DNA of 64,000 nt, from the NCBI GenBank assembly GCA_964270895.1, contig OZ185445.1. One strand, written 5' to 3'. The stretch's first letter is position 1. Each line of letters opens with the position of its first letter. The position numbers and the translations under genes are program-made. Below the pieces are notes generated by a model that had not been told where the DNA came from, searched no databases, and saw only the letters and a program-made list of their open reading frames with translations. Below, piece by piece: positions 1 to 64,000 of this stretch. This DNA is from Podarcis filfolensis (taxonomy: Eukaryota).

Positions 1-552
1 ATGTGAAGCTGTGACTGCACTTCTGTAGCTTGGTCTCTGTGTGTGATTATAATGTGTGTGAAAGAGTAAAAAAAAAAACAAAAACAAACAGCAGTGCACT
101 TAGTCCTCATCCACAGCCTCAATTCATGTTTTAGACCAGGCCTGTCCAACCTGATCAGCAACTCTGGTCTCTCCCCCTAAGAAAAGCTGAACAACTTCGA
201 CTCACCCTCCCCACAAAAAGCTCAACAACTCTGGTCAATCCAATGGGTAGTTCACTGTGAGTTTATTTATAGTTGGAGTATATCGCAGTCTCTTATAAAT
301 TGGACACCCCTGTTTTAGACCCTATGTGGCGATGCCCCGATAATTCTTACATCTTTGGCTCATTCACAGGTTCTTTTCTACAGGCAGGATAACTGCTATA
401 CCTTAAAGAGAGCTATGTACCCACGGTGGGGAACCTTTGGTTCTCCAGATGTTGCTGAACTACCACTCTCATTACCCCTGGAAATTGTAGTTCAACAACA
501 CCTGGAAAGCCAAAGATTCCCCACTCCTGCTGTGTGCTATAGGCACTTCGTC

Positions 553-615
553 CCTTTGCTGCCTTCCTCTGGACCCATTCCAGTTTATCCATTTCCTTCT
601 TAAAATGTGCTCTCG
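553..615 (-). mobile_element. Short CR1 RT remnant
   Basis: AHFKKEMDKLEWVQRKAAK resembles the CR1 motif PHFKKDIDKLERVQRRATK. Confidence 0.6.
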
Positions 616-1091
616 CTCCTCTGTAACTGTTAGAAAGCAGCAACTGTCTAGGGGTGCTGCTAAACTCCCAGAGCAGCCAAAGGAAATTCTGCCTGATGAT
701 GGCTTCATATATTCATTCCTCCTGCGTGGGAAATGGATTAATTACTTTGTACTACATTAAGGGCGGCATAAGTGATCTTCCTACACTGTGAAAATTGAAT
801 TGTGATGATGTCACACGATCATGTTATGGGCCTGTGGCAGGAATAAACTATGTACACTATGCTCCACAAATTGCAATGTATCTGCTGTTTCCTACATTGT
901 TTCTTGTTTTTGTTTTTTGTAATTAAGTTAGATCTTTATGCTATCCTTCAGTTAAACATTTCCAGTTTGATTCTAATTTGATCTCAGTTGGTGTGAAGGT
1001 CCTTACAAGAAGGGAATACTTCTGTTTAGATTATTATGGCATGGGGATCTACAAAATGATACAGCGGAACCACAAAAGCCTCAGATACAGG

Positions 1092-1539
1092 CAGTGCTGG
1101 ATTTATGTATAAGCTAAACAAGCTATAGCTTAGGGCCCAACTCTCTTGGGGCCACCCAAAAAAATTTAAAGAAAAAAAACTGGGCGTACATTTCCAAAAT
1201 AAGATAAAAACAAAAACAAAACCTACATGCAGCAACAGTGTTTTGTGTTGTGTGGGCTCCTATGATGTAAGTAATGGGCCCCGCCTGCTAGCCTGCTCCC
1301 TAAAATATCACTGGTTTGCTCCTTTCTATATATAGGGTGCCTACATTCTGCATGGACTGGTTGCATGGCAACATGCGCAAATGGCTTTAGATACCTATTA
1401 GGTCCATAAATTACCATATAGCATATATTCAATACAAAAATACAGTGACAATTTGTTGTTGACGAAGGACAGCTGAACATATAAAGGGCCCCATTACCTT
1501 CAGTAGCGTAGGGCCTCATCAAAATTAAATCTGGCCCTG
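1092..1539. mobile_element. Non-autonomous hAT (Tip100-like) element
   Basis: Imperfect TIRs CAGTGCTGGATTTA / TAAATCTGGCCCTG and a perfect 8-bp TSD GATACAGG (1084-1091 / 1540-1547). Confidence 0.85.
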
Positions 1540-1602
1540 GATACAGGCTAAATTGCATGTTAGAAGGTTCTGGTGATGGGTTTTTTAAAAAAACACCTTG
1601 AA

Positions 1603-1765
1603 GGGCCATGGCTTAGTGGTAGGGCATCTGCTTTGTATGCAGGTCAGTCCCATTTTCAGTCTCTGGCATCCCCAGGTAGAGCCCTGGAGAGCTGTTGTCA
1701 GTCACTATAGACAGTATTGAGTTTGATGGACCAATGGCCTGACTTAGCATAAGTTGGCTTCCTAG
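1603..1765 (+). mobile_element. Old tRNA-Ala-like SINE
   Basis: GGGCCATGGCTTAGTGGTAGGGCATCTGCTTTGTATGCAG head; GATGGACCAATGGCCTGACT 3' region. Reverse fragments near 25215-25280 and 29310-29440. Confidence 0.65.
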
Positions 1766-2002
1766 GTTTAACCACTGTGGTGGGAAGGGAGCAAACTGAC
1801 AAGGGGCAATGTCACTGGAGAAGAGGTTGTTTAACAATTTCCCGCACTATTTTCCTGGTTGAAATCTCTTCCTTCCGTGTGAGCTGCTGATACACTTTCA
1901 GGGCACAAAAAAAGGGGGGGGTGATCAAAATGTGTAAATACACAATAAGCACAGTTTCAAATTACAGTATTAAGAAAATTACAAATACATAAATACGCAA
2001 CA

Positions 2003-2243
2003 CAGTGGAACCCTGGTTCTCAAACAGCTTAGTTGACGAACAAATCAGAACCTGAACGCCAAAAACCCAGAAGTAAGTGTTCTGGTTTTTGAATGTTTTT
2101 CGGAACCCGAACGTCAGATGTGGTTGTTGGCTATTGCTTCCAGGGTGCCTGCACCAATCGGAACCCGCACCTTGGTTTTCAAACATTTTGGAAGCTGAAC
2201 GGACTTCCGGAACGGATTGTGTTCAAGAACCAAGGTACCACTG
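2003..2243. mobile_element. pogo/Tigger-type MITE, family B
   Basis: TIRs CAGTGGAACCCTGGTTCT / AGAACCAAGGTACCACTG. Confidence 0.8.
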
Positions 2244-3964
2244 GATCCATATCTGCAAGAACCCTCTGTAGCTAAGATAAGAGAAAATCACTAGGCAGCA
2301 CAATACAAACTCGCAACCAACATAAAAGCACACAACCACTACAACCATCTACCACCTCATACAATATATCTGCCAGCCAACAACAACAGAATCATACCAC
2401 ACATAACACACCCCAACTCATGGCAAATAACCAATCAACACTGGTGGAAGACACAAACAAACAGCAGCATCACCCTTGTGTTGGCTCTGGAGGTGGCCAT
2501 GAACTCAGTCATTGGGGGGGAAACACCTAGCAGCTCCATGTTTGTCCTCTACTTCAGCATTGCAGATGTAGCTGGTCCCAGTCATCTGCCTCTGGAGTGG
2601 AACAGTAGTCTGGATTGCAAAATGGGCTGCTTCCTACTGGCTGATCACTTTCAGCAAAGAGCTGCAAGGCTCCCACTAGAGACATGGAATTGCCATGCTT
2701 CATTCATTCATTGTTTACAGAGCATCCACATGCTACCATCGTCCAATCATCGTCCAGTTGAATTTTCTGGGTGCTGTTCCATCTCTTCTCAGATAACAAA
2801 AACTCAACGTTTTCCAAAAGAAAATAATAGCAGCGCAATCTCCACAGATGCAGATGCCTTTAGCATTTCTCTTCCAAAAAAATTCAAAGGGTCGACAGCG
2901 AACCTATCACAGCTCAGGACACCTTCAGTATAATATTATAACATTTTAATCTTTTAATTATCACTAAAATACTTTTTCTGATTATATATTTTTTGAAAGA
3001 AAGATTAAAAAACAAATTCTTTTTCAGTCACTGCTGTTAATCCTGTTGCTAAAATGGCAGTGAACAAAAATGTGTTGTTTTTTTAAACACACCTCAGCAC
3101 TATTGTAGCATAGTGTCATAGCACCACAGTAAATTACTATTATAACTCTGTGGTGTTTTAGTGCTACACATTTCTTTTGCTATATATAAATATTTTAGTG
3201 TTCATTTAAAATATTGATTTTTTAAAAAGTAAATAAATGAGGGTCATAAATGGCACCCATCTCAAGGCTTATAGTACATGTGTGCAGAATTTCAAGTGCC
3301 CCCGCCTACAAGCTCTATGTCATGCCCATGGGTGTGAGTGGAATAAAGCAGGGTGCACAGTTATCTATTTTAGTTATTAAATTTGTATCCCACACGTCCT
3401 CCCAAAGGAGTCCAGGGTGGGAAGCCCACAAGTGATAAAACATCTAAAAACAATTGCAGTATAGATCCAGTCTAGGAAACATCTCTCTATAAAAGGTTGG
3501 TTGGAAGAGGAAGGAAAGTGACGGATTGGGTACATAAGGGGTTAGATAATCTGTCAGGTATCCTGTCCCCAAACTACATAAGGCTTTATACACCAAAACC
3601 AGCACATTGAACTTAGTCCGGTAGATGCTAAATACTCTGAATTACGTTCTGAAGTATGATGCTTTTTTATTTTAAAGCATTCTAGGCCCACTTAATTTCC
3701 CAATGGAACTCAAACTGGCTTAACCAATCAGATCGTCACAGAATAAACACCAATAGCCACCCCCACCCCCCAAATTAAACCCAATCAGAACAGGCATGTA
3801 AGAAGCAAAACAAAACTCGCATATTCCAAAGCACTAGTCATAAACTCTCGACAACAAAAAGATCATTCAGTCCAAAGGCCCTTTTCAAAAAGCCAGGTCT
3901 TCATCAACCGCCTGAAGAAATATGATGATAGCTCATTGGGACACACAGGGCAGAAGATTGGGAG

Positions 3965-4200
3965 ACCACCAGTAGGCGGAGCCAGAACCAACAGCAGGTA
4001 GAGTTATAACTAATTCTAGTTTTATTCGCCATCTTCCTCCCTGTTGAGTTCTACAAGGATGTCCCTGAGATTAAGGAGGAGGAATCAGAGGCAGTGCCAC
4101 CCACTGGATTGGAGGTCAGTAAGAAATCAGGAATTTGAGGAACGGCTGAAGGCAGAAGTTGATGAAGCAGTGCCTCATTTGACACAATGGACCAGTTCCA
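3965..4200 (+). repeat. Unidentified dispersed repeat (second copy at about 13570-13900)
   Basis: Shared blocks CCAGTAGGC.GAGCCAGAACCAA, CTGAGTTCTACAAGG, GAGATTAAGGA, AATGGACCAG. Confidence 0.65.
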
Positions 4201-6254
4201 ATGCATGACTACTTTTTCCTCTTCGTCTTCTACAAAAGACACACAAAGCATCTCATACAGGTATTTTACAATGTTCTAATTGACGTGCTGGATTATTTGC
4301 TTTGTTCCAGATCTCCATAAAATGAATTATTATCAGGCACAAAAGTAAGGTAATATACCTGTGATAAAACACTATGTGCTTGTGAAAAAAAGATCAGGGG
4401 CATGAAGTTTATTGTACACACTGAAGCTTTTCTACTTTCTAAAAGACCCAGATTTCTTCCTGCTTGGAAAATAAACAGAAACTCTACCCATTAAGCTTGT
4501 ACAAATTTCTCATGGGCCCCAGTTTGTAATCCTTGGCTACAGAAAGGAGCTGTGGTGCCACAGTTCAATGAAAACGCAACTCTTGTCTTATTCTCCCAGC
4601 CACACATGAATGTAATCTTTTTACAGACTGCCCCTCTGCCAAAACAGTAACCATGCCATTCTGGGTTCCCTTGCTTTCCAGGAAGCGCCGCTTATTCCGC
4701 TCTGAATTCATATTGCTAATTGAAAACAGTGTTTCCCAAACTGCATTCCAGAAAATTCAAGCTGCCAAGGAAACCCCAATCAGGGGTTCCTGAAAGAAAA
4801 GTTCAGTAACTGTGGACAAACTATCTGAAAGGACAATTTTGCATCACTACTGACCATTCTCTTCAATATCTGACTGCAGACTGTTCTTGCGCACATGTAA
4901 CACTATCAGTTGCTGCACTTCTGTTAGCAAAGCCATGGTTTGGCTTAGCACACCATCCAAACCGTGAGCCATGACCAATGTTTGTTCTTGGTCTACAAGG
5001 TCCACCATTTGAAGGACTGTCGGAAGACAGCCCTCTACTTTAAAGCATCCTTTATTTCAGGGATGGGGAACATGTGGTTCTCCAGGTGTTGTTGGACTAC
5101 AACTCCCATCATTGCTGATCTCTGACCATGCTGGCTGGGGACGGTGGGAGTCTGGAGGGCCACAAGTTCCCTAACCCTGCTCTGTTTAAACAGGGATGTC
5201 CTGTTTAAGTCAGATTTAAACATAAGGATCCATAAGAAAAGAGAGCAGGGCTGCTGAATTTGCTTCTCAAAAGTTAGCACCCAGAGAGCCAATTGAGGAG
5301 ACACACAGGTCACCTAGTCTTGTCTTCCCCATTATTGTGAGACATACTATACATCTATTTAAATTATAGCAATGGTTTCTAAATTTGCATCTATACATAG
5401 AAATTTGAATACGGAATTTTTATGCAAATCTTGTCCTCTTTTCTTGTGAGGCAAAGTGGCTGCCCTATCAAGGGAAGCCCTGCTGTAAGCAAAATGATCT
5501 CAGCAGGGTAAAAGAGTGAGGCCTTTAAAAGATCCAGTAATGTGTGACTATGCCCCCCCCCCCCCGGTTTGAGTGTCGATTACTAATTCTGGGGGGCAGA
5601 ACAGAAAGCGGAGTTTGCGGGACAAAATGGCACCAAACCAGAACTTTGGCACCAGTTTGCAGTCAATCAGACAAGGTTGGTCCCCAGTTTGAGTGCCAGT
5701 GACTTACTTTGCAGGGGGGGGGGCGGTGTGTGTGCACAAAATGTGGGTTTTGTGGCACAAAACTTTGGTGCCTCTTTGGAGACCATCAGACAAGATTGGA
5801 TTTTTTGGCATTAACTTGTGACCCCGATTTGCTGTGTAAATTCCTCAGTTTGGGGTGGGGGCATGAAACGCAGGGTTCACGGCACAAAACTAGCACTAAA
5901 CTTTGGCATCAGATTGGGGGGCATCTGAAATTTCGGGGTCACGCTTTAGGCGAACTGCCTTTACATTGCCTCTTTACGCTGCCTCTTTACGCTGTGGATT
6001 CCCTTTTAAGAAAGTGCATCAACAGTTCTCATTTTGATGAGGTTTTAATCTTCCATAAGGAGGTAGTCTTTTTTTTTTTAAGGCTATTATGTTTCTAAAG
6101 AAATAGGATTCTGGAGGCTGAATCAATGTTATTGCAAATCTAAGACAGCTATCTGTTTGCTTGCTTCTTTTCCTCCTCCCTTCACAGTATTTCCAGTAAC
6201 GATCTCAAAGGTGGAGCCAGCTTATTTCTATCCCTGCCACCACTTCACCCAGTC

Positions 6255-6533
6255 TCCCTCATTGCGAGAAGCAAAGCTACAGGGAACCAGGCAGAGGGCC
6301 TTCTCGGTAGTGGCGCCTGCCCTGTGGAACGCCCTTCCAGCAGATGTCAAAGCGATAAACAACTACCTGACATTCAGAAGACATCTTAAGGCAGCCCTGT
6401 TCAGGGAAGTTTTTAACGTGTGATATTTTACTGTATTTTTGGTTTTTATGGAAGCCGCCCAGAGTGGCTGGGGAGGCCCAGCCAGATGGGCGGGGTATAA
6501 ATAATAAATGATTATTATATTATTATTATTATT
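6255..6533 (+). mobile_element. L2 LINE 3' end (same subfamily as 10860-11716)
   Basis: Near-identical to 11445-11716 (AGGGCCTTCTCGGTAGTGGCGCC...GCCCAGCCAGATGGGCGGGGTATAAATAA). Confidence 0.88.
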
Positions 6534-7185
6534 GTGCCACTAGGCAGAAAAGCATATCTCAAAGCTCATTGTTCCATGGGTCACCAACTCTTTGTTTGCA
6601 TGTAGGAGGTCTCAGGAAATACAGGCTTCTAAGTGGCCTCTTAACAGTTCTTAGCAAGAATCTTTTAAAGTTCGGATTTGTTTACTTTGCATTTCCCCCT
6701 ATTCAGAAAGCCACAAGGGCAGTTCCAGCGATTGAACATTAATCTTGCTTCCTGATCTTTTCTTCTGACAGACTTGCAAATAAAAGGTTCCCATCACTTT
6801 CCTTTCTAAACAGGGGATGCCATGTTTATCATTTGTCCTCAGGTAGAGATGCAAAAACAAACATACAGGCATCTTACCGTATCGTCCCTTTCGTCATTTC
6901 CCCCAATCTCTGGCATGCAAGTCTACCACCGATTTTTTATTTTAAGGCTCTTGTGTTAACACACATCTCTGTTGGGTACCTTGGTGTGTGAACCTGCCAC
7001 CCACTTTCCCCTTTAAACACACCTCCTACCTAAAGAGGAGGGGAATCTTTCCCCAGAGATAAACCAGGCAATGTCCTTGAACATTACTGAATTAAATTTT
7101 AATATGGCACGTTCACATATGAGGGTTCCAAAAGACATGTGTGCAACACTTAGGGGTCATTCAGACTTCCTTCTGTGCCATGTTT

Positions 7186-7944
7186 CCAGGCACAGGTTTG
7201 GGCTTTAAAGCTCCATGTCTGAGGATTTTTATTTTTGGTCCCAGTGCTTTCCCTGGGAAAACCTGCATAAAAACTGGGAAAAACTGTCTGCAGACAAATG
7301 TCGGCTCCCTTGGCCTGTAAAGCGAGACGAGCGCCGCAACCCCAGAGTCGTCTGCGACTGGACTTAACCATCAGGGGTCCTTTACCTTTACCTTTTTGGG
7401 ATGCGGGTGGCGCTGTGGTCTAAACCACTGAGTCTCTTGGGCTTGCCAATCAGAAGGTCGGCAGTTTGAATCCCCACGACAGGGTGAGCTCCCGTTGCTC
7501 AGTCCCTGCTCCTGTCAACCTAGCAGTTCAAAAGCATGCCAAAAAGTACAAGTAGATAAAATAGGTACCGCTCCGGCAGGAAGGTAAACGACGTTTCCGT
7601 GCACTGCTCTGGTTTCGGTGTTCCATTGCACCAGAAGCGGCTTAGTCATGCTGGCCACGTGACCCGGAAAAACTGTCTGTGGACAAACGCTGGCTCCCTC
7701 GGCCTGTAAAGCAAGATGAGCGCTGCAACCCCAGAGTTGCCTGCAACTGGACTTAACTGTCAGGGGTCCTTTACCTTTATCTTTTTACAGCTGAATCGGA
7801 GCACATGGAAACCGACTTTTCCATGGATATCTGCTCCAATTCAGCAGTAAAATGCAGGTTTTCCCAGGGGAAAGCACCAGAACAACAAGCGAAAACATAA
7901 AAACCACTCCGACACAGAGCATTAAATCACAGAGCTGTGCCTGG
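7186..7944. repeat. Foldback (palindromic) element interrupted by Sauria SINEs
   Basis: 7186-7268 is the reverse complement of about 7852-7944; the central palindrome is at 7790-7846. Confidence 0.75.
7398..7788 (+). mobile_element. Sauria SINE (full length), preceded by a 3' fragment at about 7274-7394
   Basis: tRNA-like head GGGATGCGGGTGGCGCTGTGG..., box-B-like GTTTGAATCC, (ACCTTT)n tail. Confidence 0.92.
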
Positions 7945-9859
7945 ACAGTGCAATGCAAGAGCGAGTGTGGCTACGCCCTTCCTTACACACGACAGTAATT
8001 CTGATGGCATGATCCCACAAAGGTTGGAAGCAAATAACACCAACACACACACACACAACTTTGCAAGTTCCAGTCTCATCTAGGAATGCATGAGCATTCC
8101 TAACTTTGACCTGAAATAGTGAAGTCTATTCAAGTACCTTCAAGAAACTAGCTAGAACCTTCCTTTGTTGCAGTATCTCCTTTCCCTTTCCCTCCCAAGG
8201 GCCCGGAAGGGGAAATCCTCAAATCCCCAAATGAAAAGTAATACTATTTGCATCCCTTTCTACATTTGAACCTCCAGGCCAAAAGTTTTCCCCACCCCTG
8301 CTTTAGATGCTGCAATCCCCACTTGCAGCTCTCCATTTAATCCATGCCAAGGCATCAATGTGTAGCTCTCAGCTTCATTCTTGCCCAGACAGGACTCCAG
8401 CATATGTGACAGTACAACTTATTCAATTTTTTTAAAGGATTTTTATTTATACAGCCAAGAAAGAAGAACAATGCCAGAGGAAATAGTCCTATGTAAACTA
8501 ACCACATATAGCTTTAGTACGGAGGACATCCCTTTCATGCCATCAAAGACAACAAAAAATATGAAAGAAGCACTCCCAAGATATTTTTCTGCCTGCCTTT
8601 TGCACTGTTCGTGCCATGATGCGCTCAGAGGAAAAACCTGCAATGTAGCACATTACTTTCCAAAGTATTTGATCTAAAGGCCCATTTTCAAATTATGTAG
8701 ATGATGCTTTTTGAAGCACAGCATGTTTAAAATACATTTTTAACAGAGCCCAGTAGGGTTCAAATTGCAGTCAGCTGCAGTGTTTTTGCAGGAAAGCAAA
8801 GTGCAGATGCGATAGAACCACACATCAAGTGAAATGTTATTATATTAACAACAGCTAGATTGCAGAGTAACATTAGTGTTCATTTTGTTTTAATATCTTG
8901 TTTCCAAAATCAGGTATTTCCACTAAAAATGATTGGTATATCCATGTGGCCTAAAAAGAAGGAACGGAACATTTGAAGTCAGCATATTTAGGGAAATATG
9001 CCTCTCTGGGTAGGTGCATGCTGCCACACATGCATGCCTACCAATGCCTAGATGAAACATGGGACACCCGTACCGAAATCTTGACCCAAATGTCCAAATT
9101 TGCCAGGATGTTGGGTCTGCATGCAGCTTCCCTGTGGGGTGAGCCTTTGAGAGCAGCAACTCACCACTTCTAAGCTGGAAGTAGGGAAACTTCCTTCCGC
9201 TCCATGGGCCAGATCCTTATCAGGATCAGCCTCATAGGTCGGCTTTGACAGGTGTGCCTGGAAGGGCCGGTCATTGTTTCCGCAGGAATGCTGCTGCAAA
9301 CTCCTGCCAGAATCAGGAAAGGGCTTTGCATTGGACTCCCCTGTTGAAATGGTGTCCATGCAGACCCTAACTGAGCAGGATTTAACCCCCGCTCATCAGC
9401 TGATGATTGGGGGTTGAATCCTGCTGAACTCATCTGTACCCTGCTCGACACAGCCAATACAGGATTTTACTCCATCCTCTTGCCCATCATGAGTGATGTC
9501 AGCTGATGGCTGGGTGAGTGTGGTTTGCGGAATATGGTCTTGCGAGTCAAATTAGACCCCATTGGTGGGCCAAGACTGGCCCACAGACCAGCTATTGCCC
9601 ACCTCTGTTCTCAGTGAAGTACCCTCAAGCCATATACTGGCTCCATCCATGCAGGCTGGCCAATGAGACGAGTATAAAGGGGGTTCCTGTTTCAGCTGTT
9701 GTAAAAGACTTATTCAGCAAGCTCAATAAGACTTATTGGGCGCTGGCTTCGGAGGTGGGTACGCAGTGTGCTCGGAACCAAGCGCTGGCGCTGGCTTGGG
9801 GAGCAGGGCACCAAGCGCCAGCTACCCCCTGTTCAGGGCGGTAGAGCCAGGAGGCAGGC

Positions 9860-9937
9860 CGCACCCGCAAATAAGCCTTGAATTTTAAAGCTGGGGCTTA
9901 TTTGTGGGTGCGTCTTATATTCAGGCCAATATGGTAT
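9860..9937. mobile_element. Right end of a mariner-type MITE
   Basis: Sub-terminal hairpin CGCACCCGCAAATAAGCC / GGCTTATTTGTGGGTGCG followed by TCTTATATTCAGGCCAATATGGTA; the left TIR was not found. Confidence 0.55.
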
Positions 9938-10255
9938 TTTGCCTATTTCCATGGTGCGATTTTGCTAAAATCTAGGGGTGTCTGAGGAGCTCATTCTTTG
10001 CAAATCTTGGTGCAAACTATGCTAATCCTCGACTCCCAGACTAATGTGCAGATCAGGAAGCCGCTACCCATTGGATTTCATGCTCTTCCCAATGTTTTCA
10101 TGCATTTCTCAAGAGACGGTGCACTTGGTGGAGAGAGAACACATTTTGGAAATGTGTCTTTTGTGAGAAAGTAGTATTTAAATATGTGTTTATTACAACA
10201 ACAAAAATCATGAAGCTTTTCATAAAACTCAGATCAAAAGTAGAATAGCACAGAC

Positions 10256-10397
10256 TTAGAATCGTAGAGTTGGAAGGGACCACAAGGGTCATCTAGTCCA
10301 ACCCCCTGAAATGCAAGAATTTTCAGCCCAACATGGGGCTCAAACCCACAGCCCTGAGATGAAGAGTCTCATGCTCTACCAACTGAGCTATCCCAGC
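10256..10397 (-). mobile_element. tRNA-head / CR1-tail SINE
   Basis: GCTGGGATAGCTCAGTTGGTAGAGCATG head and GGGGTTGGACTAGATGACC...CCCTTCCAACTCTACGATTCT CR1-like tail. Confidence 0.8.
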
Positions 10398-10859
10398 TTG
10401 GCTTGTAAATGAACACATGCAAAAACCGACACAGGATGGAAATAGTCTGAGTTCTCCACCCCAACCAAAAAACGTAAGCGGTTTATGGGCCACTCCTCAC
10501 ACAAGAAATGACTTTTAAACTTTAACCAAGGATATCTAGTTTCTGTTACTAAAAGCAGGGGCATTCCATCTCAGCAGGCCCACGTGAACTCCATGTGCAA
10601 CATTCAAAACACTGACAGGCGAGGAGCATTCGCTCCATAAATTTATATAGGAAAACAAGCTTTTCAAGACTACAAGAACAGATGCAAAGGAACTTCTAAC
10701 ATCGTTAGAATGTTAGCATCGTTAGCATGAAACATTTGGCTCAGTTTGCATAATTAGGCAGTTTGGCTGAACCTGTAGTAGCACAGAAAAACCAGAGGAG
10801 GAAGAAAGTGACTACCATCTCCATTCTGGGAGACTGTTCACTCATGCTAACCTATGGTT

Positions 10860-11716
10860 GGAGGATGGATGGCAGCTAACAGATTGAGGTTGAATCCTGA
10901 CAAGACAGAAGTACTGTTTCTGGGGGACAGGAGGCGGGTGGGTGTGGAAGACTTCCTGGTCCTGAATGGGGTAACTGTGCCCCTGAAGGACCAGGTGCGC
11001 TGCCTGGGAGTCATTCTAGACTCAAAGCTGTCCATGGAGGCGCAGGTCAATTCGGTGTCCAGGGCAGCTGTTTATCAGCTCCATCTGGTACGCAGGCTGA
11101 GACCGTGGACTGTCTCGCCAGAGTGGTGCATGCTCTGGTTATCTCTCGCTTGGACTACTGCAGTGCGCTCTATGTGGGGCTACCTTTGAAGGTGGCCCGG
11201 AAACTACAACTAATCCAGAATGCTGCAGCTAGACTGGTGACTGGGGGCGGCTGCCGAGACCATATAACACTGGTTTTGAAAGATCTACACTGGCTCCCAG
11301 TACATTTCCGAGCACAATTCAAAGTGTTGGTGCTGACCTTTAAAGCCCTAAACGGCCTCGGTCCTGTATACCTGAAGGAGCGTCTCCACCTCCATCGTTC
11401 TGCCAGGACACTGAGGTCCAGCGCGCCGAGGGCCTTCTGGCGGTTCCCTCGCTGCAAGAAGCCAAGTTACAGGGAACCAGGCAAAGGGCCTTCTTGGTAG
11501 TGGCACCCGCCCTGTGGAACGCCCTCCTACCAGATGTCAAAGAGAAAAATAACTACCAAACTTTTAGAAGACATCTAAAGGCAGCCCAGTTTAGGGAAGC
11601 TTTTAATGTTTAATAGATTATTGTATTTTAGTGTTTTGTTGGAAGCGCCCAGAGTGGCTGGGGGGACCCAGCCAGATGGGCGGGGTATAAATAACAGATT
11701 ATTATTATATTATTAT
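10860..11716 (+). mobile_element. L2 LINE 3' fragment
   Basis: RT C-terminus LRLNPDKTEV...SRLDYC...LQLIQNAAARL...LHWLPV; ends ATAAATAA-(ATT)n. Possible 7-bp TSD TATGGTT. An internal frameshift is present. Confidence 0.9.
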
Positions 11717-12721
11717 TATGGTTTGGCTTAGTGTGGTGAACAAACCAGGTCAAGGTCTGGGAGAAATTTCTTTATCTGCTAATTTAATTTATACCTTACC
11801 CTCCCATCAAAACAGGTCTGCAAGATGGCTTACAAATGGATAAAACCCAAGGCATGCAATCTTTAAAATGTCAAGATACGAAACGTATCGGAAGAGTTGT
11901 TCCATATGTACATGTTTTTATATATCACATGCCCCAGGACATGCCCAGCACTCCATTTCAGCTGTCCCCTAGGCAGGAACATCTACTTAAAGAGCGAAAG
12001 GGTTAGGAATTTTAAAAGCTTAACAACGCAGGAAAAGGTCCAGTATGGCAGTGAAACTGTACACAAATCTCAGCAGAAAATGTCATTTTAACATCCTTCC
12101 TTCCTTAACCTATCTGTAGCACTTTAGAACTTCAGTTTTAAAAACACACAAATATCACATTCACATGAATCATCATGGTTATTTATTGCCATTAAACTCA
12201 CTAGCCAAGGCTAAAGGGGAAGAGACAACTTAAGACAAATATGAGAACGTTATAGATCATTTCGGCTGTCTCAGTCCTGCAGTAAAAACTTTTAATGTGT
12301 TCCCATCCTTCATCTTTCCAGCCCAGGTTTTATTGGTTTGGATTATTTTTGCGTAGGTTTCAACGCTGTACCAAGCTGTACCTTTTGCCTTTGTAATAAA
12401 GAAGCACTTTCCTTTTTAAACTGCAGCTATGAAACTTTGTTGCTTCAACAGGCAAATCAGTTAAATAAGCTAATAGAGTAATAATATCTCTGTTAAACTT
12501 CTGTCTGCCTCCAGAGCAAATTTGCTGCTCTGTAAACCTTCCTGGAGTTGAAACCGACTACAACTTGGCTTAAAATCATTGGATCAAACAGGGGAAAGAT
12601 CCACACCATGCATTTAAAGACCATCCAATGCACATTTAAAGCACATCCCCCAAACTCTGGGAACCGTAGTACTGGGAATTGTAGGCCTGTAAGAAAAGTC
12701 AAATGCTTAAAATATCCTTTA

Positions 12722-13068
12722 AAAGGTAAAGGGACCCCTGACTAGTTCAGTCGTGGCCGACTCTGGGGTTGCGGCGCTCATCTCACTTTATAGGCCGAGG
12801 GAGCCGGAGTACAGCTTCCAGGTCACGTGGCCAGCATGACTAAGCCGCTTCTGGCGAACCAGAGCAGCGCACAGAAACGCCGTTTACCTTCCCGCCGGAG
12901 CAGTACCTATTTATCTACTTGCACTTTGATATGCTTTCGGACTGCTAGGTTGGCAGGAGCAGGGACCGAGCAACGGGAGCTCACCCCGTCACGGGGATTC
13001 GAACCGCCGACCTTCTGATTGGCAAGTCCTAGGCTCTGTGGTTTAACCCACAGTGCCACCCACGTCCC
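12722..13068 (-). mobile_element. Sauria SINE
   Basis: Full length; 13-bp TSD AAAATATCCTTTA (12709-12721 / 13072-13084). Confidence 0.95.
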
Positions 13069-13254
13069 TACAAAATATCCTTTAGATGCTCTCCAATGTA
13101 TGTTGTGGCCATACTCAGTGCTCATGAAGGAAGTCTGCACATCCAATGTGCAGATGTGTGTCGTTTCATGCTACCTCCTTCCATGGCTAATTGAGAAGTT
13201 CCAGGGCAGTTTGTAAGTTTTCAAGAAGCTCTGTAAGAAGGTTTGGTAGAAATA

Positions 13255-13455
13255 CTGTTTAAACAACATGGTAAGATAAGATATATATAGTGCAATATAA
13301 ATTAAGAAATGTGAAGATTTGTGATAATTACGGAAAATTATCAGACATGTTGATGGAAGTCTAAAAGAAAAAAAGATGTGTGATGAGTTTTTGATGTTTA
13401 ATGATGTTATAAATTTGTTTTTATTGGAAAATTAATAAAAATCATATTAAAAAGG
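13255..13455 (+). mobile_element. Decayed L1-like 3' UTR
   Basis: A/T-rich stretch ending AAAATTAATAAAAATCATATTAAAA. Similar in style to 55350-55700 and 20555-20830. Confidence 0.45.
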
Positions 13456-14017
13456 GGGAAAAAAGAGAAGTTCCAGGGCAACCTTCATAGGGCTAGTTTC
13501 CTTGTTATGACAGGAGACTTGTCAGAGCTGTCTAGTGCCCATTGGGATTGGCGAGGCAGAAGGCAGGTTGCCCAGTAGGCAGAGCCAGAACCAATGGCAC
13601 TTGGAGCCAACTAAGTCTAGTTTTGTCCCCATCCTCATCCCTGCTGAGTTCTACAAGGGCAACCCTAAGATGAAGGAGGTGGAGCCAGGGGCAATGACAG
13701 TTGGACTCAACTACTTTGGGTTTTTACCCTCAACCTCCCCCTTCTTAGTTCTACAAGGGCAATGCTGAGATTAAGGAAGAGGCAGTCTCGCTCCTTAGAC
13801 CAGTTGCAAGCAAGAAGGCAGGCAGGTGGGGAATGACTGAAAGCAGACGGAAGTTGGTGGAGCATTTCGCCAGACACCTAATGGACCAGCCGCTATTGAA
13901 TTGCACATGTGTGAACACCACCAGTCCATTTTTTTTGGAATTGGGGAGGGCTGGAGTTCCTCCTTCCCCATCTTGCTTTCTCTGCCATCAGCAAGATTTT
14001 AGCTTTGTAGAAAGGAC

Positions 14018-14425
14018 GACGATACGATACGATACGATAATCTTTATTGTCATTGTCCCATACAGAACAATGAAATCGAAAAATCTACATAGGACATTCA
14101 AAAACCAACAAGCCTGCTATCCCAGCTATCCCAACCTGGTTAGCCCCCTAAAAACTCTGATACCCCATTTTTAAATACAATATACACCCATAGAGACTCC
14201 TTACGCTGCGTGTAAAACCAAAATCGCATTTGGATAGAAACTGTTTCTCAGGCGGCTAGTCCTAGTCTTTATAACCCTGTGCCTTCTTCCAGAAGGCAGA
14301 AGCTGAAAGAGATCATTACCGGGGTGCGCACTATCCTGCACTATCTCTGCAGCTTTCTTATGGCACCTGGAAGCATAGATTTGATCCAAGGTGGGAAGAG
14401 TGCACCCAATTATTCTCTCCACATC
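14018..14425 (-). mobile_element. Rex1/Babar LINE 3' fragment
   Basis: ERIIGCTLPTLDQIYASRCHKKAAEIVQDSAHPGNDLFQLLPSGRRHRVIKTRTSRLRNSFYP is a Rex1-type RT C-terminus. Followed by AATAAA and a (TATCG)n tail. Confidence 0.85.
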
Positions 14426-15053
14426 AGTTGAATTTATAGGTCTCATTGTTTCATCCTTATAAGCGTTCACTTAATTAAGTGTGATCTACTTATAAAATTA
14501 GCCCAAAGAAGGGGGACTACCTTGGGCCTTTCCTTTTCCTTTTTCTCATGTTGTATCATTTATTTAATTGTAAGCTTTCAAGGCTGGCCCGTGGCGGCTT
14601 CTTCCTTTAAATAATTGTGTATGGCACATAGCTATTGAAGGCACTTTTAAAATAAACAACGTGTCCTAGGAAATAACATATTATTACGTTGTAAGGAGTG
14701 CTCTAGTTTCTCTTTTCACAACGGATGTATAAAGTCATCTGGGAATGCAGAAGCCAAGACCAGTTTTCTGCCTGGAAGGGGATGTTCCAAGAGAGATGCC
14801 TTGAAGGGCTGTTGAAGTTTGTCCAATTGCTTCCAAACGAGGCAGGATATTAAGGCAACTTTTAACCATAGTTTCATATCCAGGCTTGTTTAGAAGCCAT
14901 GAACCCTAGTTGTGCTGGGATCACACATAATAGCAAACTGTGGTTAAGAGTTGAATGCCCACTTGTTCCGCCACTTGTGTCTGGGGAGGACCAAAGCAGT
15001 AAGAAGAGATCCACCTGTTCATGAATGATGCTTGTGCATATTCTGACTTACTA

Positions 15054-15580
15054 AGCAGGTGAACTAATGCCAGTGTACTAGAAGATGCAAAGATCACCAG
15101 TGTTGAAGCAATGATTCTTCAACAACAACTTCGTTGGACTGGTCATGTTGTGCGGATGCCTGATTATTGTCTTCCAAAGCAGCTACTCTATTCTGAACTT
15201 AAAAATGGAAGGTGTAATGCTGGTGGTCAACAAAAGAGGTTCAAAGACTCTCTCAGAGCAAATCTTTAAAAATGTAGTATAAACACTGACAACTGGGAAA
15301 CACTGGCCTGCGAGTGCTCCAATTGGAGAACAGCCTTTACCAAAGATGTCGTGGGTTTTGAAGACACTCAGACTCAGGACGAAAGGGAGAAGTGTGCTAA
15401 GAGGAAGGTGCGCTTGGCAAACTATCACCATGATCAACTCCCTCCCAGAAACCTATGTCCCCACCGTGGAAGGACGTGTGGATCCAGAATTGGCCTCCAC
15501 AGTCACTTACGGACTCACTGCTAAATCCCTGTTTTGGAAGACAGTTTTACTTGGCTACAAGTAATCACCAAAGAAGAAGA
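15054..15580 (+). mobile_element. RTE-clade (non-BovB) LINE 3' fragment
   Basis: QLRWTGHVVRMPD..LPKQLLYSEL...KRFKDSL and a terminal C2H2-like CPHRGRTCGSRIGLHSHLRTH; ends in a (GAA)n tail. Confidence 0.85.
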
Positions 15581-15612
15581 CTATGTGTGGACGGTGCTTC
15601 AAACTAGCTGGC

Positions 15613-15658
<46 letters not shown>

Positions 15659-15881
15659 GTGGTACCTCGGGTTAAGTACTTAATTCGTTCCGGAGGTCCG
15701 TTCTTAACCTGAAACTGTTCTTAACCTGAAGCACCACTTTAGCTAATGGGGCCTCCCGCTGCTGCCGTGCCGCTGGAGCACGATTTCTGTTCTCATCCTG
15801 ATGCAAAGTTCTTAACCCAAGGTACTATTTCTGGGTTAGCGGAGTATGTAACCTGAGGCTTATGTAACCCGAGGTACCACT

Positions 15882-15933
<52 letters not shown>
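15613..15933. repeat. (ATT)n microsatellite on both sides of a MITE
   Basis: Directly visible; other (ATT)/(AAT)n tracts at about 18180-18232 and 33845-33890. Confidence 0.95.
15657..15882. mobile_element. pogo/Tigger-type MITE, family A
   Basis: TIRs (T)AGTGGTACCTCGGGTTA / TAACCCGAGGTACCACTG; TA flanks inside (ATT)n. Confidence 0.88.
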
Positions 15934-16729
15934 CCAATGGGCATCAGCCACCATGGCATACAGCCCTCAGCTGGATTGGGGTCATTGCTTATTTGTAACT
16001 GAACTTATCAAAGGCCAGAACATTAATCCTTGCAAAGAATTCTGCTCTTTCTCTCTCACACACACTTCTTCAGCAGCTTCCACAATGGCTGCCGCTCTCC
16101 ATTGCAGAACAGTTTCCAAAACTGTACAAGACGCCCTTTTAGGCAGGGTGTGGGAGTCCTACGCTCCACTAGAGAGCGGTCCAACTGAATAGCCAGCAGG
16201 ACAGGCATTTGGGGGGGGGGGGGAAATGCAATGAATCAGCGTTATCACAAATGAGCAAATAAAGAGTTCATTCAGGTTTTGTGTGTGCGTGTGTATAACT
16301 TAAACAGATTTTTATTTTTATTTTGTACAATGTAAAGCAGAACAGAGCCAAAGATTTTGCAACACTGTAAAACTTCCAGAAACCAAATTCCCTCCCTAAA
16401 AACAGATGGTTATTATTTGAAAGGGGTGTTAGATTACACACATATATTGGCTATTTCAGCACCTGCAGGAAACAGACTTCGTGTACCTTTTGCAGCCCTC
16501 ACCACTGCAAGGAACGAAAAGGGGGCTTGTTGTTTTTCATGGGGTGTTTTCCCATTAGACATTACTTTTACTGGGTTCAAGCCACAGTACTGGGTAATCC
16601 ATATGGTTAGTATCAAGTGGGAATAACTTTTTTGCATTTTTTTTTTTAATACACCCATCTTATTTATACAGTTATGCTATACACTTTGCGCTTAGAAATA
16701 TTTTTAGCCTGATATCTGGATCTATCCCT

Positions 16730-17086
16730 AAAGGTAAAGGTAAAGGGACCCCTGACCATTAGGTCCAGTTGTGACCGACTCTGGGGTTGCGGCGCTCATC
16801 TCGCTTTACTGGCTGAGGGAGCCGGCGTACAGCTTCCGGGTCATGTGGCCAGCATGACTAAGCCGCTTCTGGCGAACCAGAGCAGCGCACGGAAACACCG
16901 TTTACCTTCCCGCCGGAGCGGTACCTATTTATCTACTTGCATTTTGACGTGCTTTCGAACTGCTAGGTTGGCAGGAGCAAGGACCGAGCAACGGGAGCTC
17001 ACCCCATCGCGGGGATTCGAACCGCCAACCTTCTGATCAGCAAGTCCTAGGCTCTGTGGTTTAACCCACAGCACCACCCGCATCCC
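16730..17086 (-). mobile_element. Sauria SINE
   Basis: Full length, highly similar to the other copies. Confidence 0.95.
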
Positions 17087-17884
17087 TAAGTCTCATTAAT
17101 TAACAGAAAGCAACGGTGTGGCAAAGCCCACAAACCAAGAAGGCAACTGCTTCGACTCAAGAAGAGAAAGTATGAAGTAGTAGCAGATCCAGGAGGAGAG
17201 GATGGGTGCAAAAGCATGTATGCTCCAATAATAACAATAATGTATTACTTATACCTCAACCATCCAACTGGGTTGCCTCAGCAATAAAATGGGTGTGTGT
17301 AGGATAGATGGCACTGGAACATTCATCATGATTTGCTCACACAAAGCTTGCATGGTGGTTAGATTATGTCTGGTCTTTATTGAGCATTTGTTCTGACTGG
17401 TTTGCAGGGAGGTTATATGACAATGAGCATTCATCCCACATTTATCGCAATTTGCTTGCAGGGTGTTTATACATGTTCCCGCTAATCATTTGTTCATCCC
17501 ATACTTTTCAGTGCATTTCCCCATCACTCTCCAAACTGCAAAAAGACATTCTTAAAACATTGATATATATTTTTTACACATAGGACATGAGAATACTTTA
17601 ATCCACTGGGCAAAACCAAAGTTCTGGTATGCACTTGAATCCCCCCTGCAAAGTACCGACACACCGTACACACCTGCTGTCTGAACAACTCAATAGACTA
17701 ATGTTTGTGAGGAGTCTATAGGGCAGAATGGGCAGCACAAAAATCAGGATCTACTAGGAAGTGACTGGGTGATTTGCAGTAGGTTGACAAAGCTTTATGA
17801 CTCTCAGTTGGTCAATAATAGCAAGAATGAAGGGGACACACACAGAGAGAGAGAGAGAAAACCCTTAATTAGGCTGCTGAATTG

Positions 17885-18180
17885 AAGCTTCAGAGCCAGG
17901 GGTTGGAATTGACCACCAAGTCTCAACTAGGGCCAGGGTCTTTTCAGCACTGGCCCCGACTTGGTGGAACGCTCTGTCACAAGAGACTAGGGCCCTGCGG
18001 GACTAGACATCTTTCTGCAGGGCCTGCAAGACAGAGCTGTTCCACCTGGCCTTTGGTTTGGACTCAGTCTGACCTCCCCTTACGGTTTTGATTTATGGGC
18101 TACTTTTAAAATGAGGCTGCTTTTTAAATTGCATTTTAACCTGTATTTTAAATTGGGTCGTCGTCCCCCCATTATGTTTC

Positions 18181-18232
<52 letters not shown>
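17885..18232 (+). mobile_element. L2-like 3' end with (ATT)n tail
   Basis: AGGGTCTTTTCAGCACTGGCCCCGACTTGGTGGAACGCTCTG...ACAGAGCTGTTCCAC motif typical of L2 3' ends. Confidence 0.65.
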
Positions 18233-18233
<1 letters not shown>

Positions 18234-18430
18234 CCCCCTTATGACTCTATGATTCTATGATGTCAGTCCTGGTTTGATATCTTGATGTTATGATGATAAG
18301 ACTAACTTACTGGGAAGAGAAATTGTTGCATCATGACACATTTCCAAAGCGGCAGCCATAGTTGCTGAAGGTGGCAGTCAATTTGCTAACCAAGCGACGT
18401 TCAAAGCAGCATATCCAAAGCCTCACTTAC

Positions 18431-18604
18431 GGGTTCCAGGACTTCTGGCACCAGAGTCTTTCCTTTGTCCTCCTCCTCCTCCTCCTCTGGCTCTTCGTTC
18501 TCTTTATTGTCAGTCCAGGGAGCCGCATCTTGAGCAGAGCAAGTGCTGATTAAGTCTGGCAAACTTGTAGATGGGTAACTGAGAAAATCCTCTTCTGCCC
18601 CTTC
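18431..18604 (-). CDS. PDZD2: PDZD2 exon, acidic linker after PDZ2, 174 nt, phase 0 to 0
   Basis: Acceptor ttcttcctctcctcctcctcacag|GAA, donor GAA CCC|gtaagt. Translates EGAEEDFLSYPSTSLPDLISTCSAQDAAPWTDNKENEEPEEEEEEDK..., resembling the PDZD2 SLPDL...WTDN motifs. Confidence 0.88.
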
Positions 18605-19029
18605 CTGTGAGGAGGAGGAGAGGAAGAAAAACACTTGGCATTACATCCTTGAACATACAAGCTTAGTACAACAACCCTGAAAAGTTAGTGATGTATTAGT
18701 TTTGAATGATATATTGTGGGTAGGTGTAAAGGGAGATTGCGATGGTACATACTGGTGAAGACAACTGTCTTGAGACTCCCAGAAGTGATCTAATCATACA
18801 ATCCACACAAGCAATGAATGCAAGAACATAGTCATGAGCACAACACCCTTCAAAAATGTTCACCTCTGTTTTTGTTTTTATTTTAACAGTCATCCAATGG
18901 TTCTATTACCTCCCTGGTTTCCTGCTTCTTTAATGGTGTGTGGGTGTGTTTGAAGCTCTTTTGGTATTAAGCAGGATATAAATGTATGAAATACATACAT
19001 TTTAAAACTTAGTTTGTATAGCTTTTGCT

Positions 19030-19168
19030 AAAGTTTGTTAGAGCATGGTGCTGATAATACCAAGGTTGCAGGTTCAATCCTCGTATGGGACAGCTGCATA
19101 TTCCTGCATTGTAGGGGGTTGGACTAGATGATCCTCAGGGTCCCTTCCAGCTCTACAAGTCTATGATC
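19030..19168 (+). mobile_element. tRNA-head / CR1-tail SINE
   Basis: GTTAGAGCATGG...GCAGGTTCAATCC head with the same CR1-like tail. Confidence 0.75.
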
Positions 19169-21330
19169 CTTATAGCCTTTCTTGTCTTACTGTAGGCTTG
19201 TATAATTCCCTGCTTTCAGTTGTGCATACTCTCAGGAAATCATGCTGAGGACTGTGGGCTTCAATCCATTATCCTCAAACCATGGATAATTAGAGTACTA
19301 CTCCACTCTGAGAATTGTAACTATGTGAGAGGCATAACTACTCCCACACCTTTAGCAAACTACAGTTCCCATGATTCTTTGGGGGAAGCCATGACTGCTT
19401 AAAGCAGTATGATACAGCGTTAAATGCATATGGTGCAGATGTGGCCCTAGTGAACCAAGGAGCTGAATCAGGTTGGATTTCTTGGTTGGAAACAGACAAT
19501 AGTTTTGAAAAGAGCTGAAATCAATGTGATGTGCCTGTGGTATACATTTCTTTTGTTCCATTTTGCATGTTGCTTTAAGAAAAGGGGGGGGGAGAGACGA
19601 GGTCATAATGTGTTCACTGGAATAATTCGCACTAACATGTTCATAAGCTGATGATGGCAGCATCAAATGGCAAGTCACATGCATGGAGCAGCCATTACTA
19701 TCCAACACGATAGACCAGCCTTCCGCAACCTGGGGCTTTCTAGATGTTTTGGACCAATTCCCATCAGCTCTAGGCAGCATGGCCAACGATGGCAGCTGTA
19801 TTCCAAAACATATGGAGGACAGCAAGCAGGTCAGAGGAAGCTGCCACAGAAAGAACTTTCCCTCCATCACAAGGCTTGCTTTTCAGCCAAGTCCCATTCA
19901 GTTGCATCGAAGTTGACTAGTCAAGTGAAGTGTGTGCATGCCTGAAGCAGCCCTTCACATCTCTCCTGAAAATGAACACAGCACAACCTGCAGTTCACCT
20001 GAAGCAGATTCTGGCAGGGTTTTCTCCTAGGAGAATTCATGTCAGTTGTAGAGATTCTGGTGTGGCATGACTGGAGAAAGGACTTCGGGAAGGTGTGGGC
20101 CAAAACCCAGCTCTTGAAACGCAGCCCAACTCAAACGCAAGCACATCAACCTACATTCTGAATGGTTCTACTGACAAGGTGAGGGATACACTGCGAAGCT
20201 GCTGCCAAACTGGCCGATGCTGAATAACTCCAGCTGAAATGTCATCGTAAGCTAACGACTCTTGAGTCTTGTCAGGGGACTTGGCGGGTGTGTCTTTTGC
20301 TCATGGTACAGGGTTTTAAATTTTGGACATGGGCTGCAAGAGGCAATGTTGTAATTCATGGTCATATTCTAGCCAAGGAATGTGTGATCTGGGCAAGGAG
20401 GGTGGCCTGGGAAAAGTTGGATAGAGAAGGCCAGACAGAGAGGTCTCAAGGGCCGCACTTGAGGTTTCTCATACGTACTCTAGCATGTAGTGGAAGCATG
20501 AGAGAAGAGTTAAGCTTTGGAAGGTGGTCACTGGGTTAATAAACAATCCCTATTAAACTTTGTTAAATGGCATGTGATAGCCAGAAAAAATATTTGACAA
20601 ATTTTGGGAAAGTAATAGAAACACAAATAGAAGGATTTGGGAACTATTAGAAATAGTTACACTGACAACACTTTTGAGAAATGTAGATTAACAGTGAGGT
20701 AAGTGTGAGAAGGTGAGATTTAATGACACAATATGCATATTAAAGGAATATACCAGGAATAAAATTGATGGTGAATGAGTATATGATGCTATTCAATGAA
20801 CTACTGAAGATATGAGAAACTGGGCTTTTAATAGGTCAAAATGAATTCATTTGTCTTCCCCTATTGTTCTATGTATTGATGGAAACGATTAGATGCATAT
20901 TTAGCACTTTAATCATTACAGCGTTTCATGCCGTCGAATGACATGGGGTGACAATGGTTTGAACACATATTCTCTGCCTCCAAAACAAACACCTCAGAAA
21001 GCAGAAAATGTATTCCAAGGCTACTTCAAACACACATTAGAATGTATAACACCCCGATATAGCTCAACTAATAGCCATTGTGGGACCTCTTCTCCATTAA
21101 TTTAATAAAACAAACTAAGCTAATTGCTATTGTCCAATGTTGCAATGGCAAATTCCCCAGGTTACAGTATTGCTTCACTGGGTAAAGATGTACCTTCTTT
21201 TGTCAGTCCTGAATTTTCCCACCCGTTTTTCAAAAGCCATCTAAGCTAGTGGCTACAGTCACATACTGCAGGAGTAGATTTTCCATGCACACCTAAATGT
21301 ACTAAATCCATTTAATGGACTATTACCTAC

Positions 21331-21463
21331 CCTGCTTGCAACTACCAGGTACACAAGGCCTTCAGCCGACCGGAGAAGAGCGACAGCATCTTGATGGGAG
21401 AGGCCAACCAAAGAGTGGCCATTGATCATGAGCAGTTCATCGCCAACTTTCAGTCTACCATCT
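21331..21463 (-). CDS. PDZD2: PDZD2 exon, second half of PDZ2, 133 nt, phase 2 to 0
   Basis: Acceptor ttttcctctttccttag|A GAT, donor AGC AGG|gtaggt. Translates DGRLKVGDELLMINGHSLVGLSHQDAVALLRSAEGLVYLVVASR, a classic PDZ C-terminal half. Confidence 0.95.
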
Positions 21464-23153
21464 CTAAGGAAAGAGGAAAAGGACAACAAAGACTTTTCAG
21501 TTTCATGGGGAATGTTTCTAGGTTCTGAAGCGCCAAGAAAATTATTATTCTGTAGGCGAACATTATATTCTGATGCTACTGCTCAAGGAACAACAGGAGG
21601 TACCACATCATTTGGGCAAAAGTGTTGTGTGTTTTTTAATAATAATAAAAAATGGGTCGCCACACACCCCCTTGCCCAGTCAAAGAAAGCAAGAATAAAT
21701 GTTGGCACTTTCTTTTCCCCATCCTCCTACTTTCAGTGGGGAAGTTTCAAGTCGAATATAGGAGGCACCGCCTGCATTTTGTTAATAATGAATATTCAAG
21801 TCACTCCACATTTACTTAACACCTTCTCTGGAGCGTCTCGGAGCACTTTATAGACACTAACGATATCACTGGTAAGTAGGTCAGCTTTAATATTAAATTT
21901 TCCGTGGAGCAGTTAACTCGCTCACTTGCTGTGGAGTAGTTAGCTCGGCATGTTCCCTTTCCTGTAGTACAACTGCCCAGCACCAAATCCATCTCCCCAG
22001 GTAGGAACAGGCAGGAACCCTGGCAGACTTCTGCCAGCCTCTTTTTCAAGATATGGACCCTGCCAAGTCTTATGTGTAGTGTACCTGACCTACTTTCTCA
22101 CTGTAGTGAGGGAATCCTATAACATGCTACAACAGTAAGCTTGCCAGACAAAAGCTCAGAAACAAAGAACAACCTAAAGCAGGAATGGGGAACCAGTGGC
22201 TGTCCAGATGGGGTTGGACTCCAACTCCCATCCGTCCCAGACAGCATGATCAATGGTTAGGGATGTTGAATGAAGGTACTCTTCATGAAAATGAGGTGTA
22301 CATGTACATTTTATGCTAGGCCAAAAAACCTCCAAGGATCCTTTTCTTCCACCTGCATAAGAAATGCCATCCCATAAAGGGCGACGGGATCTAATTATAT
22401 GGCTGTTTACGTTCCAGGTTCAGGAAGCTATCGCAGATTTTTGAAACACATGTGAGTTGCGCACTTCTTACTACCCTGGTGGCTTCCAGATTTCCAAATA
22501 AGCCTTGTTCAAATTGCTTCAGTCTCTCAGATCTCTGATTTTCCTGGTGGTGGAACTGGAACAGCAAGAAACTCAAGGGTGCTCCAGGCAATTTATTTAC
22601 TAACATCAGGCACACCACGGGCAGGAGGATGCCCTCAAAAGGGTGATGGCAAAGGGATTAATCTGTTTGGGGTTGTTGCTTCAGGGGCAAAGCACAATCT
22701 TACAGGGACTTATTCTATCAAGCCTCATATCAAGATTTTTGGTTGGTTGCAGCTTCTGCTGTAGAAACTAAAAACCCTGATATGAGACTTGAAAGAATCT
22801 AGACAGAGCAGGGAGCTAGGTGGGTGTCCTAGAGGAGCTCTAGTGGGGCCTCTAGAAGTTGCCTTCAGTATGAGGAAGGCTTGAGAAACGTTTTTAGTGG
22901 TGAGATTTAGTGGCTGTGTGGGGAAACAACTCTTGCAACAGCATCAATTTATTATTTTACTTTTTCTCGTTTGTTTTGGATTTGAATTTTAAGATGCTTT
23001 GAGGGGCCAATGCTTGCTGGAAAGCGGGGAATAATAATAATAAAAAAACTAATTTGGCAGCTGCCCACTGTTTTCGTTTACTTAAACCTTTGTGTTACAC
23101 CCAAACGATGGGATAGTCAGATGTGCATGATGTGACAACAGAACAAATCGTAC

Positions 23154-23296
23154 CTGTGAGCAGAGCCTCCTTCTTCCACCCGTGCGATAATGATGGCGTG
23201 AGGAGAACGTTTCGATCCTCGGCCTCCGGTGATCTGGATTCCCAGCCCATCTGTTCCCTTCATCATGGTCATCTTCCATATCCGGCAACCTTCTCG
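23154..23296 (-). CDS. PDZD2: PDZD2 exon, first half of PDZ2, 143 nt, phase 0 to 2
   Basis: Acceptor ttcctctcccag|CGA, donor CAC AG|gtacga. Translates REGCRIWKMTMMKGTDGLGIQITGGRGSKRSPHAIIIARVEEGGSAH(R), with the GLGI carboxylate-binding loop. This frame is absent from the ORF track. Confidence 0.93.
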
Positions 23297-23697
23297 CTGG
23301 GAGAGGAATTTTCAGAGAGTTCTTGCATTTTTATTTAGGAGAAGACACTTTCCAGCTGCATCTTAAAATTTCTCACTCTGGCTGAGAGATCTAGCAGACC
23401 AGATCAGCGTGTGCAAACTGGGCTTTTGTTTTGTTGGAAAGGGAAAGGCAAGAGGCCTCAGAGAGAGACCTTTTGCTTCTCCTTTGCCAGCAAAGGAAAC
23501 CTGGGTGCTTGAGATATTACAGGTCATAGTTAAAGCATATTGTTTTGGCAGTTTTTGCACTCAGTTTTTGCACATGCCCATCTCCTAAATATCAAAATGC
23601 AACCATGTTGTGTCTCATTTTGCAGTAATCATCATGGAAGCGCATATATTCAAGTTAATATTCAGCTGTAAGTATTTTGTATTAACTGAAATGAGTA

Positions 23698-23935
23698 CAG
23701 TGGTACCTTGGTTCGCAACCACTTTGGATTACAACCGTTCTGGATTACAACCACATCAAACCCGGAAGTGCATGTCCCTTTTTTTGGATTACAACCCATT
23801 TTTGGGGGATTATAACCCCCCAAAAAATTTTTTGGGGGAGGTCCCATTGGCGAAAGCGCGCTTTGGGTTACAACCTGTTTTGGTTTACAACCAGACCTCT
23901 GGAACGGATTATGTTTGTAAACAAAGGTACCACTG
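23698..23935. mobile_element. pogo/Tigger-type MITE, family C
   Basis: TIRs CAGTGGTACCTT / AAGGTACCACTG with a TA TSD on both sides. Confidence 0.88.
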
Positions 23936-24146
23936 TACAGGCAACTCCCAATTTACGTGTGCCTAATCGATGTGCAACCATGCTGAACCCAGAAGTGACT
24001 TTAAAAATGGTAATAAGGGCCCCAAAAGAGCAAAAAAAGAAGAAGAAAGGCAATTTATAAAATATTGGCAGGTGGGGCCTACCAACTCATCAAGAGATAT
24101 TACAGCTCCCTCGCTGAATTTTCAACTTGGGAGGGGGAGTATGTCT

Positions 24147-24448
24147 CAAGACTTCTGGAAGAACTTTCTTTTGGTAAGAGTTGTTCAACAGTGGTATGGA
24201 TTCAAATTACAAGGGAGTAGATTCAGACTAAATATCAGAAAGAACTTTCTGACAGTAAGAGTTGTTGGACAGTGGAACAGACTCCCTCAGGAGGTTGTGG
24301 ACTCTCCTTCCCTGGAGGGTTTTAAGCAGAGTTTGGGGGGGGGGTATCTGTCATAGAGGCTTTAGCTGAGATTCCTGCATTGCAGAGGGTTTGATTAGAT
24401 GACCCTCGGGACTCCTTCCAATGCTACAATTCTATGAATCTATGATTT
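24147..24448 (+). mobile_element. CR1 LINE 3' end
   Basis: RFRLNIRKNFLTVRVVGQWNRLPQEVVDSPSLE peptide and a terminal ATTCTATGA octamer-like repeat. The AAGAACTTTCT...GTAAGAGTTGTT block is duplicated. Confidence 0.88.
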
Positions 24449-25288
24449 TAAGATTGCTTAGTATGCAGGCAATATTACTCCTAATTGCTCACTTAAGAGG
24501 CGATACCATGAACTACTTTGAGCATATCTGGGTACCTATGTTTATGTCCTGACTTTCTCTGCCCCTTTAGGCTCCTGTACCCCAAGATCCCTGGCTAACC
24601 GGCCTGATATCTACTGGGACAAAGCATGTACACTTCGATTCCAGGTATCAAATATTTCTTTGCTCTTGCACTGCACAAAAGTACAGAAACGGTGATGGCA
24701 ATTTATCTGGAGGCAAGGTGTACTGGGAGGCTGTTGGGTAGAAAATCCAGCTCGGTTTTCAGATGCGAGCTGACATCTGGGGGTTACAAGGGCGACTCCC
24801 CCCCCCGCCCCCGTACTTGGCAGAGACTTTGCTGCAAAAGGTGAAGAGCTTGTGGTAAGAGTGAGATGGTTGTCTTTTGGCACGTCTTCCTTGTCAGCAG
24901 CACTCAGCAGACAGGACAGTGGGCCCCCAAGCACTTAGACAGGCATCGTTTTAAGTGAAAGAGAGGAGCATTTGCCATAATTGAACATAACAGTTTGCAG
25001 AAGAAGAAGATGTTATTCTAGTGCTATAAGGTTCTTTCTTTCTTTCTTTTTAAGAAAGGGATTCCCATGATACACTGAAACTCAGGCGCTTACTGCACTG
25101 CAGTATTTTACCATTCTGTACTCATTTATTCAATCCCACCCCCTACCCCCCACTTCATATTCATGCGCTTCGTTATATCAAACACAGATAACAGAATCAC
25201 CGCTTATAAGGACACAACAGAGTGCTTTATATCAGATCAGACTATTTGCCTAATATTGTCTTCTCTGACTGGCAAAACAAATACAATA

Positions 25289-25530
25289 CAGTAGTACCTC
25301 GGGTTAAGTACTTAATTCGTTCCGGAGGTCTGTTCTTAACTTGAAACTATTCTTAACCTGAAGCACCACTTTAGCTAATGGGGCCTCCTGCTGCAGCTGC
25401 GCCGCCAGAGCACGATTTCTGTTCCCATCCTGAAGCAAAGTTCTTAACCCGAGGTAATATTTCTGGGTTAGTGGAGTCTGTAACCTGAAGTGTCTGTAAC
25501 CTGAAGCGTATGTAACCCGAGGTACCACTG
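25289..25530. mobile_element. pogo/Tigger-type MITE, family A
   Basis: TA TSD; same body as 15657-15882. Confidence 0.88.
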
Positions 25531-27544
25531 TATGTACCTTGTTACACAGGTGCAATAGTTACAACATATAGAGTGCAACAGGCTGAATGGTAATGTAAGT
25601 AACAAATTTCTTTACCGGTTACTTCCTAACATACGAATCAAGTCCAGGATGTACACTATATACAACCCTTAAGCAAGGTATAGAAACTACTTAATTAAAT
25701 CCAATGCAGATATATTTCTTCCTTTCTTAATACACTGGCAGCATCTCTCCAGGAAGTCAGGCAGAGAAAGATCCATCACACAATCATAGGAGGCTGACCA
25801 CTTTCACCCTTCATCGTTCCCCATCCTGATGAACCTACGCAAGCCAAACCAACGCAGGGCACTTCCCACGAAGAAAGGTGTATCCAGAGCAAATCTTTCC
25901 TGGTGATTTAAGCAACAGAACCGCACACCTTCATTTATGAGTGTGGCCAAACCTTGGCAATGGCGCTACAAGTGGCACAGGCAATTGGAGCCTGCAACAG
26001 TCATGCACTGAACCATGAGAGGAGACCCAGGCTATGCTATGGCAGACCTAAAGGCCTGCCAGGCTGTCGGTCTCCTCTCTGGCATGGTGGTGCTGTGTGC
26101 TACTTGGCTCAGGAAACAAGAGGCAATACCGTACCAAGGTAATTCAGCAGCAGTGTGTGGCAGAGCCAACACAAAACGCCAGTGGCCACCATTACCTTGG
26201 GGCAAGTTAAGCACACACCTTAGATTTAATAGTTGCAGTGGGTCATATAGAACTGCAGGCAACATTCTGAGCCTTAAGCAAAAATCATGATCGATAATAG
26301 ATAATAGATAAAGAGAAGTAGACAGATAGATAGTAGATTGATAGATGCAAGTGTTCAGCTCCTACTAAAGGAATATATATTAATGCAAAGTCTTCTTTTT
26401 GGATATCATAAAGGGATCTAGCTAAAATTTGCATTTAAAAGAAATGTAAATCTCCATGTGCGTACACTACAAAAACAATTAAACTGTGTTCAAAGTGGCA
26501 AGAATTTCATTTTCTGTCTCATTATGTGTGAAAATGGGTTATCTGTGTTATATAACAGACCCCGAGTGAAAATAACATTTGTTAATTTCATGCTGCTCCC
26601 AGGAGTTATCTGCCTACGTCAGGAAACTGCATTGACCGTCAGAAATATACATCTATCTTTGGAACCCATCTACAGATTGAATTGCAAGTGCCTTTGATAC
26701 AGCTGCTAAGAGGTTATGTCTGGCCAGGACTAAGCAGGAAAGCTTGAATCGCTCTTGGATCAAGGCAGTGCCATTAAACCCCTTGATTTCATAAGCACCA
26801 AATTCCATCATTAATAAAACAAAAAGGAACGCTATTTGTTCTCCTGAGTAAAAACACAGCCTGTGTGAAAAACATTCTGTTATCAGAAATTCAATACCTT
26901 TGGGCTTAAAAACTGCATTTGTGTATACACACACACACACACACACACACACAACATGCACACTTATCTTAAATTTGAAGAAAACATTGTCAAAAACAAT
27001 GTCAGTCTCCAAATTTTATTTGCTCTTTCACCTACGTATTGTTTTCTTTTCTGCAGCATCTTTGTTTTGTTACCTTATTATTTTGTAAGATACTTTGAAA
27101 ATGCCTTAACTTGTAAAGTGGGTTCATAATTTAAATGAATGAATAATTGAAGTGGGGCTTCTGGTGAAAGTGAGTTAGCGCTCAGCATCACAACATCATG
27201 AAAACTGTACTATACACTGCAGAGGAGGAAGGGCGAAATCAACAGGTTCCAATAATGGCCACATTCAGGAGATCTCAGTAAGACAAGACATGAACAAATC
27301 CTGTGCTCCCACATGCGAGTGCTTTGCTCCTGCCATCATACAAGGGGGCAGAAGGGGAAGGAAATCCAGCTCCAACTGAGCTGCTCAGCCAAGCCGTGAC
27401 CCCCATTTATGGGTAGCTGCCAGACCTGAATGAAGACTAGCCAGCCCAGGTCCACGAGCCAAGCCACACACTCTAGCCTGCCTGTGATTGGTCTATTCAA
27501 ACGGGCGGGCTTCCAAGGGGCCCATGTGGCCGTCAGAGGAAGGT

Positions 27545-27795
27545 GAAGAAGAAGAAGAGTTTGAATTTGATATCCCGCTTTATCACTACCCAAAGGAGTC
27601 TCAAAGCGGCTAACATTCTCCTTTCCCTTCCTCCCCAACAACAAACACTCTGTGAGGTGAGTGAGGCTGAGAGACTTCAGAGAAGTGTGACTAGCCCAAG
27701 GTCACCCAGCAGCTGCATGTGGAGGAGCGGAGACGCGAACTCGGTTCCCCAGATTACGTGACTACCGCTCTTAACCACTACACCACATTGGCTCT
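27545..27795 (-). mobile_element. tRNA-derived SINE (Squam3-like) with (TTC)n tail
   Basis: Minus strand starts GAGCCAATGTGGTGTAGTGGTTAAGAGCGG...CGAGTTCG (A/B boxes); near-identical copy at 31314-31527. Confidence 0.85.
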
Positions 27796-28463
27796 CCAAT
27801 GGTCACGAGGGGCTGTATGACTGCCCAGAGCAGCTGGGCTGTGCTGGACCACAACTGCCAACTCACAGGATCATTTTTCTTATCCAAAATGATAAAACTA
27901 TGGTTATCGCCTTCTAATCAAGGCCGGTTTTGAAGCTATGGTTTACAGCTGGCTTAATAACGGGTCTTCTTCAGAAGCTGCTAACCATTGTTTCCCAGCT
28001 TGGAGAGACTCCTGGCTTGTGTGCTTGCCTGGTCAAAGGGAAGAGCTGAGCAGGCTGCATGCAGAGGAATGAGACTTTTCTCTGCTTATTATGATGAGAT
28101 GAAATAATCTGAATGTAGGACCAGAACTATCTTTAGCGAGTGGCGCAGTTGCCCAAGGTGGCAGAGGATGGGGGACAGGGAGCTGTGGCAAGATGGTGGA
28201 GGACAGAGCTGTATTATAACATGCAGCTGTCCTGTGTGCTCAGTTAGCCTGCTGCCCTCAGGTATAGTGGTTGATGCTGCCCTATCACCAGGTTCAGAGG
28301 CAAACTGTAGTTGCCTGTGCGGCTGACTCTTGAACTTGCAGCAGGGGAGACGGCCATCTTGTTTTTCACCTCAGGCAGCAAAATTTCTTGGACCTGCCCT
28401 TGCTGAATATGGCCGCTCTGTAATTCCCTCCAGCCCAGAAACAAGAAAGCCAGACAACTACAG

Positions 28464-28464
<1 letters not shown>

Positions 28465-28504
<40 letters not shown>
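28465..28504. repeat. (TA)n microsatellite
   Basis: Directly visible. Confidence 0.95.
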
Positions 28505-28506
<2 letters not shown>

Positions 28507-28962
28507 CTTTGAAGTGAACAACTGTTATTAGACTTTAAGCCTCCAGGCCAGGACTGTCTTCATTTTTACCTGAAAGTGCTTTAAAAAATAGTAAATGTGA
28601 TTATTATGAAGCAAGCTGTTACCATAGAATATAACAGGAATTGATTTTCTTTTTTTTTAATAAAAGAAGCAAATAAATGCAGAGGAAGGCCTGAGAAAGC
28701 TGGGATCACTGAGCATTACGGTATACATTCTTAAAGGCTTGCATTTATTGATTATTTTTACATTAATATATATTCCTTTAGTAGGAGCTGAACATTTTCA
28801 ACCACAAACTAGCCTTAGGCATTTTCCCACCTAAAGTAAAATAATTATGCTCCTGTTTTGGAGTTGCTGCTGTTGTTTTTAATAGCACACAAGAAAATAG
28901 AAACTGAAGGCAGAAAAACTGTGCCCCCTCTAGAATCCCTGCACAAAGAGACTGTTTTGTAT

Positions 28963-29300
28963 GGACTGGCGCTGTGGGTTAAACCACAGAGCCTAGGACT
29001 TGCCGATCAGAAGGTTGGCGGTTCGAATCCTCGCGACGGGGTGAGCTCCCGTTGCTCGGTCCCTGCTCCTGCCAACCTAGCAGTTCGAAAGCACGTCGAT
29101 AAATAGGTACCACTCTGGCGGGAAGGTAAACGGCATTTCCGTGTGCTGCTCTGGTTCGCCAGAAGTGGCTTAGTCATGTCGGCCACATGACCCAGAAGCT
29201 GTACGCCGGCTCCCTCGGCCAGTAAAGCGAGATGAGCGCCGCAACCCCAGAGTCGTCCACGACTGGACCTAATGGTCAGGGGTCCCTTTACTTTTACTTT
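28963..29300 (+). mobile_element. Sauria SINE
   Basis: Near full length, slightly 5'-clipped. Confidence 0.93.
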
Positions 29301-29574
29301 ATGGAGCTGCTTCACCAAGTATCAGACCACTGGTCCATCTACATCCAGTCTACTCTGATGGACAGCAGCTCTCCACAGTCTCAGGTAGGACTGCTTCCCA
29401 GAATCCACTGTCTGAGATATTTCAACTCAGGGATGGGGAGCCTGTGGCTTTCCTGGTGTTTTGGCCTCTGATCCCCACCAGCTGTTCAGAGGAAAGTGGA
29501 GGTTGGACTTCAGTACCTCCTGAAGGCCCACAAGTTCTCCACACCTGCTTCAACTGGAACTACTGAAGATTGGA

Positions 29575-30225
29575 CCTGGAGCCCATCACCTCCTGGCAAA
29601 TAGAAGGGGAAGAAATGGAGGCAGTGAGAGATTTTACTTTCTTTGGCTCCATTATCACTGCAGATAGTGACAGCAGTCATGAAATTAAAAGACGCCTGCT
29701 TCTTGGGAGAAAAGCAATGACAAACCTAGACAGCTTCTTAAAAAGCAGAGACATCACCTTGCCAACAAAGGTCTGTATAGTTAAAGCTATGGTTTTCCCA
29801 GTAGTGATGTATGGAAGTGAGAGCTGGACCACAAAGAAGGCTGATCACCGAAGAATTGATGCTTTTGAATTATGGTGCTGGAGAAGACTCTTGAGAGTCC
29901 CATGGACTGCAAGAAGATCAAAACTATCCATTCTTAAGGAAATCAGCCCTGAGTGCTCACTGGAAGGACAGATCCTGAAGCTGAGGCTCCAATACTTTGG
30001 CCACCTCATGAGAAGAGAAGACTCCCTGGAAAAGACCCTGATGTTGGGAAAGATGGAGGGCACAAGGAGAAGGGGACGACAGAGGACGAGATGGTTGGAC
30101 AGTGTTCTCAAAGCAACCACTATGAGTCTGACCAAACTGCGGGAGGCAGTGGAAGACAGGAGTGCCTGGCGTGCTCTGTTCCATGGGGTCACGAAGAGTC
30201 GGACATGACTAAACGACTAAACAAC
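29575..30225 (+). mobile_element. RTE-BovB LINE 3' fragment
   Basis: 212-aa uninterrupted frame (ITSWQIEGE...YGSESWT...RIDAFELWCWRRLLRVPWTARRS...KLQYFGHLMRR...WLD) and a 3' end GGGGTCACGAAGAGTCGGACATGACTAAACGACTAAACAAC typical of BovB. Confidence 0.92.
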
Positions 30226-31133
30226 ATGGAGTGGAAAGTATCGCCACTGAGCTATGGGCCATCCCTTTCATGTTGGTTAGGCTTTCCCTACCAGGTGCAC
30301 AGGAAAGAGTTGTTCTCCTCCTTGCATATATGTAACAGAGGATGGCCTGCAGGCACATGGTGCCATTGTGCTACTGAAGCTAAGGAGGCCTGGCCTTTTA
30401 AGCAACCTGGATGGGAAGCCATCTGGGAGCCATATGTGAGCTGCTCTGCAGATCAAGAGCAGGATATTTCTTTTTATCATAGAAGCAACTCTGCTTAACA
30501 CAATGTCCGTAGTTTCCTCTAGGCTTGATTTCAGAACTAAGCTGGGAAATGTGGGTGTGAAATATCTTCACAGTTCATCGGGGGCACCAAAAATACAAAC
30601 ACCTAATAAGCCTGTAGTCTCCCAGTTGGTTCCCCATGGCGGGCAATTTCCTCACACGATAAAGAGGCAATGATCTGTGAAAGTGGATTAGGTGATAAAT
30701 AATTGCGCCGTTTCAAATCTTCAGGTTAATCGGGTGCATCTGCAATTATCTGGTGAACTGTGTTCATGTGTGAATTCAGCCTTTAAATGGGTTTCTAAGA
30801 CGTCCAGGATCAAACTGTCAGTCAGTCATTCCAGCATTTAGGAATAAGAAAATTAATCCATCACAGCCAAAATATGACAGTTTTGAATCCTTGGGGAAAG
30901 AAAATAGGCTATTAAAGAACACACAAACCCGGCAAAGCTTCCATTTCTCTTTCTTCCCTTTTATTGATTCCCTATATTTTTCTAAAACTGGTGTTAAAAT
31001 GAATTCCTTAATGCAACGGTGTACTATTTCAACACATTTTTTGTGGATTGAACCCTGAGCACCAAACAACAGAAGGGGGCTTTGATCATAATAACTTATT
31101 GATAAAATTACTACAAGCAAGTATAATTGCATG

Positions 31134-31313
31134 NNNNNNNNNNNNNNNNNNNNNNNNNNNNNNNNNNNNNNNNNNNNNNNNNNNNNNNNNNNNNNNNNNN
31201 NNNNNNNNNNNNNNNNNNNNNNNNNNNNNNNNNNNNNNNNNNNNNNNNNNNNNNNNNNNNNNNNNNNNNNNNNNNNNNNNNNNNNNNNNNNNNNNNNNNN
31301 NNNNNNNNNNNNN
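31134..31313. other. Assembly gap (180 N)
   Basis: Run of N next to a SINE lacking its simple-repeat tail; the gap probably hides that microsatellite. Confidence 0.99.
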
Positions 31314-31527
31314 CGCTTTATCACTACCCTAAGGAGTCTCAAAGCGGCTAACATTCTCCTTTCCCTTCGTCCCCCACAACAAACACTCTGTGAGGTGAGT
31401 GAGGCTGAGAGACTTCAGAGAAGTGTGACTAGCCCAAGGTCACCCAGCAGCTGGATGTGGAGGAGTGGGGAAGCGAACCCGGTTCACCAGATTACGATTC
31501 TACCGCTCTTAACCACTACACCACACT
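31314..31527 (-). mobile_element. tRNA-derived SINE (Squam3-like); its tail runs into the N gap
   Basis: Same sequence as 27575-27790. Confidence 0.85.
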
Positions 31528-33592
31528 AGAACAACTGGCAAAGTCTCTACTGTCAAATCTCTGGGCAATCTCCCATCAACAAAGAGTAAGGGCCATTTCA
31601 CACAACACATTCTTAGGTGTGTACTTAAGACAATTGAAGTGCACAACCTATAAAAGTAAGGTGTGAATATAGTGAGCATGCATCATTCAAGTACACTCAG
31701 AAGCAAGTGGCACAGATTGGGTGTTTTCGTACTCTTCTATCCTTGCAGACATCATGTGAGCAGCTTGGTTCTTTCAAGCAAGTGGAAGGTGACTTCATTA
31801 GGGAAGGCTGCCTCACATTTTAAGATCCCACTTCTTAGAATCATAGAATTGTGGAACTGGAAGGGACCCTGAGGAATATGCAGGTGTCCCATACAGGGAT
31901 GGAAACTACATCCATTGCATTATCAGCACCACACTCTAATCAATCTATCCAGGCATTCAAGAAAGAGGCAGTGAAGTTGTCTTTTGCAGGTGGGGGGGGG
32001 GGTCAATGGCAGTTCATATTTCCTCTCACACCACAGAGCCAAGAAAAAAATTCAAGGTGGGGTAGGAAGGTAGTTAAAGTACCATAAAATAAATAAATTA
32101 TGGAGCCAATGTGTTGAACCAAGTGCTGAGCCAAGATTCAGCCCGGGACTTCAGAGAGCTGAGTTTGATTCCCACGCAGCCACAAAGTCCTCCTGGTAAC
32201 CTTGGGCCAATCACGGTATCTCCCAGGGCCAAAGAGAGGGTTAAAAAAAGGAAGGGAGAACTCCCTGAGCAACCTAGAGGATACAAATGGTATTCTAAAG
32301 ATCAGGGATGGGACACCCTATAGACATTGTTGGATTCCAACTCCAATGAGCCCACATGGCATGATCTGGGTTGGTGGGAGTTGTTGTCCAACAACTGCAG
32401 AGCCACTGGTCGCCCACATCCTTGATGTCAATATTCAGGTGTGTTTATCTCTCTTTAGTATACTTCACAGAATCCAGGGCTTAGGATTTAACATTAAGAA
32501 AGGTTTCAGGACCAAGATGTTGTATGAGCCCGGGGGGGGGGGGGGATTTCTTAAAGAAAAAGAAAAAAAAAAAGCTCAATCCAGCTGGTGGTGTTTCCAA
32601 ATGACTCTTAAAAACAAAGGGTGATTGCATTAGTTCAGGTGCTTGCAATGGCTTGATAGAATGTTTAAAGACTTTGCCAAGGAAATTATGTCAGCAGCTA
32701 GGCTGCTGATATAGATAGTTCCCTGGAGCTCATTTCTGTTCGCAGGCAGCAATAACACGAGTTTTTCAGCTCATCATCTGCAAGGCCTATTTTGTGCCTC
32801 TGCATTCGGCAGCCCTTTAATCATCGAGACTCGCCAGGCTTCATGTCCCCAGCAGGTTTCCCCTCTCCTGTTATGCATGGAAAACAAATAAACTCCGCTT
32901 GCTTTCATTCAGGGAACGAAATAATGGGGGAAACAGTTTGAAGTCAGAACTCCAATAAAAAGCCGGGCAGGTCCAGATAGCTCTAATTGAGGGAATGTGG
33001 AGCAACTACATCAGTATTTCTGATCTCTACAAGGTAGAGGCGTAGGGGACTGCAGCCTATGCTGACCCCCTGACCTGTAGGAAAGGGGTGTGGGCTGGGC
33101 AGGGTCCCAAGGACCAAAAAAGAGAGGCACAGATGACTGCATATGGCCCCTAGGCTTGAAGTTTCCCATCGCTGCCTCAAATGCCTTCACATGGGGTGGT
33201 TGCTGTTGCTGGGATACTGATTCCTTGCAAAGGGCTGCATAAATTTCAGCCAGGGGCCACACTAGGACTCGGGTTGCCCAACCTCTGTAGTTAATGTCTA
33301 GTTATGGCTCAGGACCGCAATACCTCAAGGACTACCTGGACCCTGAGGTCATCCTCTGAGGATGAAAAGTCCATGAAAAGTCCGGAGAACAGGCATTTTC
33401 TGCAGGGGCTCCTTACTTGTGGAATGCTGTTGCCTTCATTATACATATTTTAGGTGACAGGAAAAGGCTTTCCTCTTTAACTAAGCCTTTAGATGATTGA
33501 CATCCGATGCCCTTTTAAATATGTTGTGGGAGGGAGATTTATTAGTTTGTTATTGTTCTTATTTTTATTACGTATGTTGTGTTTTCTTTATA

Positions 33593-33783
33593 CAGTCATA
33601 CCTTGGTTCTCGAACACCTTGTGACTCGAACATTTTGGCTCCCAAACGCTGCAAACCCAGAAGCAAGTGTTCCAGTTTGTGAACTTTTTTTGGAAGTCGA
33701 AAGTCTGACGCGCCTTCTGATTGAGTGCAGGAAGCTCCTGCAGCCAACTGGAAGCCACCCCTTGGTTTTCAAAAGTACGGCTG
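33593..33783. mobile_element. pogo/Tigger-type MITE, family B, internally deleted
   Basis: TA|CAGTCATACCTTGGTTCTCGAAC...GTACGGCTG|TA; body homologous to 61945-62177. Confidence 0.7.
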
Positions 33784-33841
33784 TACTATAATTTCATGCT
33801 GTGAAGCGCCCTGAGATCTACAGGTATATGGTGGTATACAC

Positions 33842-33891
<50 letters not shown>

Positions 33892-34066
33892 GAGACGGAA
33901 GGGAAGAAGGTCACCATGTAAGCTTTGCGCTCTGTAGGCAATCTACCTGAACCATAATTCCAATGGAAACTGCTTTGTTATTGAACCACCTATGCTTCTG
34001 GTTGGTTGGTTTTCAATTAAAGCGACACCAGCAGCAAGAAAAATGGGGAATTAAAAAATTATTTAC

Positions 34067-34517
34067 CTGCAGCGACAGTTCACTTGAGGTTAGGTCTAGA
34101 ATCCCTCCGTCTGAAAGGCGGGAGCGGTACTGCCCTGCTGGAAACGGCGAGTCAGCTTTTTGAAGTCGATCCTCCAGTTTGCTTTCTGTGCTGGATGCCT
34201 CGGGGTGCAACCCATCCATTTCCATAAGGGTGCAATGTCCATTTCCCTGCTCAGTCCTGGAGCTGCCTTTGCCGCTTTTGTTGCCTTTGCTTTCCTTGCC
34301 CCCAGGAGGAGTTCTGGTGATGACGCCAAACTTTCTAGTCCTTTTGCCATTTTGTGCTGTCTTCCCGCTGGGCTCCGAGGTAGGCCGGGCTTTGGGTTCG
34401 TTGCTGCTGCTGTTGCTGTTGTTGCCGTTCGATGGAGGAAGAGGGGCCTTGCGCTTGATGCGACGCAACATGATCAGGTAGATGAAGCCGCCATTCCAGC
34501 ACTGGTCAGCAAGGTAG
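34067..34517 (-). CDS. PDZD2: PDZD2 internal coding exon (end of PDZ1 plus linker), 451 nt, phase 2 to phase 0
   Basis: Acceptor tcatttcttgcag|C TAC CTT, donor CTG CAG|gtaaat. Translates (S)YLADQCWNGGFIYLIMLRRIKRK...GKRTRKFGVITR, matching my recollection of mammalian PDZD2 SYLAEQCWNGGFIYLIMLRR...GKRTRKFGVISR. No stops in frame. Confidence 0.93.
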
Positions 34518-34876
34518 CTGCAAGAAATGAAGGAGATGCACGCATTAAAAACACCCCGTTGCAAAATGCTGTGTGTTAAGCTCTCATCCAAGTCCTTTAT
34601 GTTGGAGGGAATGTCAACAGAGGTTCATATTTCCTTATGTGGTGAGAATGTAAGCCTGTGCAATTATTTTGGGAAACGGTCTTTGAAGAAGTCTCTTCTA
34701 TTACAAGACAAGATGATACAACCTGACCCAAGGACTGCTTTATTAAATCTGTTTATAGATGACCATAATAATTTACTGCTTAAGGACCAACTAACCTTTT
34801 CCACATCTGCAGCTAAAAATGTATTTACACAATATTGGAAAACAGCTACTAACATACATACCGTAATGTTCTATGG

Positions 34877-35012
34877 CAGGCATAGGCAAACTCTGGCCCT
34901 CCAGATGTTTGGGACTACAATTCCCATCATCCCTAGCTAACAGGACCAGTGGTCAAGGATGATGGGAATTGTAGTCCCAAATGTCTGGAGGGCCGGAGTT
35001 TGCCTATGCCTG
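34877..35012. mobile_element. Palindromic hAT MITE, 136 bp
   Basis: Near-perfect foldback CAGGCATAGGCAAACT...AGTTTGCCTATGCCTG; 8-bp TSD TTCTATGG. Older relatives at about 425-527, 5055-5180, 19700-19820, 22180-22270, 29440-29545, 32310-32420, 35775-35905, 41790-41880, 49350-49470, 54150-54280 and 63600-63735. Confidence 0.9.
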
Positions 35013-35248
35013 TTCTATGGCATTGGCTGAGATGCTCTATGGTCATGGAACGTAAATCTGACGGAAAGACACAAATCATTGGCCCCAAACTAAGGGTGCT
35101 GGGAGTGAGGCTTCCAGCAAGCCTTGGAAAACTAACACTGCATCGCTTTTTGAAGACAGCACAATGAAGCTTGTATATTAAATCTCACCTCCAGTCATTA
35201 GATGCCCAGGTGCCAATTGGTTTATCATAATGCTTTTCTGTCTTATCG

Positions 35249-35356
35249 CCTCAGCTGCTTTGTCAGTAAAACGAGATAGTAATAATACGGACCTATTTTA
35301 CAGGGTTGTTATAAGGTTTGCAAAGCTAATGTTTGTGAACCACACTGAGCTCTTAG
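35249..35356 (+). mobile_element. MIR/CORE-SINE-like remnant
   Basis: CCTCAG...GTAAAACGAGATAGTAATAATACGGACCTATTTTACAGGGTTGTTATAAGG resembles the MIR core. Confidence 0.55.
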
Positions 35357-36245
35357 GGAAAGTGTTGTGCAAAATCTAAATATAATTTCTAAGACTTATT
35401 TGCCTAATTGGGGAAGTAGGTTCCTATAACTGTGCTTATCTGCTCAGAGAACCTGAGGCTTGTGTAAAACGTTGAATTCTCTGGCTACCTGTAGACTCCC
35501 CAATCTGCACATTCCATTTGCTCAGCCCATGGTAATCCAGGTTTTAAGAGTTCTGTGAATAACATCAGAGACGTGCTCCTGCATGCAATCAATTTCTATG
35601 AAAGATTTAAACATGTTGACACCACGGAACAAATGAGAACCCCTGAACAGCATTAAGTAGGACCGAAGCTGTATCACTTCAGGCAAAGAAAATCCCAGCA
35701 GATCTTAACAGGCAGGAGGAAGCCAAGGTGTTGAAAGAGAATGGGTGGTATGGCCCTTGTGAAGAGCCTAAACACCAGGCATGGGGGACCTTTGGCCCTC
35801 CAGGTGCTGCTGAACTACAACTCCCATCAGCCTCAGCAAGCATGGTCAAGGCTGATAGGAGTTGTAGTTCAACAATATGGAGAATCCATAGTTTCCCACC
35901 CCTGCTAGCTGCAGTGCTAAAGCAATAGGAACACGCAAAGCTGTGTTACAGGCCCCATCTGCACTATATATTTAAAGCAGTACCATACCACTTTAAATAG
36001 TTACGACTTCACCCAAAGAATCCTGGGAACTGTAGTGCTGAAAGTTGTTAGGAGGCCTCCTATTCTGCTGATAGAACTTCAGTTCCCAGAGTTCCCTGGG
36101 AAGAGGGATTGATTGTTCCCACTTGAGAAATTGAAACTTGTAACTTTATACATCCAAAGCAGGCATTCCAGCCCAGAACTATGGTTCCTCCACTAAAATG
36201 ACGTTTGTTTGTTTTTCTTACAAATCAAGCCATATATAAAAGGTA

Positions 36246-36298
36246 TCTATCATCTATCTATCTATCTATCATCTATCTATCTATCTATCATCTATCTA
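36246..36298. repeat. (TCTA)n/(TCA) compound microsatellite
   Basis: Directly visible. Confidence 0.95.
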
Positions 36299-36422
36299 AT
36301 TTCTATACTGCCCTGCACTTGAGGATCACAGGGCAGTTTAGAATATAAAAATACATAAGACAGCTACAAGCAAAAACAATGCTCCCCCCTCAAAAAAAAA
36401 CCATACAGTTAAATAGACCATA

Positions 36423-36762
36423 AGGTAAAGGTTAATTAGGTCCAGTCGTGGCCGACTCTGGGGTTGTGGCGCTCATCTCGCTTTATTGGCCAAGGGAGCT
36501 GGCGTACAGCTTCTGGGTCATGTGGCCAGCAAGACTAAGCCGCTTCTGGCGAACCAGAGCAGTGCATGGAAACGCCATTTACCTTCCCGCTGGAGTGGTA
36601 CCTATTTATCTACTTGTACTTTGACGTGCTTTCGAACTGCTAGGTTGGCAGGAGCAGGGACCGAGCAACGGGAGCTCACCCCGTCGCAGGGATTCAAACC
36701 GCCGAACTTCTGATTGGCAAGTCCTAGGCTCTGTGGTTTAACCCACAGCGCCACCCACGTCC
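36423..36762 (-). mobile_element. Sauria SINE
   Basis: 11-bp TSD AATAGACCATA (36412-36422 / 36763-36773). Confidence 0.95.
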
Positions 36763-36950
36763 AATAGACCATAGATTGTTTAATTAGCCAAAAGCCTGGG
36801 AGAAGAGGAATGATTTTGCCTGGCACCAAAAGATGTGCAATGAAGGTGCCAGGCGTGTCTCCCTGGGGAGAGCATTCCACAAGCAGGGAGCCACTGCAGA
36901 AAAGACCCAGTCTTGTGCAACCACCCTGAGAGTCACAGCACTCTGCTCAC

Positions 36951-37210
36951 CTGAAATCCCCAGCAACCTGCATTCTGAGACATCCAGCCTGCAGCGGTGC
37001 AGGTGGGACCCCATTGTGGCTATTATCCTCTAGGAGAAGGATGCTTCTCCACACTGCTTTCAGATGCCCCTTCGCATCCCATTGACTTTTCCTGCCTGGT
37101 CGGGGCAAGAGACGGAGTTTCACGCACCCAACTCTCAGCGCAGCGGCTGAGACTGGATGCCGCAGCGTCATGCAAACAGCGGCTGGATTCAATCAAGTCT
37201 CTGTTCCGTT
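36951..37210 (-). promoter_or_regulatory. Candidate alternative first exon of PDZD2
   Basis: Local CpG cluster, strong donor CAG|GTGAGC at 36951, and a phase-2 frame open for 73 codons. Confidence 0.35.
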
Positions 37211-37907
37211 CTGGCAGCCAGGAAGCCAAACAGGACCCCAAACCCCACTTTTGGCAGCTTGTAAAGTGCTTGAAACCAGCCAAGCTTTCAATGAATCTGG
37301 CCTCAGAGTATTCAGAGGGTTTTGTGTTTTATTTTTCAGTGTTTAAAATCCAAATACCATAAGGATTTCAGTTGGGGTTATACGGGAATTTGCTACGCGG
37401 TTCACTCTGTATATGTTCCTCTCATTATTAGCTTGGAAGCCCCGGGCTCTCATGGAAAGCTATTTATTTTTCAGTGCTGCTTTCATATTTCAAGGCGGGA
37501 TTTTTGTTTTGTTTTTGGGGGTGGGGAAGAAATGAAATATTATTGCTAACCAGATTTCAGTTGAGCTGAGATATTGAAAACAGAAACTGCAATCACTGCT
37601 GTAGAACTGGAATATTCACTTCAGTTGGCGATGGGTGGATTCAATTAAAATCCTTGACATTAAGAAGCTGGTAACTGATTCCACTTAACCAACCAGTTCT
37701 TAGTACTTCTGAGTCACTATGCTAAATCATTATACCACAGATTCTCTAACATTTCTGCAGTTGGTCTCATTAGTACAGGATTTCAACAGTACTCAGGTGG
37801 TTCTCTGAATGTAGCTGCGATGGGATTGGGCACATGTAGCCTTCAGCCCCAACCCCAAAGAGAGAGGGGAAACCCCAAACCAACCAATGAGGGCTTAGCA
37901 TGCTCAA

Positions 37908-38190
37908 TGTCATGGACGGGTTGGCTGTAGAGGAATGGTGGGGGGGACCAGCTGGGGAACCCCCAGGGGAAGAAGGCTCAGAGCCCAGGGATTGGTGGTG
38001 GGACAACAAAGAGGGCATTGAGGGAGAAGACTGGGGAGAGGAATTGTTGGAAGCTGAAGAGGTAACAAGACTTAGTGAGCTGGGAGAGTCTGTGGCAGAG
38101 AGAAGTCCGGAAGCAGGGGAAACAGCTGAAGCAGGAGAGGAGGAAGGGCAAGAGGGAGAGATGAATCCATCCTACTCCCTTGACCTCTAA
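37908..38190 (+). mobile_element. 5' part of a second LTR-like element with an acidic, Trp-rich ORF
   Basis: Begins TGTCA. Purine-rich open frame MDGLAVEEWWGGPAGEPPGEEGSEPRDWWWDNKEG...; no matching 3' end or TSD found. Confidence 0.55.
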
Positions 38191-38321
38191 TTTGGAACTA
38201 CTCTGGGACTAAACTTGTCCACGTAGCATCACACCATATAGATGGATTTATATCTTTCACCCCACCCCCTAAGATAGGCCATGAGAAGCCCTGGACTGGA
38301 TGAAAGTAAGCAGAAAGATAG

Positions 38322-38370
<49 letters not shown>
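38322..38370. repeat. (GT)n microsatellite
   Basis: Directly visible; there is also (CA)n at about 26927-26953. Confidence 0.95.
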
Positions 38371-38372
<2 letters not shown>

Positions 38373-41300
38373 GACTAAAGGTTGGAGGGACAGTTCCCCT
38401 GCTTGCCCTAATGCACTTGTGTCTGCTAGACCTTTCACACAAAAATCCATTTCTGGTTTCTGTTCTCCCCACCCCCATCTTTCTTCAGTTTAATTTGCGG
38501 GGGAGACTCACTGGTCTTGTCAAACAACTGGGACCTCGGTGATCTACTGTGATCACCCAGAGTTCAACCAGTCTACCTTTCACCTACCTCTCCCTTAAGG
38601 GGGCTGTGGACAGCCCAGATCACCTCCACACCATGACATCATCAGTAATGGCCCTTGAGCTTGAACAAAGCATACAGATGGTGCCCTGTGACTGCAAGGA
38701 GAGTCATACTCTGAGCTCATCCTTCATCCCACTATTAGTAAGCACATTAGCTTTGTCATATTTCAGGTAAGGCAGGATAGTTGGCCTGAGTGGTATTCTG
38801 CTGCTCCTTCTGCTCCCTCCACCCACGCACAGCTCCAAACCACATCAGATGCAGCAAATGCAGAGTTCACATCCAGCACCCTCTGGCTGGGCTTTAGGGA
38901 GGCAACATGACCATATTTGAGGCTCTGCTACCCAGAGCTTTTCTGTATTGTGGTATCCTAGGAGAGCTATGCAAGCCATCTAATTCATGGTGCAACATGA
39001 AGCAACTGGCTCGGAATAGCATGGAGTATTTGACAGCCATGTATGGCGCTGACTGGAAACACAGATCAAACATGATATTCAAACTCTGCATTTACTGAAG
39101 TATCCCTGCAGGGAGGGAGAGCGGGGCCCTGAGCTCAGTTCCAAAAACAGCACTGCCCAACCCCTTGGAAGCTGTCCTTATATACATCCAACACCATCCC
39201 TTGGCTGATACAATCTACATGCACTTTCGTCGAAAGTAGGGTGGTCAAACAAGAAAAAAATTACTGGGTGTTCGATGACACCCATCCTTCCCCTGTGGGT
39301 GTTTTGCAAAGGGTGGAGGGAGGGACATAATGGCAGACCCAAGTAATTTTGCCCCAAAGAACTGTAAAAATAAAATGGCAGGCATGTAATTAATTCTCCG
39401 GTGTCCCTTCACACTGCTTGTGTCATAGGGCTTGTGTTTCAATCCCATGCACCAGGTCCCATCAAAACTTCAGTGACACATTGGGCTAGAATGTGCTTCA
39501 CAAAGCAATTATTGTACAGTACAACACAAGGCTATTGCTGCCTCTCCTCCATTCCATCCCTGGATCCCTTAGGACATCAGGCAGCTGAGTCCCCTCAATA
39601 TTCAGGGGGCATTCGGCTCCACCCCGGCTCCTTGCGGCGTTGTGCAATTTCAGAGTGTCATATGGCATCATGTGCGTGATGTCAGGGCATTGTGTGACAT
39701 CACGCAGCATCAACACAGGCCCCCTCAATCCTCTTACGAAGATGGCACCTCTGCCTTAGTGCAATTTTATAGGCTATGGAGGATTGAAATAAATGCACTG
39801 ACATGTGCAATCAGAAAGGGAGGTTTCTGTTATGGTACATCAGACTATTTGTACCATTCCCTTTCTTAATGATGCTCCTGCTATGAATGTTGTTGGTTAT
39901 GCAGCCAGAACGGCACTGCCTGTGCACAAGATGGAGGAATCAGCAGCGGAATCCCCCAGTTTGCAGAAGTAAAGAAATAAAACATTTTGGGAACTCCCCA
40001 AATCAGCATGAAGTAGACAGAATGCTGATAAATTCCTCTTGCATCATCAAAAGAGGGAACAGATGTGTGTTAAATTTATATGCATACGTAGAAACTAACA
40101 AATAATTGCTATAATTTAAATAGAAATACAATATAACTCACCTCTCCCTCCTTATGATTCTGTAACTTTAACCTGCATTCAGAACAGAGAGTCATTCAAA
40201 GGACTCCTTCAAACAGAGGACTCCCCTCCATAAAATCACCCTATCAAGGAGTTATTTTTCAGCAGAGAGAGTCAGCCTTCGTAAGGAAGATCCTCGTCTC
40301 CTTGATCAGTCACACTCCTTGGCATCTTCAACTCAACTCTTAGCTAAGGCGTCCATTGTGATGGTAGCGCACAGTTTGGTTTATTAATGAGGACATCTGT
40401 CTCCCACCCATGGCACTACAGTTAACATAAGGCCTCTGAAGATCAAGCCCTGAAAGGAAGATCTCATCAGACAAACTGGGACATATTCAGAAGGCAAAAA
40501 AGTTATATTAAGCTCCCGTTTGGGGGCATTGTGCCACAACGCGAACATCAATCAGTTTGACTCAGCCAACCCTCCCCGTTCCCTTAAAAAAATCACTGCA
40601 CAGTCCAGACTGCCACTGTCGCACAACTCTCAGCTGTACTCATTTAATTGAAGGCTTTCAGGGTGGCTTCAAATAGTAATTTTAGTTGTCAGGCAGCTAA
40701 GTGGTTTAATTAGTCATTTAATGTAATAAATTCTTGCCTCCTCTTTCAGTTGCCATAAGGCTGGAAACTAGAAAAAGGTATCACAAACCTGTAAACTGCA
40801 CTCCACACCCCTTCAATTAAAACAACCGCATCTCCACAGCAGACACTGATCTACTCTGCAAACCCCAAATCAGTTTTTGATTTGAAACGCCCCCACCTGC
40901 ATCAAGCTATGGAAAAGGCGGTTCCGAGACTTCACCGAGAATTGAAGAATCCTAGCCTCTCAGGTAATTCCAATTCCCATGTCTCTACATCTTCTCAGAG
41001 AGAGAAATTGTAAAAGCTGCTGAAAGTTAACTGCAGTAAGGGGCCAACTAGATGGGGCCTGGGAGACTAATTAAAATGTAATAATTAGCAGCCCTGTGCA
41101 GCTGTCAGAAAGATCAGGGAAGTGGCACTTTGGGCAAGGACGATCAACCCCTTTCTTCCCTTGCCCTCTCCCCCGTCTAAGTGACCCCCAACTCGCTTAT
41201 AAAAGAAAAGGAGGGGGGAAGATGTGTGCCTTCTTCCACAGTGCTTTCAATTGAGGATCTCATCCAGTCTGCAATTTAGAGAAGGCACAGGAGCATACAG

Positions 41301-42166
41301 TATTTCTCTTCCCTCTCTCTTGCCCTGTTTCAATCACATTTGTGCATGCCTTTCAGGATGCAGGGCCGGCCCGAGCATTAGGCAGAGTGAGGCGGCTGCC
41401 TAAAGTGGCTACAAAATGCTGGAAGATAGAACCATGTGAGTGACCTGACCTGTTCTGTGCCCCCCCCCCCTCTAAACTAGCCCCCAGTTCTTAAGTGAAG
41501 GACTGGGTAGAAGTAGGAGTCAACTGCCAGTTCGGTTAGCTTCAGGACATGAATGAGAGGGGATGGCCTCTGCCTCAGGCAGCAAAATGAACTGGGCAGG
41601 CCCTGAATTGGTTTATCGTACACCACCAAATAACTGTAACTGTGAAGCAGCTGAATGGAGCTGTGTACAAGGTAGGCATGCCAAAACCATACACCCTTTC
41701 ACTTTTTAAAAAGAACCACCTTAAGGGGATTACTTTACATAGCCTCACAGCATTGGTACAGAACATGGAATGAGAAACTTTGGCTCTTTAGTTATTTCTG
41801 GGCTACAGCTCCCATCAGCTCCAGCCAGCACAGCCCATGATCAGAGATGATGGGAGCTGTAGTCCCAGGTTCCCCATCCTTGTTAGAGAGTATGCAGCAA
41901 TAGGGACACAGGAGAATAGCACGGTGTTCTGCAAGGCTGGGGTTTGGTGTTATGTGGCAGAACATAACTACAGCAAGCATGGACAGTATCTTTCCTGGCA
42001 GCTGGGTGAGAGAAGGAGAAACTCATGTCTGTCTCCAAAAGGTATTTTGCGGGTGACAAATCTGCTAACATTTCTCCTTCCCATTGTTTCCTCCAATTTC
42101 TCATGGCAAAGAGGTTACGCCACATCCCTGAAATCTGCAACAGTCCAATAGCTTAAAGGGTTTCAT

Positions 42167-42362
42167 GGCACCTCCAAGACTAGCAACCGTATTGCGCCAT
42201 GAGCTTTCATTAAATAGTCAGAGTACATTTCATCAGGTACACAAGGAAGTGGGTTCTAATCCGTGAAAGCTTAGGCTACAATAAAACTGTTAAGCCTCAA
42301 AGGTGTCACAGAACTCCTTGTTGTTCTTGCCGCAATAGGCTAAAACAGCTGCTCCTCTGGAA
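42167..42362. mobile_element. Penelope-like terminal-repeat remnant, inverted pair
   Basis: Right arm GAAGTGGGTTCTAATCCGTGAAAGCTTAGGCTACAATAAAACTGTTAAGCCTCAAAGGTGTCACAG. The left arm is its degenerate reverse complement. Confidence 0.65.
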
Positions 42363-42899
42363 CCTGCCTGTGGCTGTGAAGCAAGTCCCCATTACCCACC
42401 ATGTTTTTACTCTCAACATCCAATTTCTTTTCGCATTTAGAGAAGAGTAGTGGAGAACAAAAGATACAGGCTTGTTCCATCATGTTATATTGACCGCAAT
42501 GAACACACAACCCGATATTTCGCAAGCGACTCCTCCAAGCTTAAAACTCTAGAGGCATTTTGGCTAGTAGCCACTCTCGGAAGCGGTATGCCAGTTTCTG
42601 GAGACCACAGAAGGAGAGAGGGCTGTTGTGTTCAGGCCCTGTTTGTGGGCTTGCCATGGACATCTGGTTGACCACTGTGAGAACAAGATGCTATACTAGA
42701 TAGGCCTCTGGGTTGATCCAGCAAGGCTCTTCTAATGTTCTTATCTCCTTATGTTTTCAGGTGATGAGTCAGGATCAGGTGCATTGCTGTTCTGGGGAAA
42801 GTAGAAGCCCTGATCCCTAGATCTCCTGCCCCTTCTACAGACGTATTTAACACTATTAAAAAAGACTTTGCTTACAGGGCAGCTGGGCAAAGTGAAGTG

Positions 42900-43412
42900 C
42901 CGTATTTGTCGCTCCATAAGATGCACTTTTTTCCTCCTAAAAAGTAAGGGGAAATGTCTGTGCGTCTTATGGAGCAAATGTGTGGTTGATCGCTGGCTCC
43001 CTGTCCGGCGCCGCCCCCTTGCCCAGGCCTTCATGGTTGAATGTTTTGCAGGCAGAGGCTGTTTGTTTCCCCAGTGACATGTGACTGGCTGATTAGATTA
43101 TCTGTCTGGAAACCGCAGAAACAGCTCCCTTTCCTTTCCAAAAGAAGCTGCAGAACTGTGAGTTGAACCCCATAAAAACAGGATTTTCCCCCTTTGCAAA
43201 GTAAGCTCAACAACTTTGAGCTGATCCTCAAAAAAAGGGGCTTTTCCCCTTTGCAAAAGAAGCTACACAACTTTGAGCTGATCCTCAAAAAAACGGGGCT
43301 TTTCCCCTTTGCAAAAGAAGCTGCACAACTGTAAGCTGATTCCCCCCAAAACGGGACTTTCCCCCTTTCCTCCTCTAAAAACTAGGTGCGTCTTATGGAG
43401 CGAAAAATACGG
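42900..43412. mobile_element. Tc1/mariner-type MITE with an internal tandem array of about 58 bp
   Basis: TIRs of about 28 bp: CCGTATTTGTCGCTCCATAAGATGCAC / GTGCGTCTTATGGAGCGAAAAATACGG|TA. About 4 repeats of CCCTTTGCAAAAGAAGCT..CAACTTTGAGCTGATCCTCAAAAAAA.GGGGCTTT at about 43128-43370. Confidence 0.85.
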
Positions 43413-46400
43413 TACATGCAAGACCCAAAATGACCTCTACCTTAGTTTGACCAGAGACACACAAATGTATTGGCCTCAAAAAAAAAAAAATCTTGCCATC
43501 ACCCCACAGAGCTAAGGCACCCACCAACTTAATTTGACCAGAAGAAAAGTTAATGTACCAGCTCCACTAAATCCTCTTAGTACCCCCATAGCACGAGCCA
43601 TAAATTTTATTTTGTTTTGCTTTCTTCTCTGAAAGTTGACCTTAATTTGCATCAGATATGCATGTGTTCAGATATGCAAATCAAATGCAAAATCTGGGTC
43701 TGTGCCTCAAGCCTTTTATGTACCTGCCCAGGGCCCAGTCCCACAACCCCTTTTGGGTTTTCAGTGCCATACAGCAAATGTGGATTGCAGTGCCGGTTGG
43801 TCGGCGGCCGCAGAACATGCAAGCAGCGGTCAAGGTCACCACAGGATGACTAAAAAAAAATGCCCGCCACAGGTTGTGAGGTTACCTCAAGCATTGGGGT
43901 CATTGTTAAGTGGGCAAGCTGGAGTGTGTGCTTTGATCATCCTGGCTACAACACAGTTGGCAGCAGTTTGCATAAATCCCCAAACATCTAATTCTGCCCT
44001 GCAAAGGCCCCAAGATAAAAAATGCTGTAGACTGAAAAGTGCCGGACCAATAACTAAAAATAGCTACTCCCCACACCACACCACCCCTGCAATTGTTTGC
44101 ACAGGTTTAAATTTGCACTGGGGTGCAAAGGAGACGTAGAGAAGGTGCCCTTCTTATTGCTTCTAACTGTTGCCAAAGGACAAAAGCAATGGAAGAGAAA
44201 ACAACCAACAAACAGAGGAGCATCCGTCTGTTAAGCATCACGCTATCTCGTTTCTGCCACACAGGCTGAGTGCTAATTGATGCTTGTCGCTGGCTGTAAA
44301 TCAACATGCCTGCTTCGCTGGAACCCCTTTTGGATTTCCAAATTGGAGCCGAAGGATGTTTACTTATAACGACATTTCGGCAATTAATTCAATCTGTCAA
44401 TTTCTGTTTCGTAGGGTTTGCAAGGACTCGGCAAAGCAGGCAACACCTGTTTCCACAGATAATACAGGCACGCTCCAGAAGACAAATCAGCAGCGAATAC
44501 TTTAGCCTCTGCAATAATTACTTTTAATGAATGAGTCATAGTACAGAGAAGCAGACAAGCACTGCTCCTGCTTAGCCATGCAGGCTAGGTGCCTTCCAAC
44601 ATCTACAAAGGAGGACGTTAATGTTGCATTTCCAAAACAGAAACCCTAATCAGCCTTTGTTAAGGAAAGCTGGGTGTCTCGCAAATCACTCCCAAGATCA
44701 TAACCATACGATCAGTTCAAAGCATGCTGCTTCCACTCGCTGCCCTTGCAGGATAGTCCTGGAAGTCCCAATTCAAGGATAATAATCCAGTTCACATGTA
44801 ACAGATGAAGAAGGTAGCCTTGCTACAACCTTGGGGAGGACAGCTTCATAGTGTATCAGTGGTTTGTAGCTACAAAAACTAAGTAGAATCCCATGTCCAA
44901 AAGGAAGATATCACTGGATACTGGATGCTGGAGACGGACGATAGGGGAAGGTCTTGATAACTTCATAAACTTTCTAGAGGCAACTAGAAACTCTATGATA
45001 ATACACAGCTATAGGGTTTCGCAGCAACACCATACTGCAAAGAAGTGGGTAATCAGCAGTTTTAAAAATCAAGGATATTGCGGGCTAACCAGCCTCATAT
45101 AAGCAACATGCTGAAGTTTAGATTATGCATGCAGGGGTTAATGCCATAGAGTAAGCTCTCCTTCCAGGCTTAGCTATGTCCAGTTCTCTTCACCTTGGGA
45201 TAAACTAGGTAATCAAGACTTTATTCTTCTCTAGTTTGTATGTGAGCTTTGGTGTGTGTGAGCAGCTCTGAGCTGCTCCTTCCAGCCACGTGACTCTCAC
45301 AACCCATTCTTGAGTTCCTATACCAATAATTTAAGAACTGTCACCACTTTGTGACTAAGCTACGTTTTACTACCTGTGCAACTTTCTGAAGCACATGAAT
45401 CTGGCCTTTGAAGGGTTTGTAAGTAAATCACTTTTTAACTTACCAAAAGTGTGGTCCTTTTCCTATGCTTGGCAAAGAGGGAAACTTTTTAAGGGGTCAT
45501 TTTGGAACTCACTTTGGGGGGAGGCATATTTTGAAAGTGTGTAAGAGCCTGTATTTCCACCCTTTATTTTACTGCATATTTTGTGATTTTAAATCTCTGC
45601 TGGGCTTCTCTCACCAAAGAGTGATTGCCCCAAACCAGGACTTTGGCGTCTAGGGAATTATTTTTTCTCTCTATATATATGTTTTTTGCACCTACAAATA
45701 TTAGGGAAGATTTACAGGTGCTCCTAATAGCAATGTCTTCTGTCGGTGAAGTATACTTTCCTCCCAAAATTTTTATTCTTCTACCTTATTATACGTGCAA
45801 ATCTACTCATTTTGCAACAGTGGAAGAATGCTAATCATTCCACCAAGCATTAAGTGGATTGTGTTTCATTGCAGCCATGATTTTCTGATTTCTATGGTAA
45901 TTTCTCCTTGTGAAAATATTTACATACCCTGGGCTTTGGCTATCATGGCCCTAATCAATCGAGGGTTTTCTTAATTAAGTCTGCCAGACCAAAGTGAGAG
46001 CGGCTTTTATGGAATGGGCATTTGCTCTTAAGAACAAACCATCATCTTATTTCCACTACGGCAACATCAAACAACCCACTGAAACACTTTCTGTCCCTTT
46101 AATTTATGTTTGGATTTGATCAGGCTCCTTATCCCATCACTAGTCCCACAGAGCAATTCAAGCCCGGGTTTTCTTCCATTTCCTCTTCACTAGTTTTGTA
46201 AACAATGTTTCTGTGGGTTGGAAGCTGTTGGATATTTTTTTTTTTAACTCCCAAAGCTGTTGCATTCATATGAATTGAGAATGAGTCAGTTGTTGGCTAC
46301 TTTAATAACATGCTGGCATCAACGAAGCTTCACAGAAGAAGACAAAAGCCAGTGAATGAACTACCTTCATTTCTGACTTGCCGAGTCAGCCATGCCTTGA

Positions 46401-46637
46401 TATGGGCTGGAACAAAGCTCCAAACAGAGTAATCCAATATGTTAACACCTCAATGTGCTGGAGGGTAAGCATGCCTAAGTTACAGTAGACTATTGGGGCC
46501 TTCTATGCTACAGTGGTACCTTGGTTTTCAAACATGTCCATTGACGAACGTTTCGGAACTCAAATGCCGTAAACCCGGAAGTAAATGCTTCCGTTTTTGA
46601 ATGCGCCTTGGAAGTTGAACAGTTTCTGCTGAGTGTA

Positions 46638-47447
46638 TGTCAGGGGCTCGGGAGCAGGAGCACAGGGGAGAGAGGAAATGGAGAGCGAAGGGGAAGAATC
46701 CGAGGGCAGCGTAGGGGAGTATGACAGTGACCCGAGAGATTCCATGAGCTTCTCCAGCGAATCAGAAGATTCCCAGAAGGGGGCGCCGATGGTCAGGGCA
46801 AGGGGGGTCCCAGGGGGGACGCACCAGAAACAAGGAGACAGCGGGGAACCCCAAAGCAGCAGTGGGGGATCAGGACCAGTTTCCCCACCAGAGCGTAGTG
46901 GGGGGGAAGAGTCACATGTGTCAGGGCCAGCGTCTCCTCCAGCGGGGAGAGAGAGTGAGTCAGGGCTGACCACGCCTCCAACGGAGGGGAGGTCAGTTGC
47001 AGCTAGCCCCCCCAGAGGGGGAAGCAGTGACAGCAGCAGTGAAATGGTCAGGAGGAAAGTTACTGGCTGGGCGCGCGCGCCAAGTTCAAATGTGCAGGCG
47101 CGGGGGACAGCAGGAGACCCGGATTGGGAACCAGCTCCTAAAGCCCGCCGGAGGGAGGGGGAAGGCTCAGGGGATTCAGCGTCAGAAGAGTCTAGAAAGG
47201 GCGAGACCCCGACGGACAGGCAGAACCAGAGGCGGAAAGAACAGAGGAAGAGGTGGAGTAAGGCTAGAGTCTTAAACTGGTGTCTGGGGGGAGGAGACTC
47301 AGACGGAGCATCAGCGGTCTAAAGTTTGAGACGTAGAGCTGCACGCTGCGGCTCTGGAAGTGAAACTGAACTTCAATAAAGACTTTCGTACTTAACAACG
47401 AAGCGGCGTTGGTCCTTTGTGAGCTGGGACCTCGGGCAGCTCTGACA
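46638..47447 (+). mobile_element. Solo LTR (Gypsy/ERV-type), 810 bp
   Basis: Starts TGTCAG and ends CTGACA (inverted termini). Flanked by a perfect 5-bp TSD GTGTA (46633-46637 / 47448-47452). AATAAA at 47375-47380. CpG-rich and undecayed. Interrupts a pogo-type MITE. Confidence 0.9.
46678..47322 (+). CDS. Putative 214-aa LTR-encoded protein (S/E/G-rich, disordered, basic C-terminus)
   Basis: ATG in good Kozak context (gaaATGg). The frame is open from the LTR 5' edge to TAA at 47320-47322, and the other plus-strand frames are interrupted. Function and expression are unknown. Confidence 0.4.
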   Translation: MESEGEESEGSVGEYDSDPRDSMSFSSESEDSQKGAPMVRARGVPGGTHQKQGDSGEPQSSSGGSGPVSPPERSGGEESHVSGPASPPAGRESESGLTTPPTEGRSVAASPPRGGSSDSSSEMVRRKVTGWARAPSSNVQARGTAGDPDWEPAPKARRREGEGSGDSASEESRKGETPTDRQNQRRKEQRKRWSKARVLNWCLGGGDSDGASAV

Positions 47448-48914
47448 GTGTATATGTTATTTTTCTCAATTTTCTCAATTAAATTTGCATGCCACCCTTT
47501 GCGCCTCGGTTTTCAAACGTTTCGGAACCCAAACGGTCTTCCAGAATGGATTATGTTTGAAAACCGAGGTACCACTATACTTTCATTTAACACCTAGCCA
47601 CACCGGTAGCAAACCTTCCCAGCAAGCGTGGCATTTAGTGCCACTCAGGTGTGTAGCATAATATATCTATGGTGCCTTAAACACCTTTGTGGGGTTTACC
47701 TCTAGCCAGGAAGCAGCCAAGGGTGGGAGGGACAAACTGGCATGTTCCCTCCCTCTTGATTGATCGTTCGGGAAGTTCAAAAGCTTTCTTCTGCCCGAAC
47801 ACCACAGCGACCGATGCCAACAGATATTGGCGCACTTAGGGATCCGCAGAGTGTTCGCAGTTTGCGTGGCATACCTCAGCAACTCAGCATTTTGGCTAAT
47901 CTACTTTATTTACATATAAACACACATGGAGCACTGCAACACGGCTTCTCTCTCTCTAGCATCAGACAGGACAGAGAATGAACAAAGGATAATAGTCCCA
48001 CTTCACAGAACACAGTAACACAAACATCCTGTCTCTGTCACTTCCCACTTTGTGGAGTCAAAGCATACAGCGTCATGTGAAAGACAACAATCCCATGACT
48101 GCAATCACGGAGCAGGAATTCTAACAGTGCAGACCCCCCATCCAAGGCATAAACCTGCTTGTCCCCGGCAAGGTGCGTCACAGACTTTTGTGGGACCCTG
48201 TCCATAGGCTGGCCACCCATGACTTTCCTTATTTTATTGGCTCACTGAGCAGATGCACAGCAACAGTTCCAATATGGTTATGTTGCCCTAAGTGACAATG
48301 ACAGTTCTGCTCAGAAGACCACATTGCCAGTAAGCACATCCAAGGGATTAAATATACAGGCGCACTGAAATACACGGGCAATATTTTATTTTTATTTTTT
48401 TGTGAGCTGGGCTTTGATTGTCACATCTCTTCAAATCAAATGTTTGTCCTAGTAACAACAGTCCACATTCCCAGGCAGCAGCGGCTGCTTCAGACTGCTG
48501 TCTTTTCTAAAACATGGGCTTCATCTGCCTGTGTGTTTCATCAGCTACCTAAAGTGGTCAGATAGCGGTCACCCATTAGTCAGAGTTCTTAAGTTTAAAA
48601 GCCCTGGGTTATGACATCTATAATCTTGACAAAACACGCTGACACACAGCTCCAGTCCAGCCTGCAAGGCCTTGACACCAGCACAATCGAGGTCTCGGCA
48701 TCAGCAGCACAGAAGGGCCCTTGTGAATTGTTAAAAATTAAAACTAGCTTGCATTTTTAAAGTGGCAGGGATGAGGTAGCCTCAAAGTCCTTTACATCAC
48801 TTGCAACTCCTGCCTCATCTGAAGAGACTTCTTATCACGCGACTGCTACACCAAAGATGATGTGTTCGAGGCCAAGATGGGCCTGCAAGGAACAATGGGA
48901 GAATCTGTCAATTT

Positions 48915-49190
48915 TGCTTCTAATAGTTTTTATTTTTTCCAATGTTAAATTCAGTTCTCCACATTTTTTTTAAAGTCCTCGTGAAGATCCATCTCTCCTG
49001 ATATACATATTTTTGTATGCAATTTTTCCTCCATGTTCTGTTTACAGAATTCTTAGGGCCATTTCCTTGGTCCATGATGGAAGCAGAATACAAAACTAGG
49101 TGGGTTTCCTGGTCAGATCCAGCAGGTTCTCCCCCCCGCCCAAACATCCACCAAAAATATCAGATCTTAATGCCTGCCTTCTTCAGTTCT
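48915..49190 (-). mobile_element. Decayed L1-like ORF2 C-terminal fragment
   Basis: A-rich minus strand with an EMDLHEDFKKNVEN..HWKK-like peptide; many frameshifts. Confidence 0.4.
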
Positions 49191-52100
49191 GATCCTTCTT
49201 GCTCAGGGGATGTTATAAGGCAAATCTGGATGTGCTTTGCAGTAGATCAACAAGGATTTCTGATGGCTAATTGTTCAACAAAAATGACTCCTTTCTCAAC
49301 CTAAATTATACTGCTGAAATGAAGAAAGCTTAGGGCAGTGATGAGAAAACTGTGGCTTTCCAGATGTTGCTGGACTCCATTTCCCATCATCCCTAGCCAG
49401 CATGGCCAATTGTCAGGGAAGATGGGAAGTGTGGCCTGATAACTTCTGGAACTTCACAGGCTCCCCATTCTTGGCTTGGTATACAGGAGTGGAATTGTGA
49501 TTGCAGACCACAGTTTGGAAACCCCCTGCCCTAAAGAACTTAGGCCTCAAATATCTGAAAGATCTCTTTCTTCCCTACAGACCCTCTCAGGTGTTAAGAT
49601 CAGCAGATGGAGCCATCTTGGTAGTTCCACCACCCTCAGAACCTCAGGATGGCAGCAGCCTAGGAGAGGACATTCTCTCTGGCGGTCCCTAAGCTGTGGA
49701 ACTCCTTCCACAAAGAGATGCGTCAGGCACCTTCATTTTACAGTTTCCATCAGCTGCTGAAGGTGCACCTCTTAACCCCGGCCTTTGACAACTGAGATGG
49801 ATATTTTTAGGACAGACCATACTCTCGTGGTAGTAATTCATTTTAAACTGTTTTTAATGATGTATTAAAATTTGTTGTAATCTGCCCCAGGACCTGAGGG
49901 TAAGGTGAAAGGCAGGTAATAAACTAAAATAATAATAATTAATAGCTGCCTCCATGGCGCTGCTAGGGCACTCTAAGAAACAAAATAACCAGAGCAGTTT
50001 TGAAATTAGTGGTGAAAATCAGTGCTCTTTTGAAAGGTTCAGCCCACCGACTTGATCCAAAATGAAATCTGATTGTATTCAAACACAGACATAAATCAAT
50101 GCAGTTTTGAAAGCCATCTTGATTCAAAATGGAGTCACATTGTCTCCAAACATAGATGAAAACCTCCTCCTTGATCTCAGGAACCATCAGGACTTCCTTG
50201 TTTTCATCAGAGAAATGTTGGGAGGGTGTGTCATGGTTGTGGTTAAAAGGTATCAAAATGCATAGCAAACAGACAAACAACTTTCCAAAGTATATGGAAG
50301 ATTATTATAGAGCATTTAAAGAAGATGAGGCAGGAATTTCTAACCACCATACCTCATGAGCATGAGCAAACAAAGGATATCTTGAACCTAACAGTCATCA
50401 GTATGAACTGATCCTATGTGATTTGAAGTAAGGCCTCATGGGGCTTTGTGCCATTTGAGATCAACATTGGCCTCAGCCTGTTTCATCAGATTCAGCTCTC
50501 ATGAAGTAAGCTCTTGCCATGATAGCTCACGCCACTCATAAACCACAGCACTTTTTGTCTGTTTGAATTATACAGTTCTCGCTTAAGGGCTGTACAACCA
50601 AATCCCAAGCACAAGGCAGCAGGGGAGTGATCTGACTCACAGGTAAGATGGGGAAAGGGGCTGAATTATTCAGGCAGGAGTGTCTGGGAGCTGCACAGAA
50701 GAACACAGAACATGCCAAAGCAAATAGTGTGCTAATCCCCAAGGATGCATGCTTCCTTTAAGATGAGAGGTTTTGGCAAATTCCTACACGGAAATAGGAA
50801 TCTGCGTATAGGTCTTTCATCATGTGCAAATGAGATCTTAAAGGTGCGAGGTAAGCAAAGAGGAAAAATAAAAATTATAAAATCTAAGCAAGGCAAAACT
50901 AAGAAATGTCTTCCCTACGCAGCTTTTATTCTGTGCCACGGCGCACCAGTAAAAATTACCTTATTTTGTGATTTTGGGTTTGAGGTGCATTAGAATTGAT
51001 TTGAGAGCACTAAAGCATACTGAAGTGCATTTTGTGTTTTTAATTTCTTTCACTGCAAGGAGACGTTTGGTAAAGGAAAGGGCTAAGACTGGAAGGACAG
51101 AAAGAGATTTTCATGAAAACTTTCATCAGCCTTAGAAGACATATAGTCACCTTTTCCCATTGCCCAGAGTAGATTTTGTTGGCCCTCAGTGATGCCATCA
51201 CATTCATTATGTGATCCCCAACTGGCTGGAGAGAAAACCCCCAAACAGAAGGGTGGTGGTACTGAAACAGCGGCAGGAAGATAAGGGTAGGGAATACAAT
51301 AGCAGTGAGTCATTTTGAAAAAGAAAAAAATGGACATTCACAAATGCACAGCATTTCCCCCCAGGAAATATTTTGTCCTCAACCTGAAAGCACTGCTTTC
51401 AATCCCAAAACTGGGTTGGCAGCGAAGAAACTGAAACCCATATAATAAGAAGAACTAGGGAGATGGGCTTAGCAGTTGCCTCCATTTTACCCTTGGCTAA
51501 TTTGGCCTGTGGAGTAGACAGCCCGGCATAACATAAGTTCATTGGCGTCCCTTTTCTTTTTCAGATTGTATTTTCCTCCATGCATGCTCTGCTCAACATC
51601 TGAGGCCTTGTTCTGGATACCATAGTCGCTTGAGAAGTGACTACTTGGAGGAAGGCCTTTTCTGTGGTGGCTCCCATGCTGTGTAATGCTCTGTGAGGCC
51701 CTGACACCATGCTCTTTTACGCAATTAGTTAAAACATGCCTGTCCAAAATAGCATTTGGCTGAATGTTTTTCTTTCCATTGGTAGTGTTTTATTGTCATT
51801 GTTTGATTTAAATTTTGTGATTCTTATGACCTGTGTATGAAATTTGATGGTTTTTATGTTATTATATTATTACCTTGAGTTCTACCTACCCAGCACTCTC
51901 CAATACAAAAAATTAGGATCCTCAAGTCAATATATTCTTTGGTTAGAAAAAGAAAGAGGAAATGCCTGTATCATCATACAAGCCAGAACAGTGATATGAC
52001 AAATAACCCAGTATGGCTGAGGATTAATTTTGGCTTCCCACAAAGCCTAGCTATTCATAACCAGCAGTAAAAGACTGGGATTTCACAAGTCACTAATGTG

Positions 52101-53784
52101 GCAATGCACACCCTTCAACATCTTCCTGATGAAAATAGCCACATGTGTTTGATTTGACACAAGAAAGTAGCAAGAACCATGAGAAAGAGAGTCTCCTCTG
52201 TGAGTTTTTCCATTTCATATAATCAATTACATTGGAAGCATCTTTCAAAGTTCATATTTCTCTGCCAACTAGGCTCTCATAGATGGGCATCTGAATATAA
52301 TATTTGCTCTTTACTGCACTGGATCATGTGCGTTGGACCACATGTGTGTACTTCGGCATGTGTGTTCATACAGTTCCTATGATTCTTCTGCCTCAAAAAC
52401 AGAAGAATCATGGGAACTTGGCAGAGCATAAGTACACTGGTATGCACATGGACCCAAACCAGATATCATATCATATGTGCAGTAACACATGCATGCACCC
52501 CATTGTGTATGCACTATTCCAGATGGCCAACCATCTGAATCAGATCTTAGAATCTGTTTGTTCGGCAAGTCTGAGCCCCACAAGGTGCAAACAGCTTCTG
52601 CTGAAACAACAGTAGTCTCTCATCAATACGTGAAGTTGGCAGGGTGAAAAGCAGGAAAGAGCAAAAGAAAGTGTAAGTGCACCAATGCATGCTCCCTCCA
52701 TTCTCAGAGACCATCTCCCGCATTTCTCTTTTGTTGCTAAAGCACATGTGCAGATTGGACCCAAGTGAGAAAAGAGTTGCCGTGCAGAGGACCGGTCCTT
52801 GCAATATCAGGTATTGCTCTACAGAGCCTAGTCAGCAATGCAGGATAGGAATTAAAGCCTAGGAAACAGGTCAGATCCAGCTAATCAAGGCAATAGGGCA
52901 CAGGGCCAAACAGGGAAAACAGGACATGCACATTAAACAGGTGAGATAATAGATGGATCTGGAATGGGAGCAAAGAGATCTCCAAGCCATTTCAATTAAT
53001 TGCTCAGAACAAAGAGAACATTGAGGTCAAAATGCTGCTGTTGACCTATAAAGCCCTACATGGCTTGGGACCACAGTACCTAAAGGGATGCCTCTTCCCA
53101 TATGTGCCTACCCATGTCCAGGATAATCAAGAGGAGGCCCTTCCACAAGTTTCCCCTCCATCCAAGGTATGGGGAAAGGCAGTTGGAGAGGGAGCCTTTT
53201 CAGTGGTGTCCCCCCACCCCAGAGCCGGCCCAGCCATTAGGCAGGGGGAGACTGCTGCTTCAGGTGGCAGAAACCCCCTAGGCAGCATGCCCACAGATGC
53301 CCCACCTGCCTCCACCACTGGCAGAGAAGTGCTGCACTGATTTTGAGCAAGATTGTGTCCCTTTTGGGTGAGAACTGACCTCAAATCAGTGCAATCTTCC
53401 CAAAACTGGTGCCAATGGCACTGCCGCTTCTCTGTCAGTGACAGATGTGGCAGGTCGCAAAGAAGCAGCAGAGCAGGTGGCAGCAGGAGAAGCAGGTAGG
53501 TAGTAGTGGCAGCAGCGGCAGAAGGCCAAGCAGCCCTTCCTGACACAAGATGCCCTTGAACACTCTCCCTCGTCAGAGCCTACCTGGTACCCACAGTAGC
53601 ATCTCTGGTACCGGCCAAAGATGTTTCGGCTCACCTGGACCTCCTAACATCTTTAAAGATTTTTTAAAGGAAATTACTGATTACTATTTTAGTCTATGTT
53701 CTGACAGTGTTTACGCATATTATTTGACATTACCGTAGCCCTTCACGCCATTGTATTTTTCCTGTATCCTAAGCAGATGTGAAT

Positions 53785-54139
53785 GGGACGCGGGTGGCGC
53801 TGTGGGTAAAACCTCAGCACCTAGGACTTGCTGATCACATGGTCGGCGGTTCGAATCCCCGTGGCGGGGTGCGCTCCCGTCTTTCGGTCCCAGCGCCTGC
53901 CAACCTAGCAGTTTGAAAGCACCCCCGGGTGCAAGTAAATAAATAGGGACCGCTTACCAGCGGGAAGGTAAACGGCGTTCCGTGTGCTGCGCTGGCTCGC
54001 CAGATGCAGCTTGTCACGCTGGCCACGTGACCCGGAAGTGTCTGCGGACAGCGCTGGCTCCCGGCCTATAGAGTGAGATGAGCGCACAACCCTAGAGTCT
54101 GGCAAGACTGGCCTGTACGGGCAGGGGTACCTTTACCTT
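53785..54139 (+). mobile_element. Sauria SINE, distinct subfamily
   Basis: Diagnostic differences (AAACCTCAGCACCTAGG, GCAGGGGTACCTTTACC); 13-bp TSD TAAGCAGATGTGA. Confidence 0.93.
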
Positions 54140-54714
54140 TAAGCAGATGTGAGGAACCTTTGGGCTGAATGTTGCTAAACTACGACTGCCATCATCCATA
54201 ACCACTGGACATGCTGGCTGGTACTTATATGAGTTGAAGTTCAGCAACATCTGGGGGGGCAAAGGTTTCCCACGCCCAGAGGACTAGCAACTAAGAAACG
54301 TAATTCAAAAATAAACCCAGGAAGTTATCTAGAGATGTACAGTGAGCATTAGATTCTGCACCAAAGCAAACGCCATTCCCAGCTAGGATGCCTCAAACAA
54401 CAGGGAGCCAGAGCCTGATTCCCCAGAGATTAAGGATTCAGACCCATGGCACCAGACAAGGTGTTGCCTATTGAATATTTAGAACATGTGGTTCAAAGGT
54501 ATGCTAAAGACTGTGGCCTTTTTATACAGGCACTGGTTTCTTACTAAACACAGACACAACCTTCACCAGCCAGGATTGGTCCCATTCATTGCAATGGAGG
54601 CAGCAGAGCCGTTCATGTAGTCATATGCTCCCACACACATAAATGAATGCGATGGCCTGATTACATAAAATCTCTGCGGGGCTCTGGATTACAGTGGCAT
54701 TTGATGGCCATTTG

Positions 54715-56300
54715 AATTGTATGATGAGAAGGGAATGCATGCCCATTCCACCTTGCTGAGGATTTTTATAAAATGTCCTATACCAGCACATAAATACTAT
54801 TCCCTGGACACAGAATTCATGGCATCCTTAAAATTCCCTCCCGTGGATAAACCATTGTCCTTATTGGTTTCAAAAAGCAGATTCTTTTCCAATTGGAAAT
54901 GCTTTTCAATTTGGAAATGTAAAGAAATTCTTTTCCAATTTGGAAATGTAAAGAAACTGAAGGTACATTCTTTCACCTTTGGTGGACGTGCCCAAGAATT
55001 AAGGCTTTCTGGGAAATGATCTATAATGAAATGAAAAAGGTATTTAAATATACCTTCCTGAAGAAACCAGAGGCCTTCCTTCTGGGCATTGTCGGCCAAT
55101 TGGTGCCAAAGAAGGACAGAACTTTCTTTATGTATGCAACAATAGCAGCAAGAATACTTATTGCGAAGTATTGGAAGACACAAGATCTACCCACCCTGGA
55201 AGAGTGGCAGATGAAGGTGATGGACTATATGGAATTGGCAGAAATGACTGGCAGAATCCGAGACCTGGGAGAAGAGTTGGTGGAGGAAGACTGGAAGAAA
55301 TTTAAAGACTATCTTCAGAAATATTGTAAAATTAATGAATGTTAAAATTATGTTCGGATTGGCAATAAGTGGTATTCAGCAACAAAAATTAATAAGAATA
55401 TGCAAAAATGAATTGATAAATGGATGAAAAGATAGAGTCATAATATGTTAGGATATAGAGCTAAGATAAATGATAGAGGGTAAGGATTTGCTGAATTGAT
55501 TATGTAAATGGGAATGCAAAAAGGGGAGGTGTGAGGAGGTCAAGGAAACAAGCAAATGAGCTTAAAAACATCAAAAAAGGGATTTGTTTTTTGTATTTTT
55601 CTATTCTTTCTTTTTTATGTATTTTTAATTTTTTTTTCTTGGTTTTTCTTTTATTCTGTAAACCTTTGTTTTTTGTAAAACTCTAATAAATATCTTTAAA
55701 AAAAAAGCAGATTCTTAATTTAAAGACCCAGCTGACAAGCGTTATCGATTATGCATTAAGAAGACCACATGAGGCTACTGCCATTTCCGTAAGAGCAGTG
55801 TGCTTCCATAATCTGGGCTGATGGCACGTTTAACAACCCACAGGGCGATCATCCTAGAAGTAGACAGACCTTTAAAAAGATTTCCAGGGCTTCTGCATTT
55901 GTGGCAGGCGCCACCCTAGATTCCACCGAATTTTGGGGGTGCACAATGGCTGCACAGATGGTGGCATGCCATACCTTGTGGTTAAGACATTGGGAGGTGG
56001 GTTCCCAGTTAAATATAAACCTAGTTACTGTGCCTTTTGCTGGAAGCCAATTATTCAGAGAAGAGACCCTGAAAGACATCCTAACGGAGTCTAGGGATAA
56101 AATGAAAGCACTTGTGACACAGAAGCTGGACAGGAAACATACTAGATGATACTCTCCATACAAATTCTCCCATTCTTATAACCCACAAACCTATACTCCA
56201 CCATATAACCAAACCTTTAACCAGCCCTTTCAAGCATTCGACAACACCGAATATTCAAAGGATGCCAATGTGATCAGAAGTACTTGAGAGAGACACTGTT
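54715..56300 (+). mobile_element. Degenerate DIRS1-like gag (ORF1) remnant, interrupted by an L1
   Basis: Rejoined, frameshifted peptides LKFPPVDKPLSLLVS / KDPADK / AFVAGATLDS...MAAQMVACHTLWLRHW...VPFAGSQLF...LKDILTESRDK fit the vertebrate DIRS1 gag (LAP2alpha-like domain) pattern. Confidence 0.7.
54887..55701 (+). mobile_element. 5'-truncated L1-clade LINE
   Basis: ORF 55016-55345 resembles an L1 ORF2 C-terminus (ATIAARILIAKYWK...PTLEEW...EDWKKFKDYL). Followed by a 3' UTR, AATAAA at 55685 and an A-tail. 15-bp TSD AAAAAGCAGATTCTT (54872-54886 / 55702-55716). Confidence 0.88.
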
Positions 56301-58150
56301 CTGCAATGAAAACCCTACTCCCACATATAGCTTAAGGAAGCCAAATACCACCCCCAGTCCTAGGCCAGATCAAAGCCAAAACTCAGTCACCCAGTGCAGA
56401 TATCTTGCTGGCTCCCTCGAAACACAGTTTGCAAAATTTGTAGCCAACCTTGGGAACACAAGCTTGGTCCTGCTCTCACACCCTTCCCTCATTTGCCTTA
56501 TCCATAGTTTAGCATTGCACATGCACTAAAGCTAACCATGGTTAACACAAAACATAAGCAGCATTCTGCATTCTGGCATTCATCTGAACCTGTAAGCTGT
56601 AAAACTGGGGGGGGGGGACACACAGCACACAACAACTCCAGGTATATGGGCTGCTTTTCAGATCTTCCTGTGATTACTGAATAGGTCTGAAAAGTTCTTT
56701 AAGCATGTTTGATTGAATGTATTAGGAAACCCTCCCTGTAATCAGGAATCCTGATAAGATCCTGGCAAGACTGGGAATCCCAATAAGATCTGAAGAGCAG
56801 CCCATGCACCTGAGGATGTTGGAGGTTAAGTTTTGGGTTTTAAAGCTCAAAATTGAACTCCCTTCCTGCTTTAAAAACTGCTCCACTTTTGAAAGTATGT
56901 AAAAAGTTGCTAAAACCCAGGAGTTCCTGGGACTTCACTGCGGTAAGTTTAACAAGTCAACCAGACAAAGGCAAGAACAGCTGTTTGCTGCATATATATT
57001 TTTCTCTTCCCAAAATTGCTCTGTTCCTTGGCAGGGCTTGCATTGTTTTGAGGTCAGCCTCGTTCATTATGTCTGAAGAAGAGATACGCAGCCTGGTTTA
57101 CTGACAACTAAACCCCATCGACCTCAGTGGGACTTGCACCCTAACACGTGGACCTAATACTGCAGCCTTCAAAAAGAGAATCTTATTTATTTCCTGGAGA
57201 CTATTGCCAATGCATCTAAGACTGTATTATCTGTGCAAAAAAGGGAGGAAGCTCAGGAGCCTATGAAATTGTGGATATTTTTAGGTTATATGCCAAGGGT
57301 AAGAGGCAAGGTACAGAAACAAGCCTGCAGTCGTTGTCCACCTCTTCTGGACTGCACCACAGTTTGCTCTACAGCTTAGTAGACCTGGGGTTGCATGCTC
57401 AGTCTGCCACATATGCCAGTAGATTTATTATGTCTGGACTACGATGTCTAATTATTAAGACTTTTTTTTGAAAAAAAGATGTGCAGTTCTGGAATATATT
57501 TATTCTAAGTGCAGCTTTGCAAGGAAGGGACCAAGTTTAGTAAGCCTATTCTACTTCAGTTGCAGTGATAGATGAATACACTGCTGCTCAGAAGCAGAAC
57601 ATGGTACTTTTCAACCCTGCGTGCCCAGACGTCGTGGGGCTAAGCAACGTACTCAGTGGTCAGGGATGATGGGAGTTACAGTCCGACACTGTTTTAGCAA
57701 ACAGAGACATATGCAATCGCGAACACCAGTTAGGAACCAAACAATTCATTCCCAGACCTTATTTTCACAACCAAGGATACTGCTGGGCACTGAGCGCAGC
57801 TTTGTTCAATTGCAGAATACTTCCCTTAAGATATTTATTTCATTACTTCCAAGTTCCACTGCTTCAACACTGAACAGTAAGTTCTTGTCATAGTCAGTGA
57901 AATCAACTGATTTCCAGTATTAAAAAAAACACACCCAACTATCCCTGTGCTGGGCTGATGCTTAAAGCACTGGATGGTTGCCAGTTTGTCCACCGCATTT
58001 AAAAGACAGATTAATGCTGTTACATATTGTAGTTGCGTAACTATGTTTCCAGATTTCAGCTGTAGCCACCCAGAAAAATGCAATGATGAGAAATGAAGAG
58101 ACGAAAAATGGTATTTTCAAATATGAATAAAGGATAAGAACAGAAGAAGC

Positions 58151-58152
<2 letters not shown>

Positions 58153-58219
<67 letters not shown>
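58153..58219. repeat. (CT)n(CA)n compound microsatellite
   Basis: Directly visible. Confidence 0.95.
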
Positions 58220-58445
58220 AAAGTTTAGTGAGTAACAAGTCAACCATGTTGCAGACTTTGCTAACAGAGGAATCAATATCTTCTTAATGCATAGAACACA
58301 ATGCCAAACTTTTGGTAAATGAAGCTAGCAGGCAAAGGGAAAGAAACAGGGAGATTCTTCTAGCCCGGGAAGTTTACAGGAACTATTTACAAGTTGCAAC
58401 AAATCTGAAACTCAGCAAGGTTCGCATATCCTGACTTCTCCTTAC

Positions 58446-58730
58446 CTGCTGGAAAATCCTGCTCTGTCAACCAGCACGGCCTGAAACCCAGCTGCGTTAG
58501 AGAGGAAAGAGCCCGTCTTCATTTATCCTCATTATTCCACCTGCCATTTTACAAGTTTACTTGCTGCGAGGAGGAATGTGAAGCACGCTGGGGTCCTGCC
58601 CCAGACTTCCTGTTGATGCTCCATGCTCCAAGTGCGCCCCACATCTGATTTTGCCTCTTTGTCCTCCACCCTCGCCTCCTCCACCTCCTTTGGCACCAGC
58701 TTGCCCCGCCCAATCCACGCCGAGCATTTC
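58446..58730 (-). promoter_or_regulatory. Candidate intronic promoter / alternative first exon of PDZD2
   Basis: Overlapping GC box and CCAAT (GCCCCGCCCAAT, about 58703-58714), ETS site ACTTCCTG (58605-58612), strong donor CAG|GTAAGG at 58446. Confidence 0.4.
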
Positions 58731-59337
58731 TCATTTAAGAATGCTGCTTCCAGCTAAATGGCGCTCGTAAGAGAGTTATCTATTGCTTTGGCTGGGCTGC
58801 AAGATGAGGCATTTGTTTCCAACTATTTTTTGGCACAAGCGCAGCAGATGTCAAATAAAGGGAGGGAAAGGCAAACGTTGTCGAGAAGTATTGGGAAAGG
58901 GAGATAAAACAAACACCTGTAGACCACCAGATGTAGACATTAGTTGATGTCACACACACACCCCGCTTCAGATGTGCTGGTGGGGTGTCACATACCAAAA
59001 CAAAATGGCCCTTCACATAGGAAGCTAGCAGCTCAGTTCTGTGCACATTTACGCAAAATTAAGTCCCAGTTTGTTCAGCCGGGCTTAGTCACAGGAAAGT
59101 GGACTCTGTATCGTAATCAAAATGTCAGACAGAAGAGTTCTAGCCTAGCGTCCTCCATGATATGCTGGTTTTCTATGTGCAGGTAGCTAAATACTCTTTC
59201 ATATTTTTTAAAAAGTAAAGAGTATTTAATCATGCTAACTTCACCAGCAGTCCGCAACGGTACAGGCCAGACACAAGTTTACCTCCTCAGTGACAAGGCT
59301 TAAAAGAACTAGAATTTACAATACAGTAATGTCCTAA

Positions 59338-59691
59338 GGGACGTGGGTGGCGCTGTGGGTTAAACCACAGAGCCTAGGACTTGCCGATCAGAAGGTCGGC
59401 GGTTCTAATCCCCGCGACGGGGTGAGCTCCCATTGTTCGGTCCCAGCTCCTGCCAACCTAGCAGTTAGAAAGCACGTCAAAGTGCAAGTAGATAAATAGG
59501 TACTGCTCTGGCGGGAAGGTAAACGGTGTTTCCGTGCACTGCTCTGGTTCGCCAGAAGCGGCTTAGTCATGCTGGCCACATGACCCAGAAGCTGTACGCC
59601 GGCTCCCTTGGCCAATAAAGCGAGATGAGCGCTGCAACCCCAGAGTCGGCCACGACTGGACCTAATGGTCGGGGTCCCTTTACCTTTACCC
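59338..59691 (+). mobile_element. Sauria SINE
   Basis: 11-bp TSD TAATGTCCTAA (59327-59337 / 59692-59702). Confidence 0.95.
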
Positions 59692-61709
59692 TAATGTCCT
59701 AATACCAGCAGCCTCCTTTTAAGCTCTGTTAAAAAAAAATGTCCTCTCTTCTTCCTTTGCCCCTCTTTTTGAGCATCAAAAGCTATTCCTTCCACAGTGT
59801 TTCATGTCACAGCTGCTGCAAAAGGTGCTTCCCCATACCACATGCTCTCCTAGGTTAAGCCTTATGACAGTGAACCTCAATGTGTTTAGGGCTTAGACAC
59901 TCTCCCTCTGCTCCTTCAACACAGCTCCAAGCAGAGATCAGAAACTTGCACTTCTATGTTAGAACGAGTGACGTGCAAGCAAGATGTCAGCAGCAAACAA
60001 TAACTGAAGTTAGAGAAGGAAAACATGGAAAGTTCATTTTGAAAAGGATCTAGTTCAAGCTCAACAGGTCCAAAAAGGAACTAATACCAGTTCACATCCA
60101 TCCCTTCACACAATTAACTAGTTTGGTGAACCTTCAGTTCACAGTTCAATTCAAATTCATCCCAATGATCCTTGGCCATTTTTTTCCAGCATTCAGAATG
60201 TTACAAGCTGCTGTGCTGAAGTATGAAATATACTTAAGAAAACTAAGAACACATCAACATATAGAGAGAATCTATTTCTCCAAACAATCATTATCTTAAA
60301 GCCCAAAGGCCCAAAAGTAAGAAACACATCAAACAGAACGAACTTGAATATGAACTAGAAAAATCTATCCCAAAATGCACTCAATTCACATTCAGTGTCC
60401 CCGGCAATTATGGGAAATACTTTCAAGTGTAGCTCAGAGATGTGTCAACTCATTCAGCAGACTTGATTAAACTGATGTAGTTCGTTCCAAGCACTGATAG
60501 AAACACAGCAAATCTCAGGAAGATGGTGTTGCTTGAGCAAGGCTTGGCTGGAACAGGAAGTCCCTGATACTTCTTCATATCCAGAAGGATCAACAGCCCA
60601 GCCTGGATGAGTCCAAGACCTGAAGGTACTTCCCTGAGAAGATGCCACCTGCAGCTCAGTGGTTTACCACATGGGGCATCTGCACTTGGTTCCATCCATT
60701 CCTGGCATGAAAATTGGCCATGATGGTTTAGTAGGAAAGAGTTACTCAGCTCCCTACAACTTTGGCACCGACACTTTGAGTGGGGACCATGTTCAAGTTA
60801 ATCCTGGGACTAGGAATGTGCTGGGATTGACCCCTTGATCTCAACAGTCTTTTTCAAGTTTCCCAAGGGAAATAACATCAAGTTACTACTAGATCTTCCA
60901 GCTGTGATTTTCAAATCAGCTGCCACTGGCTACGTGGTAAGTTAGAAGTCAGTCAACCAGCTGAAGAGGAGCAGCTTTTATCTCTTTTTCACAACGTAGT
61001 ATGACTCAAAAGCAGCAGCAAAAATTTCCAGACAGATACCGAGCACTAGAAAAGCACTGAGCCGATGCCAGTAAAACATTAAATCTACATTCATCACTCG
61101 CTAGAAGGCTCTTGATTAAGCGAATATTTTTGCAGCTGAAAACCTCCACCTGCATCAACTTGCATGATTGTATGTAAACAGGAAATATTTTTCATGCTAT
61201 CCTTGCAAACCTTCTAATCAAATTAGTGAAGCTTCTGCCTTGTTTGCATCTGCCATTCACTCACACGAACCTTCTGAAAACCAAGAGGGTTGACTTGTTC
61301 CGGTAATGAAAGTTGCACAGATAGCAACTCCCGTGAATGAATAGCTAGCTGAACACATCTGTCCGCAGCGATCAGCACACACAACCACACACCCGCATGC
61401 ACACAGAAGCAAATCAAATGCCTTCATCCTTATTCATGTTTTGTTTCCACATCAGCCATGAACTCTGTTATGAATTAGAAAATACCTGGTGGTGTAATTT
61501 TTTTGTATTTTATTTTAAAGATGAAATGCAGGTTAGACTTGTTTGTGTGACTTCTGCTTCTTCAAACAGTAATACAGAATCAAGGGCAAATATTTTAGGT
61601 TATGAAGCCCCATTTCACACAGAATTCTTATTATGAGTTGCAGCAAATCAGCCAGGCCAGAAAATAAAGAACTTGTTTCATATACGCTTTGTGCAGCCAT
61701 AACTGTATA

Positions 61710-62177
61710 CAGCGGTATCTCGGGTTACATATTCTTCAGGTTACATACACTTCAGGTTACAGACTCTGCTAACCCAGAAATAGTGCTTCAGGTTAAGAAC
61801 TTTGCTTCAGGATGAGAACAGAAATTGGGCTCCGGCGGTGCAGCGGCAGCGGGAGGCCCCATTAGCTAAAGTGGTGCTTCAGGTTAAGAACAGTTTCAGG
61901 TTAAGAACAGACCTCCAGAACGAATTAAGTACTTAACCCGAGTCCTTGGTTCTCGATCTTAGTCCATTCTGGGAGTCCGTTCAACTCCCGAAATCATTCA
62001 AAAACCAAAGCACAGCTTCTGATTGGCTTTAGGAGCTTCCTGCACTCAAGTGGCAGTCGCGTCGGACGTTCGGCTTCCAAAAAACGTTTGCAAACCGGAA
62101 CACTTGCTTCTGGGTCTGCGGTGTTTGGGAGCCGATTTGTTCGACAACTAAGCCGGTCGAGAACCAAGGTACCACTG
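61710..62177. mobile_element. Fused family A + family B pogo-type MITEs
   Basis: Family A body (reverse orientation) at 61710-61942 joined directly to a family B body at 61944-62177. Outer TIRs have TA flanks. Confidence 0.85.
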
Positions 62178-64000
62178 TATACAAATAGCACCCAAAATTA
62201 AAGAAGAGATGGACAAAATGTGGGATTTTACAACTATCGCCAACTTGACAAATTTCTTCAGATATTGAGAAAAAAGACAGAAAGTTTTGGGATGAAGTGA
62301 TTTATTGACAGTTTATTACCAATTCTTATCATTATTTAAATTTAATATGAGCTATAGGTTCACAAAGTCACAGAATTTGGCTGATCTCCTTGGCCAGTCA
62401 CTTGCTGCACAAGCTTCTCATATTTTTGTGCTTAACTCGCATGTGACCCCGCTTTTCCTGTTCCCCATGAGTTCTTTCCCAATATATCCATGTTTTCTAG
62501 GATCTGCCTTGCCTTGACGTAAGGGGAAACATCTTTCCTGACTGCGGGCTAGTTCTGTCTGTAAACAAGATAGTTCTATCTGTAAACAAGATACCACAAT
62601 CAGGTCAAAAAGGACACATCTTGCCTAGAGAAGTCTTTGCTGGACTTACACCAGACCAAAGGTTTATCTGGTTTCTGTGGCCAAGCTACAAAGTCGGGCA
62701 GAAAAGATGCTCCACCTCACTGTTTGTCCCCCGCATTGGCCTCATTCCCTCTCTTTCTGATGTTCTGTTTGGGACTGCCATTGCTTATTTTGCAAAACGG
62801 CACAAGCCATGCACAAAGTAGCCTTAGGAGAATCCCCCTGTTTGCAGGAGTACAGAAAAAATATTTGTGGGAGCAGCTCAGGTGGGGCTAAGCATGCTCG
62901 GTGGCCACAAGATGAAGACTGATTGTTGGAGCAGGGCAGATGGAAAAGCAGAGGGGAGGGGAATGAAATAGAGCGACTGGGACTCTGAACAAGGAACACT
63001 CCACGATGCAACATTTTGTTGTAGCACCGACTAGTTCAATTCTAAACTGTCCCTGAATATGGAGGCTGAATTTGCCTCTAATGTGAGACCTACGGAATTA
63101 CAGCAATTGCAACTAGACTTATTCTACAGAGATCTACCTAATCCTTCCCCCACCCCCACCTGTAAAATTTACCCAAACTTGTGGCAAAGAATTGAATAAA
63201 TCAATTACTCAGTGTGCAAATCAATAGACTACTTTCACGAATATGTCCCTAAAATATTAATAATAATAATTAACATTGTATACCGCCCTATACCAGTAGG
63301 TCTCAGGGTGGTTCACAACACAAAGTTACAGTGTAAAAAGGCACAAAACACATAATAAAAAATAATCAGAGCACAAAATAAATAATAAAAATAATCAAAA
63401 CGTAAAGACAGTAAATGTGGCTTTTTACTCAGTGAGCTAAAACCAGACATCCCTGCAAAATGCAGGCTGGTTGATGAACTAGATCAGAAGGACCAAGAGC
63501 CCAGAGGTTTGGGACAGGTAGCTCACTGTCCTCCAGGAGGGATCAGAAATGTATCTCCAAGGATGGTCAGGTTCTTTCTGAGTTTATACCATTCAGCACA
63601 GGGGTAGTGAATGCAATGCACTTCCAGGTGTTGTTGGACTCCAACTCCCATCAGCCCCAGCCAGCAAGGCCAATGGCCAGGGAAGATAGAAGCTGCAGTC
63701 TAACAACGCTTGCAGGGAACCACCTTGACTACCTCTGATCTATGCTCACTGAGCCAAAGACTGTAGCATTCAAGCGCTGATGGTCTCTAACAACCTGAAA
63801 ACTTTCATTTAAACTTGCGAGTGAAAACTGTGAGCAACTACTACACCTTGGTTAAAATTGGGTAGGGCCACCAGGGGCCAGTTAAAACTGCTCTTGGGGC
63901 TAGATCTGGCCACCAGTTGCTCCGCCTGACCTAAATATCTGAAGACACCCAAGCAATCTTCATTTTCTAATCTGCAGAAAAAGAAGCTAAATTATTTGCA

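Follow-up and report, generated by a model that had tools for sequence, protein, structure and literature searches.

The solo LTR at 46638-47447 of the DNA studied here carries a reading frame that stays open over most of its length. This raises the question of whether an LTR in a lizard genome can be protein-coding sequence and, if so, to which gene the protein belongs. The window, i.e. the whole stretch of DNA analysed, comprises 64,000 nucleotides of Podarcis filfolensis (assembly GCA_964270895.1, contig OZ185445.1), and all positions refer to it. A preliminary description had proposed an accessory gene residing in the LTR, like those known from retroviruses. Our data indicate, with a probability of roughly 0.9, that the frame encodes the C-terminus of Pol and makes up the final ~200-230 codons of a Gag-Pol polyprotein.

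Results

The insertion and its copies

46638..47447, plus strand: solo LTR of a self-priming Ty3/gypsy element, probably a chromovirus of the Tf1/sushi type; copies 97-98% identical occur genome-wide, and 6.64-kb gag-pol elements carry this LTR at both ends
46633..46637, plus strand: 5' copy of the 5-bp target-site duplication (TSD) GTGTA, from the window sequence
47448..47452, plus strand: 3' copy of the 5-bp TSD GTGTA, from the window sequence
47375..47380, plus strand: AATAAA polyadenylation signal, 3' of the stop codon in the window sequence; the sister subfamily keeps an AATAAA
46509..47579, no strand assigned: MITE-like host element invaded by the LTR element, which spans ~250 bp when the LTR is subtracted and has terminal inverted repeats of 27 nt

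The solo LTR is 810 bp long and has the termini TGTCAG...CTGACA. These, the GTGTA duplication and the AATAAA at 47375 had been listed before, and all were found again in the sequence. The inverted arms of the host repeat (46509-46535 and 47553-47579) are 93% complementary, and we take its termini to be Tc1/mariner-like. The uninterrupted form of this repeat is represented by a contig of run X6, which joins 46635 to 47458. No sign of a host function was seen for the LTR locus of the window. In four contig sets guessed to be RNA, the LTR and the flanking repeat were covered by family-level matches only.

A genome search with the LTR returned 2333 first-look candidates, and the best 40, which were scored, showed 97-100% identity. 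An exact 5-bp TSD was present at 21 of 30 fetched loci and a TSD with one mismatch at 4, while 5 were ends of longer elements. Mean divergence among 23 ungapped close copies was 2.45%. LTR pairs in full-length copies of the window's subfamily are 98.4% identical, against 100% in the sister subfamily. The window's subfamily is the older of the two, and the earlier designation of the element as young holds only in a relative sense.

Elsewhere in the window, two minus-strand stretches that contain no stop, of 203 codons (34013-34624) and 133 codons (37770-38171), are possible host exons. Frames resembling the ends of LINE reverse transcriptases, as judged by eye, lie at 10851-11500, 24100-24356, 29567-30208 and 54923-55345.

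A long open frame within the LTR

46639..47322, plus strand: probable LTR-encoded C-terminal end of Gag-Pol/integrase, 227 codons and stop, from continuity with pol in the sister subfamily, P0008, P0127 and P0004 and a dN/dS of 0.19
46678..46680, plus strand: ATG inside the frame with a favourable Kozak context (G at -3 and +4), subfamily-specific, present in 29 of 30 close copies

The frame of 227 codons ends in a TAA at 47320-47322, and from the ATG at 46678 it encodes 214 amino acids. The longest open runs in the remaining two plus-strand frames are only 55 and 101 codons, so that both the single long frame and its 214-residue product stand as first reported. A minus-strand frame, which the preliminary description did not mention, is likewise stop-free across this stretch (46560-47318, 252 codons). 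Only 109 of the 810 bases of the LTR are T, and it had been cautioned that a T-poor strand by itself has fewer stops. In dinucleotide shuffles of the LTR, a plus-strand run of at least 227 codons was rare (19 of 3000), but 56 of 3000 shuffles had such a run on either strand. The length of the frame on its own is therefore moderately unusual and suggestive, not decisive, and the weight of the coding case rests on comparison with relatives.

Of the 30 fetched loci, 20 have an intact 214-aa ORF, 9 have a broken one and 1 has a slightly extended version; these loci were the best-scoring copies, which biases the sample towards intact ORFs. An ATG equivalent to 46678 is missing in the sister subfamily (L096, L098) and in P0002, P0004 and P0008, and is present in P0001.

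Full-length elements and their classification

A search for full-length elements had been suggested earlier, and it was successful. Those of the window's subfamily are 6.64 kb long and flanked by the LTR type of the window. Pfam searches of two frames (L031 and L032) gave the order LTR, Ty3 capsid, zinc knuckle, protease, reverse transcriptase (RT), RNase H, integrase and Tf2-type SH3, followed by a chromodomain-like region, an acidic stretch, the polypurine tract (PPT) and the LTR. In full-length copies no env was found; the integrase region reaches directly to the PPT and leaves no space for it. With gag followed by PR-RT-RH-IN between LTRs and without env, the element is a Ty3/gypsy LTR retrotransposon. 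A copia-like integrase-RT frame of another element is seemingly inserted in the protease region of L034 and L035.

A 57-aa chromodomain fragment matched PF00385 with E = 6e-4 and 20.1 bits, under the cut-off of 25.1. The region aligns with chromodomains of relatives, and the sister families P0012 and P0018 exceed the PF00385 cut-off. According to PMC3605345, the cage of a type I chromodomain consists of three aromatic residues, Y, W and Y. The corresponding columns are N, R and T in L096, P0006, P0007, P0009 and P0010, and N, K and F in P0008. Judged from these residues, the element does not have a type I chromodomain and its aromatic cage has been lost. In a quick RT-RH-IN tree of 39 rows (21 picked for their names and 18 others, with no named Tf1, sushi or CRM sequence among them) the element groups with squamate elements (support 91) within a tetrapod clade (98). 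The named relatives nearest to it are from Podarcis.

The polyprotein frame enters the 3' LTR

The sister subfamily was retrieved by a genome search with the diverged homologue P0003. By hand count, its 150 scored matches form two groups: for 70 the open frame around the match measures 1,164-1,887 codons, and for 80 it measures 197-399 codons. The matches are mostly paired ~5.8 kb apart, one in a long and one in a short frame. Five sister elements were fetched, and each has a pair of LTRs that are 100% identical. Their long frame, which is Gag-Pol in three elements and Pol in two, continues across the PPT into the 3' LTR and terminates in all five at one shared position. That stop lies 195 codons inside the LTR, as measured in two elements. 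With a length of up to 1,868 codons, the frame starts in gag or protease and includes integrase. The supposition that the frame begins in the internal region and passes the PPT is hence demonstrated by these sister elements. In three of them (L096, L097, L100) gag and pol are fused over 1,868 codons, and in the other two (L098, L099) there are overlapping frames of 383 and 1,512 codons; the LTRs of all are near-identical. An equivalent fusion of Pol and tail exists in P0008 of Podarcis muralis, in P0127 (58% identical over the tail) and in P0004 of P. lilfordi. It is because of this continuous frame in the sister subfamily, P0008, P0127 and P0004 that the LTR frame is considered to be the end of the polyprotein. 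The identical LTR pairs show that the family was mobile very recently.

Selection on the LTR-encoded part

A measurement of dN/dS between subfamilies had been proposed as a check on coding. Over 195 aligned codons of the window and sister LTRs, dS was 1.42 and dN 0.27, giving a ratio of 0.19 (bootstrap 0.10-0.30) for a single pair of subfamilies with dS close to saturation. Four shifted frames of the same LTR pair gave 1.2-1.7. The in-register antisense frame gave 0.29, which is expected because it shares third positions with the sense frame. The last 95 codons, which are gap-free, were compared without an alignment step because protein-guided alignment can bias dN/dS; here mismatches numbered 19, 23 and 48 by codon position (p = 7e-5) and the ratio was 0.18. 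For scale, dN/dS was 0.04-0.06 in the RT, RNase H and integrase core, 0.06 in the chromodomain-like region and 0.32 in the acidic stretch before the LTR. The frame and its terminal motif are retained at 57-64% amino-acid identity. These substitution patterns indicate that the LTR frame is coding and is under purifying selection between subfamilies. Singleton changes in the close LTR copies gave a pN/pS of 0.84 (12 plus-strand copies) and of 0.48 (23/29, ungapped). The two tallies disagree, and the solo copies are not clearly neutral.

Junction frame in older copies

In the window's own subfamily the frame at the junction is variable. The 58 usable full-length loci collapse to 30 distinct flanks, one insertion accounting for 19 rows (some fetched twice). 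Of the 30 loci taken for the junction count 29 were usable, one having no LTR. The pol motif nearest the PPT was in frame with the LTR at 13 of the 29 3' ends, and the two shifted states occurred at 7 and 9. In-frame is the commonest junction state, also found at 7 of 15 distinct sites after the one amplified locus was set aside. The chromodomain was in frame with the LTR frame at 11 of the 29 3' ends, and its region at 8 of 30 in a junction-biased sample. Motif frames were preferred as the measure because a tally of G-run length overlooked further upstream runs. Copies of the one amplified insertion differ from each other in G-run length, a sign of post-insertion slippage or of errors in assembly. 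The P. muralis sequences P0009 and P0010 also depart from the frame early. Given the frequent out-of-frame junctions, the tail may be dispensable in cis.

Among 40 older full-length copies, 26 are on contig C19, and 12 of the other 14 lie less than 1 Mb from contig ends. This clustering probably reflects survival in low-recombination DNA, not targeting. For several gypsy families, most of the older full-length copies reside on C19 (43 Mb), some of them at near-identical duplicated loci, and this contig is possibly a W chromosome. None of 150 matches of the youngest subfamily was on C19.

Predicted promoter and self-primer

47271..47276, plus strand: TATA-like CTTAAA, ~30 nt before the presumed start site, with a synonymous change in the sister subfamily
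47301..47311, plus strand: 11-nt self-primer site whose complement is the primer-binding site in full-length copies; putative U3/R boundary

In full-length copies, the sequence following the 5' LTR is the 11-nt complement of 47301-47311 and is not a tRNA site. In the sister subfamily 4 of the 11 positions of the self-primer are changed, and each of these changes has its counterpart in the primer-binding site. A 10-11 nt complement of their own was also seen in two further families, and self-primer pairing is thus found in four families. Such complementarity points to self-priming of the Tf1/sushi kind. By analogy with Tf1 we take the RNA to start near 47301, which is 7 codons before the stop of the LTR frame. 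It had been suggested that each solo LTR disperses a copy of the gene. With the start so placed, a solo LTR would hold a promoterless fragment. Expression of the frame from a solo LTR is unlikely because the promoter is predicted to sit where the frame ends and the internal ATG is not conserved.

Properties and distribution of the tail

47140..47282, plus strand: best-conserved C-terminal block, with two basic clusters ~24 residues apart and a predicted helix bearing the motif W-S-x4-L-x-W-C

In the element ~350 residues follow the chromodomain, mostly of low complexity with short conserved blocks, and 195-227 of them are encoded by the LTR. The two basic clusters resemble a bipartite nuclear localization signal (NLS). 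An AlphaFold model from a 6-row alignment showed no confident fold and one helix at residues 195-216 (pLDDT 49, pTM 0.13). The tail is accordingly predicted, at low confidence, to be disordered apart from one basic C-terminal helix, and this agrees with the disordered product and basic C-terminal segment expected at first. Pfam gave no family for the 214-aa ORF. A protein atlas had no usable match for the ORF or for the 364-aa tail and was uninformative. Five relatives of the tail were present among 1.84 billion representatives, none of them from plants.

Tails of relatives were surveyed in 122 proteins, with 5 dropped for want of the anchor motif; the tail values of P0086 and P0088 are misaligned. 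In 111 other integrase relatives the stretch after the chromodomain has a median of 11 residues, and it exceeds 100 in 8, of which five are squamate and two are from frogs. The frog chromovirus Pol models P0048 and P0071 continue past the chromodomain for 138 and 249 residues. Of two more families in the genome, one extends 100 codons into a 409-bp 3' LTR (three elements, the boundary being over-extended in one), and the other extends 120 codons into a 568-bp 3' LTR (one element). The family with 409-bp LTRs has a similar basic and S-x4-L-x-W end and a stop ~20 nt past the self-primer site; in that with 568-bp LTRs the stop precedes this site. Across three lineages, tails of 132 residues go with 3 cage aromatics, tails of 168-194 with 1-2 and tails of 352-366 with none. 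The tails of P0018, P0021, P0023 and L143 end in RRSAR(L/I), a candidate chromatin anchor, which we take to resemble the nucleosome-binding core of HMGN proteins.

Discussion

The present study indicates that the open frame of the LTR encodes the C-terminus of Pol. On this reading, transcription would begin at ~47301 in the 5' LTR, so that genomic RNA would have U3 at its 3' end only, where it would be translated as the end of Pol. Ribosomes would finish Pol ~20 nt into R, before the AATAAA. Reverse transcription would then place U3 at both ends of the element, and every LTR would carry the frame. Recombination between two LTRs probably left the promoterless solo fragment of the window, as its TSD suggests.

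The closest competitor of this reading differs from it in processing only. The tail could be made in Gag-Pol, released by protease and then act as a free nuclear protein, for instance against host silencing. The ~350 mostly low-complexity residues with short conserved blocks after the chromodomain would suit such a product, and retroelement polyproteins are in general processed by their own protease. However, no cleavage site was identified, and in PMC7459421 and PMC3059260 the equivalents in Ty1 and plant CRM are treated as part of integrase. Release of the tail is on balance improbable, and the tail likely stays on integrase.

Much weaker is the proposal of a separate U3 gene translated from ATG 46678 on a message of its own, at least in the window's subfamily. 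The retention of this well-placed ATG in nearly all close copies, the whole ORF in two-thirds of them and the start of P0001 at the matching ATG would favour it, and more than half of the sampled 3' ends of this subfamily are out of frame with pol. On the other hand, the ATG is missing in the youngest subfamily and in three further relatives, and conservation begins at the first LTR codon, 5' of the ATG. The out-of-frame junctions include both possible shifts and differ among copies of one amplified locus, and the presumed promoter is at the end of the frame. An accessory gene with its own conserved start, separate from pol, was rejected, since the ATG is not conserved and the frame is continuous with pol; even the subfamily-restricted version has very little in its favour. 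That the frame is open by chance on a T-poor, G-rich strand, or through promoter constraint on the DNA, with a functionless tail, is hardly credible: base composition, the equally long minus frame and the 0.6-2% of shuffles that attain its length speak for it, but the third-position excess, the dN/dS of 0.18-0.19 (shared third positions explaining the antisense value), the retained frame and terminal motif, and a TATA-like word whose change is synonymous and leaves the residue of the codon intact all argue against it.

If the LTR frame is the end of integrase, the tail would help the integration complex to enter the nucleus and to be tethered to chromatin. This role is proposed by analogy with the C-terminal bipartite NLS and targeting domain of Ty1 integrase and with the LTR-encoded CR motif of CRM. 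For nuclear import the chances appear about even, and a part in choosing the integration site is less probable. It is tentatively suggested, from sequence comparison, that lizard sushi-type elements independently reached the CRM solution, in which the methyl-lysine cage of the chromodomain was lost while a targeting module grew in U3, and that the basic and S-x4-L-x-W end shared by two lineages binds a host chromatin factor; the odds are rather against it. If true, a single stretch of DNA would be promoter/enhancer and at the same time code for an integrase tether. The vertebrate LTR described here has its entire U3 as selected protein-coding sequence, and it could offer a natural test, parallel to plant CRM, of how integrases gain targeting or import modules. 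It would also explain S/E/G/P-rich 'uncharacterized' wall-lizard gene models (P0004, P0005, P0128) as LTR fragments.

Coding sequence overlapping U3 is also a feature of MMTV sag, HIV nef and the foamy virus bel region, but these are separate retroviral genes on their own messages. The lizard frame is in-frame Pol of an env-less retrotransposon, the integrase end of a Ty3/gypsy element, probably a chromovirus, and not of a retrovirus, and the comparison with an accessory gene has to be given up. A nearer likeness is Ty1 integrase, which carries a bipartite NLS and, in the linker, a targeting domain, while Ty5 has a targeting hexapeptide (PMC7459421). The lizard integrase likewise ends in two basic clusters with an acidic linker, as far as sequence tells, although Ty1 and Ty5 are copia elements. 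Tf1/sushi chromoviruses share with it the domain order, the Tf2-type SH3, the chromodomain (in the lizard element a chromodomain-like region), the self-primer, the 5' end TGTYANR and the 5-bp TSD, going by PMC6317226, which describes the self-priming pattern, and PMC3601003, which gives the sushi end motifs and mentions neither 'ORF' nor 'reading frame'. However, most of these relatives stop just past the chromodomain, whereas the lizard element adds ~350 residues.

The plant CRM group A comes closest. Its members are Ty3/gypsy chromoviruses in which the polyprotein frame continues into the 3' LTR and the CR motif is LTR-encoded (Neumann et al. 2011, PMC3059260; Weber et al. 2013, PMC3605345); the lizard element likewise has a Pol frame that enters the 3' LTR and an integrase C-terminus encoded there. 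But CRM has the CR motif and no chromodomain, whereas the lizard element keeps a cage-less chromodomain-like region (dN/dS 0.06) and a tail without a Pfam match. CRM primes with tRNA-Met and the lizard element, judged by its sequence, primes itself. CRM is centromeric, whereas solo and young full-length lizard copies occur along chromosome interiors, and a CRM-like targeting to centromeres was rejected because of this dispersal. The lizard element is not a member of CRM, and the likeness may be a convergence. The UniRef entry A0A670KNJ5 (P0008, Podarcis muralis, 'Gypsy retrotransposon integrase-like protein 1') is an automatic model that includes Pol and the entire tail, and its annotation is silent on the LTR origin of the tail. 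For Pol running into the 3' LTR, the literature search found reports in plant elements only and none in vertebrate ones, though Repbase or Dfam may note it. Extension of Pol into the 3' LTR is already known from plant CRM, and the case described here is from a vertebrate.
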